Shown piece by piece: positions 1-64,000 of a stretch of 64,000 nucleotides of DNA. The translations under genes and the position numbers were made by a program. Position 1 is the first letter of the stretch. Every line of letters starts with the position of its first letter. The stretch is from Mobula hypostoma (taxonomy: Eukaryota). The DNA lies in the NCBI RefSeq assembly GCF_963921235.1, contig NC_086108.1:71798001-71862000 (forward strand), given 5' to 3'. The notes under the pieces are model-generated. The model made no database searches. It saw only the letters and a list, made by a program, of their open reading frames with translations, and had not been told where the DNA came from.

Positions 1-330
1 AATTCCACAGATTCACCACTCTCTGTGTGAAGAAGTTTTTCCTAATCTCGGTCCTAAAAGGCTTCCCCTTTATCCTTAACTGTGACCCCTCGTTCTGGAC
101 TTCTCCAACATCGGGAACAATCATCTTGCATCTAGCCTGTCCAATCCCTTTAGAATTTTATATGTTTCAATAAGATCCCCCATCAATCTTCTAAATTCCA
201 ACGAGTATAAGCCTAGTCGATCCAGTCTTTCATCATATGAAAGTCCTGCCATCCCAGGAATCAATCTGGTGAACCTTCTTTGTACTCCCTCTATGGCAAG
301 AATGTCTTTCCTCAGATTAAGGGACCAAAA
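1..330 (-). mobile_element. CR1-type LINE, 3' RT fragment running off the window edge
   Basis: Near-identical to the reverse complement of about 23150-23480 (FFTQRVVNLWN region). Confidence 0.9.
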
Positions 331-470
331 GAGTAAGCAGTTGACATTTTGGGCCGAGACTCTTCATCAGGATCTGACAAAGGGTCTTGACCCGAAACAT
401 CGACTGTTAACTCTTTTCTATTCTTGCTGCCTGGCCTGCTGAGCACCAGCAGCATCTTGTGTGTGTATTA
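331..470. mobile_element. Penelope-derived palindromic element with two inverted hammerhead-like motifs
   Basis: cagttgacattttgggccgagactcttcatcagga followed by tctgacaaagggtcttgacccgaaacatcgactg forms an inverted pair. The gctgcctggcctgctgag...gtgtgt arm is shared with 19580-19713 and 63217-63390. Confidence 0.75.
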
Positions 471-477
471 GCTTGTG

Positions 478-660
478 TGCAGTAACTGTTTTTGAGACTA
501 GTGGGTCTGGGGTGGATGCTGCATAGTCTCTTCCTTGATGGGAATGGGGCAAACTGTCCAAATGCAGAGTAGGTGGGAACCTTTATAATATTGCTGGTCT
601 TTCTCTGGCACCATTCTGTATATAGGTCCTTGAAGGCGGGTAGGTTAGTGCTGGTGATGA
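478..660 (-). mobile_element. Rex1/Babar-like LINE 3' fragment
   Basis: The minus frame reads DLYTEWCQRKTSNIIKVPT...PSRKRLCSIHPRPTSLKNSY, homologous to the Rex-type C-terminus at 3989-4369. Confidence 0.65.
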
Positions 661-1399
661 TTTGTACATCATTATATATTGTATGCTTTTGCAATATCAA
701 CATTGTCTTCTTAGACCTAATGACATGGATTTCCATAAATGCCCAAATGTTGTACTTTTATCATTTATTCATTTTCCAGGATATGAAGGTCACTCACAAA
801 ACCAATATTTATTGTCCATCCCTAATTGCCCTAGAGACATTATGCCATGAGTCACTTTCTGGGATGCATTCCTTAGATCTCTATTCTCACAGTGCTGTTG
901 AATTGAGGGTTTCAGGTTTTAGGTCCAGTGTTGATGAAGAATAAGGTATATGCTTAAATCAGGATGTTGTGCACATTACGTGCAGATGGCTGTATTCCCT
1001 TGGGTCTGCTGTTCTTGAACCTCTTAGTGCTAGAGGATGAGGACTTGGAAAGTGACGTCAGAAGACCCTGTGTGAGTAACTGAAGTTCCTTGCGTACATG
1101 GTAGCCACAGTGCGCTGCTAGAGGTGACAATGAACACTTAGGGTGATTGATGTGATGGCAGTCAAGCTTCCTGAGAGTTGTTAGAGTTGCATTCATTCAG
1201 GCAAATAAGGGTAACATCTTCAGTATTAAAACAGGTCACTTATATTAATGCGTTAATAACATTTGTGCTATTTCCTTTTTCTGTTAAGGCACTTTTGCAC
1301 ATTATTTAAGTAAAATATTAAGGATTCTTTCCAGCTTTATAGTTTTTTTTCATGAAAAACAATTCCATATTTTTAACTACTCCACTATTTCATCTTTTT

Positions 1400-1505
1400 T
1401 TTCTCCAGTGCTGCCTAAGAGTCTTGGTTTGAAACGTCAGCTGTACTTTTTTCCATAGATACTGCCCGTCCTGCTGATTTCTTCCAGTATTTTGTTTGTG
1501 TTGCC
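1400..1505 (+). repeat. Degenerate Penelope-derived arm with hammerhead remnant
   Basis: cagtgctgcctaagagtcttggtttgaaacgtcagctg...ccatagat...cctgctgatttcttccagtattttg. Confidence 0.6.
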
Positions 1506-2512
1506 TCCATATTTCCAAAAGGTTTTTTGAGATTTGAGATATTTAAAAAGTATTCTATTTATATATCTCAGATGCCTTCTGATACTCTACTAAACCAAAC
1601 CTACATCTTGTCCCTAGTTCACCTCATGAATTTCATCAGTGTGACAACTACGTTCATCGTCTACTTCAAGCCTTCTCTTGTTCCCTTAAATCCCTGAAAT
1701 GCCTGACAATACAGATTTTCTTGCTCGATCAAATTGTCTTGTGTTCTCTTTCAAGACTACCGTCATTAATTGTGTTCAAAAAATGCCCCTTTGTCTCTGC
1801 AGTCCTTCTCCCACCACCTTTTTTAAAGTGACTCCTTCCTCCACGGCTAACAATGTAGCTGTGTTTTATGATTAGCATTTCCTCCCTCCCCACCCACTCG
1901 CATTGTGACACTCCAGGCATATGAAACACATGACGTGAGAATTATCAGTGCCGCCATTTCCTTCAAGACTACGGACAGGTAAAGTTGAGTGGTAATGTCA
2001 GGGCAAGAAATAATTCTGACCATATTTTAAAATACCTCTCACCAGGACCCAACAATTCACAATAAACTTTTTCAAACAGCTATTTTAGAAAAAAAGATGG
2101 ATTAAAAAGAAGAACAAAAATTAAGCGGCAATTTATTATTTTAATTTTTAAATAAAACGATTAGTTAAGTGTTGTTTATTTTTATTTAATTTTATCCAAT
2201 AGAATACTCTGCACTCAGGTTGGTGTAACAATGAGGAACCCTCTGTCAATGCCGATGCTGTTCCATAAGCAGGTGAGTAGAAAGGTGTCATGGTTCCTGC
2301 TGCTGGAAGACAATGGACAAATTGTCTCACCAAAGGTTAAACCACAAAATGATGTTGAGGTAATATATCAACATGGATAGAGCATTGGCGCTCATCTGAT
2401 CGGAGTGTGGAAGATAGGGGAAAATTGAAATTAAAAAATGTAGGTGCTGTTAATTTCCAGCAGATTTTTTTTTTTGGTTCCAGTTTCCAGCACATGCAGT
2501 CTCTACTAACGT

Positions 2513-4610
2513 AGAAACATAGAAAACCTACAGCACAATACAGGCCCTTTGGCTCACAATGCTGTGCCGAACATGTACTTACTTTAGAAATTACCTAGGG
2601 TTACCCATAGCCCTCTATTTTTCTAAGCTCCACATACCTAAGCTTATAAGACCCTATTCTATCCACCTCCACCAGAGTCACCGGCAGCCCATTCCACACA
2701 CTCACCACTCTCTGCGTAAAAAACCCATCCCTGACATCTCCTCTGTACCTCCTACTTCGAATCACCTTAAAACTGTGCCCTCTTGTGTTAGCCATTTCAG
2801 TCCTGGGAAAAAGCCTCTGACTATCCACATGGTCAATACCTCTCATCATCTTATACACCTCTATCAGGTCACCTCTCATCCTCTGTTGCTCCAAGGAGAA
2901 AAGGCCAAGTTCACTCAACCTATTCTCATAAGGCATGCTCCCCAATCCGGGCAACATCCTTGTAAATCTCCTCTGCACCCTTTCTATAGTTTCCACATCC
3001 TTCCTCTAGTAAGGTGACCAGAACTGAGCACAGTACTCTAAGTGGGGTCTGACCAGGGTCCTATATAGCTATAAAATTACCTCTTGGCTCTTAAATTCAA
3101 TCCCATGGTTGATGAAGGACAATGCACCATATGCTTTCTTAAACACAGTCAACCTGCGCAGCAGCTTTGAGTATCCTATTGACTTGGAACCCATGATCCA
3201 TCTGACCCTCCACACTGCCAAGAGTCTTACCAAGAATACAGTCCACACTATATTCTGTCATCATATTTGACCTACCAAAATGAACCACCTCACACTTATC
3301 TGGGTTGAACTCCATCTTCCACTTCCCAGCCCAGTTTTGCATCCTATCAATGTCCCGCTGTAACCTCTGACAGCCCTCCACACTATCCACAACACACCCA
3401 ACCTTTGTGTCATCAGCAAATTTACTAACCCATCCCTCCACTTCCTCATCCAGGTCATTTATAAAAATCACGAAGAGAAGGAGTCCCAAAACAGATCCCT
3501 GAGGCACACCACTGGTCACCGACCTCCATGCAGAATATGACCCGTCTACGACCACTCTTTGCCTTCTGTGGGCGAGCCAGTTCTGGATCCACAAAGCAAG
3601 GTCCCTTTGAATCCCGTGCCTCCTTACTTTCTCAATAAGACTTGAATGGGGTACCTTATCAAATGCTTTGCTGAAATCTATACACACCACGGTAGTTGGC
3701 CTTGATCAGAGGGGATAACGAGACGCCCTACAGGGATGAGGTCCAGTACCTGGCCATATGGTGTGCCGACAACAACCTGGCCCTTAACACCCAGAAGACC
3801 AAAGAGATCATTGTGGACTTCAGGCATGCTAGGAGCCACATTCACGTTCCCATCTACATCAACGGAGTTGTAGTGGAGCGTGTTTCAAGCTTCCTTGGTG
3901 TCCAAGGAATTTCCATTTTCGAGGATCTCACCTGGTCCCTGAACTCCTCCATCCTGGTCAAAAAAGCACAATAGCACCTTTATTTCTTGTGGAGCATCAA
4001 GAAAGCTCACCTCTGTCCCAGATACTGACGGACCTTTACCGCTGTACCTTTGAGAGCATACTCACCAACTGCATCTCAGTGTGGTATGGCAATTGTCCCG
4101 TATCGGACCACAAAGCACTCCAGTGTGTGGTGAAAATTGCCCAGTGGATTATCGGCACCCAATTGCCCACCATTGAGAACATCTACCATAAACGCTGCCT
4201 GGACAGGGCGAAAAGCATTATCAAGGATGCATCTCACCCTAACCATGGACTTTTTACTCTTGTCCCATCCGGTAGGTGCTACAGGAGCCTCCGCTCCCAC
4301 ACCAGCAGGCTCAGGAAGAGCTTCTTCCCTGAGGCTGTGACCCTGCTGAACCTCACATCACAGCACTAAGCAGTATTGCACCCATATTGTACTGTCTCAG
4401 TACTTTTATATTTGTGTGCTGTAGCACTTCCTTTTTATTTGCAGTTATTTTGTAAATAACACTATTCTTTGCATTTCTGGTCAGATGCTAATGGCAATTC
4501 ATTGGCTTTGTATCTGTACTCAGCACAATGACAATAAAGTTGAATCTAATCTACTGCTCTACCTTCAACAATGTGTTTAGTCACATCCTCAAAAAAATTC
4601 AATCAAAAAT
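2513..4610 (-). mobile_element. 5'-truncated CR1 LINE (RT plus 3' tail), split by a Rex1 insertion at 3691-4552
   Basis: ORFs 3139..3690 ([27 protein letters not shown]) and 2601..2996. Tail (TTTCTATG)n at about 2513-2525. CR1 sequence resumes at about 4550-4610. Confidence 0.92.
3691..4552 (+). mobile_element. 5'-truncated Rex1/Babar-like LINE
   Basis: ORFs 3696..3974 (WCADNNLALNTQKTKEIIVDFR) and 3989..4369 (ESILTNCISVWYG...SFFPEAVTLLN). 3' end aataaagttgaatctaatcta. Confidence 0.88.
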
Positions 4611-5586
4611 GTTTCACAATGAGGATAGTTTGGACTTTGAATGTTTGCACAATGTTTCAGTAAGTTTTGTTCGACATAAATCCATTAATTTCATTAGTGC
4701 AACCAGACTTCTGGCGTCCAGAATCTATAGGGGTCAAAATTGTGAAAAATATACTTACCTTTTTCTCATCAGTAGTATCACTTGCCATCAAAAGAGCCAC
4801 TGCTTGGATACCAATGATCTAAATACTGAAGTGATGAGCCATAAAGTTGGAGCTTAAAATGCAAGTGCAATTTAAATGGTCAGTCTTCGAGTTATAACAT
4901 TTTGTTTATCCTTGAGTTCCAAAAATCATGCCATTAGCAAAGACTAATCTAGCTGTTGATGGCATGTAGCACTTTTAGAGGTTGATGGTATGACTTTGTG
5001 GGAAGCACTGCTTCATGGCTGATCATAGTTGGCAGTTTACGATGCAAGGATACATATTGTATGGAAAGGATAGCCAGGTAGGCAGAGGGGGTGGGTGGCT
5101 TTGTTAGTAAAAAAATGAAAGCAAATCCTTAGAAAGAGGTGACATAGGATCAGAAAATGTAAAATTCTTGTGCGTAGAGTTAATAAACTGCAAGGGTAAA
5201 AAATTCCGGTTGGGATTTATATATAGGCCTCCCAACTGTAGCCAGGATGTGGGGTACAAATTACAACAGCAGAAAGAAAAGGTATGTAAAAAGGGCAATG
5301 TTTTGATAGACATGAAGAATTTCAATATACAGCTAGATTGGGAAAATCATTTTGGTGCTGGATCCCAAGAGAGGGGATTAGAAGAATGCCTACATGATGG
5401 CTTTTTTGAGCAGCTTGCGGTTGAGACCTCTGGAGGAAAGGGAATTCTGGATTAGGTGATTTGAAATGAACCAGATTTGATTAGGGAGCTTAAGGCAAAT
5501 TAACCCATAGGAGGCAATGATCATAATACAGCATTCACCCTGCAGTTTTCAAGGGAAAAGCTGAAGTCAGATGTATCAGTATTCCA

Positions 5587-8106
5587 ACTGGAGGGATCAG
5601 AAGCTTGAGAAGATGTAATTCACTCAGGTTTGCTGATCGAGTAGAAAAGGCAATAACTCCTGGCAGTTTTGGAGCTTTGAACAGTGGCCAAGCAGCTTTC
5701 AGGATTGATTGACAAGTACAAATTAAAGTAAGGCAGGGGCAAACAGAGTGGCTGAATTAGAGTGGAGGTTTTGAGGCTTTAACTGTTTGGGGCTTCAGGA
5801 AAGAGAGGCTTCGTAAGGAAAGGCAAAAACAAACAATAGGTAGAGTACTATTTTTCCCTTTTTTACATTCGCTCAGTTAGAACAATAGAGATGCCAGGCG
5901 GGGATGCATTGGGACAGGCTAACTCTTGCAGGACGTGGGAAGGCAGGGAGACCTCCAGTGCCCCTAATGACTTCACCTGCGAGAAGTGCATCCAGCTTCA
6001 GTTTCTAACAAACTGCGTTAATGAGTTGGTTAGGGTATGATAGATAGGACATATAGAGAGGTAGTTTTACCCATGATAGAGGGCACAGAAAACCAGAATA
6101 CCAGAACAATTAGTGGAGAGGTTGTGAAGGCGGATGTTGGTAAGACCTCAGGAAAAAGTCCAGAATCAAAAGGTTGAGCATGATGCGACTAGTGTCCTGA
6201 GCTGTGTATATTTCAATGCAAGGAGTATTGTAGGAAATGCAGATGAGCTCAGCGCATGAATCAACACCTGGAATTATGATACTGTAGCCATTATTGTGAC
6301 TTGGTTGCAGAAGGGACAAGACTGGCAGCTCAATATTCCAAGGTTCTGTTGTCTTAGATGTGATGGGGAGAGGGGATTAAAGGGGGAGGGGTGGCATGAC
6401 AAGTCAAGGAAAATTTCACACCAGTGCTCCGTCAGGACAGACTGGAGAACTCATCTATCAAAGTGTTATGGGTGGAAATGAAAAATAAGAATGGTGTAAC
6501 TACATTAATGGGGCTATTTTGCCGACCACCCAACAGTCCAAGGGGTTTAGAGGAACAAATTTGTAGACAGTTCGCAGACTGTTGCAAGAAACGTAAGATT
6601 GTTAAAGTAGGTCATTTTAATTTTCCACATAGTGACTGGGACTCCTATTTGGTAAAAGACTAGATGGAATAAAGTTTGTCAAATGTGTTCAGGAAGTCCC
6701 AACAAAAGAGTGTGTGATACTTGATCTGCTGTTAGGGAATGGCAGAAGTTTGTGTAGGGAAACACTTTGTATCTAGTGATCACAATGCCACTAGTTTCAA
6801 AGTAAATATGCAAAAAGATAGGTCTGGTTCATGGGTTGAGATTCTAAGTTGCAGAAAGGCCAAGTTTGATGGTATCAAAAATGATCTGGCAAGTGTGGAT
6901 TGGGCTCGCTTGTTTTCTGGAAAAGATGTGCTTGGTAAGTGGGAGGCTGTCAAAAGTGAAATTTGAGAGTACAAATCTTTTATGTGCCTCACAGAATAAA
7001 AGGTAAAGATAACAATTGTAGGGAACCTGGGTTTCAAGAGATATTGAGGCCCTGATTAAGAACAAAAAGGAGATGCATAGCAAGTATAGGCAGGTAGTAA
7101 CAAATGAGCTGCTTAAGGAGTATAAGAAATGCAAGAGAACATTTAAGAAAAAAAATCAGGAGAGCTAAAAGAAGGCATGAGGTTGCCCTAGCAGGCAAGG
7201 TAAAGGAGAATCCCAAGAGATTCTACAGATATGTGAAGAGCAAAAGGATTGCAAGGGACATAATTGGTCCTCTAGAAGATCAGAATGTTAATCCATATGT
7301 GGAGCCGAAAGAGATGGAGATCTTAAATACGATTTTGCATCTGTATTTACACAGAGTCTATAGAAATGAGGCAACTTCATGGACTGTATACAGATTACAG
7401 AGGAAGAGGCATTTGCTGTCTTGAGGCAAATGTCTTGGGGTGGATAAATTCCTAGGGCCTGACAAGGTGTTCCCTCAGACTCTATGTGAGACAAGTGCAG
7501 AAATTGCCAGGACTCTAGCAGAGATATTTAAATCATACTTAGAGGCAGGAGAGGTACCAGAGGATTAGAGGATAGCAAATGTTGTTCTGTTGTTTAAGAA
7601 AGGCTCTAAACATAAACCAGGAAACTATAGGCCGGTGAGTCCAACATCAGTTGTGGGAAAATTATTGGAAGGTATTCTAAGGGAGCAGATATATAAGTAT
7701 TTGGATAGACGTGGACTGATTAAGGATAGTTAGTATGGCTTCATGTATATTAGGTCACGTCCAACCATTCTTACAAAGTTTTTGAGGAAGTTACTAGGAA
7801 ATTGGATGAAGGCAAGGCAGTGGATGTTGTTTACTTGGACTTTAGCAAGGCGAAAGTTTAAGGGGAACTTCTTCAATTAGAGGGTCGGGAGTCTGTAGAA
7901 CAAGTTGTTAGCACAAGTGGTGCCAGCGAGCTCAATTTCAACATTTAAGCAAAGTTTGGATAGGTACATGGATGGTAGAGGTATGGAGGTCTATGGTCCC
8001 AGTGCAGGTTTATGGGAGCAGGCAGTTTACATGGTTTTGGCACAAATGAGATGGGCTGAAGGACCTGTTTCTGTGCTGTACTTTTTGATGACTCTATGAC
8101 TCTATA
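5587..8106 (+). mobile_element. CR1 LINE with ORF1 zinc-finger remnant, APE and RT; large internal deletion near 7850
   Basis: TCEKCIQLQ at about 5975-6000. APE remnants at 6200-6800 (CRPPNS, SDHN). RT up to the DFSKA motif at about 7850, then directly the 3' end with a (TGACTCTA)n tail at 8088-8105. Confidence 0.85.
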
Positions 8107-8240
8107 GTGGAGTAAAGGAAATTACAGAGGCATGAGAAAGGAGCTGGCCAAAGTTAATTGAAAAGGAGCATTAGCAGGGATGATGATAGAACAGCAATGG
8201 CTGGCGTTTCTGGGAGCAATTTAGAAAGCACAGGACAGAT

Positions 8241-11214
8241 TTAAAAGGAAAGCTTCATGGGTGTTTGGAGTCATTCCAGCGGCCCAATCTACGGCGGGAG
8301 CAGCGCACAGTGAGGAGGTTGCTCGCAGGCTAGCGGGAGCCGCGCAGAGAGGAGTAAATAAAAATACAGAGGGGACAAGCGGAACAGCCATTGTTGGAAT
8401 GGCCATTGTTGGAGTGGGCCAGTGGAAAGGGGGGAGTGTCAGATTTTGGCTCAAAGGAGGCTTTGACTCAGAAAAGGCGTTTGGCTCTAGGTAAATTGTC
8501 AGGTAAGTTTCTGTTAAGTTTCCCTTTTTTGTTACTGTGTCAGGGGTACTTAGCGTAGTTTAAATGGCTGTTGTGTGTTCTTCATGCCAGATGTTGGAGT
8601 CTTGGAGGACCCAGAGTGGACATCCTTCAGTTTGTATGGAAGAGTGAGATCATCAACTGGAATTTCAGGAAAGTAGTTACTGCTAAGTTGCAGGAGGCGG
8701 GCAACTTGGTGACTGTCAGCAGAAGAAACGGGAAGGCAAAAAGGCAGTTAGCATAGAACCCTGTGGCCATTCCCCTCAATAATAAATATACTGTTTTGGA
8801 TAGTGTTGTGGGGGAATACCTCCCAGGCGAATGCCATGGAGACCAGGCTACTGGCACTGAGCATGGGCCTGTGGTGCAGAAGAGAATGGTAGTGATAGGG
8901 GACTCAATAGCCAGAGGAACAGACAGGAGATTCTGTGGATGTGAACAGGACACCCGGATGGTATGCTACCTCCCAAATGCCAGTGTCAGGGATTCCTTGG
9001 ATCACGTCCACAGTATTTTGGAGAGGGAGGGAGAGCAGCCAGATGTCTTGGTACATATTGATACCAATGACATAGGAAGGAAAAGCAATGAGGTCCTGAA
9101 GAGAGAATTTCGAGAGCTAGGCAGAAAGCTGAGAAGCAGGACCTCCAAGATAGTAATTTCTGGATTGTTGCGTGTGGCGTACGCCAGTGAGTGTAGAGAC
9201 AGGATGATTTGGCAAATTAAGGTGTGGCTGAGAAGCTGGTGCAGGGGGCAGGGCTTCAGGTTCTTGAATCATTGGGATCTCTTCTGGGGGAGGTATAACC
9301 TGTACAAAAGGGAGGGGTTGCACCTGAAATTGAGTGGGACCAATATTTTTGCGAGAAGGTTTGTTAGAGCTGTTGGGGAGAGTTGGGGAGGGGAACCAGA
9401 GTGAAGGGACTCAGGATAGGAAGGATGGTTTAAAAAAAGAACAAAGATGACGTGGAGTCGGTCTGTCAGGAAAGGCAGGCAGATAATAGGACAAAATTGC
9501 TGCCGGCAGTGTGAGTATCAGTGCATTAGAGATGCAGAATCAAAATGGTTAGCAAATACAGAACTCAAAGTGTTGTGTCTCAAAGCATGGAGTATAAGAA
9601 ATAAGGTGGATGATCTTGTTGCACTTTTAATGATTGTCAGGTATGACGTTGTGGCCATCACTGAATCGTGGCTGGAGGTTGGTTGCAGTTGGGAGCTGAA
9701 TGTTGAAGGTTACACATTGTTTCAGAGCGATAGGAAGGTAGCTGAGGGGGTGGCATGGTTCTGCTGGTAAAGAATGGCATCAAATCATTAGAAAGATGTG
9801 ACATAGGATCTGGAGATGTTGAATTTGTTTTTGGGTTGAGTTTAGAAAATACGGGGGTAAAAGGACGCTGATGGCAGTTATACACAGGCCACTAAATAGT
9901 TGCTGGCATGTGGATTACAGATTACAATTGGAAATAGAAAAGGCACGTCTAAAGGGCAATATTATGATAATCATGGGAGATTTTAAGATGTAGGTACAAT
10001 GGAAAAATCAGGTCAGTAATGGTTCCCAGGAGAGTGAATTTGTTGAACACCTACAAGGTGGCTTTTTAGAGCAGTTTGTCGGTGAGCTTACTAGGGGATC
10101 AGTTGTACTAGACTGGGTGCAATGTAATGAACCAGAGGTGACTAGGGAATTTAAGGTAAAGGAAGCCTTAAGAGACAGTGATCATAATACGGTGGGGTTC
10201 AACTTGAAATTTGATAGGGAGAAAGTAAAGTCTGACTTAGCAGTATTTCAGTGGACTGAAGGAAACTATAGTGGTATGAGAGAGGAGTTAACCAAAGTAA
10301 ATTGGAAGGAAAAGATGGCAGGGATGACAGCAGAGCACCAATGACGTAAGTTTCTGGGAAAAATGAGGAAGGTGCAGGATACAGTAGTATTCCGAAAACA
10401 AATAAATATGCAAATGGAAAAATAGTACAACTCTGGCTGACAAAGGAAGTCAAAGCTAATGTAAAAGCAAAAGAGAGAGGGCATACAATGAAGCAAAAAA
10501 TAGCAGAAAGATAGAGGATTGAGAGGCTTTTAAAAACCTACAGAGAGCAATAAAAAGAATCACTAGGAGGGAGAAGATGAAACATGAAAGCAAGCTAGCA
10601 AACAATATCAAGGTGGATAGAGAAGACTTTTTCAAGTATATAAAAGAGAGATGAGAGTGGATATAGGACCGCTAGTAAATGAGGCTGGAGAAATAATAAT
10701 GGGGGACAAGGAGACGACAGGTGAACTTGATGAGTATTTTGCATCAGTCTTCACTGTGTTAGACACTAGCAGTGTGCCAGATGTTGAAGGGTGTTGAAGA
10801 GAAGTGAGTGCAATTACTATTACAAGGGAGAAGGTGCTCAAAAAATTGAAAGACCTGAAGGTGCATAAGTCTCCTGGACCTGCTGAACTGCACCCTAGGA
10901 TTCTGAAGGTAGCAGTAGAGATTGTGAAGACACCAGAAATGATCTTTCAAGAATCATTGGACTTAGCATGGTTCCGGAGAACTGGGAAATTGGAAATGTC
11001 ACTCCACTCTTTAAGAAAGGAGGGAGGCAGCAGAAAAGAAATTATAGACCAGTTAGCCTGACCACGGTGGTTGGGAAGATGTTGGAGTCAATTGTTAAGG
11101 AGGTTATGGTGATACAGGCTAAGCTAGGACAAAGTCAGCATGATTTTCTTAAGGAAAAATCTTGCCTGATGAACCTGTTGGAATTCTTTGAGGAGATTAC
11201 AAGTAGGATGGATG

Positions 11215-11245
<31 letters not shown>

Positions 11246-12507
11246 TTTATTAATCCCGAGGGAAATTTGGTTTCGTTACAGCCGCACCAACCAAGAATAG
11301 AGCGTAAGTATAGCAATACAAGAAACCCCAAAAGTCAAAGAGGATGCAGTGGATGTTGCATATTTGTACTTTCAGAAGGCCTTTGACAAGGTGCCACACA
11401 TGAGGCTGCTTAAGAAGGTAAGAGTCCAGACAGGAAAGGTACTAACATGGTGAGAACATTTACTGATTGGTAGGAGGCAGTGAGTGGGAATGAAAGGATC
11501 CTTTTCTGGTTGGTTGCCAGTGCCTAGTGGTGTTGGGACTGCTTCTTTTTATGCTGTATATCAATGACTTAGATGATGGAATAGATGACTTTGTTGCCAA
11601 GTTTGCAGAGGATACGAAGATTGTTGGAGGGCATGTAGTGCTGAGGAAACAAGGAAGGCTGCAGAAGGACTTAGACAAATTAAGAGAATGGGCTAGAAAT
11701 TGGCAAATGAAATACAATGCTGGAAAATGCATGGTCATGCACTTTGAAAGAAAAAATAAATGTGCAGACTATTTTCTAAATGGGGAGAAAATTCAAAATT
11801 CGGAGATGCAAAGGGACCTGGGAGTCCTTGTGCAGAACATCCTGAAGGTTAACTTGCAGGAAGACGAATGCAATGTTAACATTCACTTCAAGAGGTCTAG
11901 AATACAGGAGCAGGGAAGTGATGCTGAGGCTTTATAAGGCACTGGTGAGGCCTCACCTTGAGTATTGTGAACAGTTTTGGGCTCCATCTAAGAAAAGATG
12001 TGCTGGCATTGGAGAGAGACCAGAAGAGGTTCACAAGGATGATTCCAGGAATGAAAGGGTTATCATTATGAGGAACATTTGATAGCTCTGGGTCTGTACT
12101 CGCTGGAATTCAGAAGAATGAGGAGGGAGCACACTGAAACCTTTTGAATGTTGAAAGCCTAAACAGAGTAGATATGGAAAGGATGTTTCCCCGGGTGGGG
12201 GAATCTAGGACAAGAGGGCACAGCCTCAGGATAGAGGGGCATCCATTTAAAACAGATGTGGAGAAATTTCTTTAGCCAGAGGGTGGTGAATTTGTGGAAT
12301 TTGTTTCCATAGGCAGCTGTGGAGGCCAGGTCACTGGATGTTTTTAAGGTGGAGATTGATAGGTTCCTGATTGGCCATGGCATCAAAGATTAGGGGGAGC
12401 AGGCCGGGTGTGTGGGGCAGAGGGAGGAAAAAAGTATCAGCCATGATTGAATGGCGGAGCAGACTTGATGGGCTGAATGGCCTAACTCTGCTCCTATATT
12501 ATGCTCT
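8241..12507 (+). mobile_element. Near-full-length decayed CR1 LINE (5'UTR, ORF1 zinc finger plus SGNH/GDSL esterase, ORF2 APE-RT)
   Basis: MAVVCSSCQM at about 8564. ORF 8763..9404 has VIGDSI, HIDTND and GLHL esterase blocks. APE (VAITESWL) from about 9560; RT motifs at 10860-12300. Many stops and frameshifts. Confidence 0.88.
11216..11335 (-). mobile_element. Short LINE 3' tail fragment with (TATC)n tail, inserted in CR1
   Basis: A (GATA)n run at 11216-11243 is followed by ttttattaatcccgagggaaatt (minus strand: aatttccctcgggattaataaaa), the same tail type as 44784-44840. Confidence 0.65.
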
Positions 12508-12861
12508 ATATCCCGAAGGTGAAAGAGTATTCTAAAGAAAGGATGATGCAACTGCGGCTGACAAGCAAAGTCAAAGGTAGCATGAAAGCAAAAGAGAGGG
12601 CATGTAATATAGCAAAAAAATAATGGGAAGTCTGGGGATTGGGAAGCTTTTAAAAACCAACCAAAGGCAACTAAAAAGAGAAAAGATGAAATATGAAGGT
12701 AATCTAGCCAATAATATAAAAGACGATCCAGATTTTTTTTCAGATATATAAAGAATGAAAGAGGTGTGAACAGATGTTGGAGCACTGTAAAATGTTGCTG
12801 GAGAGGTGGTAAAGGGGGAAGAATTGGCAGCCGAACTTTGTATTTTATGTCAGTCTTCACT

Positions 12862-13171
12862 TATGTTAGTCGTCATAGCCCGTTCTTTAGTTAGAGCCTT
12901 CAGCATTTTGGGCATCGAGGGAGAGAGGAAGAGGAGAGCCATCCGCAGTACCACTGATGCGGCAGAGAGGGCCTCAAGATGGCTGTGGCTCAAAGGAGGG
13001 GAGCCATGGAGTCATAAGTAGCTAGCCATCTGGACACAAGCTGGGGTCTGATCAGCCCCGGCTGGGTCACCTGGAGGAGGTTGTATGATGTTGAAAGACC
13101 CAAAACACCCGATGATTCCAGGAACATCACCGAAGGTGTGTCCAGAAGCATCAATAGATGTATGTACACAG
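12862..13171 (+). mobile_element. 3' fragment of a Hero-type (R2-group, restriction-like endonuclease) non-LTR retrotransposon
   Basis: Encodes RSLVRAFSILGIEGERKRRAIRSTTDAAERASRWLWLK..EPW*, which I recognise as the Hero-clade C-terminus. Flanked by CACT on both sides within the host CR1. Confidence 0.7.
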
Positions 13172-15344
13172 CACTGTGGAAGACGTAGCAGTATGTCAGA
13201 AAGCTGAGAGTGCCAGGTGAAGAGGTAAACGTCATTCTCATTACTAAGGAGAAGGTGCTTGGGAAGCTGAAAGGTCTGACAGTGGCTACATATCCAGGAC
13301 CAGATGGACTACACTGCAGGGTTCTGAAAGAGCTAGCTGAAGAGATTGTGGAGGCATTAGTAATGATCTTTCAAGAATCACTAGATTCAGGAATGGTTCT
13401 GAAGGACTGGAAAATTGCTAATGTCACTCCACTCTTTTAGAAAGGAGGGGTGGCAGAAGAGCCCATGATATTACAGGAAATATACCAGCAGGGATAGAAG
13501 ATTGGCCGACTGGCAGAAGACAAAGAGTGGAAATAAAGGTGGCTTTTTCTGGTTGGCTGCCGATGACTAGCAGTGTTCTGCAGCAGTTGGTGATGAGACC
13601 AATTATTTTCGTGTTATCTGTCAATGATTTAGATGACTGAATTGATGGCTTTGTAGCCAAGTTTTCAGACAATATGAATATAGGTGGAGAAGCAGGAAGT
13701 GTTGAGGAAGAAGGGGTTATGTATAAGGACAGCCAGATTGGGAGAATGGGCAAAGAAGTGACAGATGGGATGCAGTGTGGGGAAATGTACGGCCATGCAC
13801 TTTGGTGGAAGGAATGAAGGCACAGATTATTTTGTAAATGGGGAGAAAATTCAAAAATCAGAGGTGCAAAGGGACTTGGGAGTCTTTGTGCAAGGTTCCT
13901 TAAAGGTTAACTTGCAGGTTGAGTCAGTAGTAATGAAAGCAAATGCAATGTTAGCATTCATTTCAAGACAACTAGAATATAAAAACAAGCATGTAATGCT
14001 GAGGATTTATAAGACATTGGACCGGCCAAACTTGATGTATTGCGAGCATGTTTAGGCCCCTTTTCCAAGAAATTATGTGCTGCCTTTGGAGAGAGTCCAG
14101 AGGAGATTCCCCAGAATGATTCCAGGAATGAAAGGGTTAATGTACAAGGAGCATTTGATAGTTCTGGACACGCACTTGCTAGTGTTTAGAAGAATGAGGG
14201 GATCTCATTGAAACCTATTAAATATTGAAAGGCCTAAACAGAGTGGATGTGGAAAAGATGTTTCCAATAATAGGAGAATCTAGGATCAGAGGGCACAGCT
14301 TCAGGATGAAGGGACATCCATTTAAAACAGGGATGAGGAGGAATTTCTTGAGCCAGAGGGCAGTGAATCTTTGGAATTCATTGCCGCAGATGACTGTGGA
14401 GGCCAAGTCACTGGGTTTACTTAAAGTGGAGGTTGATTAGTTCCTGATTAGTCAGGGCATCAAAGATTACAGGGAGAAGACAGGAGAATGGGGTTGAAAG
14501 AGATAATAAAATCAGCCATGATGGAATGGCAGAGCAGATATCATGGGTTGAATAGCCTAATTCTGATTCTATGTCTTATGGTCCTATCATCCAACAAGTA
14601 AATGTTGGCAACATTTTAAATGAAGTTGATATAGCACTGCTTCTGTTAAAGATGTGCTTTAAGAATACAGAGGACCCTTTTCTGAAGCAATGTTCGCAGA
14701 AAACGTGATAACCAGTTAACCCTCAAATGTAGCTTTGTAACAAGATCCTTTTGAAGATTTATTGCTAGTCATAAGGTTTTACGATGCACTTCCAGTCCAA
14801 TTATATACTGTGTATCTAGCATTTCTAATTTGGCATCAGCTTGATTCATGACTATAGCAGTTATTTTTAATGAAAGACATTTTCAGTTCTCAAGCCAACA
14901 ATAATTTAGCTGTGAATTATTGTAGAGTTTTTCAAGAATCATTAATATAAGAGACCAGTAGTAGAAAAGTCTATAGATAAAGGTCTATTATTACATTGTG
15001 AAGGATCTTTTACTGGTTGGAACTCGCCCCTCAAGCATGAGGTTTCAGGAAATTTATTTGATGCAAATATTGACAATGCCACCAGCAGCTACGGTCATGA
15101 CAAGCCCAGACGTTTTGTTTTCACCTAATTACAAGGTAAAACAATGCTCTGGATTAAAAACAATTGACTTTGTGCTGAAGTTCTGGAGCATCTGTAACAG
15201 CTGTGCTCCAGCACAGGTTAAAAACTCAGTATCAATTTCCGCCCACCCCACAAACAGCTTAAAGGTGAACTTATCTCCCTACTGCATACAAACTAGCTGC
15301 TGTATCTGCAAGACATCATAACATTTAAGTGCTTTGAGTTGCAC

Positions 15345-16230
15345 AGATTAAAACAGATGATTACTGTGGACAGTGAAGAAAGTTATCAAAAAATGACGGG
15401 GTGATTTTGATCAGCTAGGCAAGATGGCTGAGGAATAGCATTCAGGTAAGCTCAAGGTGTTGCATTTTGGGAAGTCTAAGCAGGGTAAGATCTTGGTGGT
15501 GGGAGTTGTAGATGGTGGGGGCGGGGGATGTGAAAAAGAGGAAGTAAAGAACAGATACCTGGAAATTCAAGTACATATACCCCCCACAGTAGTGCCACAG
15601 GTAGACAAGATGAAGGTTTCGATGCTGGCCTTCAGTCGGGGCACTGACTATCATGTTGAGACAGTATATTACAGTTGTACAAAATATTTTTGAGGTCACA
15701 AATAGAACAATGTGTATATTTTTGATTACCCTGTTATTGGTAATATTAAGCTGGAAAGAGTTCAAATAAGATCTGTGAGAATGTTGCCAGGACTCAAGAA
15801 TCTGAGTTTATATGAAGAGGTAGACAAAGATTTTATTTCTTGGAGTGTAGGAGACTGAGAGGTGACTTGAGGAGCATACAAGATTATAATGGACACAGTC
15901 TGTGACTTCACCCTATCTTTCTCTCTTCCCTCTCCACCACCACCACCAGCTGAGAAAGGAATCAAAAATTCCAGGGCTTATGGCTGGGGGAGAGGGGAAA
16001 CAGAAAGGGATCCAAGTGATAACTTCTTGACAAAGGGCAAGTGTGAATGGACTGAGCTGCCAGAGTAAATAGTTGAGGCGGGAACAGTCAGCTTTGCAAG
16101 ATATTTTGACAGGTATACAAATAGAAAAAGGCTTTAAGGTCTTGGACCAAATACAGGAAAATGGGATTAACTTAGGTGCCTACAAGGTTGACCTTGGTTG
16201 AAAGGCCTATTTCTCCAGTTAATATAGTCT
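15345..16230 (+). mobile_element. Old, degenerate CR1 3' fragment
   Basis: LHFGKS motif, decayed RT C-terminal sequence, and a CR1-like 3' end (tgaaaggcctatttctcc). Confidence 0.65.
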
Positions 16231-16520
16231 GAATTATTAAAGATATGACTTTTTCTGTATTTTCATCCTTTCAGCTGGACTTAAGAAAAGCAAATGTTAG
16301 TGCCCTCAAACTAGTTCTACAGTTATAAATAAAGCAAATAGTACAGAAATCACTCCTTACCCACCATATATCAACCCCAGACCTCTCATTGGCATAATTA
16401 GTATTTGGTTCCAGTCTCCTAGCTAAGATGCAACAGCTCTAAGGATCTCTCATTTAGCCCCAAATATTCCCAATATCCCAGGTTATCGTTTCAAATAAAT
16501 TAGACTTCATTAGTTCATAA

Positions 16521-16526
16521 TTTATT
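16521..16526 (-). terminator. Candidate TSPAN1 polyadenylation signal AATAAA (3'UTR about 0.8 kb)
   Basis: tttatt on the + strand at 16521-16526. It is the first AATAAA I found downstream of the stop codon, at the end of an AT-rich non-repetitive stretch. Confidence 0.55.
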
Positions 16527-17308
16527 AAAAGACAAAAAAAATTATACAAATCAACTTCATTGAAAGTCATAATCAAAATACAAAGGCCAATTATTCGATG
16601 TTATATACAAAGCAAGAGGCTTTATCATTTAAGAGGATCACTTATCCAGTGCAATAGAAGACTAGGTGACATTGTTAGCCAATGTCAGGACGATGCATTC
16701 ATTCAATTTATAGTCTTGCCCTACCTCATTTGTATTTATGCAAGAAAAGAAACAATTTACACTGCTCAGTACATTTTTCAGAAGTGCTATGTACAAAAGG
16801 TTTCCAAGACCAAGACACCAAGAATTTGTAAAGTGCAGATGTGAATAAATATATCAAAGTGTGGGTAAAATTAAGAAGATATTAGCTCTTGGTCAAGGGG
16901 TCAAAAACTTGAAGGTGTAGCCAACGGATACAACATGAAGGAAATGATTCCTCTCCCTTGCCCCAGTAAATCTAAACAAGGCAGTCACTTTTGAATCACA
17001 CTGACAAATTCCAGAAGTACTCAAAATTTAAAACATTTGCACTTATTCCTCATTTCCAGAAAATTAAATTATGGGAAAACAGAGGTACCTTTGCCTAGTG
17101 CGACAGGACAAATGCAATGGTGTCAGCAAGGATTTTCCTCGGAAAGATTTCTGCACATCCATTGTAAATGGATTCTTAGAGTTTAATACAAAATTACTGG
17201 ATGCCAATACAAAATTCTAAGTGTCTGAAGAAATTCAACTCCAGGTATAATCGAACATTGATCTGAAGTTTCATTACACTCCCTAGACAACTTGCAATAC
17301 GCTGGCTC

Positions 17309-17371
17309 TCATTCATAAGCCTTTCCATCAATCTTGCAGTACAGATACATTGACACCGCCATTGCAGCAAT
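17309..17371 (-). CDS. TSPAN1: Tetraspanin-1 final coding exon (IAAMAVSMYLYCKIDGKAYE*)
   Basis: Acceptor tgttcatttcag; TGA at 17311-17309. The SMYLYC motif is as in TSPAN1. The spliced total is 242 aa. Confidence 0.95.
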   Translation of the reverse strand: MAAMAVSMYLYCKIDGKAYE

Positions 17372-17711
17372 CTGAAATGAACAACAGCCAACAATATTAA
17401 TTAAAACAGCAAATTTAACAACCATTCTCTAAAACTAAAGTAGGCTCAAAACCAAGATGCCAATGAAGTTCACAATGATTGCTGCTAGCTTAGTTACTCA
17501 ATTCTCCATTCTGTCACACTCATCTGTTCTGATCATTGATCATGGGGGTTATAATTGGACATTTTGGTTCCCTGGTATCTCAACCCCCAGCTAGTTCAAT
17601 AACAAAATGGAAATGTTTACATCTTAAATATTATTCCACAGGACCAATTCTATCTAGGTAGCCTGCTTTGGCAAGATGAGTATTGAATTAGTTCGAACAA
17701 AATGAACTCAC

Positions 17712-17795
17712 CTCTAATACACAAATTCCTGCAGCAATCCCACCAACAATGTGTGCATTTTCTTTCAGAATGTCAAAGAGTTGTTGAAAACATCC
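17712..17795 (-). CDS. TSPAN1: Tetraspanin-1 coding exon 6 (GCFQQLFDILKENAHIVGGIAAGICVLE)
   Basis: Acceptor ttttcatcattgcag after an 83-nt intron, donor GAG|gtgagt, 84 nt. Contains the GC motif and the start of TM4. Confidence 0.96.
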
Positions 17796-17878
17796 CTGCA
17801 ATGATGAAAAGATTGTGATTTACAGCTACAGTGAAGCAATGCAGGTCAGAAAATGTCAGGAATAAAAAGCAGTCATAC

Positions 17879-18022
17879 CTGTATTCTGCTGTTCATTGCC
17901 ACCGTTTCAGTACAAACGGCTGCTGTTGTGTTGCAGCAGAACGATGGGAAGGTATCATTGTTCTTTCTGAAGTAATAGGAATCACTAAAATCTGTATAGT
18001 TGGTAAAGCCACAACACTTCAG
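17879..18022 (-). CDS. TSPAN1: Tetraspanin-1 coding exon 5 (LKCCGFTNYTDF...FPSFCCNTT...RIQ)
   Basis: Acceptor ccacatttgcag, donor CAG|gtatga, 144 nt. Contains the CCG and PxxCC motifs of EC2. Confidence 0.97.
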
Positions 18023-18645
18023 CTGCAAATGTGGAAAGAGGAGCATTAAACCAAATACTAGAGGTACATTATTCATATCAAATCTCTATACAGGTGCAGG
18101 AAATCTTAGGGGCACAAGTTTTGGAATTCAAAAGGTGGTTTGGGAGCCATTTTTGATGTTTTTCTAAACTGTTTGATTTTGGTTACCCGACAGTTGCAAG
18201 TCAATTCAAAGCCATAGCAAATGAACAAATAATTTGCATCAGGCCTTGGACATCCCTGCTTAATACCGAGTTACTTCAAATCTTTCAGTGTCATCTCTGG
18301 TGCACACTTGTTCTTCATGACACATCTCCATCTATTCAAGGATTATACAATACATCTAGGTTATAACACCATGGCGCTAATACTTACTTAATACTAAAAT
18401 TTGACCAAATTAGGAATATATAACAAGGTGCATCAGGAACTGAAGGATTCCTTGCAACTTTAGCTCCTGCCATCGTTGCAAGATAACTAATGTACATTGG
18501 AGATTTACCCAAGCACTTTCAGGCGTGCTGAAATATTTCCAAGGTAATCATTCTACAACTGTTAAGATCAATAACCATTCTATAGTATTTATTAGCAAGA
18601 CTTTCCTGTCTCAATTTGGTCATTTAACAAAAGTTAAATAATTAC

Positions 18646-18744
18646 TTCACTCATTGTAGTATTCCAGATTCCAGTCACATCTTTCTGCTTTCCATAGTCA
18701 TCCCTTAGTACTGGAGTTACCCAGGCACGGAGAAGACTCTCTGC
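18646..18744 (-). CDS. TSPAN1: Tetraspanin-1 coding exon 4 (AESLLRAWVTPVLRDDYGKQKDVTGIWNTTMSE)
   Basis: Acceptor tgtatttttgtag, donor GAA|gtaatt, 99 nt. The DYG...WNTTM pattern is typical of the TSPAN1 large extracellular loop (EC2). Confidence 0.95.
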
Positions 18745-19239
18745 CTACAAAAATACAAACAATTGTAGGATTAAATTTACTTTTCACTCAAAAGTGAATG
18801 AGACAATAATTGTATCAGGTAAGCATCCAAGTGCAGCAAGGAGCAAGACTTGGTGTGCACAATAATGAAAAACAAATCTGACAACCAGACTTCAACATTT
18901 GGGCTCAGGTTGACAATCATTTTGCTTCACAAAACCAAGCTCTAATAGGAGAGTCCACTCCTACAACTACATTCAAGAATGTTGTCATCAAGTACTTCGG
19001 GAACCTCCAGAAATTGAGCGAAGCAGAAGATGGCTTTGTGGCAAACAAATATCTCTTAAACTCTGAAAGCTTTATACCATTCACAGAGCATTTATCTGGT
19101 GACTACATCTGATACCTAGTCAGCACATGTAATGAATGATCAGTGAACTAGAACCACTTAAAGGCTATTGTTCTATTACTGCTTCCAGCTGAAAAGGGAA
19201 GTTGAGCTTGTGTATCAAATATTGCTGTTGTTCCTCACT

Positions 19240-19438
19240 GCACCTTGTGGTGCACCAGGCAGTAACCTTGTTGATTCTTTAGCATTTTTGTCTCTTTTTT
19301 TAAAAAAAACAAGACCAAATTGCTAGGTCAACACTCAACCCAGCACGGATGGAAAGCATGAAAGGAGCCGGCTGGATCTGAACCAGGACCACTTGCCTTG
19401 AAGTCCAGAGCAGATGTTACTAAACTACCAACCGACTG
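19240..19438 (-). mobile_element. tRNA-derived SINE (degenerate)
   Basis: Minus-strand head ...ctggacttcaaggcaagtggtcctggttcagatccagcc has a B-box-like GGTTCAGATCC and is homologous to the head at 34114-34190. Confidence 0.6.
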
Positions 19439-19577
19439 CATCAAATATTGCTACGCTGAAACTGGCCCTTCAGCAGTCTTGCGGGAATACGAATAACAAA
19501 GCTGCTGTCCTCTTTGTCACTACATCTCCATATGGGGTGATTGTGGGAGGAATAGAGATTAAATGTAACAAATATCT

Positions 19578-20280
19578 CAAACAACAGGAATTCTGCAGAT
19601 GCTGGAAATTCAAGCAACACACATAAAAGTTGCTGGTGAACGCAGCAGGCCAGGCAGCATCTCTAGGAAGAGGTGCAGTTGACATTTCAGGCCGAGACCC
19701 TTCGTCAGGACTAACTGAAGGAAGAGTGAGGAAGGGATTTGAAAGTTGGAGGGGGAGGGGTAGATCCAAAATGATAGGAGAAGACACGATGGGGAGGGAT
19801 GGAGCCAAGAGCTGGGCAGGTGATAGGCAAAAGGGATAAGAGAGGATCATGGGACAGGAGGTCCAGGAAGAAAGACAAGGAGGGTGGGGGGGGGCACCCA
19901 GAGGATGGGCAGGGGGTATATTCAGAGGGACAGAGGGAGAAAAAGGAGAGTGAGAGAAAGAATGTGTGTATAAAAATAAGTAACAGATGGGGTACGAGGA
20001 GGAAGTGGGACATTAGCGGAAGTTAGAGAAGTCGATGTTCATGCCATCAGGTTGGAGGCTACCCAGATGGAATACAAGGTGTTGTTCCTCCAACCTGAGT
20101 GTGGCTTCATCTTTACAGTAGAGGAGGCCGTGGATAGACATGTCAGAATGGGAATGGGATGTGGAATTAAAATGTGTGGCCACTGGGAGATCCTGCTTTC
20201 TCTGGTGACAGAGCATATGTTCAGCAAAACAGTCTCCCAGTCTGCTGTTCAGCAAAGCGGTCTCCCAGTTCTCTCCCAGT
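19578..20280 (-). mobile_element. 5'-truncated Penelope-like element: GIY-YIG endonuclease C-terminus, pyrimidine-rich 3'UTR and hammerhead-containing terminus
   Basis: ORF 20013..20309 reads RLGDCFAEH...PVATHFNSTSHS...RLEEQHLVFHLGSLQPDGMNIDF, the typical Penelope endonuclease end. The terminus carries CTGACGA...GAAA. Confidence 0.88.
19676..19713 (-). ncRNA. Minimal type I hammerhead ribozyme motif (Penelope-associated, CpG-decayed)
   Basis: Minus strand reads TAGTC CTGACGA AGGGTCTCGGCCT GAA ATGT C AACTG. The CUGANGA and GAAA core, stem II and the GUC site are present; stem I has one mismatch. Confidence 0.65.
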
Positions 20281-20410
20281 TCCATCACTTTCAATGTGAA
20301 AGCTAGCAAAACTTTGCCACGATACTAGCTGGAATAACTGAGGGCTATTAAATACAATATACTTGCGCCAGATGGCATTTTATAAATGGGAGACAAAAGC
20401 TTGTACTTAC

Positions 20411-20485
20411 GAAAGAAGAATACACCAGAGCCACGACAGCAGCAGCAATTTCAGCAATGAAGATTATAAGAACAATAGCGAAGAA
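20411..20485 (-). CDS. TSPAN1: Tetraspanin-1 coding exon 3 (FFAIVLIIFIAEIAAAVVALVYSSF, TM3)
   Basis: Acceptor ttttcatcttcctag, donor TTC|gtaagt, 75 nt. Contains the conserved TM3 glutamate (IFIAE). Confidence 0.95.
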
Positions 20486-20804
20486 CTAGGAAGATGAAAA
20501 CAAAATAATTGTTACCTGACTCTGACGAGAATGTTATTGATAAACTAGTTGCTGGAATATTTACATTTAAGTGGTGGCAGGTACTGTCAGAAGATGAAAA
20601 CCCTCATGTGCAAGTTTGCTAACTAATGTAGCAATTAGATATCACTCTTCATTAGTGGAGTGATAATGGAAGTCACAAGGCACCATGCTAATACAAAACA
20701 AAAGATCAGATTTTTATGTCAAGTAGCTCATTTAAAGCAGCGACCACATTGCTCAAATTAATGTTGTGTTGTTTAGTGAGAAGATCAGTCTGTCATATGT
20801 TGGA

Positions 20805-20860
20805 GCATGGGTTCCCAACCTTTTTTATGCCATGGAGCCTGACCATTAACTGAGGGGTCC
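20805..20860 (+). mobile_element. Truncated hAT-type MITE end
   Basis: gcatgggttcccaacctttttt-atgccatgga resembles the CAGGGGTTCCCAACC terminus of Charlie-type hATs. No right TIR is visible. Confidence 0.4.
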
Positions 20861-21344
20861 TCTAGCAGCTAGAGGGCTTGGTTGAGTGCCTGCAACTGCC
20901 AGCAATATTTAAAGAGATCTGAGAGAACACAGCCATCACAAAAGGCTTATGAGATAGCTTGCACCACAAGGCTGTACTTCTATTGCACACTGTGACTGAA
21001 AATAATGCAAAACCCCCTTTACTCAAAAAGTGAGGTCATGCCATTATGTAAATCTTTACGCAAATGGAATATTCCACCAGCGTTTGGAGCTTTTGTTGAC
21101 ATTCAATTGGATAGGATGTTGACATATAGCATGCAGTCTCTATTGTACAACTCTTCCAGGTTGCATCTAGTCCAAACCCAAGGGAATGGGTTCCGAGTTT
21201 ATGAAACCCAATTAACCTCCCAGTATCAGTCTTTCGACACACACACAAACCTTATCCAACACTAGTATCATAGATGTGGCAAACAAAATGCTGAAATAAC
21301 TTTAGGATTCCAAATATTTGGAGACAAGGCTGATGTTGAGTTAA

Positions 21345-21451
21345 CATGGGATTCTGCTGGAAATCTGGAGCAACACTCAAAATGCTGGAGGAACTCTACA
21401 GGTCTTGATGAAGGGTTTTGGCCTGAAATGTTGACTCTCCATAGATGCTGC
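21345..21451. repeat. Penelope-derived palindromic element, left part; the right part is at 23684-23715, split off by CR1
   Basis: aaaatgctggaggaactc...ggtcttgatgaagggttttggcctgaaatgttgact...atagatgctgc, resuming as atctgcgagttcctccagcatcttgtg after the CR1. Confidence 0.75.
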
Positions 21452-23683
21452 ATAGTTAATTCAGAAACAAAGGTTCTGAACTTAAAGAGGGGTAACTTTG
21501 AAGGTATGAGACGTGAATTAGCTAAGATAGACTGGCAAATGACACTTAAAGGATTGACGGTGGATATGCAATGGCAGGCATTTAAAGGTTGCATGGATGA
21601 ACTACAACAATTGTTCATCCCAGTTTGGCAAAAGAATAAATCAAGGAAGGTAGTGCACCCGTGGCTGACAAGAGAAATTAGGGATAGTATCAATTCCAAA
21701 GAAGTAGCATACAAATTAGCCAGAGAAAGTGGCTCACCTGAGGACTGGGAGAAATTCAGAGTTCAGCAGAGGAGGACAAAGGGCGAAGGGGAAAAAAATT
21801 ATGAGAGAAAACTGGCAGAGAACATAAAAACGGACTGTAAAAGCTTTTATAGATATGTAAAAAGGAAAAGACTGATAAAGACAAATGTAGGTCCCCTGCA
21901 GACAGAAACAGGTGAATTGATTATGGGGAGCAAGGACATGGCAGACCAATTGAATAATTACTTTGGTTCTGTCTTCACTAAGGAGGACATAAATAATCTT
22001 CCAGAAATGGTAAGGGACAGAGGGTCCAGTGAGATGGAAGAACTGAGTGAAATACATTTTAGTAGGGAAGTGGTGTTAGGTAAATTGAAGGGATTGAAGG
22101 CAGATAAATCCCCAGGGCCAGATGGTCTGCATCCCAGAGTGCTTAAGGAAGTAGCCCAAGAAATAGTGGATGCATTAGTGATAATTTTTCAAAACTCATT
22201 AGATTCTGGACTAGTTCCTGAGGATTGGAGGGTGGCTAATGTAACCCCACTTTTTAAAAAAGGAGGGAGAGAGAAACCGGGGAATTATAGACCGGTTAGC
22301 CTAACGTCGGTGGTGGGGAAACTGCTGGAGTCAGTTATCAAGGATGTGATAACAGCACATTTGGAAAGCAGTGAAATGATCGGACAAAGTCAGCATGGAT
22401 TTGTGAAAGGAAAATCATGTCTGACGAATCTCAGAATTTTTTGAGGGTGAGGATGTAACTAGTAGAGTGGATAGGGGAGAACCAGTGGATGTGGTATATT
22501 TGGATTTTCAAAAGCCTTTTGACAAGGTCCCACACAGGAGATTAGTGTGCAAACTTAAAGCACACGGTATTGGGGGTAAGGTATTGGTGTGGGTGGAGAA
22601 TTGGTTAGCAGACAGGAAGCAAAGAGTGGGAATAAACGGGACCTTTTCAGAATGGCAGGCGGTGACTAGTGGGGTACCGCAAGGCTCAGTGCTGGGACCC
22701 CAGTTGTTTACAATATATATTAATGACTTGGATGAGGGAATCAAATGCAGCATCTCCAAGTTTGCGGATGACACGAAGCTGGGTGGCAGTGTTAGCAGTG
22801 AGGAGGATGCTAAGAGGATGCAGGGTGACTTGGATAGGTTGGGTGAGTGGGCAAACTCATGGCAGATGCAATTTAATGTGGATAAATGTGAAGTTATCCA
22901 CTTTGGTGGCAAAAATAGGAAAACAGATTATTATCTGAATGGTGGCCGATTAGGAAAAGGGGAGGTGCAATGAGACCTGGGTGTCATTATACACCAGTCA
23001 TTGAAAGTGGGCATGCAGGTACAGCAGGCGGTGAAAAAGGCGAACGGTATGCTGGCATTTATAGCGAGAGGATTCGAGTACAGGAGCAGGGAGGTACTAC
23101 TGCAGTTGTACAAGGCCTTGGTGAGACCACACCTGGAGTATTGTGTGCAGTTTTGGTCCCCTAATCTGAGGAAAGACATCTTTGCCATAGAGGGAGTACA
23201 AAGAAGGTTCACCAGATTGATTCCTGGGATAGCAGGTCTTTCATATGAAGAAAGACTGGATGAACTGGGCTTGTACTTGTTGGAATTTAGAAGATTGAGG
23301 GGGGATCTGATTGAAACGTATAAGATCCTAAAGGGATTGGACAGGCTAGATGTGGGAAGATTGTTCCCGATGTTGGGGAGGTCCAGAACGAGGGGTCACA
23401 GTTTGAGGATAGAGGGGAAGCCTTTTAGGACCGAGATTAGGAAAAACTTCTTCACACAGAGAGTGGTGAATCTGTGGAATTCTCTGCCACAGCAAACTGT
23501 TGAGGCCAGTTCATTGGCTATGTTTAAGAGGGAGTTAGATATGGCCCTTGTGGCTACAGGGGTCAGGGGGTATGGAGGGAAGGCTGGGTTCTGAGTTGGA
23601 TGATCAGCCATGATCATAATGAATGGCGGTGCAGGCTCCATGGCCTACTCCTGCACCTATTTTCTATGTTTCTATGTTTCTAT
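21452..23683 (+). mobile_element. Young 5'-truncated CR1 LINE (about 2.2 kb) in a TSPAN1 intron, antisense to the gene
   Basis: ORFs 21428..22444, 22467..22973 and 23001..23594 give an almost continuous RT ([32 protein letters not shown]) with few lesions. Tail (TTTCTATG)3. Confidence 0.95.
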
Positions 23684-23837
23684 GATCTGCGAGTTCCTCC
23701 AGCATCTTGTGCGATGCAGAATTAAGTTGTTCAATTGTTCCTCATTTTCCACCACCCACACTTCCCCAGCTCAGCAAATGGGAAAAAAAAAATCCTTTAT
23801 TCATGGTCAGTATTTACTCCCCACAAATTATACCTAC

Positions 23838-24044
23838 CAGCATTAGCAGGCATTTACTTTCTTTCTGTGCTCCACAACATCCCAGGAATCCAAGGATAAC
23901 CAAGATAGCACCAATCACAATGCAGAAGTAGCCGATGTTGACAAACTGCATTGCTTGAGAAGATATAGGACCAATTACTTTTACAAAAGACGTTCCATCC
24001 ACACTAACCCATATTCCAACACCCAACAGGGCTCCTCCTGCAAG
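23838..24044 (-). CDS. TSPAN1: Tetraspanin-1 coding exon 2 ([17 protein letters not shown]...[18 protein letters not shown])
   Basis: Acceptor ttccttttcag, donor CTG|gtaggt, 207 nt, phase 0-0. Carries the tetraspanin motif [12 protein letters not shown]. Overlaps ORF 23814..24089. Confidence 0.97.
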
Positions 24045-24569
24045 CTGAAAAGGAAAAAGAAAACAGCAATTTCGCATAGTTTTCCCCACACTTAATTAAA
24101 TTGCATGCAATTTAACCTGACAAGTCAAATTTGCAAAGATGAAAGACACTTTATGAATTGTTACTAATTTAATAAGAGCAAAAATATAAATAGCGCCATT
24201 TTAATATAATAGGATTGACCTTGAATTCAGACAGAAACATCCTTTGTATTATTTGTCAAATATACATTAATCGTCAGTGCCTCTAATGCAGTCCCTATAG
24301 AACAAATGCATCAATTTTGATTTCGGGATCTGGGGAATTTCCTACCTGACTTGAAACAAGACAATGGGACTTAAACTTAAGCAAACAATAGAAATGCAAA
24401 TATATATTCAAATAGCTATAAACCAAACAATTTAGCAAAAACAAATGCATGCAAGGTGTTGAATGAGTCACAAGAACATTAGGGCATATGCAACGTAACA
24501 CACAATAGCTCATTGTGCTTTTAAAAAAAGTGGTGCTAAGGGAAGATATTGGTCATTAATAATCAAGAA

Positions 24570-27500
24570 TCTATTTACCCCCATGTTAAATATACCTAAT
24601 GACTAGCTCCATAATTATCTTATAGCAATGAATTCTATGGATTCACCACCCTCTGGCTAAAGAAATTCCTCTTCATCTTTGTTTTAAAGAGACATCCTTG
24701 TACTCTGAGGCCCACTGGTCCTAGATTCCTCTAATATAGGAAATATCTTCTCCACATCCATTCTATTGAGGCTTTTCAACATTCATTGGCTCCCCCCTCA
24801 TTTTTCTAAACTTTAGTGAGTACATCCCCAGAGCCATCAAACTCTCCTCATACATTAACCCTTTTACACCCAGGATCATTCTCATAAACCTCCTCTGGAC
24901 CCTTTGTTGCCAGCAGATTCTTTCCTTGATATGGGGCCCAGAAACTGTTCAGTACTCCAAATATGTCCTGACCAACACCTTATAAAGCCTAGCATTACAT
25001 CAAGATTTTTGTAATACATTCTAATTCTATTGAAATAATGTTAACATTGCATTTGCCTTCATTACTACCAACTTAACCTACAAGTTAACATTAAGGAATA
25101 CTGCAATAGGTCTCCCAAGTTCCTTTGCATCTCCAGTTTCTGAATTCACTCCTCATTTATCAAATAATCTCTGATTTCATTCAGTCTATTAAAGGGTATG
25201 ACCTTACACTTCCCTGAACTGTATTCCATTAGCTCTTTCTTTGCCTATTCTCCTGATCCCTCCAACTAATTCTACAGACTCCATTTCTTCAACACTACTT
25301 GCCCCTCCACCTATCTTTGCATCATCTACACTCCTCTACCACGAATTCTATCATTCAGATAATTAATATAAACATGAAAAATAATGGAACCAACACTGAC
25401 CCGTGCAGAACACTACTAATCACTGGTAGCCAACCAGTAATTCCACTCTTTTATTCCACTCTTTGGCTGACAAACAAATGGCAATCTTCTGTCCGTGCTA
25501 GTATCTTCTTTGTAAAACCATTATCTTATTTAGCAGCCTCGCGTGTGACACCTCGTTAAAGCCTGCCCGAAAATCCAAGTAAACAATATCCACTGACTCT
25601 CCTCTGTCTATTCTGCCTGTTATTTCTTAAGAATTCTAACAGATTTCTCAGGCAAGATTTTCGCTTAAGGAAGCCGTGTTGACTTCGACCCATTGTTATT
25701 GTTTGCCTGTAAATTCACTGAAAGCTGATCCATAGAAATAGACTCTAACACCTTCGCAACCACAGATGTCAGGTTAACTGGTTTATAATTTCCTGGCTTT
25801 GGCCCACCTCCCTTCTTAAAGAGTGGAATGACATTTGCGATCTTCCCATCACAGAGTCACAGGACACCACAGTACAGAAACAGGCCTTTCAGCTAATTTA
25901 GTCTGGCCTAAAGATGAACTGACCTAGTCCCTTTGACCTGCATGTACCCAGCCCACAGCCCTCTATAACCTGCTTACATTTACCCTATTTATACCCTTCA
26001 ATTTTGTATGCCTCTCTTTATTCCCTAGAGCGCAGGAGAGTGAAGTCCTAACCTAGTCAACCTTTCTCTATAACTCAGGTCTTCAATTGCTGGCAACATC
26101 CTTGTAAACTTTCTCTGCACTCTTATTAATTTCTTTCCTGTAGGTAGGTGACCAGAGCGGCACACAATATTCCAAATTAGGTCTCACCAACATTTTATAC
26201 AACTTCAACAAAACATTTCAATACACAATTCTTTGATTTATGAAGGTCAATATGCTTTTGTTTTTTAAAAAATGACCCTATCTACCTGTGACACCACTTT
26301 CAAGAAATTAAGGGTCTGCATTTCAAGATCCCAGTTTTACTGCTCTCTGCGGTGACCTACAACTCACCATCTAAGTCCTACCTGGTTTCTCCCCCCAAAG
26401 TCCAACACGTCACACTTGGCTTCATTAAATTCCACCTGCTATTTTGGTCTAGATCCTGCTGCAAGCTTTCCTTACTGTCCACTTCACCCATAATCTTGGG
26501 GTCATCTACAAATTTGCTGATCTAGTTTATTACATTAATTTATTTATTGAGATACAGTGCAGAACAGGCCCTTCAAGCTACACCACCCAGCAATCCCCCA
26601 ATTTAATCCAGACCTAATCATGGGACAATTCACAATGACCAATTAATCTATCAATCAGTATGACTTTAGACTGTGGGGGGAAACCCACGTGGCCACAGGG
26701 AGAACTTACAAACTCCTTGCAGGCAGTGATGAGATTATCATCCAGATTGTTGATACAAGTGGCAAATAACTAACTCAGCACTGATCCCTGTGGCACCACT
26801 AGTCATAGGCCTCCAGAGAGGCAACCATCTACCACCACTCTCTGGAGCCTCGTGATGCTAATGTCTAATCCAATTTACTACCTTATCCTGAATGCCAAGT
26901 AACTGAACTTCTTGACCAACCTCTCATGTGGGATCTTGTCAAAGGCCTGGCTATGGTCTACACTGCTTTGCCTTCAACTTTCCTAGTCAAAAGACCACAA
27001 GATCAGTTAGACACGACTTACCGCTCACAAAGCCATGTTGACTATCCCTAATTAGTTCTTGCCAGTCCAAATATTGTTATATTCAGTCCTTTAAAATACC
27101 TTCCAATAACTTACCTACTACAGATGTCACCCTGTTTTATAATCTCCCAGCTTATTTTTAAGAGCCTTTCTTGAACAATGGAACAACATTAGCTGTTCTC
27201 CAATCCTCTGGTACCTAACCCATTGCCAAGTTCAGAACTATTTAGAATCTAGTGATTCTTGAAAGAGCAACTCTCATGCCCCCACAACCTCCCCAGTTAC
27301 CTCCTTCACAATCCTGGGGTGTAGTTCATCTGGTCCTGGTGACTTACCCACCTTTAGACCTCTCAGCCTCCCAAGCACCTTCTCCTTAGTAATAGCAACT
27401 ACACTCACTTCTGCCCCAATTCTCTCGAATTGCTGGCATACTGATGCATAGTACTCATTCAGCCCATCCCACATTTCATATTTCCTCATCATCTCTCCAG

Positions 27501-28800
27501 CATCATTATCCAGAGGTCCAATATCCACTCTTGGTTCTCATATTTCATCTTTCCTCTCCTTACTGCTTAAATTGCCCTCTGTTGTTCCCCCCCCACCCCC
27601 CAAAAAAGTTTCCAAATCCTTTAATATCCCACTGTTTTTTGCTGTACTGTATGTTTTTTTGTTGGCTTTAATTTCCCTCGTCATCCATGGTTACCTCATC
27701 CTTCTTTTAGAATGCTTCTTCGGGATTAACCAATTCTGCGTCTTCCAAATTGTCCCCATAAATTCCAGTTACTGCTGCTCTACCATCATCCCTGCTAGTG
27801 TCCCCTTCCAATCATCAGCTCCTCACAGCTCTAGTTATCTTTGCTCACTGTAATGCATTATTGTATCTGATTTTAGCTTCTCTCCGATTTTAACTCCTAT
27901 TAGGAAGTTTTAACCCTTGCAGTATTTTAACTCTACCCACAAGGCTTCTACATTTTCTGATCCTATATCACTTCTTTTGAAAAAAATTGATTTAATTTAT
28001 TAAACCAATGAATCCACCTCACCCCCTTAGCCTACGTGCCTGTCCCTTTGATACAATGGGCATCCTTGGATGTTAAAGTCCCAGCTGTGATCTTCTTTCA
28101 GCCATAACTCTGATGCCTGTGATGTCATACCTGCCGATTTCTAACTGCATTACAAGATCACCTACCTTATTTTATGTACTGCCTGCATTCAAAAATTACA
28201 CCTTCAGCCCTGCATTTATCATCCTTTTCAATTATGTCTCCATGTTGCCTGGTTAAATTCTTATCCTTTTCTATTTTTTTTTTGTCTTTATTCTGGAGAT
28301 TTCCATAACCTCTTCTGCAACCTCCCTCCCCTTTACTTTATTCATAATTTTCCAAGCTGTTGAACCCCCCCCCCCCACTATTTAATGTAAGGCCCTATCC
28401 GTAGCCCTAGAAAACCAGGATCCTGGTATCAGCAGAGTTCAGGTGGAGCCTGTCTCATCTGTATAGCTCTCTCCTTCCCCAATACAGGTGCCAATGCCCC
28501 ATAAATTTAACTCTATTCTTATTAAGCCAATTTGCATGTTGTTCAGGTAACAATCTAGAGATCGTTACATATTTGGTCCTGTGTTTTACTTTAGTTCCTA
28601 GCTGCTCAAACTACCTCAGCAGAACATCTTTCCTTGCTCTTCCTATGCTGTTGGCACCCACATGGATCACAAAAACTGGATCTTTCCCCTCCACTCCAAA
28701 CTCCTTTGCAAGTGAGATATAATACTCCTAATCCTGGCAGCAGACAGCAAAATGGCCATTGGGATCCTTGTGACAGATGCATCAATTTATAGTCCCAATG
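24570..28800 (-). mobile_element. Decayed CR1 LINE(s) in the first coding intron of TSPAN1, with a nested CR1 (about 25850-27235) and a V-SINE-like piece (about 26535-26730)
   Basis: Reverse-strand CR1 3' end at about 24570-24700, KSPGPDELHPR at 27274..27528, APE remnants at about 27900-28200 and ORF1-like remnants at about 28400-28800. Confidence 0.8.
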
Positions 28801-29748
28801 CAAATTACATTTCTCTTCTCTTAACCCTTCCCCCCACCCCTCCCCACTGCATGGCTCCCTGAACTACAGTCTGGTTGTTCATCCTTCCGAGAGCCCATCA
28901 CACTCAGCCTCACAGGGAGCAACAATCTCAGACCTGCTGGGCAAGCTCAAGGGCGGAGGATCTTATAGCACTACCACTTAGGTTCCACTACCCGCCTCAC
29001 TCGCAGTCATACACGCTTGCCGCTCACCAAGACCTAAAAACTGAATCAATGCCAAACTCAGTAGAAAGTCCTGACAGGTCCCCTTGCTCTTATGGCTTAA
29101 TTTGGATGATTAAGACCATAGATATCCAATTTAAACCTCTCTGTTTCACCCTGACCTTAGATCCAAAACCCTCACTATTATTTTAGCTACTCTTAAGCAA
29201 ACACTTCTACCCTTCAACCTATTCATCTAGCACTGCTGTTCATGTTCTAATTTGAAAACCCTGATGACCATCATGTTTGATTGATACTAGTTCCTGACCA
29301 AGCAGTATTTGCATCCTAATTTGCACTTACTTTTTAGTTCATTGTACCATATCTACGATCTGCCATTTCTCTTCCCTCAAATGTATAAAAAACAAGGGCC
29401 ATGCTTTTTCTCTGAAATTCTTTCCATAATCTGTTTCCATGTTCTATGAGCTCATGTCATCTTTGATGCCTGGCTTTAAAAACAAATCTACTGTAAAGAT
29501 ACCTAGCATGACTTGCTTTTTAACATGATCATCAAAAATTGGTAATGAGTTGATATGTCTGGAGACATTCTGCTATATTAGGTTGCTACTAAAAGTTGCT
29601 AAAAATTTGTATACAAAATAGCCTCTTAGTTACATCATTACTAAAGAAAAATCTACAAAGCAGGGTTTCAAAATACCCAGGCTGAGACATTTACCAAGTG
29701 TCCATGTATATAATCACTGTATAGCAGCTACGGAACAAGCATACTCAC

Positions 29749-29805
29749 AAAGATGAAGAGGTTGAAGAGGATCATCATAACCTTCACAAATGTAAAGCAC
29801 CCCAT
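29749..29805 (-). CDS. TSPAN1: Tetraspanin-1 coding exon 1 (MGCFTFVKVMMILFNLFIF); the exon starts at 29818 with 13 nt of 5'UTR
   Basis: ATG at 29805-29803. Acceptor gctgttttgtag ends at 29819; donor TTT|gtgagt follows 29749. 57 nt. Closely matches the TSPAN1 N-terminus/TM1 (human MQCFSFIKTMMILFNLLIF, from recall). Confidence 0.95.
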
Positions 29806-30384
29806 TTTTACTCGAGATCTACAAAACAGCAAATAATCAGTATTAAAATTGGCATTTGTGAAACGCCTTCTAATGAAGTCAATAATGAAAGTTCTGGTTG
29901 GCTAATACTTTGCAAGCTACATTATAGCTGTTGATGAAAGAAATTTAATATCTCAAAAGGTACTTCTTGATTTATTGAAGATTCAAGGTTTATCTACTCT
30001 TATCCCAGCTGTCTCCATAAAACAGAATGCCACTGTTCAGCATTGCTTTCAGTGTTTATACATGATTTTGGTGATAAGAATGTTCAGTTAAAAACATACA
30101 CTCTGGACCTACTCAACTATTTCAAGCTTCATTCCATGGAAAGATGATAAATGTCATTCATTCTAAGTGAAAAGGCATAGCCCAACTCAATTCCCAAATT
30201 GCCTCTGATTTCAGTGTTATAGGCATAGTTATGATTTGGAAGCTTCATGAAGCTTAACATCTGCAAACAAATTTCTAGACTCAAGACAAGATGCTTCCTG
30301 ATCACCAGGTACGTATTGTTTAGTGTATTCTTTCAGTTTATCTTTTGATACAATTGCTCCCTGACAAGTCCACCTTTTAAATAA

Positions 30385-30930
30385 TATAAAACAGACGAGT
30401 AGGCAAACATTTGCCCCTTTGAACCTGCTCCATCATTCATCAAGATCATGGTCGATTGTTTGTCTCAGCGTCATTCAGCACCATCTCCATAACCCCCAGT
30501 TCACTCAATTATCTGAATACATTGAATTAATTTGATGAACAAGCCTCCACAATTCTCATGAGGAGATAATTCCACAGGTTCACCATCCTTTAAGTGAAGA
30601 AAATTTCAGTCTTAAACAGCTTGCATCTTATTCTTAATCTATTCTCGTTCATTATTCATACAGGAGGAATGTTTTTCCAGCATCTTTGCTAAGCTCCAAA
30701 AGGTACTTCTTTAGATTTTGAGGTAATCTTTCATTCTTGCAAACTCAAGAAGACAGACTTATTCAATTATTCTCTCCAGAAAAAATCTGCCATCTCTAGT
30801 GAGTCCCTTTGTAGCCCTTTGGATAAGGACAGCACAAGTGTACATGAAGCTCTGGGCATTCTCTAAGCCTTATATAATTGCAGCACTTAAATCTTCTCAG
30901 AAGGACAATATATCATTTAATCATTTGCAG
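30385..30930 (-). mobile_element. Old, degenerate CR1 3' fragment
   Basis: tttgaacctgctccatcattca...ttccacaggttcaccatcct matches CR1 3' ends elsewhere in the window. Confidence 0.55.
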
Positions 30931-31518
30931 CACTTGTATGATAGGCCTTCACTTATATTTTTTTGTTCAAGCATATCGTAACATATCATCCATTCTCACT
31001 TCTTCCTCAATCAAATTGAAGATATAATTTGTGTAGTTACTTCCTCTATCCTAGCAACATCTGACTAGTCACACCCTGCCAAAGATTCTTCTCTTTTATA
31101 ATGCATTGTCCAATACCAAATTCTCAATCCAGTTCCATGTATTCAGTTTTTATAATGTGGATGTCCTTAATAAAGTTTTTCTCCTTTAGGTGCACCTGTT
31201 GCAGGGCATAGCTTTAAAAGGGCTGGAGATTTACAGAAAGATTTTCCACCCCAAGTGATTGAAATTTGTACTATGTCACAAATCCACACCAACTCTGCTC
31301 AATACCATTATTCTGTAAATGGTATTAAAGTAGATTTCTGCAGTGTCCTTATTACCAAGGTTTTGTCCAGTTTTTCCTCTTTCACTAAATTGCATGAAAG
31401 TAGATCAAGTTTCTTAACAAGCAGGTAAAACTATTTTTGCTAAGTGACTTGTTTGGCAGAACAATAACCTTGAAGCTGGCAATCAATGCAATAAATGTTG
31501 AGTGGACTTGAAACACCC

Positions 31519-32317
31519 CAGTGGATTCTGGTTAATTGGGACGTATCATTACCAGTATATTTTGACCCAATCAAGAGGCACCTGAATTATTTGAAGTTTC
31601 ATAGAAATAGTTAAAAAGGGTTAAAAAGACAAACTACTTAACTGAGTAACATTATGTAAATGAAAAATGCAGAACAAATTAGAACACTATCAATCCTACT
31701 ACAGTATTATAATACTGTTTTACTTCCTCATAGTTGTTGGAGGAATTTATCCAGTGTTCGTGCTCTTTTGATTGACTGTAAATGAACAGAATCAGCACAG
31801 ACAGCTAGTGCAAATAATGGACTGCCTTCATACAATGCTCTCAAAGATTGCACCTGCAAATCTTCATTTTCATTGTTACAATCAAGATGATTGTTGATAC
31901 CTTCGAATCCTTAGTGATTCTTAACTTGAAGTAGTTTTATTTTCACACCCAGCTGTTTCTGGCATCGCAAGGCCTGATTGCTTGAAATTGCAGTGAGCAG
32001 AACAGTTCTGAATTGTCTTTCCTGTCAACTATCAGTGACAAAAAACCACTGCTTTTTGAATATATGCATGCAACTGAGGCTATTTATAAACTATTTGTTC
32101 TAAGCTTGGTTCACTGGCTAACAGTCACCCAAGTGCATGTGACTGAGGCTGGTTAAAAACTGGTTGCAACAGTCTCCTGTCCCAATTAAATGGTATAGTA
32201 TTCCAAATTAATGAATGGTATTCCAGCTATTTTCTTGATTAGTTTTTGTTCTTTAAGAGTTGTCCTAATAAGTAGCTGCCCTGATTAACCGAGGGCCCAA
32301 TTAACTGGAATCCACTG
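31519..32317. mobile_element. Non-autonomous pogo/Tigger-like DNA transposon (799 bp)
   Basis: TIRs CAGTGGATTCTGGTTAATTGGG and CCCAATTAACTGGAATCCACTG match at 20 of 22 positions. TA follows the right end; the left TA is not preserved. Confidence 0.8.
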
Positions 32318-32439
32318 TATCTTGTTTCCACTTTTAGCCTTTTGGCTTATGTTTGACCGCTGGCAGTATTAAAAAGGCAATAACAATGTTTGACCTGTTG
32401 AAGGACTAAAGGTAGGCAATCAGGTTGCTCTGGCCACAG

Positions 32440-34720
32440 GCAAGGCTGCCAAACAACTGAAGGAATAAAATGGACCATATTTGGCTTTCAAGGTGGAATA
32501 ATTTAAGTCCAACATTAGTGACAGTGAAATTGTTGAGTCAGAAAAAAAAAATCAGTCTTTAAGTACAGATTAATCAGGGGTAGTCAGCAAGACTTAAGGG
32601 GAGATCTTGACTAATTTCAAAGAATTTTTTTGAGGCAACTATGTATTAATGGGGAATACGGCTGTGGATATTTACACAGACGTCAGCAAAGCCTTAGCAA
32701 CATCCGCTCGGGACACTGGCTCAAAAGGGAGAGCCTGTGGAATATGGTACAATACAGCAAATTGGCTTGTGACAGGAGGCAGAGAGCGATGAGTGAGGGT
32801 TGTTTTTGTGACTGGAAACCTATGACTATTAATGCAAGCATGGGAATTGGTCCTAGGACTCTGCATATCACACACTAAATACGTGGATTGCCTCTGTAGG
32901 AGCTACACGTTTACAGATATCATGTAAGCATTGTTTATGAAATCACAGGTAATCTGGCTAAAGCACAGTGTTGATCAGATGCTAAGGTGGGCAGATAGAG
33001 TCAAAACAACACGGTACAGGTACAGCTGCTTCAGTCCTTCTGTCCATGCTGATGACAATGCCCACCCAGCTAGCGTCAATTTCCTCTGTCAGCCCACATC
33101 CCTCCAAACCCTACTCCTCCATTTAACTATCAGTGCCTCTTAAATGACACTATTGTACCTGTCTCAGCCACTTCCTCTGGGAGCTCGTTCCATTTACTCA
33201 TCATCTTCTGCATGATAAAATTATACCCCACCCCCCGACCCTTTTAAATCACTCCCCACCCTAAACCTGTACTTCCTGCGTCTGGTGTTCTCTGCCTCGT
33301 AGAGGAGACTTACCACCCATCTTACCTATGCCCCTTAATACTTAATATTAAGTATTTCTACCAGTTTTATAAAATTCTCATATTCCGAGAAGGAAAGACC
33401 TAGCCAAGCCAACCTCTCCCAATAACTCAGGCCTTCTATTCCAGATAACATCCTCAAATCTTGTCTTCACTCTTTCCAGTTTAACCCTTTTCTTTCCGAT
33501 AACAAGGTGACCAAGACTCTACACAGTTCTCTTAAGTGCAGCTTCACCAATAACTCTACAACTGCAACATAATGTTGCAGCTCCTCTAACTCAGTGTCCT
33601 GACCGATGAAGGCCAGCATGCCAAAAAAAGAAAACTTTTTCAACCTCCCTGTCTGTGACACTACTTTCAACAAATTAGACACTTTTACTCCAAGTTTGCT
33701 CTGTTCTGTTGTATCCCTATGCTGGATTGACTTTGCAAAATGCAACACCTCACACTTATCTGTGTTGACATCCATTTTGCCTCCACACTGCCCACAGCCC
33801 CAGCTGATCTCAATCCCCCTCCAATCTACAATAACTTTCACTCTCAATCATCTGATTTTGTGTCATCTGTAAACTTACTGCTCCGGCCTTCCCACACTTG
33901 CATCCAAACCATTTATATTATTAAAAAAGTGTCCCAACACTGACCCCTGCAGCACATAATTTGGGAGGGGCCTCCAATTCCAGAAGCAACCTTCAACCAT
34001 CACTCTGAGGAAATTTCAAATCTACCCAACCAGCTCTCCCTGGGTTCCATGGGACTAGATGGAACATAATCTTGAAGAAAACGTAAAGCAATGCATTTCA
34101 GGAGTGCTGCTTGGGCCAGCCAGTGGTGTAGTTGTGTCAGCACTGGACTTCGAGGTGGATGGTCCCGAGTTCGAATCCAGCCAGGTCCCAACCCAAGTAG
34201 CAGCAGTAGTTACATGGAAGGAGGCCTACCAATCTACTTCCGTATCTTGCCACGAAAACCCTGTGGACAACTACACTATCCACAAGTCGACGATGACTCA
34301 ATGGTACTTAACAACAATATGGGGTAGGATATACATAATGAATGGTAGATCCTTAGGAAGTACTGAGGAACTTTGGTGTACATGTCCCGGAATCTCTGAT
34401 GGCAAACATGCAGGAGAAATTGCTATGATGTTAGAGCATTTCAGATACTTTAAGGCTGGATAGGCTTGGCTTGTTTTCCTTGCAGGAAGAATATCTCGAG
34501 GGATGCTGATAGAAGCTTATAAAGTTATAAGGGCAAAGAGGGTAGATAGCAAGAAGGTTATGTAACTAGAGGCAAGAGTTGGTGATTTAGAGGGGAATTG
34601 AAGAAGAAATTTCATCCAAAGAATGGTTGAAATCTGGAACAAAGCCCAAGGGGTTGATAGAGGGGAGAAAATAAATGCAATAACATCGAAAGCTACAGGT
34701 CTGGTGCTGGAAAAAAAGAG
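32440..34720. mobile_element. Degenerate + strand CR1 with a nested - strand CR1 (about 33000-34050) and a SINE
   Basis: RT remnants on both strands (DKCEVLHFAKS in 33467..33847; + strand remnants at 32440-33000 and 34320-34720). Confidence 0.65.
34114..34318 (+). mobile_element. tRNA-derived SINE with RTE-like 3' tail
   Basis: A box TGGTGTAGTTG, B box GAGTTCGAATCC. The tail ...gaaaaccctgtggac...agtcgacgatgactcaatggtacttaacaacaa ends in (AAC)n. Confidence 0.75.
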
Positions 34721-35884
34721 GAAGTGTGGAGATGGATACTGCATGGCCAGCTGGATACTGGACAGGAGGTGTTGTTCTCACATTGGGACTCAGTAACTAG
34801 TGTTTTTGCCAAACATCCTGATGAGTCACAAGGGCTAACATGGACATTAACCAGGTACTAATTAGAGGGGGAGGGAAGTTCTAGCTGAAAGCCTTGCTCT
34901 GTTGGTTAGCAACCTGTTGCGCTCTAGCAAGCCACCACATCAGCACAGAATTGGAAAGAATGAAGGATTTATTTTCATCTGGTGGAATGGGCCACTAGAT
35001 ACATTTCATTTTAAACACCAAAACTGAAAAAAAAACTATGTTGGAAATCTGAAAACGAAACCCAACAGATTCGGTAGTATGTTGAAAGAACAGCTGAAGG
35101 ACCCATCCTCAGAGCTTCAAGGAAGAACGATTAGTTTAAAACGCTTGAACATGCCAAATAAGAACTTGCCCCTCCCATCCACATACGCTACTTAATTGAA
35201 TCCTGGACAGAAAATTCGGGCGAAGAAAGCCATTTGAAAGAAGAGTCAGAACTAAAGCTTCCCCAAAATTGGAAGCAACAGCTAGCTAATTTTTAAATAT
35301 TTTTAATTACTTAGCTAACTTTTAAATACTTATTTCTAACGTGTATAGATCCACTTCGTGGTAGGTTATGGTTCGGAACAAGGCAGTTGTTTCCAAAGGA
35401 ACACTGATCCGTTGACAACAACTCACCCACTTCAGTTTTTAAAAGGCAACCCGATTTCACCTAAACTAGTAACACGCTGGTCAATTTTCTTTTATATAGA
35501 TATAGATAGTTTACGACTGATGTAGTAAATGTTCTCTCATAAAGAAAACAACAAAAAAAAAATCAAACCGCGACCCATGAAGAGATGAAAAATAGTTGAA
35601 GGGAAAAACGTCAGGCAAGATTAAATACGAGGAGATTTTTAAAAATAATCAGCAAGGACAAAGTGGTCCATCAATTTACACTTGATTTGACGGTGTTTTA
35701 ACGGATCGCCCAAACATTTACATCTAAACTACAGGTACTTTCAATTCGAATTTGAATAAAAAGATCACGAGTGATTGTATCAGGTATCATGCAAGTTGAA
35801 AAGTCAGAAAGTTATATTTCACGTAAAATTATGAAAAAATATTTTCGCGTATTTGAAGATTAAATTCAGGTATATGAACCGTAC

Positions 35885-36345
35885 CTTTTAATCGTAAAAG
35901 TAAGTTCTCTGGCGCCTTAACACGGATGTTGCTGTTATTCCACTTTTTTAAACGAGGAAATAAACCAGTGGTCGCACCTGGACGAATGCTTTACCTGTTG
36001 CTCGACAGGAGGTTTTAAGGAGGGATTTTTCGGGCTCTGGTTTTAACTGACGTCGTGCTTAACCAATTAGGTAAGGAAGTTGGCTAGAGTTGATTTCGTG
36101 ACTTTGTTACAGACTGAGCCTGATGAGATGATGTTTGCGCCCTCATGTGAACGTGTGGCCAGAGACATTTTATCAATACCTCCCATAAAAAGAATTGACG
36201 TCGCATCCTTTGTACAAGTCACGGAAAAGTATTTAAATATAGAATCCATTTATTCGTCATAATGAACCTTGCAAGCACTGCAGAATTCGTTAGGCTCAGG
36301 CAACATTTTAATCGCTTTACTCATTTAAGTACAGGTGTCAGGTGA
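35885..36345 (-). promoter_or_regulatory. TSPAN1: Putative TSPAN1 promoter and non-coding first exon (about 35985 to 35885)
   Basis: Non-repetitive, locally CpG-retaining island. Donor AAG|gtacgg at 35885/35884; TATA-like TTAAAA at 36018-36013; CRE-like TGACGTC at 36048-36054; CCAAT at 36063-36067; ETS AGGAAGT at 36074-36080. No upstream ATG in the candidate exon. Coding exon 1 has a splice acceptor, so an upstream exon is required. Confidence 0.55.
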
Positions 36346-36399
36346 AGTTACATTCCTAACCGCAATTACTGAGTCTCAGGAAGCCCCTGATCAAATACA

Positions 36400-37070
36400 T
36401 AGCCCTCTCAAGTAGTTGTCATGCAGCCAATTTACAAGATTAACGGCGGAGTTCTTCCGAAAACTTCTGAGTGTGCCTTCTCCTTGATTGTGGTAACGAG
36501 AAGAAGGCAAGTCCCGGATGGCGAGGGCCCTTAACAGCAAATGCTCCTACTTGAGGCACTGCCTTTTGAAGATGTCCTCGATAGTGGGAAGACTTCAGCC
36601 AGTGATGGAGCTGGCTTATCTACAATCCCCTGAAGCCACGTTCAATCCTGTGTATTAGGGCTTCCGTACCGGGCGGCGATGCAAACACTCAGAATGCTCT
36701 CCGCTGTACATCCGTAGATATTTGCTGGAATCTTTGCCAACGTACCAAATCTCCTCGAATTCCTAATGAAGTACAGCTGCTGGTGGGCATTCTTTGTGAC
36801 TGCGTCAATATGTTGGGCCCGGGATAGATCTTCAGAGATGTCGACACCCAGGAGATTGAAGCTGCTTCCCCTTTCCACTGCCGGATAAAGGCTGGTATGC
36901 GTTCTCTCTCCTGAAGTCCGCTATCCCGAGGTTTTACTGACGTTGAGTGCAAGGTTGTTGTTGCCCACCTCTCAACCAGCCAATCTATCCTCCTCCCAAC
37001 TGCCCGCTCAACGCCATCTGATATTCTGCCCGCAATACTGGCATCACCAGTAAGTTTATACTACCAAAGG
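36400..37070 (-). mobile_element. Rex1/Babar-like LINE 3' fragment
   Basis: ORF 36642..36878 reads LGVDISEDLS...AHQQLYFIR...ESILSVCIAARYG. Confidence 0.75.
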
Positions 37071-37869
37071 GGTCATGTGGTCTCACACAGGATGATTGGA
37101 TCAGAGAAAACTTATTGCAGAGAAATAGGTCATTCGTTCGGTTGTGTCCGTGGCAGTTGCTAAGGATCCACCTATCTAATCCCATCTTCACCACGTAGGT
37201 CACCCTTAAAAAAAAAGCATTTTAATTGTGATGGCTATTTCTGTCTTTACTAGTTTTTCAGCCAGATTTTATTTCCCTCTGGGTGACAGTCTACACTCTC
37301 TCCTATTATATAATGCATTTTACAATTTATGGGCACTAATGTTTGACTCCTTTGCTAAAGGAGTTCCTAGATACACTGGGACAGTTCCTTTACACCATCA
37401 CACATGTCTGCCTTAGAAAAGCTGAAGACACAAGTCCATTGTTTATCATAATATCCGTCGTTGTTCATCCTGGAGCTTTTGAAGACTCTCTGGGTGTAGG
37501 TATGAGTCACTTCATGCATTCAGGACCCAATCCCCTGAGACATTGCCATAATAACACTTTCAATATAGAATTGTTTCCAGAATGGAATGAGGTTCAAAAG
37601 TCTGGAGAATACTGATATTTTTAGTGTCATAACCTGAAGATGTTTGGGAAAACTGCATTTGGCTGTGGAACTTTCCAGTCAGATCCTGGAGTGAAACAGA
37701 GATTCTCTTTAAAAGAAAGGAAAGCAGTAAGTGAGTGTAATGTTCTCCAAGATCGTTTCATGGTAATTCCTTCCATTAAGTTAATTTCAAAGTTCAAAAT
37801 AAAATTATTATTATTTAAGTACATATAAGACCATAAGACACAGGAGTAAACTTTGGCCATTCAGTCTAC

Positions 37870-39290
37870 TGAGCCAAGGATTGGTGCTGGATCTGTTGTT
37901 TGTCACGTATATCAATGATCTGAATGATAATATAGTAAAATGGATCAGCAAATTTGCAGATCACACCAAGATTGTTGGTGCAGTGGATAGTAAGGAAGAC
38001 TAACTATCAAAACTTGCAGTGGAATCTGGACCAGCTGGAAAAAAGGGCTGAAACATGGCAGATGGAATTTAATGGAACAAGTATGAGGTGTTGCACTTTG
38101 GGAGGATGAATCAAGGTGGGTCTCACACAATCAGCATTAGGGCAGTGAGCAGTGCAGTAGAACAGAGGGATCTGGGAATACTGTTCCATAATTCCTTGAA
38201 TATGGCATCAGAGGTAGGAAGAAAGCTCTTCATAAATCAATGCACTGAGTACAGGAGTTGGAATGCTATGTTGAAATTGTATAAGATGTTGGTGAGGCCT
38301 AATTTGGATTATTATGTGCAGCTTTGGTCACCTATCAACAGGAAAGATGTAAAAAAGATTGAAAGAATGCAGAGAAAAGTTATAAGGATATGGCCGGGAC
38401 TTGAAGACCGGTGTTACAGGGAAAAGTTGAATATTTTTTTTTAGATTATGAGAACACTCAGTCCTCGTTTATTGTCATTTAGAAATGCATGCATTAAGAA
38501 ACGATACAATGTTCCTCCAGAGTGATATCACACAAAAACAGGACTAACCAAAGACTAGCACTGACAGAATCACATAATTATAACATATAGTTACAGCAAT
38601 GCAAATCAATACTATAATTTGATAAAGAACAGACCATGGGCACAGTAAAAAAAAAGTCTCAAAGTCCCGAGTCCCTGATAGCAGGTGGCAAAGGGAGAAA
38701 CTCCCTGCCATAAACCTCCAGGCATCGACAACTGCCGATGCATTGGAAGCACCCGACCACAGCTGACACTGAGTCCGTCTGTCCGAAAACTTAGCTTCCA
38801 ACCAGCCCCTCCGATACAACCTCCCGAGTGCCATCCTCTGCCAAGCGCCTTCGACCTCGCCCGGTTGCCGAAACAAACAAAGCTGAGGATTCGGGGCCTT
38901 CTCCTCCTGAGATTCTGGACCACACAGTAACAGCGGCAGTGAAGCAGGCATTTCAGAAGTTTCTCCAAATGTTCCTCAGTACTCTCACGTCTGTGTCCAT
39001 CAAATCAGAATTGTGCACGGTCCCCTACTTGACAAATAACAGTTAGGACTTCATTCCTTCGAACTTGGAATATTGTGAGGATGTTTGATAGAGGAATACA
39101 AAACTAAGAGGGGTATTGATAGGGTAAATGGAAGCAGGCTTTTTCCACTGAGGTAGGGTGAAACTTTGACATGGGTTAAGGGTGAAAGGTTAAATGTTTA
39201 AGGGGAACTTGAGGGGGAACTTCTTCACTGAGAAGATGGTAAGAATGTGGAATGAGTTGCAAGTGGATGTGATGTTGATTTAAACATTTA
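37870..39290 (+). mobile_element. CR1 3' fragment interrupted by an unclassified insertion at about 38435-39040
   Basis: ORF 38088..38444 (LHFGR...LVRPNLDYYVQLWSP). The host resumes at gttaggact near 39042. Confidence 0.8.
38435..39040 (-). mobile_element. Unclassified CpG-rich retroposed element with an AATAAA plus A-rich tail
   Basis: The minus-strand end reads gacaataaacgaggactgagtgttctcataatctaaaaaaaaa. It interrupts CR1 coding sequence and has no recognisable ORF. Confidence 0.6.
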
Positions 39291-41330
39291 GGATTCTCCT
39301 TTACATTGTCTGCTGGAGCAACTTCCCACCTTCATTTAGCCTTCCTGATTTCTTTCTTAAGTGTTCTCTTGCATTTTCTATTATTCCATAAGCACCTTGT
39401 TTGTTCCTACCTGCCTATACCTGCTATGTACCTCCTTTTTTTCTCTTAACTTTTCTCAATAACTCTTGATCTCTTGATATCCCTTAATACCTCTACACTT
39501 GTTATCTTTACCTTTAATTCTGACAGACACATACAAGCTTTGTACTCTCAAAATTTTGCTTTTGAAGTCTTCCCACTTAGCAAGAACAGGGAACAGCCTG
39601 TCCCAATCCACATTTTCTAGAACATGTTTGATCTAATTGTTATTGCCCTTTCTCCAATTTAGAATCTCACCCTGCAGACCAAACCTATATTTTTGCATAT
39701 TTGCTTTGATGCTAATTGCACATGATCACTAGATGCAAAGTATTCCCCGACACAAACTTCTGTCACCTGCCCTGTCTCATTCACTAATAGCAGATCCAGT
39801 ATCGCATGCTCTCTCATTGGGTCTTCTGCGTACTGATGAAGGAAACTTTCCTGAACACGTTTGACAAACTCTATCCCATTTAGTCCTCTTAGAGTCTGGG
39901 ATACCCAGTCAATATGTGGAAAGATAAAATCACAGACTATAACAACCTTTTGTTTGTTGCAGCAGTCTGTGATCTCTTTACAAATTTGTTCCTCTAAATC
40001 CCTAGGACTGTTGGGTGGTCTGTAATATAATCTCATTAACATGGTCACACCTTCCTTATTTCTCAGTTCCACCCATAAAGCCTCACTAGATGAGAGCTCT
40101 GGTCTGTCCTGACAGAGAACTGCCGTGACATTTTCCCTGATTAGCAATGCCACCCCTCCACCTTTAATCCCTCCCGCTCTGTCACATCTAAAATAACAGA
40201 ACCCTGGAATATTGAACTGCCAGTCCTGCCCCTCCTGCAACCAAGTCTCACTAATGGCTACAATGGCTCAGGACATGGATCTAGGTGTGGATCCATGCCC
40301 TGAGTTCATCTGCCTTTCCTTACTATGATACTTCTTGCAATGAAATATTTGCAGCTCAGGACACTAGTCACATCATGCTCAACCTTTTAATTCCTGACCT
40401 TGTCTGAGGACTTACTAACATCTGCCTCCACAACCTCTCCACTAATTGTTCTGGCACTTTGGTTTCCATCCCCCCGCAATTCTAGTTTAAACCCCACCGT
40501 GCAGCATTAACAAATTAGTCCCTGACAGTTCAGGTGTAAACTGTCCCTTCTGTAAGGTCCCACCTTCTCTGGAAGAGAGCCCAATGATCCAAAAATTTTT
40601 TGCCCTCCCTTCTACACCCTTAGCCGCATGTTAAACTGTATAATCTTCCTATCGGGTGTCACTAGCACGTGGCAGAAGTAGCAATCCTGAGATCACAAAC
40701 CAGTAGGTCCCGCTTGAGAGTGCTGAGGACTCGATCCGAGATGTCCTAGACCCTGGCGCCCAGGAGGCAACATGCCATCAGGGAATCTTGTTCTCACCCT
40801 CGGAACCTCCATTCTGTTGCCCTAACTAATGAATCCCCAATCACTACAGCATGCCTCTTCTTCTCCCTTCCATTCAGAGACAGACCTAATGGAGAGACCT
40901 GACCATTGTGACTTTCATCTGCTAGCTCCCCCCACCCCCCTTACAGTATCCAGAGTGATATCCCTGTTGTTGGGGGTGAGGGGGATGGCCACAGGGGTAC
41001 TCTGCATTGGCTCCTTAACCCCTTTCCCCTTCTTGACTGTCACCCGGTTTCCTATGTTCTACAGCTTGTGTGTAATTTCCTCTTTATTTGTCCTACCTAT
41101 TCACTCCTTCCACCTCCTGAATGATCCAGTGTTCATCCAGTTCCAACTCAACTCCTTAACACGGATTTTTAGAAGCTGCAGCTGGATGCATTTCTCGCAA
41201 TTGTGGTTGTCAGGGACACTGGAGGGACAGAGCACAGGGCACAGAGCACAGGGCACAGAGCACAGGGACTCTGCCTTCCCACATCCCACAAGAGGAGCAT
41301 TCAACTATCCTGCCTGGCACCTCTGCTCTA
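39290..41330 (-). mobile_element. CR1 5' half (ORF1 zinc finger and esterase remnants plus APE)
   Basis: ORF 39659..40240 has GGGVALL, YYRPPNS, ILDLLL and SDH. ORF 41101..41304 has CEKCIQLQLL. Confidence 0.85.
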
Positions 41331-41451
41331 AAGTGCTAAGTGCTTCCAGACGTCTTTCTTTGGTCATATCCCACATATCTAACATTATGCCTTTCAAAAT
41401 TCAATAGGTTTCAATGAATCCCCCTCTTACTGAAACACTTACATATTTGGC

Positions 41452-41755
41452 CATCTATTTATTTATTTATTTATCTATCTATCTATCTATCTATTTATCC
41501 ATCAGTTAGTGTGCGGAACAGGCCCTTCCACCCCAATGAGCTGTGCTGCCCAGTAACCAACCTATTTAACCCTAGCCTAATCACAGGACAATTCACAATT
41601 AAAACCAGACGATGGGAGGAAACCAGAGCACCCGGAGGAAGCCCATGCAGTTCATGGGGAGGACTTACAAGCTCCTTACAGCCAGCACTGGAATCGAACT
41701 TGGAGTTCCGGAATGTCCTGTGCTGTAATAATGTCACACTATGATACCGTGGCAA
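41452..41755 (-). mobile_element. V-SINE-like element with (ATAG)/(AAAT) microsatellite tail
   Basis: V-domain-like ggaggaaaccagagcacccggaggaagcccatgcag, CR1-type 3' end, and a simple-repeat tail at 41452-41500. Confidence 0.7.
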
Positions 41756-41969
41756 CCTTCTAAACTCCAGTGACTACAGGTCCAGAGCCATCAAATGCTC
41801 TTCATATGTTAATCCTTTCATTCCTGGAATCATTCTCAGGAACTACCTTTGGACCATCTCCAAAACCAGCACATCTTTTCTCAGATATAGGGCCCAAAAC
41901 TATTCACAATACTTTGTGTGATCTGACCTATGCCTTATAAAGCCTCAAGCATTACATCCTTTCTCTTAT

Positions 41970-42683
41970 AGAAGCATAGAAAACCTACAGCACAATACAG
42001 GCCCTTTGGCCCACAAAGTTGTGCCGAACATATCCCTTCCTTAGAAATTACTAGGCTTACCTATAGCCCTCTATTTTACTAAGCTCCATGTACCTATCCA
42101 AAAGTCGCTTAAAAGACCCTATTGTATCCGCCTCCACCACCGTTGCCGGCAGCCCATTCCACACACTCACCACACTCTGAGTAAAACATTTACCCCTGAC
42201 ATCTCCTCTGTACCTACTCCCCAGTACCTTAAACCTGTGTCCTCTTGTGGCAACCATTTCAGCCCTGGGAAAAAGCCTCTGACTATCCACATGATCAATG
42301 CCTCTCATCATCTTATACATCTCTATCAGGTCACCGCTCATCCTCCGTCGCTCCAAGGAGAAAAGGCCGAGTTCACTCAACCTGTTTTCATAAGGCATGC
42401 TCCCCAATTCAGGCAACAATCTTGTAAATCTCCTCTGCACCCTTTCTATGGCTTCCACATCCTTCCTGTAGTGAGGCGACCAGAACTGAGCACAGTACTC
42501 CAAGTGGGGTCTGACCAGGGTCTTATATAGCTGCAATATTACCTCTCCGCTCCTAAATTCAATTCCACGATTGATGAAGGCCAATACATCGTATGCCTTC
42601 TTAACCACAGAGTCAACCTGCGCAGCTGCTTTGAGTGACTTGGACCCCAAGATCCGTCTGATCCTCCACACTGCCAAGAGTCT
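41970..42683 (-). mobile_element. Young 5'-truncated CR1, same subfamily as 2513-4610
   Basis: Intact ORF 42057..42677 ending ELSKIEGYR, with the same 3'UTR as the copies at 2513, 50479 and 53310. Confidence 0.92.
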
Positions 42684-44603
42684 AGTCCTCTTGAAATGAA
42701 TGCTAAAATTGCATTTGCCTTCCTTATGACTGACTCAACTAGCAAGTTAACCTTTTGGGAATCCTGCACAAGGACTCCGAAGTCTCTTTGCACCTCTGAT
42801 TTTTGAATAGTCTACCTCTTTATTCCTTCTACCAAAGTGCATGACCATACAACCCCCTACACTATATTCAGTCTGCCAGCTCTTTGCCCATTCTCCCAAT
42901 CTGCTTAAGTCCTTCTGCTGACTCCTTGGTTCCTCAACATTACCAGCCCTCTACCAATCCTCATGTTGTCGACAAAGTTTGGCTGCAAAGCCATCAATTT
43001 CATTATCCAAATCACTGACATATAACATGAAAAGAAGCGGTCCCAACACTGACCTGTATGGAACACTAGTCACGGGGAACCAACTTGAAAAGGCCCCGTT
43101 TATTCCCACTCTTTACCTCCTACCAGTCAGCTAATCTTCTATCCATGCTAGTATCTTTCCTGTAATACCATGGGCTCTTATCGTGGGAGGGAGGGGAGCT
43201 TTGAGGTTCTGACATTTAACTGTTGTTTATTCTTTGGGGCACTCCTCTGTTTTTGTGGATGGTTGTGAAGAAAAAGCATTTCAGGATGTATATTGTATAC
43301 ATTTCTCTGACATTAAATTCTACCTTTGAACCGTATCTTGTTAAGCAGCCTCATGTGTGGCACCTTGTAAAAGGTCTTTTGAAATTCCAAGTAAACAACA
43401 TCCACTGACTTTCCTTTGCTTGTTTTCTCTTGAAAGATTTCCGATCAATTTATCAGGCAACATTTCCCCTCAGGGAAACCATACTGAATGTTTTATTACG
43501 TGCCTCCAAGTACCCTATGGCCACATTCTTAATAATGGACCCCATTATCTTCCCATCCACTGATGTCAGGATAACTAGCCCTATAATTTCCTTTCTTCTG
43601 CCTCCCCCCATTCTTAAAGAGTGGAGTTATATTTGCAATTTTACAGTCCTCCAAAACCAAGACTGCATCTAGTGATTTTTGAAAGATCATTACTAATGCC
43701 TCTGCAATTTCTTCAGTTACCTGTTTCAGAACCCTGGGCTGTAGTCCGTCCGGTCCAGGTGACTCAGCCACCTTCAGACCTTACAGCTTTCAAAGCAATT
43801 TCTCCTTAGTAATAGCAACTATACTTCTGTCACTCTCGAACTTCTGGCACAAAATACATCTGCCATTCCTTTGCTCCACATTACGACCTCTCCGGCATCA
43901 TTTTCAGCACTCTGATACCCACTCTTACCTCTCTTTTACACTACATATCTGAAAAATAAATTTGTGGTTTTTTTTAATATTATTAGTTAGCTTGCCTTCA
44001 TATATAGTCTTCTCCTTTTGTAGCTTTTTAGTTGCCTTCTGTTGATTCTTACAAGCTTCCTATTTGTCTACCTTCTTATTAATTTTTGCTATATTATATG
44101 CTCTCTCTTTTGATTTTATGCTGTCTGTGACTTTCCTGTCAGCCACACTGTTCAGAATACTTTTTCATCTTGGAAATGTGTCCATCCTGCATCTTCAGAA
44201 TTGTACCAGAAACTCCAGCCATCACTGTTCTGCTGGTATCCTTGCTAGTGACCCTTCCAATCAACTTTGGCCAGCCCCTCTCTCATGCCTCTGTCAACCC
44301 CTTTGCTCCACTGTAATACTAATCTATCTGACGTTGGTTTCTCCTTCTCAAACTGCAGGATGAATGCTATTATATTATGATCACTTCCTCCTAAGGGTTC
44401 CTTTACCTTAAGCTCCCTAATGAAATCTGGTTCATTAAGCAACACCCAATCCAGAATAGCCTCTCCTCTAGTGGGCTCAATCACAAGTTGCTCTAAAATG
44501 CCACCTTGTCGGCATTCAACAAATTCCATCTCGTGGGATCAGGCACCAACCTAATTTTCCAAATCTAACTGAAGATTGTAATCCCTGTGACTAATTGTAA
44601 TGT

Positions 44604-44840
44604 TTCATAGGAAGTCATTCCTGCCTGTGGCCATCAAACTTTACAACTCCTCCCTTGGAGGGTCAGACACCCTGAGCCAATAGGCTGGTCCTGGACTTAA
44701 TTCATAAGTTACTGGCATAATTTACATATTACTATTTAACTATTTATGGTTCTATTACTATTTATTATTTATGGAGCAACTGTAACAAAAACCAATTTCC
44801 CCCAGGATCAATAAAGTATGACTATGACTATGACTATGAC
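44604..44840 (+). mobile_element. Rex-like LINE 3' fragment with (TATGAC)4 tail
   Basis: Encodes HRKSFLPVAIKLYNS, then aatttcccccaggatcaataaag followed by (tatgac)4. Confidence 0.75.
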
Positions 44841-46429
44841 TTTACATGCCTTTTCTATCTCCCATTGTAATTTGTATCCCATATCCTGGCTACTGGGTAT
44901 AACACCTATTAGGGTCTTTATACCCAAGCAATTTCTTAACTCTGCCCACAAGAATTCTACATCCTATGATCCCATATCACCTGGATTTAGTTTTATTTTT
45001 TTACCAACAGGGCCACCCCACCCCCTTTGCTTACCTACTAGTCCCTTTGATACAATGTGTATTCTTGGATGTTAAGCTCCCAACTATGATCTTCTTTCAG
45101 CCATGACTCAGTGATGCCCACAGTGTCATACCTGCCAATCACTAAATGCACTGCAAGATCATCTACCTTTTTCCATATACTGCGTGCGTTCAAATATAAC
45201 ACTTGATGTCCTGTATTCATCACCCTTTTCTATTTTGCTCCCGTTACACTTCAACTCATCCCACTGACTTTAGTTCTGTCCTGTCATCTACCTGTCCATC
45301 ATTACAGTCTCCTCACTATACACCGTGTTTTCTTGAAAATCAGCAGCCCTATCTCTGCACTTCCTATCCCCCGCCAATATCATTTAAAGCCCCTCCAACA
45401 GCTCAAGCAAACCTGTCCACAAGGATATTGGTCAGCTATATACTATCCTTTTTGTACAGATCATATATTCCCCAGAAGAGATCCCAATAATCCAGAAAGA
45501 TGAAACCCTGCTCCTTGCACCAGTTCCTCAGCTACACATTCATCTGCCAAATCATCTCACCCTCACTGGGATGTGGCCCAGGCAACAACTCGGAGATTTC
45601 TTTCTTTCGGCTTTCTACCTAACTCCCTATATTCTCTTCAGAACCTCCTCCCATTTCCTCCCTATGTCATTGATACCAATACGTACCTCCATGTCCGACT
45701 GCTTACTCTCACCCCTTAAAATGCTGTGGAACTGATCCGAGACATCCCTGATCCTGGCACCTGGGAGGCAAAGTATCATCTGGGTGTCTCTTTGATGTTG
45801 ACAGAATCTCCTCTCTTCTCCTCTCACTAGGGACTCCCCTGTCATTACTGCACTTCTCTTCTCCTCACTGCCCTTCTGAGCCACAGAGCCAGACTCAGTG
45901 CCAGAGATTTGACCACTGTGGATGTCCTCTGCTAGGCCATCCCCCCAACAGTGTTAAAAGTGGTATACTTATTGTTGAGCATAATGGTCACAAAGGTACT
46001 CTGAAATGGCTGCCTAAACTCTTTCCCCCTCTTGACAGTCACCCAGTTTTCTGTGTCCTGCACCTTGGGTGTAACTCCCTCACTCTATGTCCTGTCATTC
46101 AACTCCCCAGCCTCCTGAATGATCCGGAGTTTAAATCCACTTCCAGTTCCAATTCCTTAATGCTGTCTGAAAGAAGCTGCAGTTGGACGTATTTGCAAGT
46201 ATAATCATCAGGGTGGTATCCCCACCTCCCCAAAAGTGCAGCATTTTCTGCCTGGCATTGCCACTGCTCTAACTATTCAATAAGAAAGAAAAACAAAATG
46301 AAAAAAAATCTGCCTACTGAGTTTGCACACTCTGCTGAAGACACTATGAGCCAAAGCTTGAGATCCCCACTCTACCACTAGCTCCCTCCCACAATGGCCC
46401 TTGCCAATGCCTAACTGTGCACAATCCAA

Positions 46430-48140
46430 CATCTCCTTGTCACCATATGTCACCATGTGAGATTCATTTTCTTGTGAGTATTTACAGTAAATACAAAGAA
46501 ACACAAAATAAAAAAAGTTTTTTGCTTCAGTTGAGTGCCTGATTTGTTTTTTTTTCTCTTGCACATTGGTCTTGGTCTTTTATTTTTATTTCTATTCTTC
46601 TTTTTTCTTTAAATAGGTCTTACTGGTTTCCTGCTTTGTGTCTACCTGTGAGCAAGTAAATCTCAAGGTTGTATAATTTTTACATTCTTTGATAATCAAT
46701 ATACTTGAAACAATGAAAAAATTCACAGAACAAAGGCAGAGAAAGAATTAACGTGAAAAGAAAACCAACTGTTTAAATAAAAAAAAGAAAAAAAACCCAA
46801 AATAATAATAATAAATAAATAAGCAATAAGTATCGAGAACATAAGTTGTCCCTGAAAATGAATCAATATTTTGTAGAATCTGTTCAGTGGTGGGATGAGT
46901 GAAATTGAGTGAAGTTAGCCCCTCTGACTGAAGAGCCTGATTGTTGATGGGTATTAACTGTTCCTCAACCTGGTAGTCTGGGACCCGAGGCTCCTGTACC
47001 ACCTCCCTGATGGCGACAGCGAGAAGAGAGCATGACCTGGATGGTGGGGGTCCTTGATATTGGTGCTGGTGTCCTGCGACAGCATTCCTTGTAGCTGTGT
47101 TCAGTGGTGGGAAATGCTTTACCTGTGATGGACTGGGCTGTATCCACTTCTTTTTGTAGGCTTTTCCATTCAGAGACATTGGTGTTCCCATACCAGGCTG
47201 AGGTGCAACTGCTCTGTATACTCTCCACCGTAAAACTATAGAAGTTTGTCAAAGATTTAGATGATATGATGAATCTTTGCAATCTTCTAAGAAAGTAAAG
47301 TCTCTGCAATGCCTTTTTTGGAATGGTGCTTACAGGCTGAACCCAGGACAGATCTTCTGAAATGATAATGCGAGGAATTGGAAGTTGCTGATCCTCTCTA
47401 CCTCTAATCCCCAGAAAAAAACAGGGTCATGGACCTCCAGTACCTCTTCCTATAATCAATAACCATATCTTTGGTTTTGCTGATATTGAGTGAGATGTTG
47501 TTGTTGTGGCACCAGTCAGCCAGATTTTCAATCTTCCTTCTATATACTAATTCATCACCACAGTTGATTCAGCCAATAATAGTGGTGTTGTTAGCAAACT
47601 CAAATATGGCATTGCAGCTGTACTTAGCCTCACAGTCATAGGTATAAAGTGTGCTGAGCGGGGGGCTAAGCACACAGTCATGTGGTGCACCTGTGCTGAT
47701 GGTAATTGTGGAGGAGATGCTATTGCTAATCCAAACTGAATGAGGTCCACAAGTGAGGAAATTGAGGATCCAGTTGCACAAGAGATATTGAGGCCAAGGG
47801 GTTGGAGCTTATTGATTAGTTTTGAGGGGACGATAAAGCTGTAGTCAATGAAGTACATCTTTGTGTATGCATCTTCACTGTAGAGATGTTCTACGGTTGA
47901 GTTGAAGGGCCAATGAAATGATATTTGCTGTTGACCTGTTGTGACGGGAGGCAAAATGGAGTGGATCCAAGTTGCTTCTCAGACTGGAGTTGATACATTT
48001 CTTCAGCAATCTCTCTAAGCATCACCGTGGATGTAAGTGTTACTGAGTGATAGTCATCAATGCAGGTTGCCACGTTCTTCTTGGGCACCAGTATAAATAA
48101 AGCCTTCTTGAAGCAGGTGGGTACCTCAGAGTGCTGCCTT
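46430..48140 (-). mobile_element. Decayed Rex1/Babar-like LINE (RT region)
   Basis: ORFs 47891..48160 (VPTCFKK..LVPKK), 47569..47781 ([17 protein letters not shown]) and 46965..47309. Confidence 0.85.
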
Positions 48141-48529
48141 TGGCAAGATGGTGCCAGCATCCAATGGCAACATCCTGCAGGTAGCTCAGAAAATGACTAG
48201 ATGCTCTTCTTCTTCTTCAAAATACACTTCTTCTGAACTGTGATTGATTGCAGCCTGTAATGTCCCTTTCAAAGACAAATTTTTGAGTGGACGAAATGAT
48301 CAGGTGCTTCTGCGATCTCCTAGGAGAGCTGGCAAAGGTCAGAGTGAAGAGTGCAGCCACAGCCATCAAGAGAAAGATTAAAATCGCTGAGGATGGAAGT
48401 GGAAAATGGACAGGTGCTCAGTGCATTTGACATCTCTTCTTGCTGCTGCCAGCTGGCTGAAGGTGAAGAAGTTTTGAGTCCCACACTGCCACAATCAGGA
48501 GAAGCTATTGCCCTGCAGCCTTAAGACTG

Positions 48530-50345
48530 TGAGACCATAAGATATAGGAGCAGAATTAGGCCATTTTGCCCATGGAGTCTGCCCTGCCATTTCATCAAGG
48601 CTGATCCATTTTCCTCCCAGTCCCAATCTCCTGCCTTCTCACAGTACCTCTTCGTGCCCTGACCAATCAAAAATCCATCAACCACTGCATTAAATATTCA
48701 TAAAGACAGCCTCCACAGCTGCCTGTGGCAAACAATTACACAGATTCACCACTCCCTGGCTAAAGAAATCCCTCCTCAACTCTGTTCTAAAAGGGTGCCC
48801 CTGTATTCTGAGACTATGTCCTTTGGTCTTTGACGCTCTCACTGTAGGAAGCATCCTCTTCACATCCTGTCTATCAAGGCCTTTCGCCATTTGATAGGTT
48901 TCAATGAGGTCATCCCTCAAACTTCTGAATTCCAGTGAATACAGGCCCAGAGCCATCAAATACTCTTCATATGACAAGCAATTCAATCCAGGAATAATTT
49001 TTGTGAATCTCCTTTGAACCCTCTCCAGTTTCAGCACATCCTTTCTAAAATAAGGGGCCCAGAACTGCTCACAATACTCCAAGTGAGGCCTCATCAGTGC
49101 TTTATAAAATCTGAACATTACATCCTTGCTTTTATATGCTAGTCCTCTTGAAATGAATGCTATCATTGCATTTGCTTTCTTCACCCCAGACTCAACCTGC
49201 AAATTAACCTTTAAGGAATCCTGCACAAGGATTCCCTAGTCCCTTTGTGCCTCAGTTTTTTGTATTTTTTCTCCATTTAGAAAATAGTCAACCCTTTCAT
49301 TTTTCTACCGAAGTGTATGACCATACACTTCCCAATATTGTATTCCATCGACCATTTCTTTGCCCATTCTCCTAGTCTGTCTAAGTCCTTCTGTAGCCTC
49401 TCTACTTCCTCAAAACTACCCACCCCTCCACTGATCTTCATATTGTCTGCAAACTTTACAACAAATTCATCAATTCCATCATCCAAATCATTGACATATA
49501 ACGTAAAAAGAATCGATCCCAATACAGGAAGTGGAACCCCTGTGGAACACTACTGGTCACCGGAAGCTAGTCAGAAAAAGCTTCTTTTATTCCTGTATTT
49601 TACCTCCTGCTAATCAGCCACTCCTTTTCCGTATTGAATCTTTCCTGTAATACCATAGACTCATAACTTGTTAAGCAGCCTCATGCATGGCACCTTGTCA
49701 AAAACCTTCTGGAAATCCAAGTACACAATGTCAACTGATTCTTCATTGTCTCTCCTGATCATTATTTCTACAAAGAATTCCAACAGATTTTTCAGGCAAG
49801 ATTTTCCCTTGAGGAAACCATGCTCACTATGGCCTGTTTTATCATGTGCCTGCAGGTACCCTAAGACCTCCTCCTTAAAAATTGACTCCAACATCTACCC
49901 AACTTCTGTGGTCAGACTGACTGGCCTATAGTTACGTTTCTTCCACCTCTCTCCCTTCTTGAAGAGTGAAGTGACATTTACAATTTTCCAGTCTTCTGGA
50001 AACATTCCAGAATCTAGTGATCCTTGAAAGATCATTAATAATGCCTCCTTGATCTCTTCAGCCAACTCGTCCAGCACCCTGAGGTGTACACCATCTGGTC
50101 CAGGTGACTTATTTACCTTCAGCCCTTTCAGTTTCCCAAGAACCTTCTCTCTAGTTATGGTAACTTCACACACTTCATGACCCCTGACACCTGAAACTTC
50201 CATCATTCTGCTAGTGTCTTCCACAGTGAAGACTGATGCGAAATACTTATTCATTTCATTGGCCCCCATTACTACCTCTCCAACATCATTTTCCAGTGAT
50301 CTGATATCCACTCTCACCTTTTACACTTCATGTATCTGAAGAAAC
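48530..50345 (-). mobile_element. 5'-truncated CR1 LINE
   Basis: ORFs 49895..50317, 49661..49894, 49277..49522 and 48690..49226 carry RT motifs in order. Tail at about 48535. Confidence 0.92.
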
Positions 50346-50478
50346 ATCAAGCCATTGGCCTTCTGGGGTGGGCACTGAACGGGCTCTGCAGCTGTGGACT
50401 CACTTCTGTGGACTCTGCAGTTCATGTTTCTTGTGTTTTTGTTTATTTCTTGTTTTTAAAAAACTATTTTCATGATTT

Positions 50479-50829
50479 AACATAGAAAACCTACCGCACA
50501 ATACGGGCCTTTCGGCCCACAAAGTTGTGCCGAACATGTCCCTACCTTAGAAATTACTAGGCTTACCCACAGCTCTCTATTTTCTAACTCCATGTACCTA
50601 TCCAAAAGTCTCTTAAAAGACCCTATTGTATCCACCTCCACCACCGTTGCTGGCAGCCCATTCCACGCACTCACCACTCTCTGAGTAAAAAACTTATCCC
50701 TGACATCTCCTCTGTACCTACTCCCCAGTACCTTAAACCTGTGTCCTCTTGTGGCAACCATTTCAGTCCTGGGGAAAAGCCTCTGACTATCCACACGATC
50801 AATGCCTCTCATCATCATCTTATATACCT
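50479..50829 (-). mobile_element. Short young CR1 3' end
   Basis: ORF 50477..50818; same subfamily as 41970-42683. Confidence 0.9.
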
Positions 50830-51129
50830 AGGTGATCGAGGCACTTCAGCACTGAACTGATTCTGGGACCCTGGACCGGCTTCACTCCCCTCAGTGACTC
50901 GGTGGTTTCCGACTTACTTTTGGGGACTCTGCGGTTAATGTTACTTGTGCTTTTTACTGTTTGCACGACTTGTTTTTTCACACTTTGCATGCTTGATGGT
51001 CCTGTTGTGTAAGTTTTTTCTTTAAACAGGGTTTATTGTGTTTCCTTGTTTTGTGGCTGGCTGCAAGAACTTGAATCTCAAGGTTGCATACTTTATACAT
51101 ACGTTGATGATAAATGTACATAGAATTTT

Positions 51130-52640
51130 GAAGCAAGAGTTTAAAGATACTAGTGAATACTCCAGACAGTTGATTAGCCAGCTCATTACTCAGCCAGGTA
51201 CCCCTTCTGGGCCAAATGCTTTCTGTGGGTTCATCCTGTTGAATAAAGCTCTCATGTAGCCCTCAGAGACAAAAACCTCAGGATGGGTGGGTGCTGTGGG
51301 AGTTCATGAAGATGCTTCCATATTTGTCAGTCAAAGCAAGCACTGAGCTCATCTAAGAGTGAAATCTTATTGGCATATGTGGCTTGGTTTTATTTTGTAG
51401 GGGGTGATAGCATTCAAGCCCTGACATAGCTGTCGAGTATACTTATGTAATTCATATTTGGTTCAGAATTGCCACTTGGCATGCGAGATGTCCTTCTGGA
51501 GGACATACCTGGGCTCATGTACTTTACTTGGTTGCCAGACCTGAACACCACTAATCTGGCCCTCAGCAAATTGTGGATCTATTTGTTCTTCCAGGGCTTC
51601 TAGTTGGGGAAGACTCTGAGTGATTTTGAGAGGACACTCATCAATGACTGTTTATATGAAGACCCTGACACTGTGGCATATTCATTCAGATCCTCTGATG
51701 AGTCCTTGAACATGGCCTAGTCTACTGACTCAAAGCAATCTATAGCCACGGTTCTGCCTCCTGCAACCACTTCTTTGTTGTCCTTACCTCTGGATCCTTG
51801 CTCTTCAGCTCCTGTCTTTATGCAGGTAGGAGGAAGACGGCCAGATGATCAAACTTCCCGAAATGCAATCTAAGGACGGAACCTTAGGCATTTCTTATGG
51901 TGGTATGGTAGTGATCAAGTGTGTTTTGGACCAATGATATGTTGATGATAATTGGGCAGATTTCTTCAAGCAAATTTGATTGAAGTCCCCACAATGGTTT
52001 GAAAGGTGTTGGGGTAGGCTGTTACTTGTTTACTAATCCGGCACTCAATATATTGAGTGCTTGCTTAAATCATCCTTTGGTGGTATGTAAACTGCAGCCA
52101 GAATCACAGAGGAGAACTCTCTCAGTAAGTAGAATGGATGACACTTTATCAGTAGATGTTCCAGCTTGGGAGAACAAAAGTGAAACAATATCACTAGTCT
52201 GAGCACCATGAACAGTTTACAATGAAACACAGACCCCTACCTTTTGTCCTCTTTAAATTAGCGGTTCCATTCATTTGGTGGATTGTGAACCCCTTGGGTC
52301 TGACCCTTGTCTGCAACTGGCTTGTTCAGGGTGAGCCATGTCTCCATAAAACATAGAATTTAGCAGTCCCCCATTTCCCTCTGATGCAGCAATCTTGCCC
52401 TTACATCGTCAGTCTTGTTCTCCAGTGACTGTACATTTGCTAACAAGATACTAGGTAGAGGAAGTTTTACATCCTGATGTTTTAGTCTGGCTTGTAGTCC
52501 TCCTTGCTGACCCCTCTTCCAGCCATTGTGATGGATGTTCGTTCGCTTAAAGGTACCGTACCAGCATTCCTGACAGTCAAGTCTGCTGTCAAAAGATTGA
52601 GACATCACAAGTTTGTTTAGACAGTTCAAAAGCACGTTAC
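51130..52640 (-). mobile_element. Rex1/Babar-like LINE 5' region (APE endonuclease), decayed
   Basis: LPSILLANVQSLENK (52360..52635) and PFYLLREFSSVILAAVYIPP (52045..52230). Confidence 0.8.
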
Positions 52641-53132
52641 CTAAAGGGTGGTTACAGGCTGCAGATTGCTGTAATAGTCATCTAGGAGTACTATATGGTG
52701 GGACATACAGCTAGGGTGCCTAAGATTTTTGCACAGTACTGTATTTGTCAACATGGAGTGGAGAGTAAGTCTGTAAATCTGGTGGGAGCAAAGAATATTG
52801 GGAATGGTGATGGTGGAATGCTGCAGGAAGAGTGTGGGACAGGTGGCAGAGAAGGGGTGCAAGGGGTGGGGTTGGCGTGGGTGCAGCCACACTCAGCCTT
52901 GAGACACCAGAAAAAATAATTTGATCTCAAACAATTGGTTTACTGATCATTACAGAATGTCTGTATGGTGCTTACTGCTTCCTTCCCCCAACCATGAGTC
53001 TCCTCTCCCCGCCCCCTTCCCACTCTTAGTTCACAGTAAAGATCCTTATCAAAATCAGGTTTATCATCACTCACATATGTCATGAAATTTGTTTTTTTTG
53101 GCAGCAATACAGTACAATACATAAAGTTACTA

Positions 53133-53199
53133 CAGTACTGTACAAAAGTCTTAGTCACCCTGGCAATATACGTCTGCCTAAGACTTTTGCACAGCAGTT
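53133..53199. mobile_element. Tiny Tc1-like MITE hairpin; a lone right TIR of the same family lies at 52713-52743
   Basis: TA-CAGTACTGTACAAAAGTCTTAG...CTAAGACTTTTGCACAGCA. The related sequence gggtgcctaagatttttgcacagtactg-ta is at 52713-52743. Confidence 0.65.
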
Positions 53200-53309
53200 T
53201 ATATTCAGAAGTTTTGTCAGCTGCCTGCAAAATATCGCCATATATTGCCAGTGCGATTTTGATCCAATTTTGCATCTAACCGACTAGCTCACCCCAGGAT
53301 CCCAAGTGA

Positions 53310-53817
53310 TCAGGAAGGATGTGGAAACCATAGAAAGAGTGCAGAGGAGATTTACAAGGACGTTGCCTGGATTGGGGAGCATGCCTTATGAAAACAGGTT
53401 GAGTGGACTCGGCCTTTTCTCCTTGGAGCGAAGGAGGATGAGAGGTGACCTGATAGAGGTGTATAAGATGATGAGAGGCATTGATCGTGCGGATAGTCAG
53501 AGGCTTTTTCCCAGGGCTGAAGTAGTTGCCACAGGAAGACACAGGTTTAATGTGCTGGGGAGTAGGTACAGAGGAGATGCCAGGGGTAAGTTTTTTATTC
53601 AGAGAGTAGTGAGTGTGTGGAACGGGCTGCCGGCAACAGTGGTGGAGGTGGATATGATAGGGTCTTTTAAGAGACTTTTAGATAGGCACATGGAGCTTAG
53701 TAAAATAGAGGGCTATAGGTAAGCCTAGTAATTTCTAAGGTAAGGACATGTTCGGCACAACTTAGTGGGCCGAAGGGCCCGTATTGTGCTGTAGGTTTTC
53801 TATGTTTCTATGTTTCT
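53310..53817 (+). mobile_element. Young 5'-truncated CR1 3' end
   Basis: ORF 53306..53722 and a (TTTCTATG)n tail. Confidence 0.92.
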
Positions 53818-54585
53818 GTCTCACTTTCCAGACCAGTCTATCATATTAGGCACATCAGCCTGTAGTTTCCTGATTTGTCCTTGTAGTCCTTCTTAAATAA
53901 AGGCCCAGTATTAGACAATTTCCAGTCTTACGTTATCTCACCTGCATCTAAGGAGGATACGAAAATGTTTGCCTGGATCCTTGTTCTCTGCTGTGTTGTA
54001 AGATACATTTGGATAGGTCCTGGGGATTTATCCAATATGCATGTTAAGACTGCCAACACCTCCTTTCATAATATCAATGTGTTTCAGGATGTCACTATTT
54101 TATTGTCTGAATTCTATACAGATGAGGAGTATTCACTTCAAACCTTCCCTGTCTCCAATAGCTCCAGATGTAGACAATGACTCTGATCTTTAAGGACATC
54201 TTGTCTCTCTGTAGTTACCCTGTTGCTCTTAAAATAGATACAGAATCTCTCACATTCTCTTTTGTCTTATCTACCAAAGATATGTCATGTTCACTTATTG
54301 TCCTTCCTGATTTCCTTAGGTGTATTCCACACCTATAATGTTCCTTGCTTAATCCCAGATACACAAGCCTGACATGTGCTCCTCTTAATCCTGACTAGTG
54401 CCTCAATGTTCCACATCAACCAGGTTTCTTGAATTCTGCCTGCCTTACCCTTCACTCTAACAGGAACTTGTTCCCCTGAATATTCCCTATGGCACTTTGA
54501 AAAGCCTCTAACTTGCCAAAGGTCCCTTTATCTACAAGCAGTCTCTCCCAAGCAGTTCCTGTCAAATACTATTAAAATTATAATA

Positions 54586-56428
54586 GTGGAAGTGAGCGAG
54601 GCCCTCAATGAATACTTCTCTTCGGTATTCACCAATGAGAGGGAACTTGATGACGGTGAGGACAATATGAGTGAGGTTGATGTTCTGGAGCATGTTAATA
54701 TTAAGGGAGAGGAGGTGTTGGAGTTATTAAAATACATTAGGACGGATAAGTCCCCGGGTCCTGACGGAGTATTCCCCAGGCTGCTCCACAAGTCGAAGGA
54801 AGAGATTGCTGAGCCTCTGGCTGGGATCTTTATGTCCACGTTGTCCACGGGAATGGTACCGGAGGATTGGAGGGAGGTGAATGTTGACCCCTTGTTCAAA
54901 AAAGTTAGTAGGGATAGTCCGGGTAATTATAGACCAGTGAGCCTTATGTCTGTGGTGGGAAAGCTGTTGGAAAAGATTCTCAGAGATAGGATCTATAGGC
55001 ATTTAGAGAAACATGGTTGATCAGGAACAGTCAGCATGGCTTTGTGAAGGGCAGATCGTGTCTAACAAGCCTGATAGAGTTCTTTGAGGAGGTGACCAGG
55101 CATATAGATGAGGGTAGTGCAGTGGATGTGATCTATACGGATTTCAGTAAGGCATTTGACAAGGTTCCACATGGTAGGCTTATTCAGAAAGTCAGAAGGC
55201 ATGGGATCCAGGGATGTTTGGCCAGGTGGATTCAGAATTGGCTTGCTTGCAGAAGGCAGAGGGTCATGGTGGAGGGAGTACATTCAGATTGGAGGATTGT
55301 GACTAGTGGTGTCCCACAAGGATCTGTTCTGGGACCTCTACTTTTTGTGATTTTTATTAACGACCTGAATGAGGGTAGGAGGGTGGGTTGGTAAGTTTGC
55401 AGACGACACAAATATTGGTGGTGTTGTAGATAGTGTAGAGGATTGTCAAAGATTGCAGAGAGACATTGATAGGATGCAGAAGTGGGCTGAGAAGTGGCAG
55501 ATGGAGTTCAACCCGGAGAAGTGTGAGGTGGTACACTTTAGAAGGATGAACTCCAAGGCAGAGTACAAAGTAAATGGCAGGATACTTGGTAGTGTGGAGG
55601 AGCAGAGGGATCTGGGGGTACCTGTCCACAGATCCCTGAAAGTTGCCTCACAGGTGGATAGGGTAGTTAAGAAAGCTTATGGGGTGTTAGCTTTCATAAG
55701 ACAAGGGATAGAGTTTAAGAGTTGTGATGTAATGATGCAGCTCTATAAAACTCTGGTTAGGCCACACTTGGAGTACTGTGTCCAGTTCTGGTTGCCTCAC
55801 TATAAGAAGGATGTGGAAGCATTGGAAAGGGTACAGAGGAGATTTACCAGGATGCTGCCTGGTTTAGAGAGTATGCATTATGATCAGAGATTATGATACA
55901 TGGATGGGAGGTGTATGGAGGGATATGGTCTGTGTGCAGGTCAGTGGGACTAGGCAGAAAATGGTTCAGCACAGCCAAGAAGGGCCAAAAGGCCTGTTTC
56001 TGTGCTGTAGTTTCTATGGTTTCTATGGTTTCTATTAAGGGAGCTAGGGCTTTACTCTTTGGAGAGAAGGAGGATGAGAGGAGACATGATAGAGGTGTAC
56101 AAGATAATAAGAGGAATAGATAGAGTGGATAGGCAGTGCCTCTTCCCCAGGGCACCACAAGAGGACATGGCTTTAAGGTAAGGGGTGGGAAGTTCAAGGG
56201 GGATATTAGAGGAAGGTTTTTTACTCAGAGAGTGGTTGGTGCGTGGAATGTACTGCCTGAGTCAGTGGTGGAGGCAGATACACTAGTGAAGTTTAAGAGA
56301 CTACTAGACAGGCATATGGAGGAATTTAAGGTGGGGGCTTATATGGGAGGCAGGGTTTGAGGGTCAGCACTACATTGTAGGCCAAAGGGCCTGTACTGTG
56401 CTGTACTATTCTATGTTCTATGTTCAAT
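54586..56428 (+). mobile_element. 5'-truncated CR1 LINE with a small CR1 3' end inserted at about 55894-56034
   Basis: ORFs 54586..55020, 55017..55394, 55369..55896 and 56136..56360. Tail (TTCTATG)n. The inner insert ends in (TTTCTATGG)n. Confidence 0.93.
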
Positions 56429-56898
56429 GTTTATCCTTGCCCCAAAGTCAGGACTTTAACTTGTGGGGCTGTTCTATCCCTTTCCATAACTATGTTAAAT
56501 CTAATAGAATTATGGTTACTGTTCTCAAAGTGACCCCTCCCCCACTGATACCAAATCCACTTACCCACTATCATTACCCTGGAGAGGGCCTAATGTTGCC
56601 CCAATCTCTGGCAGGGCCATCTACATTTTGCTTGAGAATGCTTTCCTGGATATGCTTAACAATTTCCGGCCCATCTAATGCCTTATCACTATTTCAGTAC
56701 CAGCCAGTATCAGGGAAGTAAAATTACTTACCAAACTCAGACATCCCACCTCTCCCGGAAGTTCCGGGATTCTCCCACATATCGATAGTGGCTCCCTGAC
56801 GCCGGGAAATTATATACAATATCCTGGAAATACATTTTTTTGAGGGGGAGAGAGGGAGAGGGAGAGCGAGCATTCTGATTGGTCTCTCTTCGTGCTAA

Positions 56899-58097
56899 GA
56901 GTGGTCCCCAACCACTGGGCTGCGAGGAATCAATATGATTTGGCGATATGAAACGATACGAGTCACCTGCACCTTTTCTCGTTCCCTGTCACGCACTGTT
57001 GAATTTTAACGCAGGTGAGGTCATCAGTGACCCGAGACGTACAAAGGAATGGGTCCGTGACCCGTTTGTGAATGTCCCTGGTGAATCATCCATGTCAGCA
57101 CGGAAAAAAAGATCAACTCTTCGAGCTTGCAAATGATGGCGGGCTGAAAAGTATGTTTGACATAACATCTCTGCCGGCATTCCGGATCAAAGTCAAGGCT
57201 GAATATCCTGAGATAGCCACGAAAGCACTGAAAACGTTGCTTCCGTTTCCAACATATTTCTGCGAAGTGGAGTTTTCTGCAATGAATGCAACGAAAACTA
57301 AATTGCGGAATAGACTGGACATAAGGAACCCCCTTCGAGTATCGCTGTCTCCCGTCACCCCTCGATAGGACCGTCTTGTTGCAGGAAAACAAGCCCAGGG
57401 CTCCCACTGATTCAGCGATATTGGTGTGTTGCAATGATTTTATATGTTCATACAAGGAAAATATGCACTGTGCGTTTAATATCCAAACGTTACTTAAAAT
57501 GTTATGATGCTATTGACTTATAAGTGACTTATAATTCAGTGGTCCCCAACTTCTGGGCCGTGAAGAATACAGCAGTGTTCGGAACGCACCCAATACATCT
57601 TTAAGAAAAAAGCCGAAGTAAGCAAGCTAATGAATTAGGTGCCGCCCGGCACGTAAATGTCAGCCCAGATCAGAGGCGATTGCCGATTGCGTCACCTCTG
57701 ATCTGAGCCGACATTTACATGCTGGGCGGCACCTAATCAATTAGCTTGTTTATTTTGGTTTTTTTCTTAAAGGTGTGCTGGGTGTATTCTGGCTACCGCT
57801 GTATTCTCCGCTGATTGGTATCGGTTCACTGCCCGGAGGTTGGGGACCATTGTTATAATTGACTTATCACTACATTCATGCGAGGAAAATATGCGCTGTG
57901 TGTTTAATATTAAATTGGTTAGATAAACCCTTTTAGAAACAAAATTGAGTGTATTAGCCACTTACAAGTGACTTATCAGCTATATTCTGGTCGCGTTTAA
58001 CACCCACCACCCCACCCCCCCTCCCCAGTCAGCTGGTCCACAAGAATATTGTCAATATTAAACGGGTCCGCGGTGCAAAAAATGTTGGGGACCTCTG
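56899..58097 (+). mobile_element. hAT Charlie/Buster-type deletion derivative with a transposase C-terminal remnant
   Basis: Ends gAGTGGTCCCCAACC and GTTGGGGACCTCTG. 57020-57410 encodes WVRDPF...EYPEIATKALKTLLPFPTYFCEVEFS...KTKLRNRLD...KQAQGSH* (hAT dimerisation region) with a frameshift and a stop. Confidence 0.88.
57537..57852. mobile_element. 316-bp palindromic hAT MITE with an 8-bp TSD
   Basis: TIRs CAGTGGTCCCCAAC and GTTGGGGACCATTG. TSD TTATAATT at 57529-57536 and 57853-57860. A long internal inverted repeat is centred near 57685. Confidence 0.92.
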
Positions 58098-59739
58098 ATT
58101 TAAGCTAGCTGGCTAGCTGCCAAGGAGCTATGCTATTGATGTCAAATGATGCGTGATGAGGCCAAACTCCCTGTAGACTTGCTTAAAGTTGTAATAGAAT
58201 AAACATGATAAAATAATACAAGTACATATTTTAATGTCACATTTGCTGCATATATCCAACTTGGTTTACAGATTAGACAAAATCACTAAACAAAGTATTA
58301 CATACACCCTTGGAGGTCGATGCGGGGCGGGGGGGGGCGGAAAGTGATATGGGGTTGTGGGGGGTGGGGGTGCTACCTCCCTGAAATGAGTTTTTGCAAG
58401 GTGGGATGTCTGCAAACTACTCTTTCATTCTCCCTGATTCCTGCTGTCTATTGAGGGCCTATAGTGTAAGTTTAGTACAAAATGATCATCCCTTCTTTAT
58501 TCCTAAATTCTGTTCTGCCCATATAGCCTCACTGGATGTTCTCCCAGAAATATCCTCTTTACGTACTGCCATGAGGTTTTCCCTAGTATAAAAACCCTCC
58601 TCTCCTCTCTTAACCCCACCTCTTTCATTCCTGTAGTATAATTCAGAACACTGAGTTGCCAGTCTTGCGTATCCTTCGAGCACTTTTCTGTCATATATAT
58701 AATATCACACCCTTTTACCTGGTAGTCACCCAACTACCCGCTACTTGTATCTTTGGTGTGTCTACTTCACGATATCTCCTCTCCAGGATTCCTTCAGCAT
58801 CACAGAATCCCCATAATGAAATGAACATAATTGGCACCGGACTGGAAAGTGCATCATTTTACATTTTGGATGGGTTTTAGATTGAAACCAGGGCCGAAGC
58901 ACTTATGCTTAAATGAGGTTAAAATAACTGGTCAGAAATTTATAATTTCTTGAAAAATTGAAGAGAAATTAATCAATTGACCATGTTTCCTTGTAATGAA
59001 GTTCAGCATTTTTTTGAAAGCTGAGCTGTGGCTGTTTTCTCAACAACAGTAATGCTTTAGTTTCTCACTACTGATGTGTGATTAATTTAAGCTGAGATGC
59101 TAAACCAGTCATACTGAAAGGAACAGGTTATGTTTCATTCCTCTTGATTGTTACAATGCCTCGTGCTACGCTTCCCTGCACTGGTCTGAAGCCAAAAGAC
59201 ATTTTAACTTATCAATCTATCCAAGTAGAAATGCAGAAACATTTTCCTAATAAGTGACTGGAAAAGTGCTTTATTGTATCAAAACAGATATTACCCCTCT
59301 CACGGCTTCAACTACTTCATGTTTAAACTCCGGGATTATTTATATAAAATATTCTGTCTCTGCACCTCACTCTCCTGTTTTAAGATGCCCCCTAAAACCT
59401 GTATCTCTTTGTCTGCCCTTGCATAAAATTTTGCAAACATGAAGTGCTCTGGAGAGTTTCCTTAATTAAAAGCACTATATAAATGTAAATTATGATTGAA
59501 TGCAGTTGGATTAAAGAGGAACGATAAAAGGAATTTGCCCTTTGGCTGCATGTGACTTTGGCGCACCTGTTCAAGATTATAACTTTCAGTCCAGGTCACC
59601 ACACCCTATGAGGGTTATTTTAATGCTGAAGGAAGTAAAATTACCATTGAGTGCAGAGTATTATGTGGCCAGCAGAGTGACACAACAAGAGCTGGTGCCT
59701 CACAACTTTGTGAACTTGGTTTGATTCTAACCCCCATTA

Positions 59740-60046
59740 TTTAAGGCATCCGTTAGTCTTACGAGACCATAGATCTATGCCTGGAAAGTCTTCACTCTCC
59801 AGGGCGCAGGCCTGGGAAAGGTTATATGGAAGACCAGCACTTGCCCATGCTGCAAGTCTCCCCTCTCCACGACACTAATGTTATCCAAGGGAAGGGCAAG
59901 GGCAGGTACAGCTTGACACCAGTGTCGTCACAGAGCACTGTGTGGTTAAGTGCCTTGCTCAAGGACACAACACGCTGCTTTGTCTGTGGCTCAAACTGAT
60001 GACCTTCAGGTCGCTAGTCCAATGCCTTAACCACTTGGCCACGTGC
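59740..60046 (-). mobile_element. tRNA-derived CORE-type SINE
   Basis: Minus head gcacgtggccaagtggttaaggcattggac (A box), then the CORE-like gttgtgtccttgagcaaggcacttaacc. Confidence 0.75.
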
Positions 60047-60049
60047 TTG

Positions 60050-60290
60050 GTGGAATTCATCCTGTGATGTGTGGGTTTCCTCCAGGCTCTTTGGATTCAT
60101 CCCATCTTCCAAAGACATGCAATTGGCCACTGTAAGCATCTCCCAGTGTGCAGGTGAGTAGTGGAATCTGGGAGAGGTGATGGGAATGGTGGGGAACAAA
60201 ATGGGATGGGTGAAAATGGGTGGTTAATGGTTGGCACAGAATTGGTGTGCCAAAGGACCTATTTCCATGCTGTGTGGCTTTATGATAACA
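60050..60290 (+). mobile_element. V-SINE (HE1-like) with CR1-type tail
   Basis: gtgggtttcctccagg...cccatcttccaaagacatgc V domain and the 3' end ccaaaggacctatttccatgctgt. Confidence 0.7.
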
Positions 60291-60344
60291 TTCCTTCCAC
60301 ATAACCTTTAAGGATCCCCCTGTCACTCTGACAGTAAGGACCCA

Positions 60345-60490
60345 ACAGAGGGTCCTGACGATGGGGCTCAGCTTAAAATTTTGGCTGATTATTCCTCTCC
60401 ATAGTTGTTGCCTGACCTGCTGAGGTGCTCTAGCATTTTGTGTGTGTTCCTCTGGATTTCCAGCATCTGCAGAATCTCTTGTGTTTCTTT
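60345..60490 (+). repeat. Penelope-derived terminal arm with degenerate hammerhead motif
   Basis: gggtcctgacgatggggctcagcttaaaattttggctg...gcctgacctgctgaggtgctctagcattttgtgtgtg...ttccagcatctgcagaatctcttgtg. Confidence 0.7.
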
Positions 60491-61029
60491 TCCAACAGAG
60501 GTAAGTGCGCAATGGGATTCAAGCAGAAGGAGTGACACCAGGAGTTCTCAACATTAATTCCAAGTCCCAAGAATTTGACCAGCAGCAGTTCAGACCAGTG
60601 GAGAGAGGCTCCTGCAGATTACCACTTCTCACTTACTACCAGCTGCTGAGTCAGTGCTCTTCTATATTTTACACCATTTGGTTTGAACTTCCCAAAACCA
60701 CAGAATGTGATTTGCATCAGCATTCAGTGTTCATCACCAAGAGTGGATTGGCATCTTTGCAATAGACTGAGCAGGTCAAGTGTGGAAAGGTGAAGCTACC
60801 AGACAGGGTCGGCACCATACAGATGGTATTTGCTGTTAACTCGGCTTTAATTGACAAGACATTCTTGTTCCATCTTGTAGTTAATTTTGCCTTTTTTTTT
60901 ATCTTGTCATTAGAACAGATCTCTAACAAATAACAGATTAAATTGAACATTTTGGTATTTAGTTTCTTAAACTGCAAGCAGAAGAAGGGATTACTGTATG
61001 TCTGAGTTTATGACCAAAAGTTTATCTAC

Positions 61030-63445
61030 CACAGGAGATTTCAGCCATCATCTTGGTGTACATCCCACCTCAGGCTGTAGATGAACTGAGCAACATAATC
61101 AACAGGCAGGAAATAGTGCAGCCTGGTGTCTTCCCGATCATTTTGAGGGATTTTAACCAGGGCAGCTTGAGAAAGCCTCTAAATAATTATTCCCAGCAAG
61201 TCACTTGTGGACCAGATGAACCAACACACTGGGTCACAGTTACACCACAATCAAGAGTGCTTACCGTGCCGTCCCATGCCCACACTTTGGAAAGTCTGAT
61301 CACCCGGCTGTACTTCTACTCCCTGGGTATAGGCAGAGAGTGAAGACTGCAGCACCAGTAGTGAGGATCAAGAAGGTATGGACAAGGGAGGCACAGGAGT
61401 GCTTACAGAACTATTTTGAATTGGTGGACTGGACTGTATTCGAGGATTTATTTTTGAGTCTGAATGAGCTGTCACTGACTTCATTAAAAACTATGTGGAT
61501 GAGTGTATGCCTTTGGGAACATACTGTACGTACCCAAGTCAAAAGCTGTGGACAAACCACAAGGTTCATAGTCTGCTGATGACTCGATCTGTGACTTTCC
61601 AGTCCAGTGACTCAGCAATGTTCAAGAAAACCAGGTACAACTTACGGTGGTCTATCTCAAGAGCCAAGGAACAATTCCGAACAAGGTTGGGGCAGAATCG
61701 GATGCACGTCAATGCTGGCAGGATTTGCAGGCCGTTACTTCCTTCAGAATGAAACCTAACATCATGAATGGCTGTGATGCTGCACTCCCAGATGAGCTCA
61801 ACACCTTTTAGGCACACTTTGAAAGGGAGAATGAAACTATGAGGATCTGGTGACCCTGGATCTCTGCCTCAGAGGCTGAAGTCAGGCTGTCTTTCAGGAG
61901 CAAACAACAGGAATTTCTTTCAGGAGGATGAACCCCTGTAAGGTGACCGGCCTTGATGGAGTACCTGGTAGAGCTCTGAAAACCTGTGCCAACCAACTGG
62001 TGGATGTGTTGAAAGACATTTTTAATCTGTTATTGTTACAGTCAGAAGTTCCCACCTGCTCCAAAAGGGCAACGATTATGCCAGTACCCAAAAAGAGCAG
62101 GGTGAGCTGTCTTAACGACTATCATCCTGTAGCACTCACATTTATGGTGATTAAGTGCTTTGAAAGAGAGAGAGAGAGGCTGGTTATGGCTAGAATTAAC
62201 TCCTGTCTCAGCATGGACTGGAAGCACTACAATTTGCCTATCACCACAATAGGTCTATGGCAGATGCAATCTTATTGACTACAGCTCAGCGCTTAACAAA
62301 AGTATTCCTACAGTTCAGATCAAAGAGATCCAAAACCTGGGCCTCAGTACTGCCCTCTGCAACTGGATCTTCAGCTTCCTAACCAGAGGACCACAATGGG
62401 TGGATTGGAAATAACATCTCCACTTCGCTGAGAATCAACACTGGTGCACCTCAGGGATATGTGCTCAGCCCACTGCTCTACTCTACACTCATAACTGCGT
62501 AGCTAGGCACAGCACAAATGCCATCTATAATTAGCCGATGACACAATTATTGTTGGCAGAATTTCAGATGGTGACGAGTGGAAGTGCAGGAACCAGATTT
62601 ATCAGTTGGTTGAGTGGTGTCACAACTTTGCTTTCAACATCAATAAGACCAATGAACTGATTGTGGACTTCAGAAAGTGTCAGACGAGGGAACACACACC
62701 CGTCCTCATAGAGGGATCAGAAGTGGAAAGAGTGAGCAATTTCAAGTTCCTGAGTGTCAGTTTCTCTGAGGATCTATCCTGGGCCCAACATGTCAATGCA
62801 CCTACAAAGGAAACACGACAGTGGCTGTATTTCATTAGGAATTTGATGAGACTTGGTATCACCAAAGACACTGGCAGATTTCTACAGATGTACTGTGGAG
62901 CGTACTCTAACTGGTTGCATCACCGTCTGATATGAAGGGGGCGGTATTGCACAGGGTTGAAATAAGCTGCAGAGAGTTATAAACCTGGTCAGCTCCTTCA
63001 TGGGCACTAGCCTTCATAGTATCCAGGACATCTTCAAGCAGCGATGCCTCAGAAAGGCAGCATCCATCATTGAGGACCCCCATCCCCTCTTCTCATTGCT
63101 ACCATTAGGAAGGAGGTATAGAAGCTTGAAGGCACATACTCAATAATTCAGTAACAGCTTCTTCCCCTCTGCCATCTAATTTTTGAATGGAGATTGAATG
63201 CAAGAACACTACCTCAGTAACAAGAGAAAATCTGCAGATGCTAGAAATCAAAGCAATGCACACAAAATGCTGGGGGAGCTCAGCAGACCAGGCAGCATCT
63301 TTGGAAAAAGGAAAAAAAGACACTTGACTGTTTACTCTTTTCCATAGATGCTGCCTGGCCTGCTGAGTTCCTCCAGCATTTTGTGTGTAGCACTACCTCA
63401 CCACCGTTTATTTATTTTTGTGCTACCTATTTAATTTAACTATAT
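61030..63445 (+). mobile_element. Decayed Rex1/Babar-like LINE (APE to RT to 3'UTR)
   Basis: VYIPPQA..DFNQ (61053), LKTCANQL...PVPKK..CLNDYHPVALT (61928..62278) and NINKTNELIVDFRK (62606..62935). Confidence 0.88.
63217..63390. mobile_element. Penelope-derived palindromic element with a 10-bp TSD and no central hammerhead pair
   Basis: Inverted arms cacacaaaatgctgggggagctcagcagaccaggcagcatctttggaaaa and ttttccatagatgctgcctggcctgctgagttcctccagcattttgtgtg. CACTACCTCA occurs at 63207-63216 and 63391-63400. Confidence 0.85.
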
Positions 63446-63760
63446 ATACAGTTTTTTCCTCACCGTATGGGTGGTGTGTATGTGAATGTTTCCCTCAACA
63501 ATCTTGGGCGGGTCCTCTACCAGAAGCCTGGGAGCTTGGTTTGAGGGTTTGGTGCAGTATGCTAGTAGTGCACTCTTCTGGACCGAGATCTCAGATGTTG
63601 TTCCCGGGATTTGTTGGAGCCACTCTCCCAGTCGAGGTGTCACAACCCCAAGTGCTCCTATCACCACCGGGGTTACTCTGGCGTTAACCTCCCACATCCT
63701 TTCTATCTACTCTTTCAAGACCTGGTATTTCTCCAGCTTCTCATATTCTTCCTTCCTGAT
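63446..63760 (-). mobile_element. R4/Dong (Rex6-like) non-LTR retrotransposon 3' fragment
   Basis: Minus frame reads EKLEKYQVLKE*IERMWEVNARVTPVVIGALGVV...QQIPG...SVQKSALL, which I recognise as an R4-clade endonuclease C-terminus. Confidence 0.7.
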
Positions 63761-64000
63761 TTACAATTAAAGTAAGGAATAGATTTCAAAGTCTAGAAAC
63801 AGAATCTGTTGAAGATGATAGCAATCATGTCGAAATGAAGTTTAACTATCTAAAGGATGCCTTGGTAGAATCAGCAAAGTCAGTGATTTCTAAAAAAGGA
63901 AAAAGCACTAAGAATAAATGGATGACAGATGAAATCAAAAATCTAATGGATGAAAGGAGATGGAAGAAAGCAAATCCTATAGAATGTAAGTCCTTAGATA
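63760..64000 (+). mobile_element. RTE-clade LINE fragment (linker between APE and RT), running off the window edge
   Basis: Open frame FTIKVRNRFQSLE...KNKWMTDEIKNLMDERR, similar to RTE/BovB ORFs. Confidence 0.65.

What the first reader, a model, noticed from the sequence alone, without database searches (positions are those of the whole stretch)
338..406. Dispersed minimal hammerhead-ribozyme family, here as an inverted back-to-back pair inside a short palindromic element
Seen in the sequence: six related motifs, at 338-372 (-), 372-406 (+), 1406-1443 (+), 19676-19713 (-), 21400-21436 (+) and 60350-60387 (+). Aligned by eye they give CAGTC-CTGA(T/C)GA-AGGGTCTCGGCCC-GAA-ACGT-C-GACTG. That reads as stem I (CAGUC/GACUG), the hammerhead core CUGANGA...GAAA, stem II (GGGUC/GGCCC), a self-complementary ACGU in place of stem III, and a GUC cleavage site. 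Many deviations are CpG-type transitions. Established: Penelope-like elements carry minimal type I hammerheads with a palindromic stem III that cleave as dimers. Inference: the abundant hairpin repeats here are non-coding Penelope satellites made of two inverted termini, so either strand's transcript carries one ribozyme plus its own antisense. That would be a retrozyme-like mobile RNA with built-in self-sequestration, which I cannot match to a described family from memory.
Basis: partly seen in the sequence, partly recalled or inferred. Interest (0 to 1): 0.78.

Follow-up and report, generated by a model that had tools for sequence, protein, structure and literature searches.

The report
Head-to-head Penelope retrotransposon stub
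The back-to-back ribozyme motifs are two short, decayed end pieces of an abundant protein-coding Penelope-type jumping gene, likely joined afresh during one insertion rather than spreading as their own mobile RNA; the layout is already known, though where such copies stop likely marks the start of the element's RNA.

Summary
All six motifs exist and match a minimal type I hammerhead consensus, but five have core mutations, including both arms at 338-406. The motif is the pLTR hammerhead of a coding Penelope-like element (RT, CX4CXXC linker, GIY-YIG), about 180 termini per Mb. The pair is one insertion: the left arm continues beyond a later LINE fragment to the tail end, the right arm is tail-less, and a 15/19 target duplication flanks both. 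It is not an amplified palindromic family: centres vary, 22 of 22 young pairs join one long and one short end, and in 9 of 22 each arm holds sequence the other lacks. Two-ended priming on an uncleaved RNA is the likely cause. 5' ends pile up at the first base of stem I, not at the cleavage site; a transcript start there is likely but unshown. Hammerheads in pLTRs, inverted copies, one-sided tail and TSD are published. The pairing and stop statistics were not in the papers searched, but this scan has already reported them on this genome and others.

The parts
1..330 (-). 3' fragment of a LINE (CR1-like by its octamer tail; label recalled) inserted into the left arm; it continues to about window -210
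   Evidence: 78-330 is 91% complementary to 23151-23403; the rest of the left arm, with the long tail, lies beyond it at L031:9701-9790
327..371 (-). Inner part of the left (long, tailed) arm: decayed hammerhead 338-372 with G12>A, plus 11 nt
372..469 (+). Right (short, tail-less) arm: decayed hammerhead 372-406 with G8>A, then the pLTR hairpin region to the +97-type end
   Evidence: (E 3e-25)
470..488 (+). Right copy of a decayed target-site duplication; left copy at L031:9682-9700, 15 of 19 identical
   Evidence: compared by eye
1407..1504 (+). Old single terminus with its pyrimidine-rich upstream sequence; core decayed
19580..20274 (-). Young 5'-truncated copy: end of the GIY-YIG ORF, 3' UTR, near-intact hammerhead (19676-19713), long tail; in a tetraspanin intron
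   Evidence: (E 3e-170 to a coding copy)
21345..21452 (.). Degenerate head-to-head pair with internal deletions; hammerhead remnant 21400-21436 on +
60352..60487 (+). Single long stub that starts at the 5' edge of the hammerhead; 10-bp exact target duplication at 60342-60351 and 60492-60501
63220..63389 (.). Head-to-head pair (long left arm, short right arm) whose joint falls 3' of the ribozyme, so it has no hammerhead; 10-bp exact target duplication at 63207-63216 and 63391-63400

Best explanation
The pair at 338-406 is the centre of one decayed insertion made of two head-to-head end pieces of a protein-coding Penelope-like element, likely produced when both nicked target strands primed reverse transcription on an uncleaved RNA and the two cDNA ends were joined. 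Shown: the element unit is hammerhead, about 135 nt of leader, ORF, 3' UTR; copies end at +97 or +133 counted from the G of the GUC in stem I; pairs have one end of each kind and one target duplication round both; 5' ends peak at -1. Inferred: one strand primes at +133 and the other at +97; both copy the same RNA; many templates begin at -1 (likely a transcription start), so both cDNAs run off at the ribozyme's 5' edge and are joined by 1-8 nt microhomology or short templated patches. The hammerhead is conserved in source elements, is predicted to need a dimer or protein to cut, and decays as a passenger in genomic stubs.
For: Coding parent: RT motifs, CX4CXXC linker and C-terminal GIY-YIG directly upstream of the same terminus; L235 runs pLTR, hammerhead, tail, open ORF. 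Orientation: 35 head-to-head neighbours within 200 nt against 3, 4 and 3 for the other orientations. 3' ends of 80 young copies: 32 at +86..105, 41 at +121..140, 1 between, 6 shorter. Long+short: 16 of 16 adjacent young pairs and 6 of 6 more (by eye); all subfamilies, 28 of 34 pairs with one tail, 0 with two, 6 with none detected. Target duplication of 11-16 nt in 13 of 16 pairs; longest match 9 in 240 mismatched controls. In 9 of 22 pairs the short arm reaches 10-1364 nt further 5' than the long arm, so neither arm is a copy of the other. Arm lengths are coupled: 17 both short, 9 both long, 0 mixed (Fisher p 3e-7). Stops: 21 of 58 copies at risk end in -5..+6 (0.030 per nt; other bins 0.0005-0.009); genome-wide probe counts fall 87,442, 75,352, 60,057, 55,580 from +9 to -15; 4,585 copies break at -1, 889 at -5. 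In vitro a PLE protein nicks and extends both strands, starts at two internal sites and uses uncleaved RNA (PMC11167929).
Against: PMC11167929 saw no difference in start site between top and bottom strand. Mixed pairs exist: 1 of about 52 pairs, 4 in the 100 rows, several. The -13 cut-off for coupling was set after seeing the data and 4 of the 26 pairs were assigned by eye. No cap-derived G: 8 of 35 single stubs have G before the start, about 10 expected (by eye). Some arms reach -12 to -16 while the partner starts at -1, so the template edge is not absolute. Probe counts are blurred by 7-11% point mutation per probe. No RNA end could be read. The duplication round the window's own copy is only 15/19.
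Confidence: 0.8

Rival explanations
1. Same insertion route, but the pile-up at -1 comes from a barrier to reverse transcription at the ribozyme's 5' edge (stem I snap-back of the cDNA, bound protein or a splice-site complex), not from an RNA end.
For: No cap-G excess. A branch-like motif, pyrimidine tract and YAG lie just 5' of the core in the subfamily consensuses, as the D. virilis intron ends at helix I (PMC4209133). Stem I pairs at probability 0.55-0.98.
Against: A per-enzyme barrier would give many mixed pairs; 0 of 26 and 1 of about 52 were seen. Stop rates at the 3' side of the helices are at background. None of 50 copies starting at -6..+8 carries an upstream exon.
Confidence: 0.3
2. 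The inverted pair arises by self-priming or fold-back of one cDNA, possibly from an antisense template (the model of PMC3846280).
For: Some centres are short perfect palindromes or carry patches templated from the other arm.
Against: In 9 of 22 pairs each arm has sequence the other lacks; tail-less ends also occur alone (20 of 45 single copies), so +97 is a priming site in its own right.
Confidence: 0.08
3. The palindromes are a non-autonomous, retrozyme-like family that replicates as a unit with a self-masked ribozyme on each strand.
For: Pairs are frequent (70 of 277 termini). A few joints recur: one joint in 8 of 100 rows, others 2-5 times in the first 50 places. The hairpin is stable.
Against: Recurring joints sit at 1-3 nt microhomologies and carry different subfamily bases in their arms. 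23 spacings in 34 pairs. Many joints delete one or both ribozymes (63220-63389). No tandem arrays: 7 same-strand neighbours against 35 inverted. Old copies decay neutrally in the core: 0.099 against 0.117 downstream; 2 of 106 remain complete.
Confidence: 0.05

Closest known systems
Minimal hammerheads (min-HHR) in pLTRs of metazoan PLEs, incl. fish Xena/Poseidon/Neptune (Cervera and de la Pena 2014, PMC4209133)
   Same: Type I topology, bulged base after A9, G10.1-C11.1, palindromic 15.2/16.2 in place of helix III; most copies single and truncated; pairs on opposite strands 100-700 bp apart were noted there.
   Different: Here pairs often abut (0-30 nt) and the youngest subfamily has G10.1.U11.1; cleavage untested.
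Insertion units of endonuclease-positive PLEs with inverted 5'-truncated copy, one-sided 30-40 bp tail and TSD (PMC8557442, PMC3846280, PMC2377424)
   Same: Head-to-head layout, tail on one end only (36 nt here), target duplication round the whole unit, partial tandems.
   Different: Both arms are often stubs with no ORF. The strict long+short rule, coupled arm lengths and the stop at -1 were not found in the passages read.
Anolis Poseidon element PAc (PMC11167929)
   Same: Two internal RT start sites bounding the tail; both target strands extended; uncleaved RNA is the template; same core and ACGU/GUC end in the printed template.
   Different: Different clade (linker absent in Penelope/Poseidon per PMC8557442); ORF starts inside the PAc hammerhead but about 170 nt after it here (first ATG).
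Animal non-LTR retrozymes (bioRxiv 10.64898/2026.07.22.740005)
   Same: PLE-derived, non-coding, type I hammerhead.
   Different: Retrozymes are head-to-tail tandem repeats with a complete ribozyme in each unit; these are head-to-head, variable and mostly broken.

Membership tests
Endonuclease-positive Penelope-like element | Single ORF with RT and C-terminal GIY-YIG | tested here: met
   Pfam GIY-YIG 20.4 bits, below the 22.6 cut-off, on L131; relatives reach RVT_1 or GIY-YIG cut-offs
Endonuclease-positive Penelope-like element | Partial tandem forming a pLTR that holds the hammerhead | tested here: met
   L235, L085, L170 run 3' UTR, hammerhead, tail, ORF
Endonuclease-positive Penelope-like element | Inverted 5'-truncated copy, one-sided tail, TSD | tested here: met
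Neptune clade | CX2-5CXXC linker between RT and endonuclease (shared with Nematis) | tested here: met
   CKRNKCYTC; criterion from PMC8557442
Neptune clade | Placement in an RT tree with named references | not tested
   no named clade references were fetched; Neptune against Nematis is left open
Minimal type I hammerhead | CUGANGA, GAAA, NUH, stems I and II, palindromic stem III in the family consensus | tested here: met
   29 of 57 young copies complete, 2 of 106 old
Minimal type I hammerhead | Intact core in the two arms at 338-406 | tested here: not met
   G12>A on minus, G8>A on plus
Minimal type I hammerhead | Compensatory covariation of stems | tested here: inconclusive
   motif 84-95% identical between subfamilies against 19-63% upstream, but only one-sided stem changes
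Minimal type I hammerhead | Self-cleavage after GUC | not testable with these tools
   no pile-up of single stubs at the cut site
Non-LTR retrozyme | Head-to-tail tandem units, each with a complete hammerhead | tested here: not met
   35 inverted against 7 same-strand neighbours; a few tandem duplications only
Non-LTR retrozyme | Abundant circular or unit-length RNA | not testable with these tools
   only assembled contigs were available

The most novel reading that the evidence does not exclude
The genome's thousands of short palindromes record the missing steps of Penelope integration: a protein dimer primes one RNA twice, at +133 from one target strand and at +97 from the other, and a short transcript that starts exactly at the hammerhead's first base supplies the template, so the ribozyme caps the RNA's 5' end and stays uncut during copying.
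Probability: 0.45. Interest if true: 0.55.

Novelty: new member of a known kind. Interest (0 to 1): 0.3.

Why it matters
The locus itself is a dead insertion of a published layout. The family statistics matter modestly: how PLEs make inverted ends and what their hammerhead does are open questions (PMC11167929, PMC8557442), and the long+short rule, the coupled arm lengths and the stop at -1 give base-precise predictions for an in vitro assay that already exists. They also favour two-ended priming over the published self-priming idea.

Tried and rejected
Rfam: 11 matches at E<=10, none a hammerhead, none at gathering score. Spliced templates: 0 of 50 copies starting at -6..+8 have upstream PLE exon sequence; two have local tandem duplications. 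Cap-derived G: not enriched (8 of 35; about 10 of 34; by eye). Stubs at the cleavage site: 1,103 matches at +31, but about 64 of 100 listed are point mutants, about 32 are joints to an inverted arm and about 2 are single stubs, no more than at +34 (221 matches, about 14 of 100 single) (by eye). Expression: no RNA holder listed; four runs laid were contigs, which cannot show start, strand or level, and showed no joint at the candidate acceptor sites among those listed. Monomer fold: z -1.0, and the lowest-energy fold pairs the core with the cleavage triplet; not evidence of function. The exact protein is not in the cluster collection. A second set of anchor-centred loci could not be obtained, so that sample is 20 loci. 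Paper searches with no relevant hit: (and 45, 59 gave only papers cited here or general ones); supplements were not read and subscription papers (Arkhipova 2006; Evgen'ev and Arkhipova 2005; Lunse 2016) were not seen, and may describe more of this.

Full report
Observation. The six motifs are at the stated places. A profile built from them finds ten hits in the window, and 277 strong hits in 152 ten-kb stretches taken at round-number positions on large contigs (1.52 Mb), with none in the reversed control: about 180 per Mb, roughly 600,000 termini by extrapolation. Five of the six window copies carry core changes, including both arms at 338-406. Positions below count from the G of the GUC in the 5' strand of stem I as 0; the cut site is after +30.

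What it belongs to. The copy at 19676 extends to 20274 and holds the end of a GIY-YIG ORF. Its genomic sisters, 96-100% identical over the terminus, extend up to 2.3 kb through RT, a CX4CXXC linker and the endonuclease. L235 shows the partial tandem: 3' UTR, hammerhead, leader, then an open frame into RT. The nearest named proteins come from rays and sharks. This is an endonuclease-positive Penelope-like element with a Neptune/Nematis-type linker (PMC8557442, passages); I built no tree. At least four subfamilies share the hammerhead at 84-95% while their upstream 27 nt match at 19-63%, so source elements keep the motif. Genomic copies do not: in old copies non-CpG core positions differ at 0.099 against 0.117 downstream, and 2 of 106 are complete, against 29 of 57 young copies.

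The locus. The left arm is cut at 327 by a LINE fragment; its remainder, with the long tail, lies in the neighbouring stretch L031:9701-9790. The right arm ends near 469 without the tail. A 19-nt flank repeat with 15 identities brackets the whole. Two other window copies show the same rules: 63220-63389 is a long+short pair with a 10-bp duplication and no ribozyme, and 60352-60487 is a single long stub starting at the ribozyme edge with a 10-bp duplication. A tetraspanin gene lies on the minus strand; the pair is about 17 kb past the last exon I found.

Family or by-product. Head-to-head neighbours within 200 nt outnumber the other orientations 35 to 3, 4 and 3, and exact core pairs with 0-30 nt spacers occur 2,315 times. 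But 34 close pairs show 23 spacings from -94 to +14, and young arms run from 40 nt to 1.5 kb. Some joints recur (one in 8 of 100 rows), at short microhomologies and with differing subfamily bases, which fits repeated formation. Of 82 young copies (88% identity or more), 80 have a terminal 3' end: 32 at +86..105, 41 at +121..140, 1 between and 6 shorter. All 16 adjacent young pairs join one long and one short end (one has a tandem duplication in its long arm), and 13 of 16 have an 11-16 nt exact target duplication against at most 9 nt in 240 controls. Six more pairs in 20 anchor-centred loci obey the rule. Across all subfamilies 28 of 34 pairs have one tail, none two, six none detected. In 9 of 22 pairs the short arm reaches at least 10 nt further 5' than the long arm, so each arm holds sequence the other lacks and simple fold-back cannot make them.

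Where copies stop. Of 77 young copies with a usable 5' end (3 cut by stretch edges and 2 artefacts dropped), 21 of 58 at risk stop in -5..+6, 0.030 per nt, against 0.009 at +7..18 and 0.0005-0.004 elsewhere. Genome-wide probe counts with one anchor fall from 87,442 (+9) to 75,352 (0), 60,057 (-6) and 55,580 (-15); 7-11 of 100 spanning copies miss each probe by mutation (listing), so the steepest fall, 0 to -6, is about a fifth. Breaks at -1 number 4,585 and at -5 889. About 35 of 100 listed at -1 are single stubs, against about 2 of 100 of the 1,103 matches at the cut site (by eye), so templates were mostly uncleaved. Arm lengths are coupled: 17 pairs both at -13 or shorter, 9 both longer, none mixed (cut-off post hoc), and 1 of about 52 pairs with an arm at -1 has a far-upstream partner. 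Mixed pairs do occur.

Mechanism. Shown: two 3' ends, one of each per pair, one target duplication, heterogeneous joints, a stop at -1. From the literature: a PLE protein extends both target strands, starts at two internal sites that bound the tail, and uses uncleaved RNA, with no strand difference in start site seen (PMC11167929, passages and second part of main text). Inferred: both nicks prime, probably on one RNA, and the cDNA ends are joined by microhomology. Inferred with less support (about even): -1 and -5 are transcript starts; both fit a pyrimidine-A initiator pattern (recalled consensus), but no cap-derived G is seen, no RNA ends could be read, and the same pyrimidine-AG also resembles a splice acceptor, although 0 of 50 copies show splicing. 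A transcript across the pair would be a hairpin, but with both cores broken this has no ribozyme consequence at this locus.

Comparison with what is known. PMC4209133 (parts 1-2 of 4 of the text) describes minimal hammerheads in fish PLE pLTRs and pairs on opposite strands. PMC8557442, PMC3846280 and PMC2377424 (passages) describe the inverted 5'-truncated copy, the one-sided tail and the TSD; PMC3846280 proposes self-priming. The retrozyme preprint 10.64898/2026.07.22.740005 (parts 1-2 of 5) defines retrozymes as tandem units, a test this fails. PMC6765202 and PMC6431247 (passages) added nothing beyond these. The long+short rule and the stop at -1 were not found in searches. Earlier notes of this scan report the same reading on this genome and on others; I had reached it before opening them (note) and do not count them as support.

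Verdict. Real motif, correct Penelope link, no new mobile RNA. New member of a known kind; interest 0.3, carried by the mechanistic statistics rather than the locus.

Noticed in passing
window 57584-57790: Near-perfect hairpin of about 210 bp, TA-flanked, not hit by the Penelope terminus profile; resembles a Tc1/mariner-type MITE (recalled, untested). Rfam's weak mir-2329 match (40.6 bits, cut-off 90) is to this hairpin.
   Followed up: no
window 17795-29805 (minus): Exons of a tetraspanin gene (Pfam PF00335 on one exon); the copies at 19676 and 21400 lie in its introns.
   Followed up: partly
listings: Where a single stub has G just before its first A, the base before is nearly always T (17 of 18, by eye, post hoc), although G itself is not enriched. 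Unexplained.
   Followed up: no
L235 reverse strand 165-188; subfamily consensuses: Branch-like motif, pyrimidine tract and YAG directly 5' of the hammerhead, and a second tract with AG-ATG 48 nt later; possible conserved 5' UTR intron as in D. virilis Penelope. No spliced copy in 50.
   Followed up: partly
young subfamily consensus: Youngest copies have G10.1.U11.1 in place of the usual G-C, and the predicted monomer fold pairs G5-A6-C7-G8 with the cleavage triplet, a possible inactive fold.
   Followed up: partly
L216, L217, L218 (G000:C45 near 70.9 Mb): Three neighbouring truncated PLE copies each sit beside a long array of an AC-rich unit of about 25-28 nt; two are 99% identical, suggesting a segmental duplication.
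   Followed up: no
subfamily 3 consensus; window 1406: One old subfamily has C in place of A6 in the first core box.
   Followed up: no
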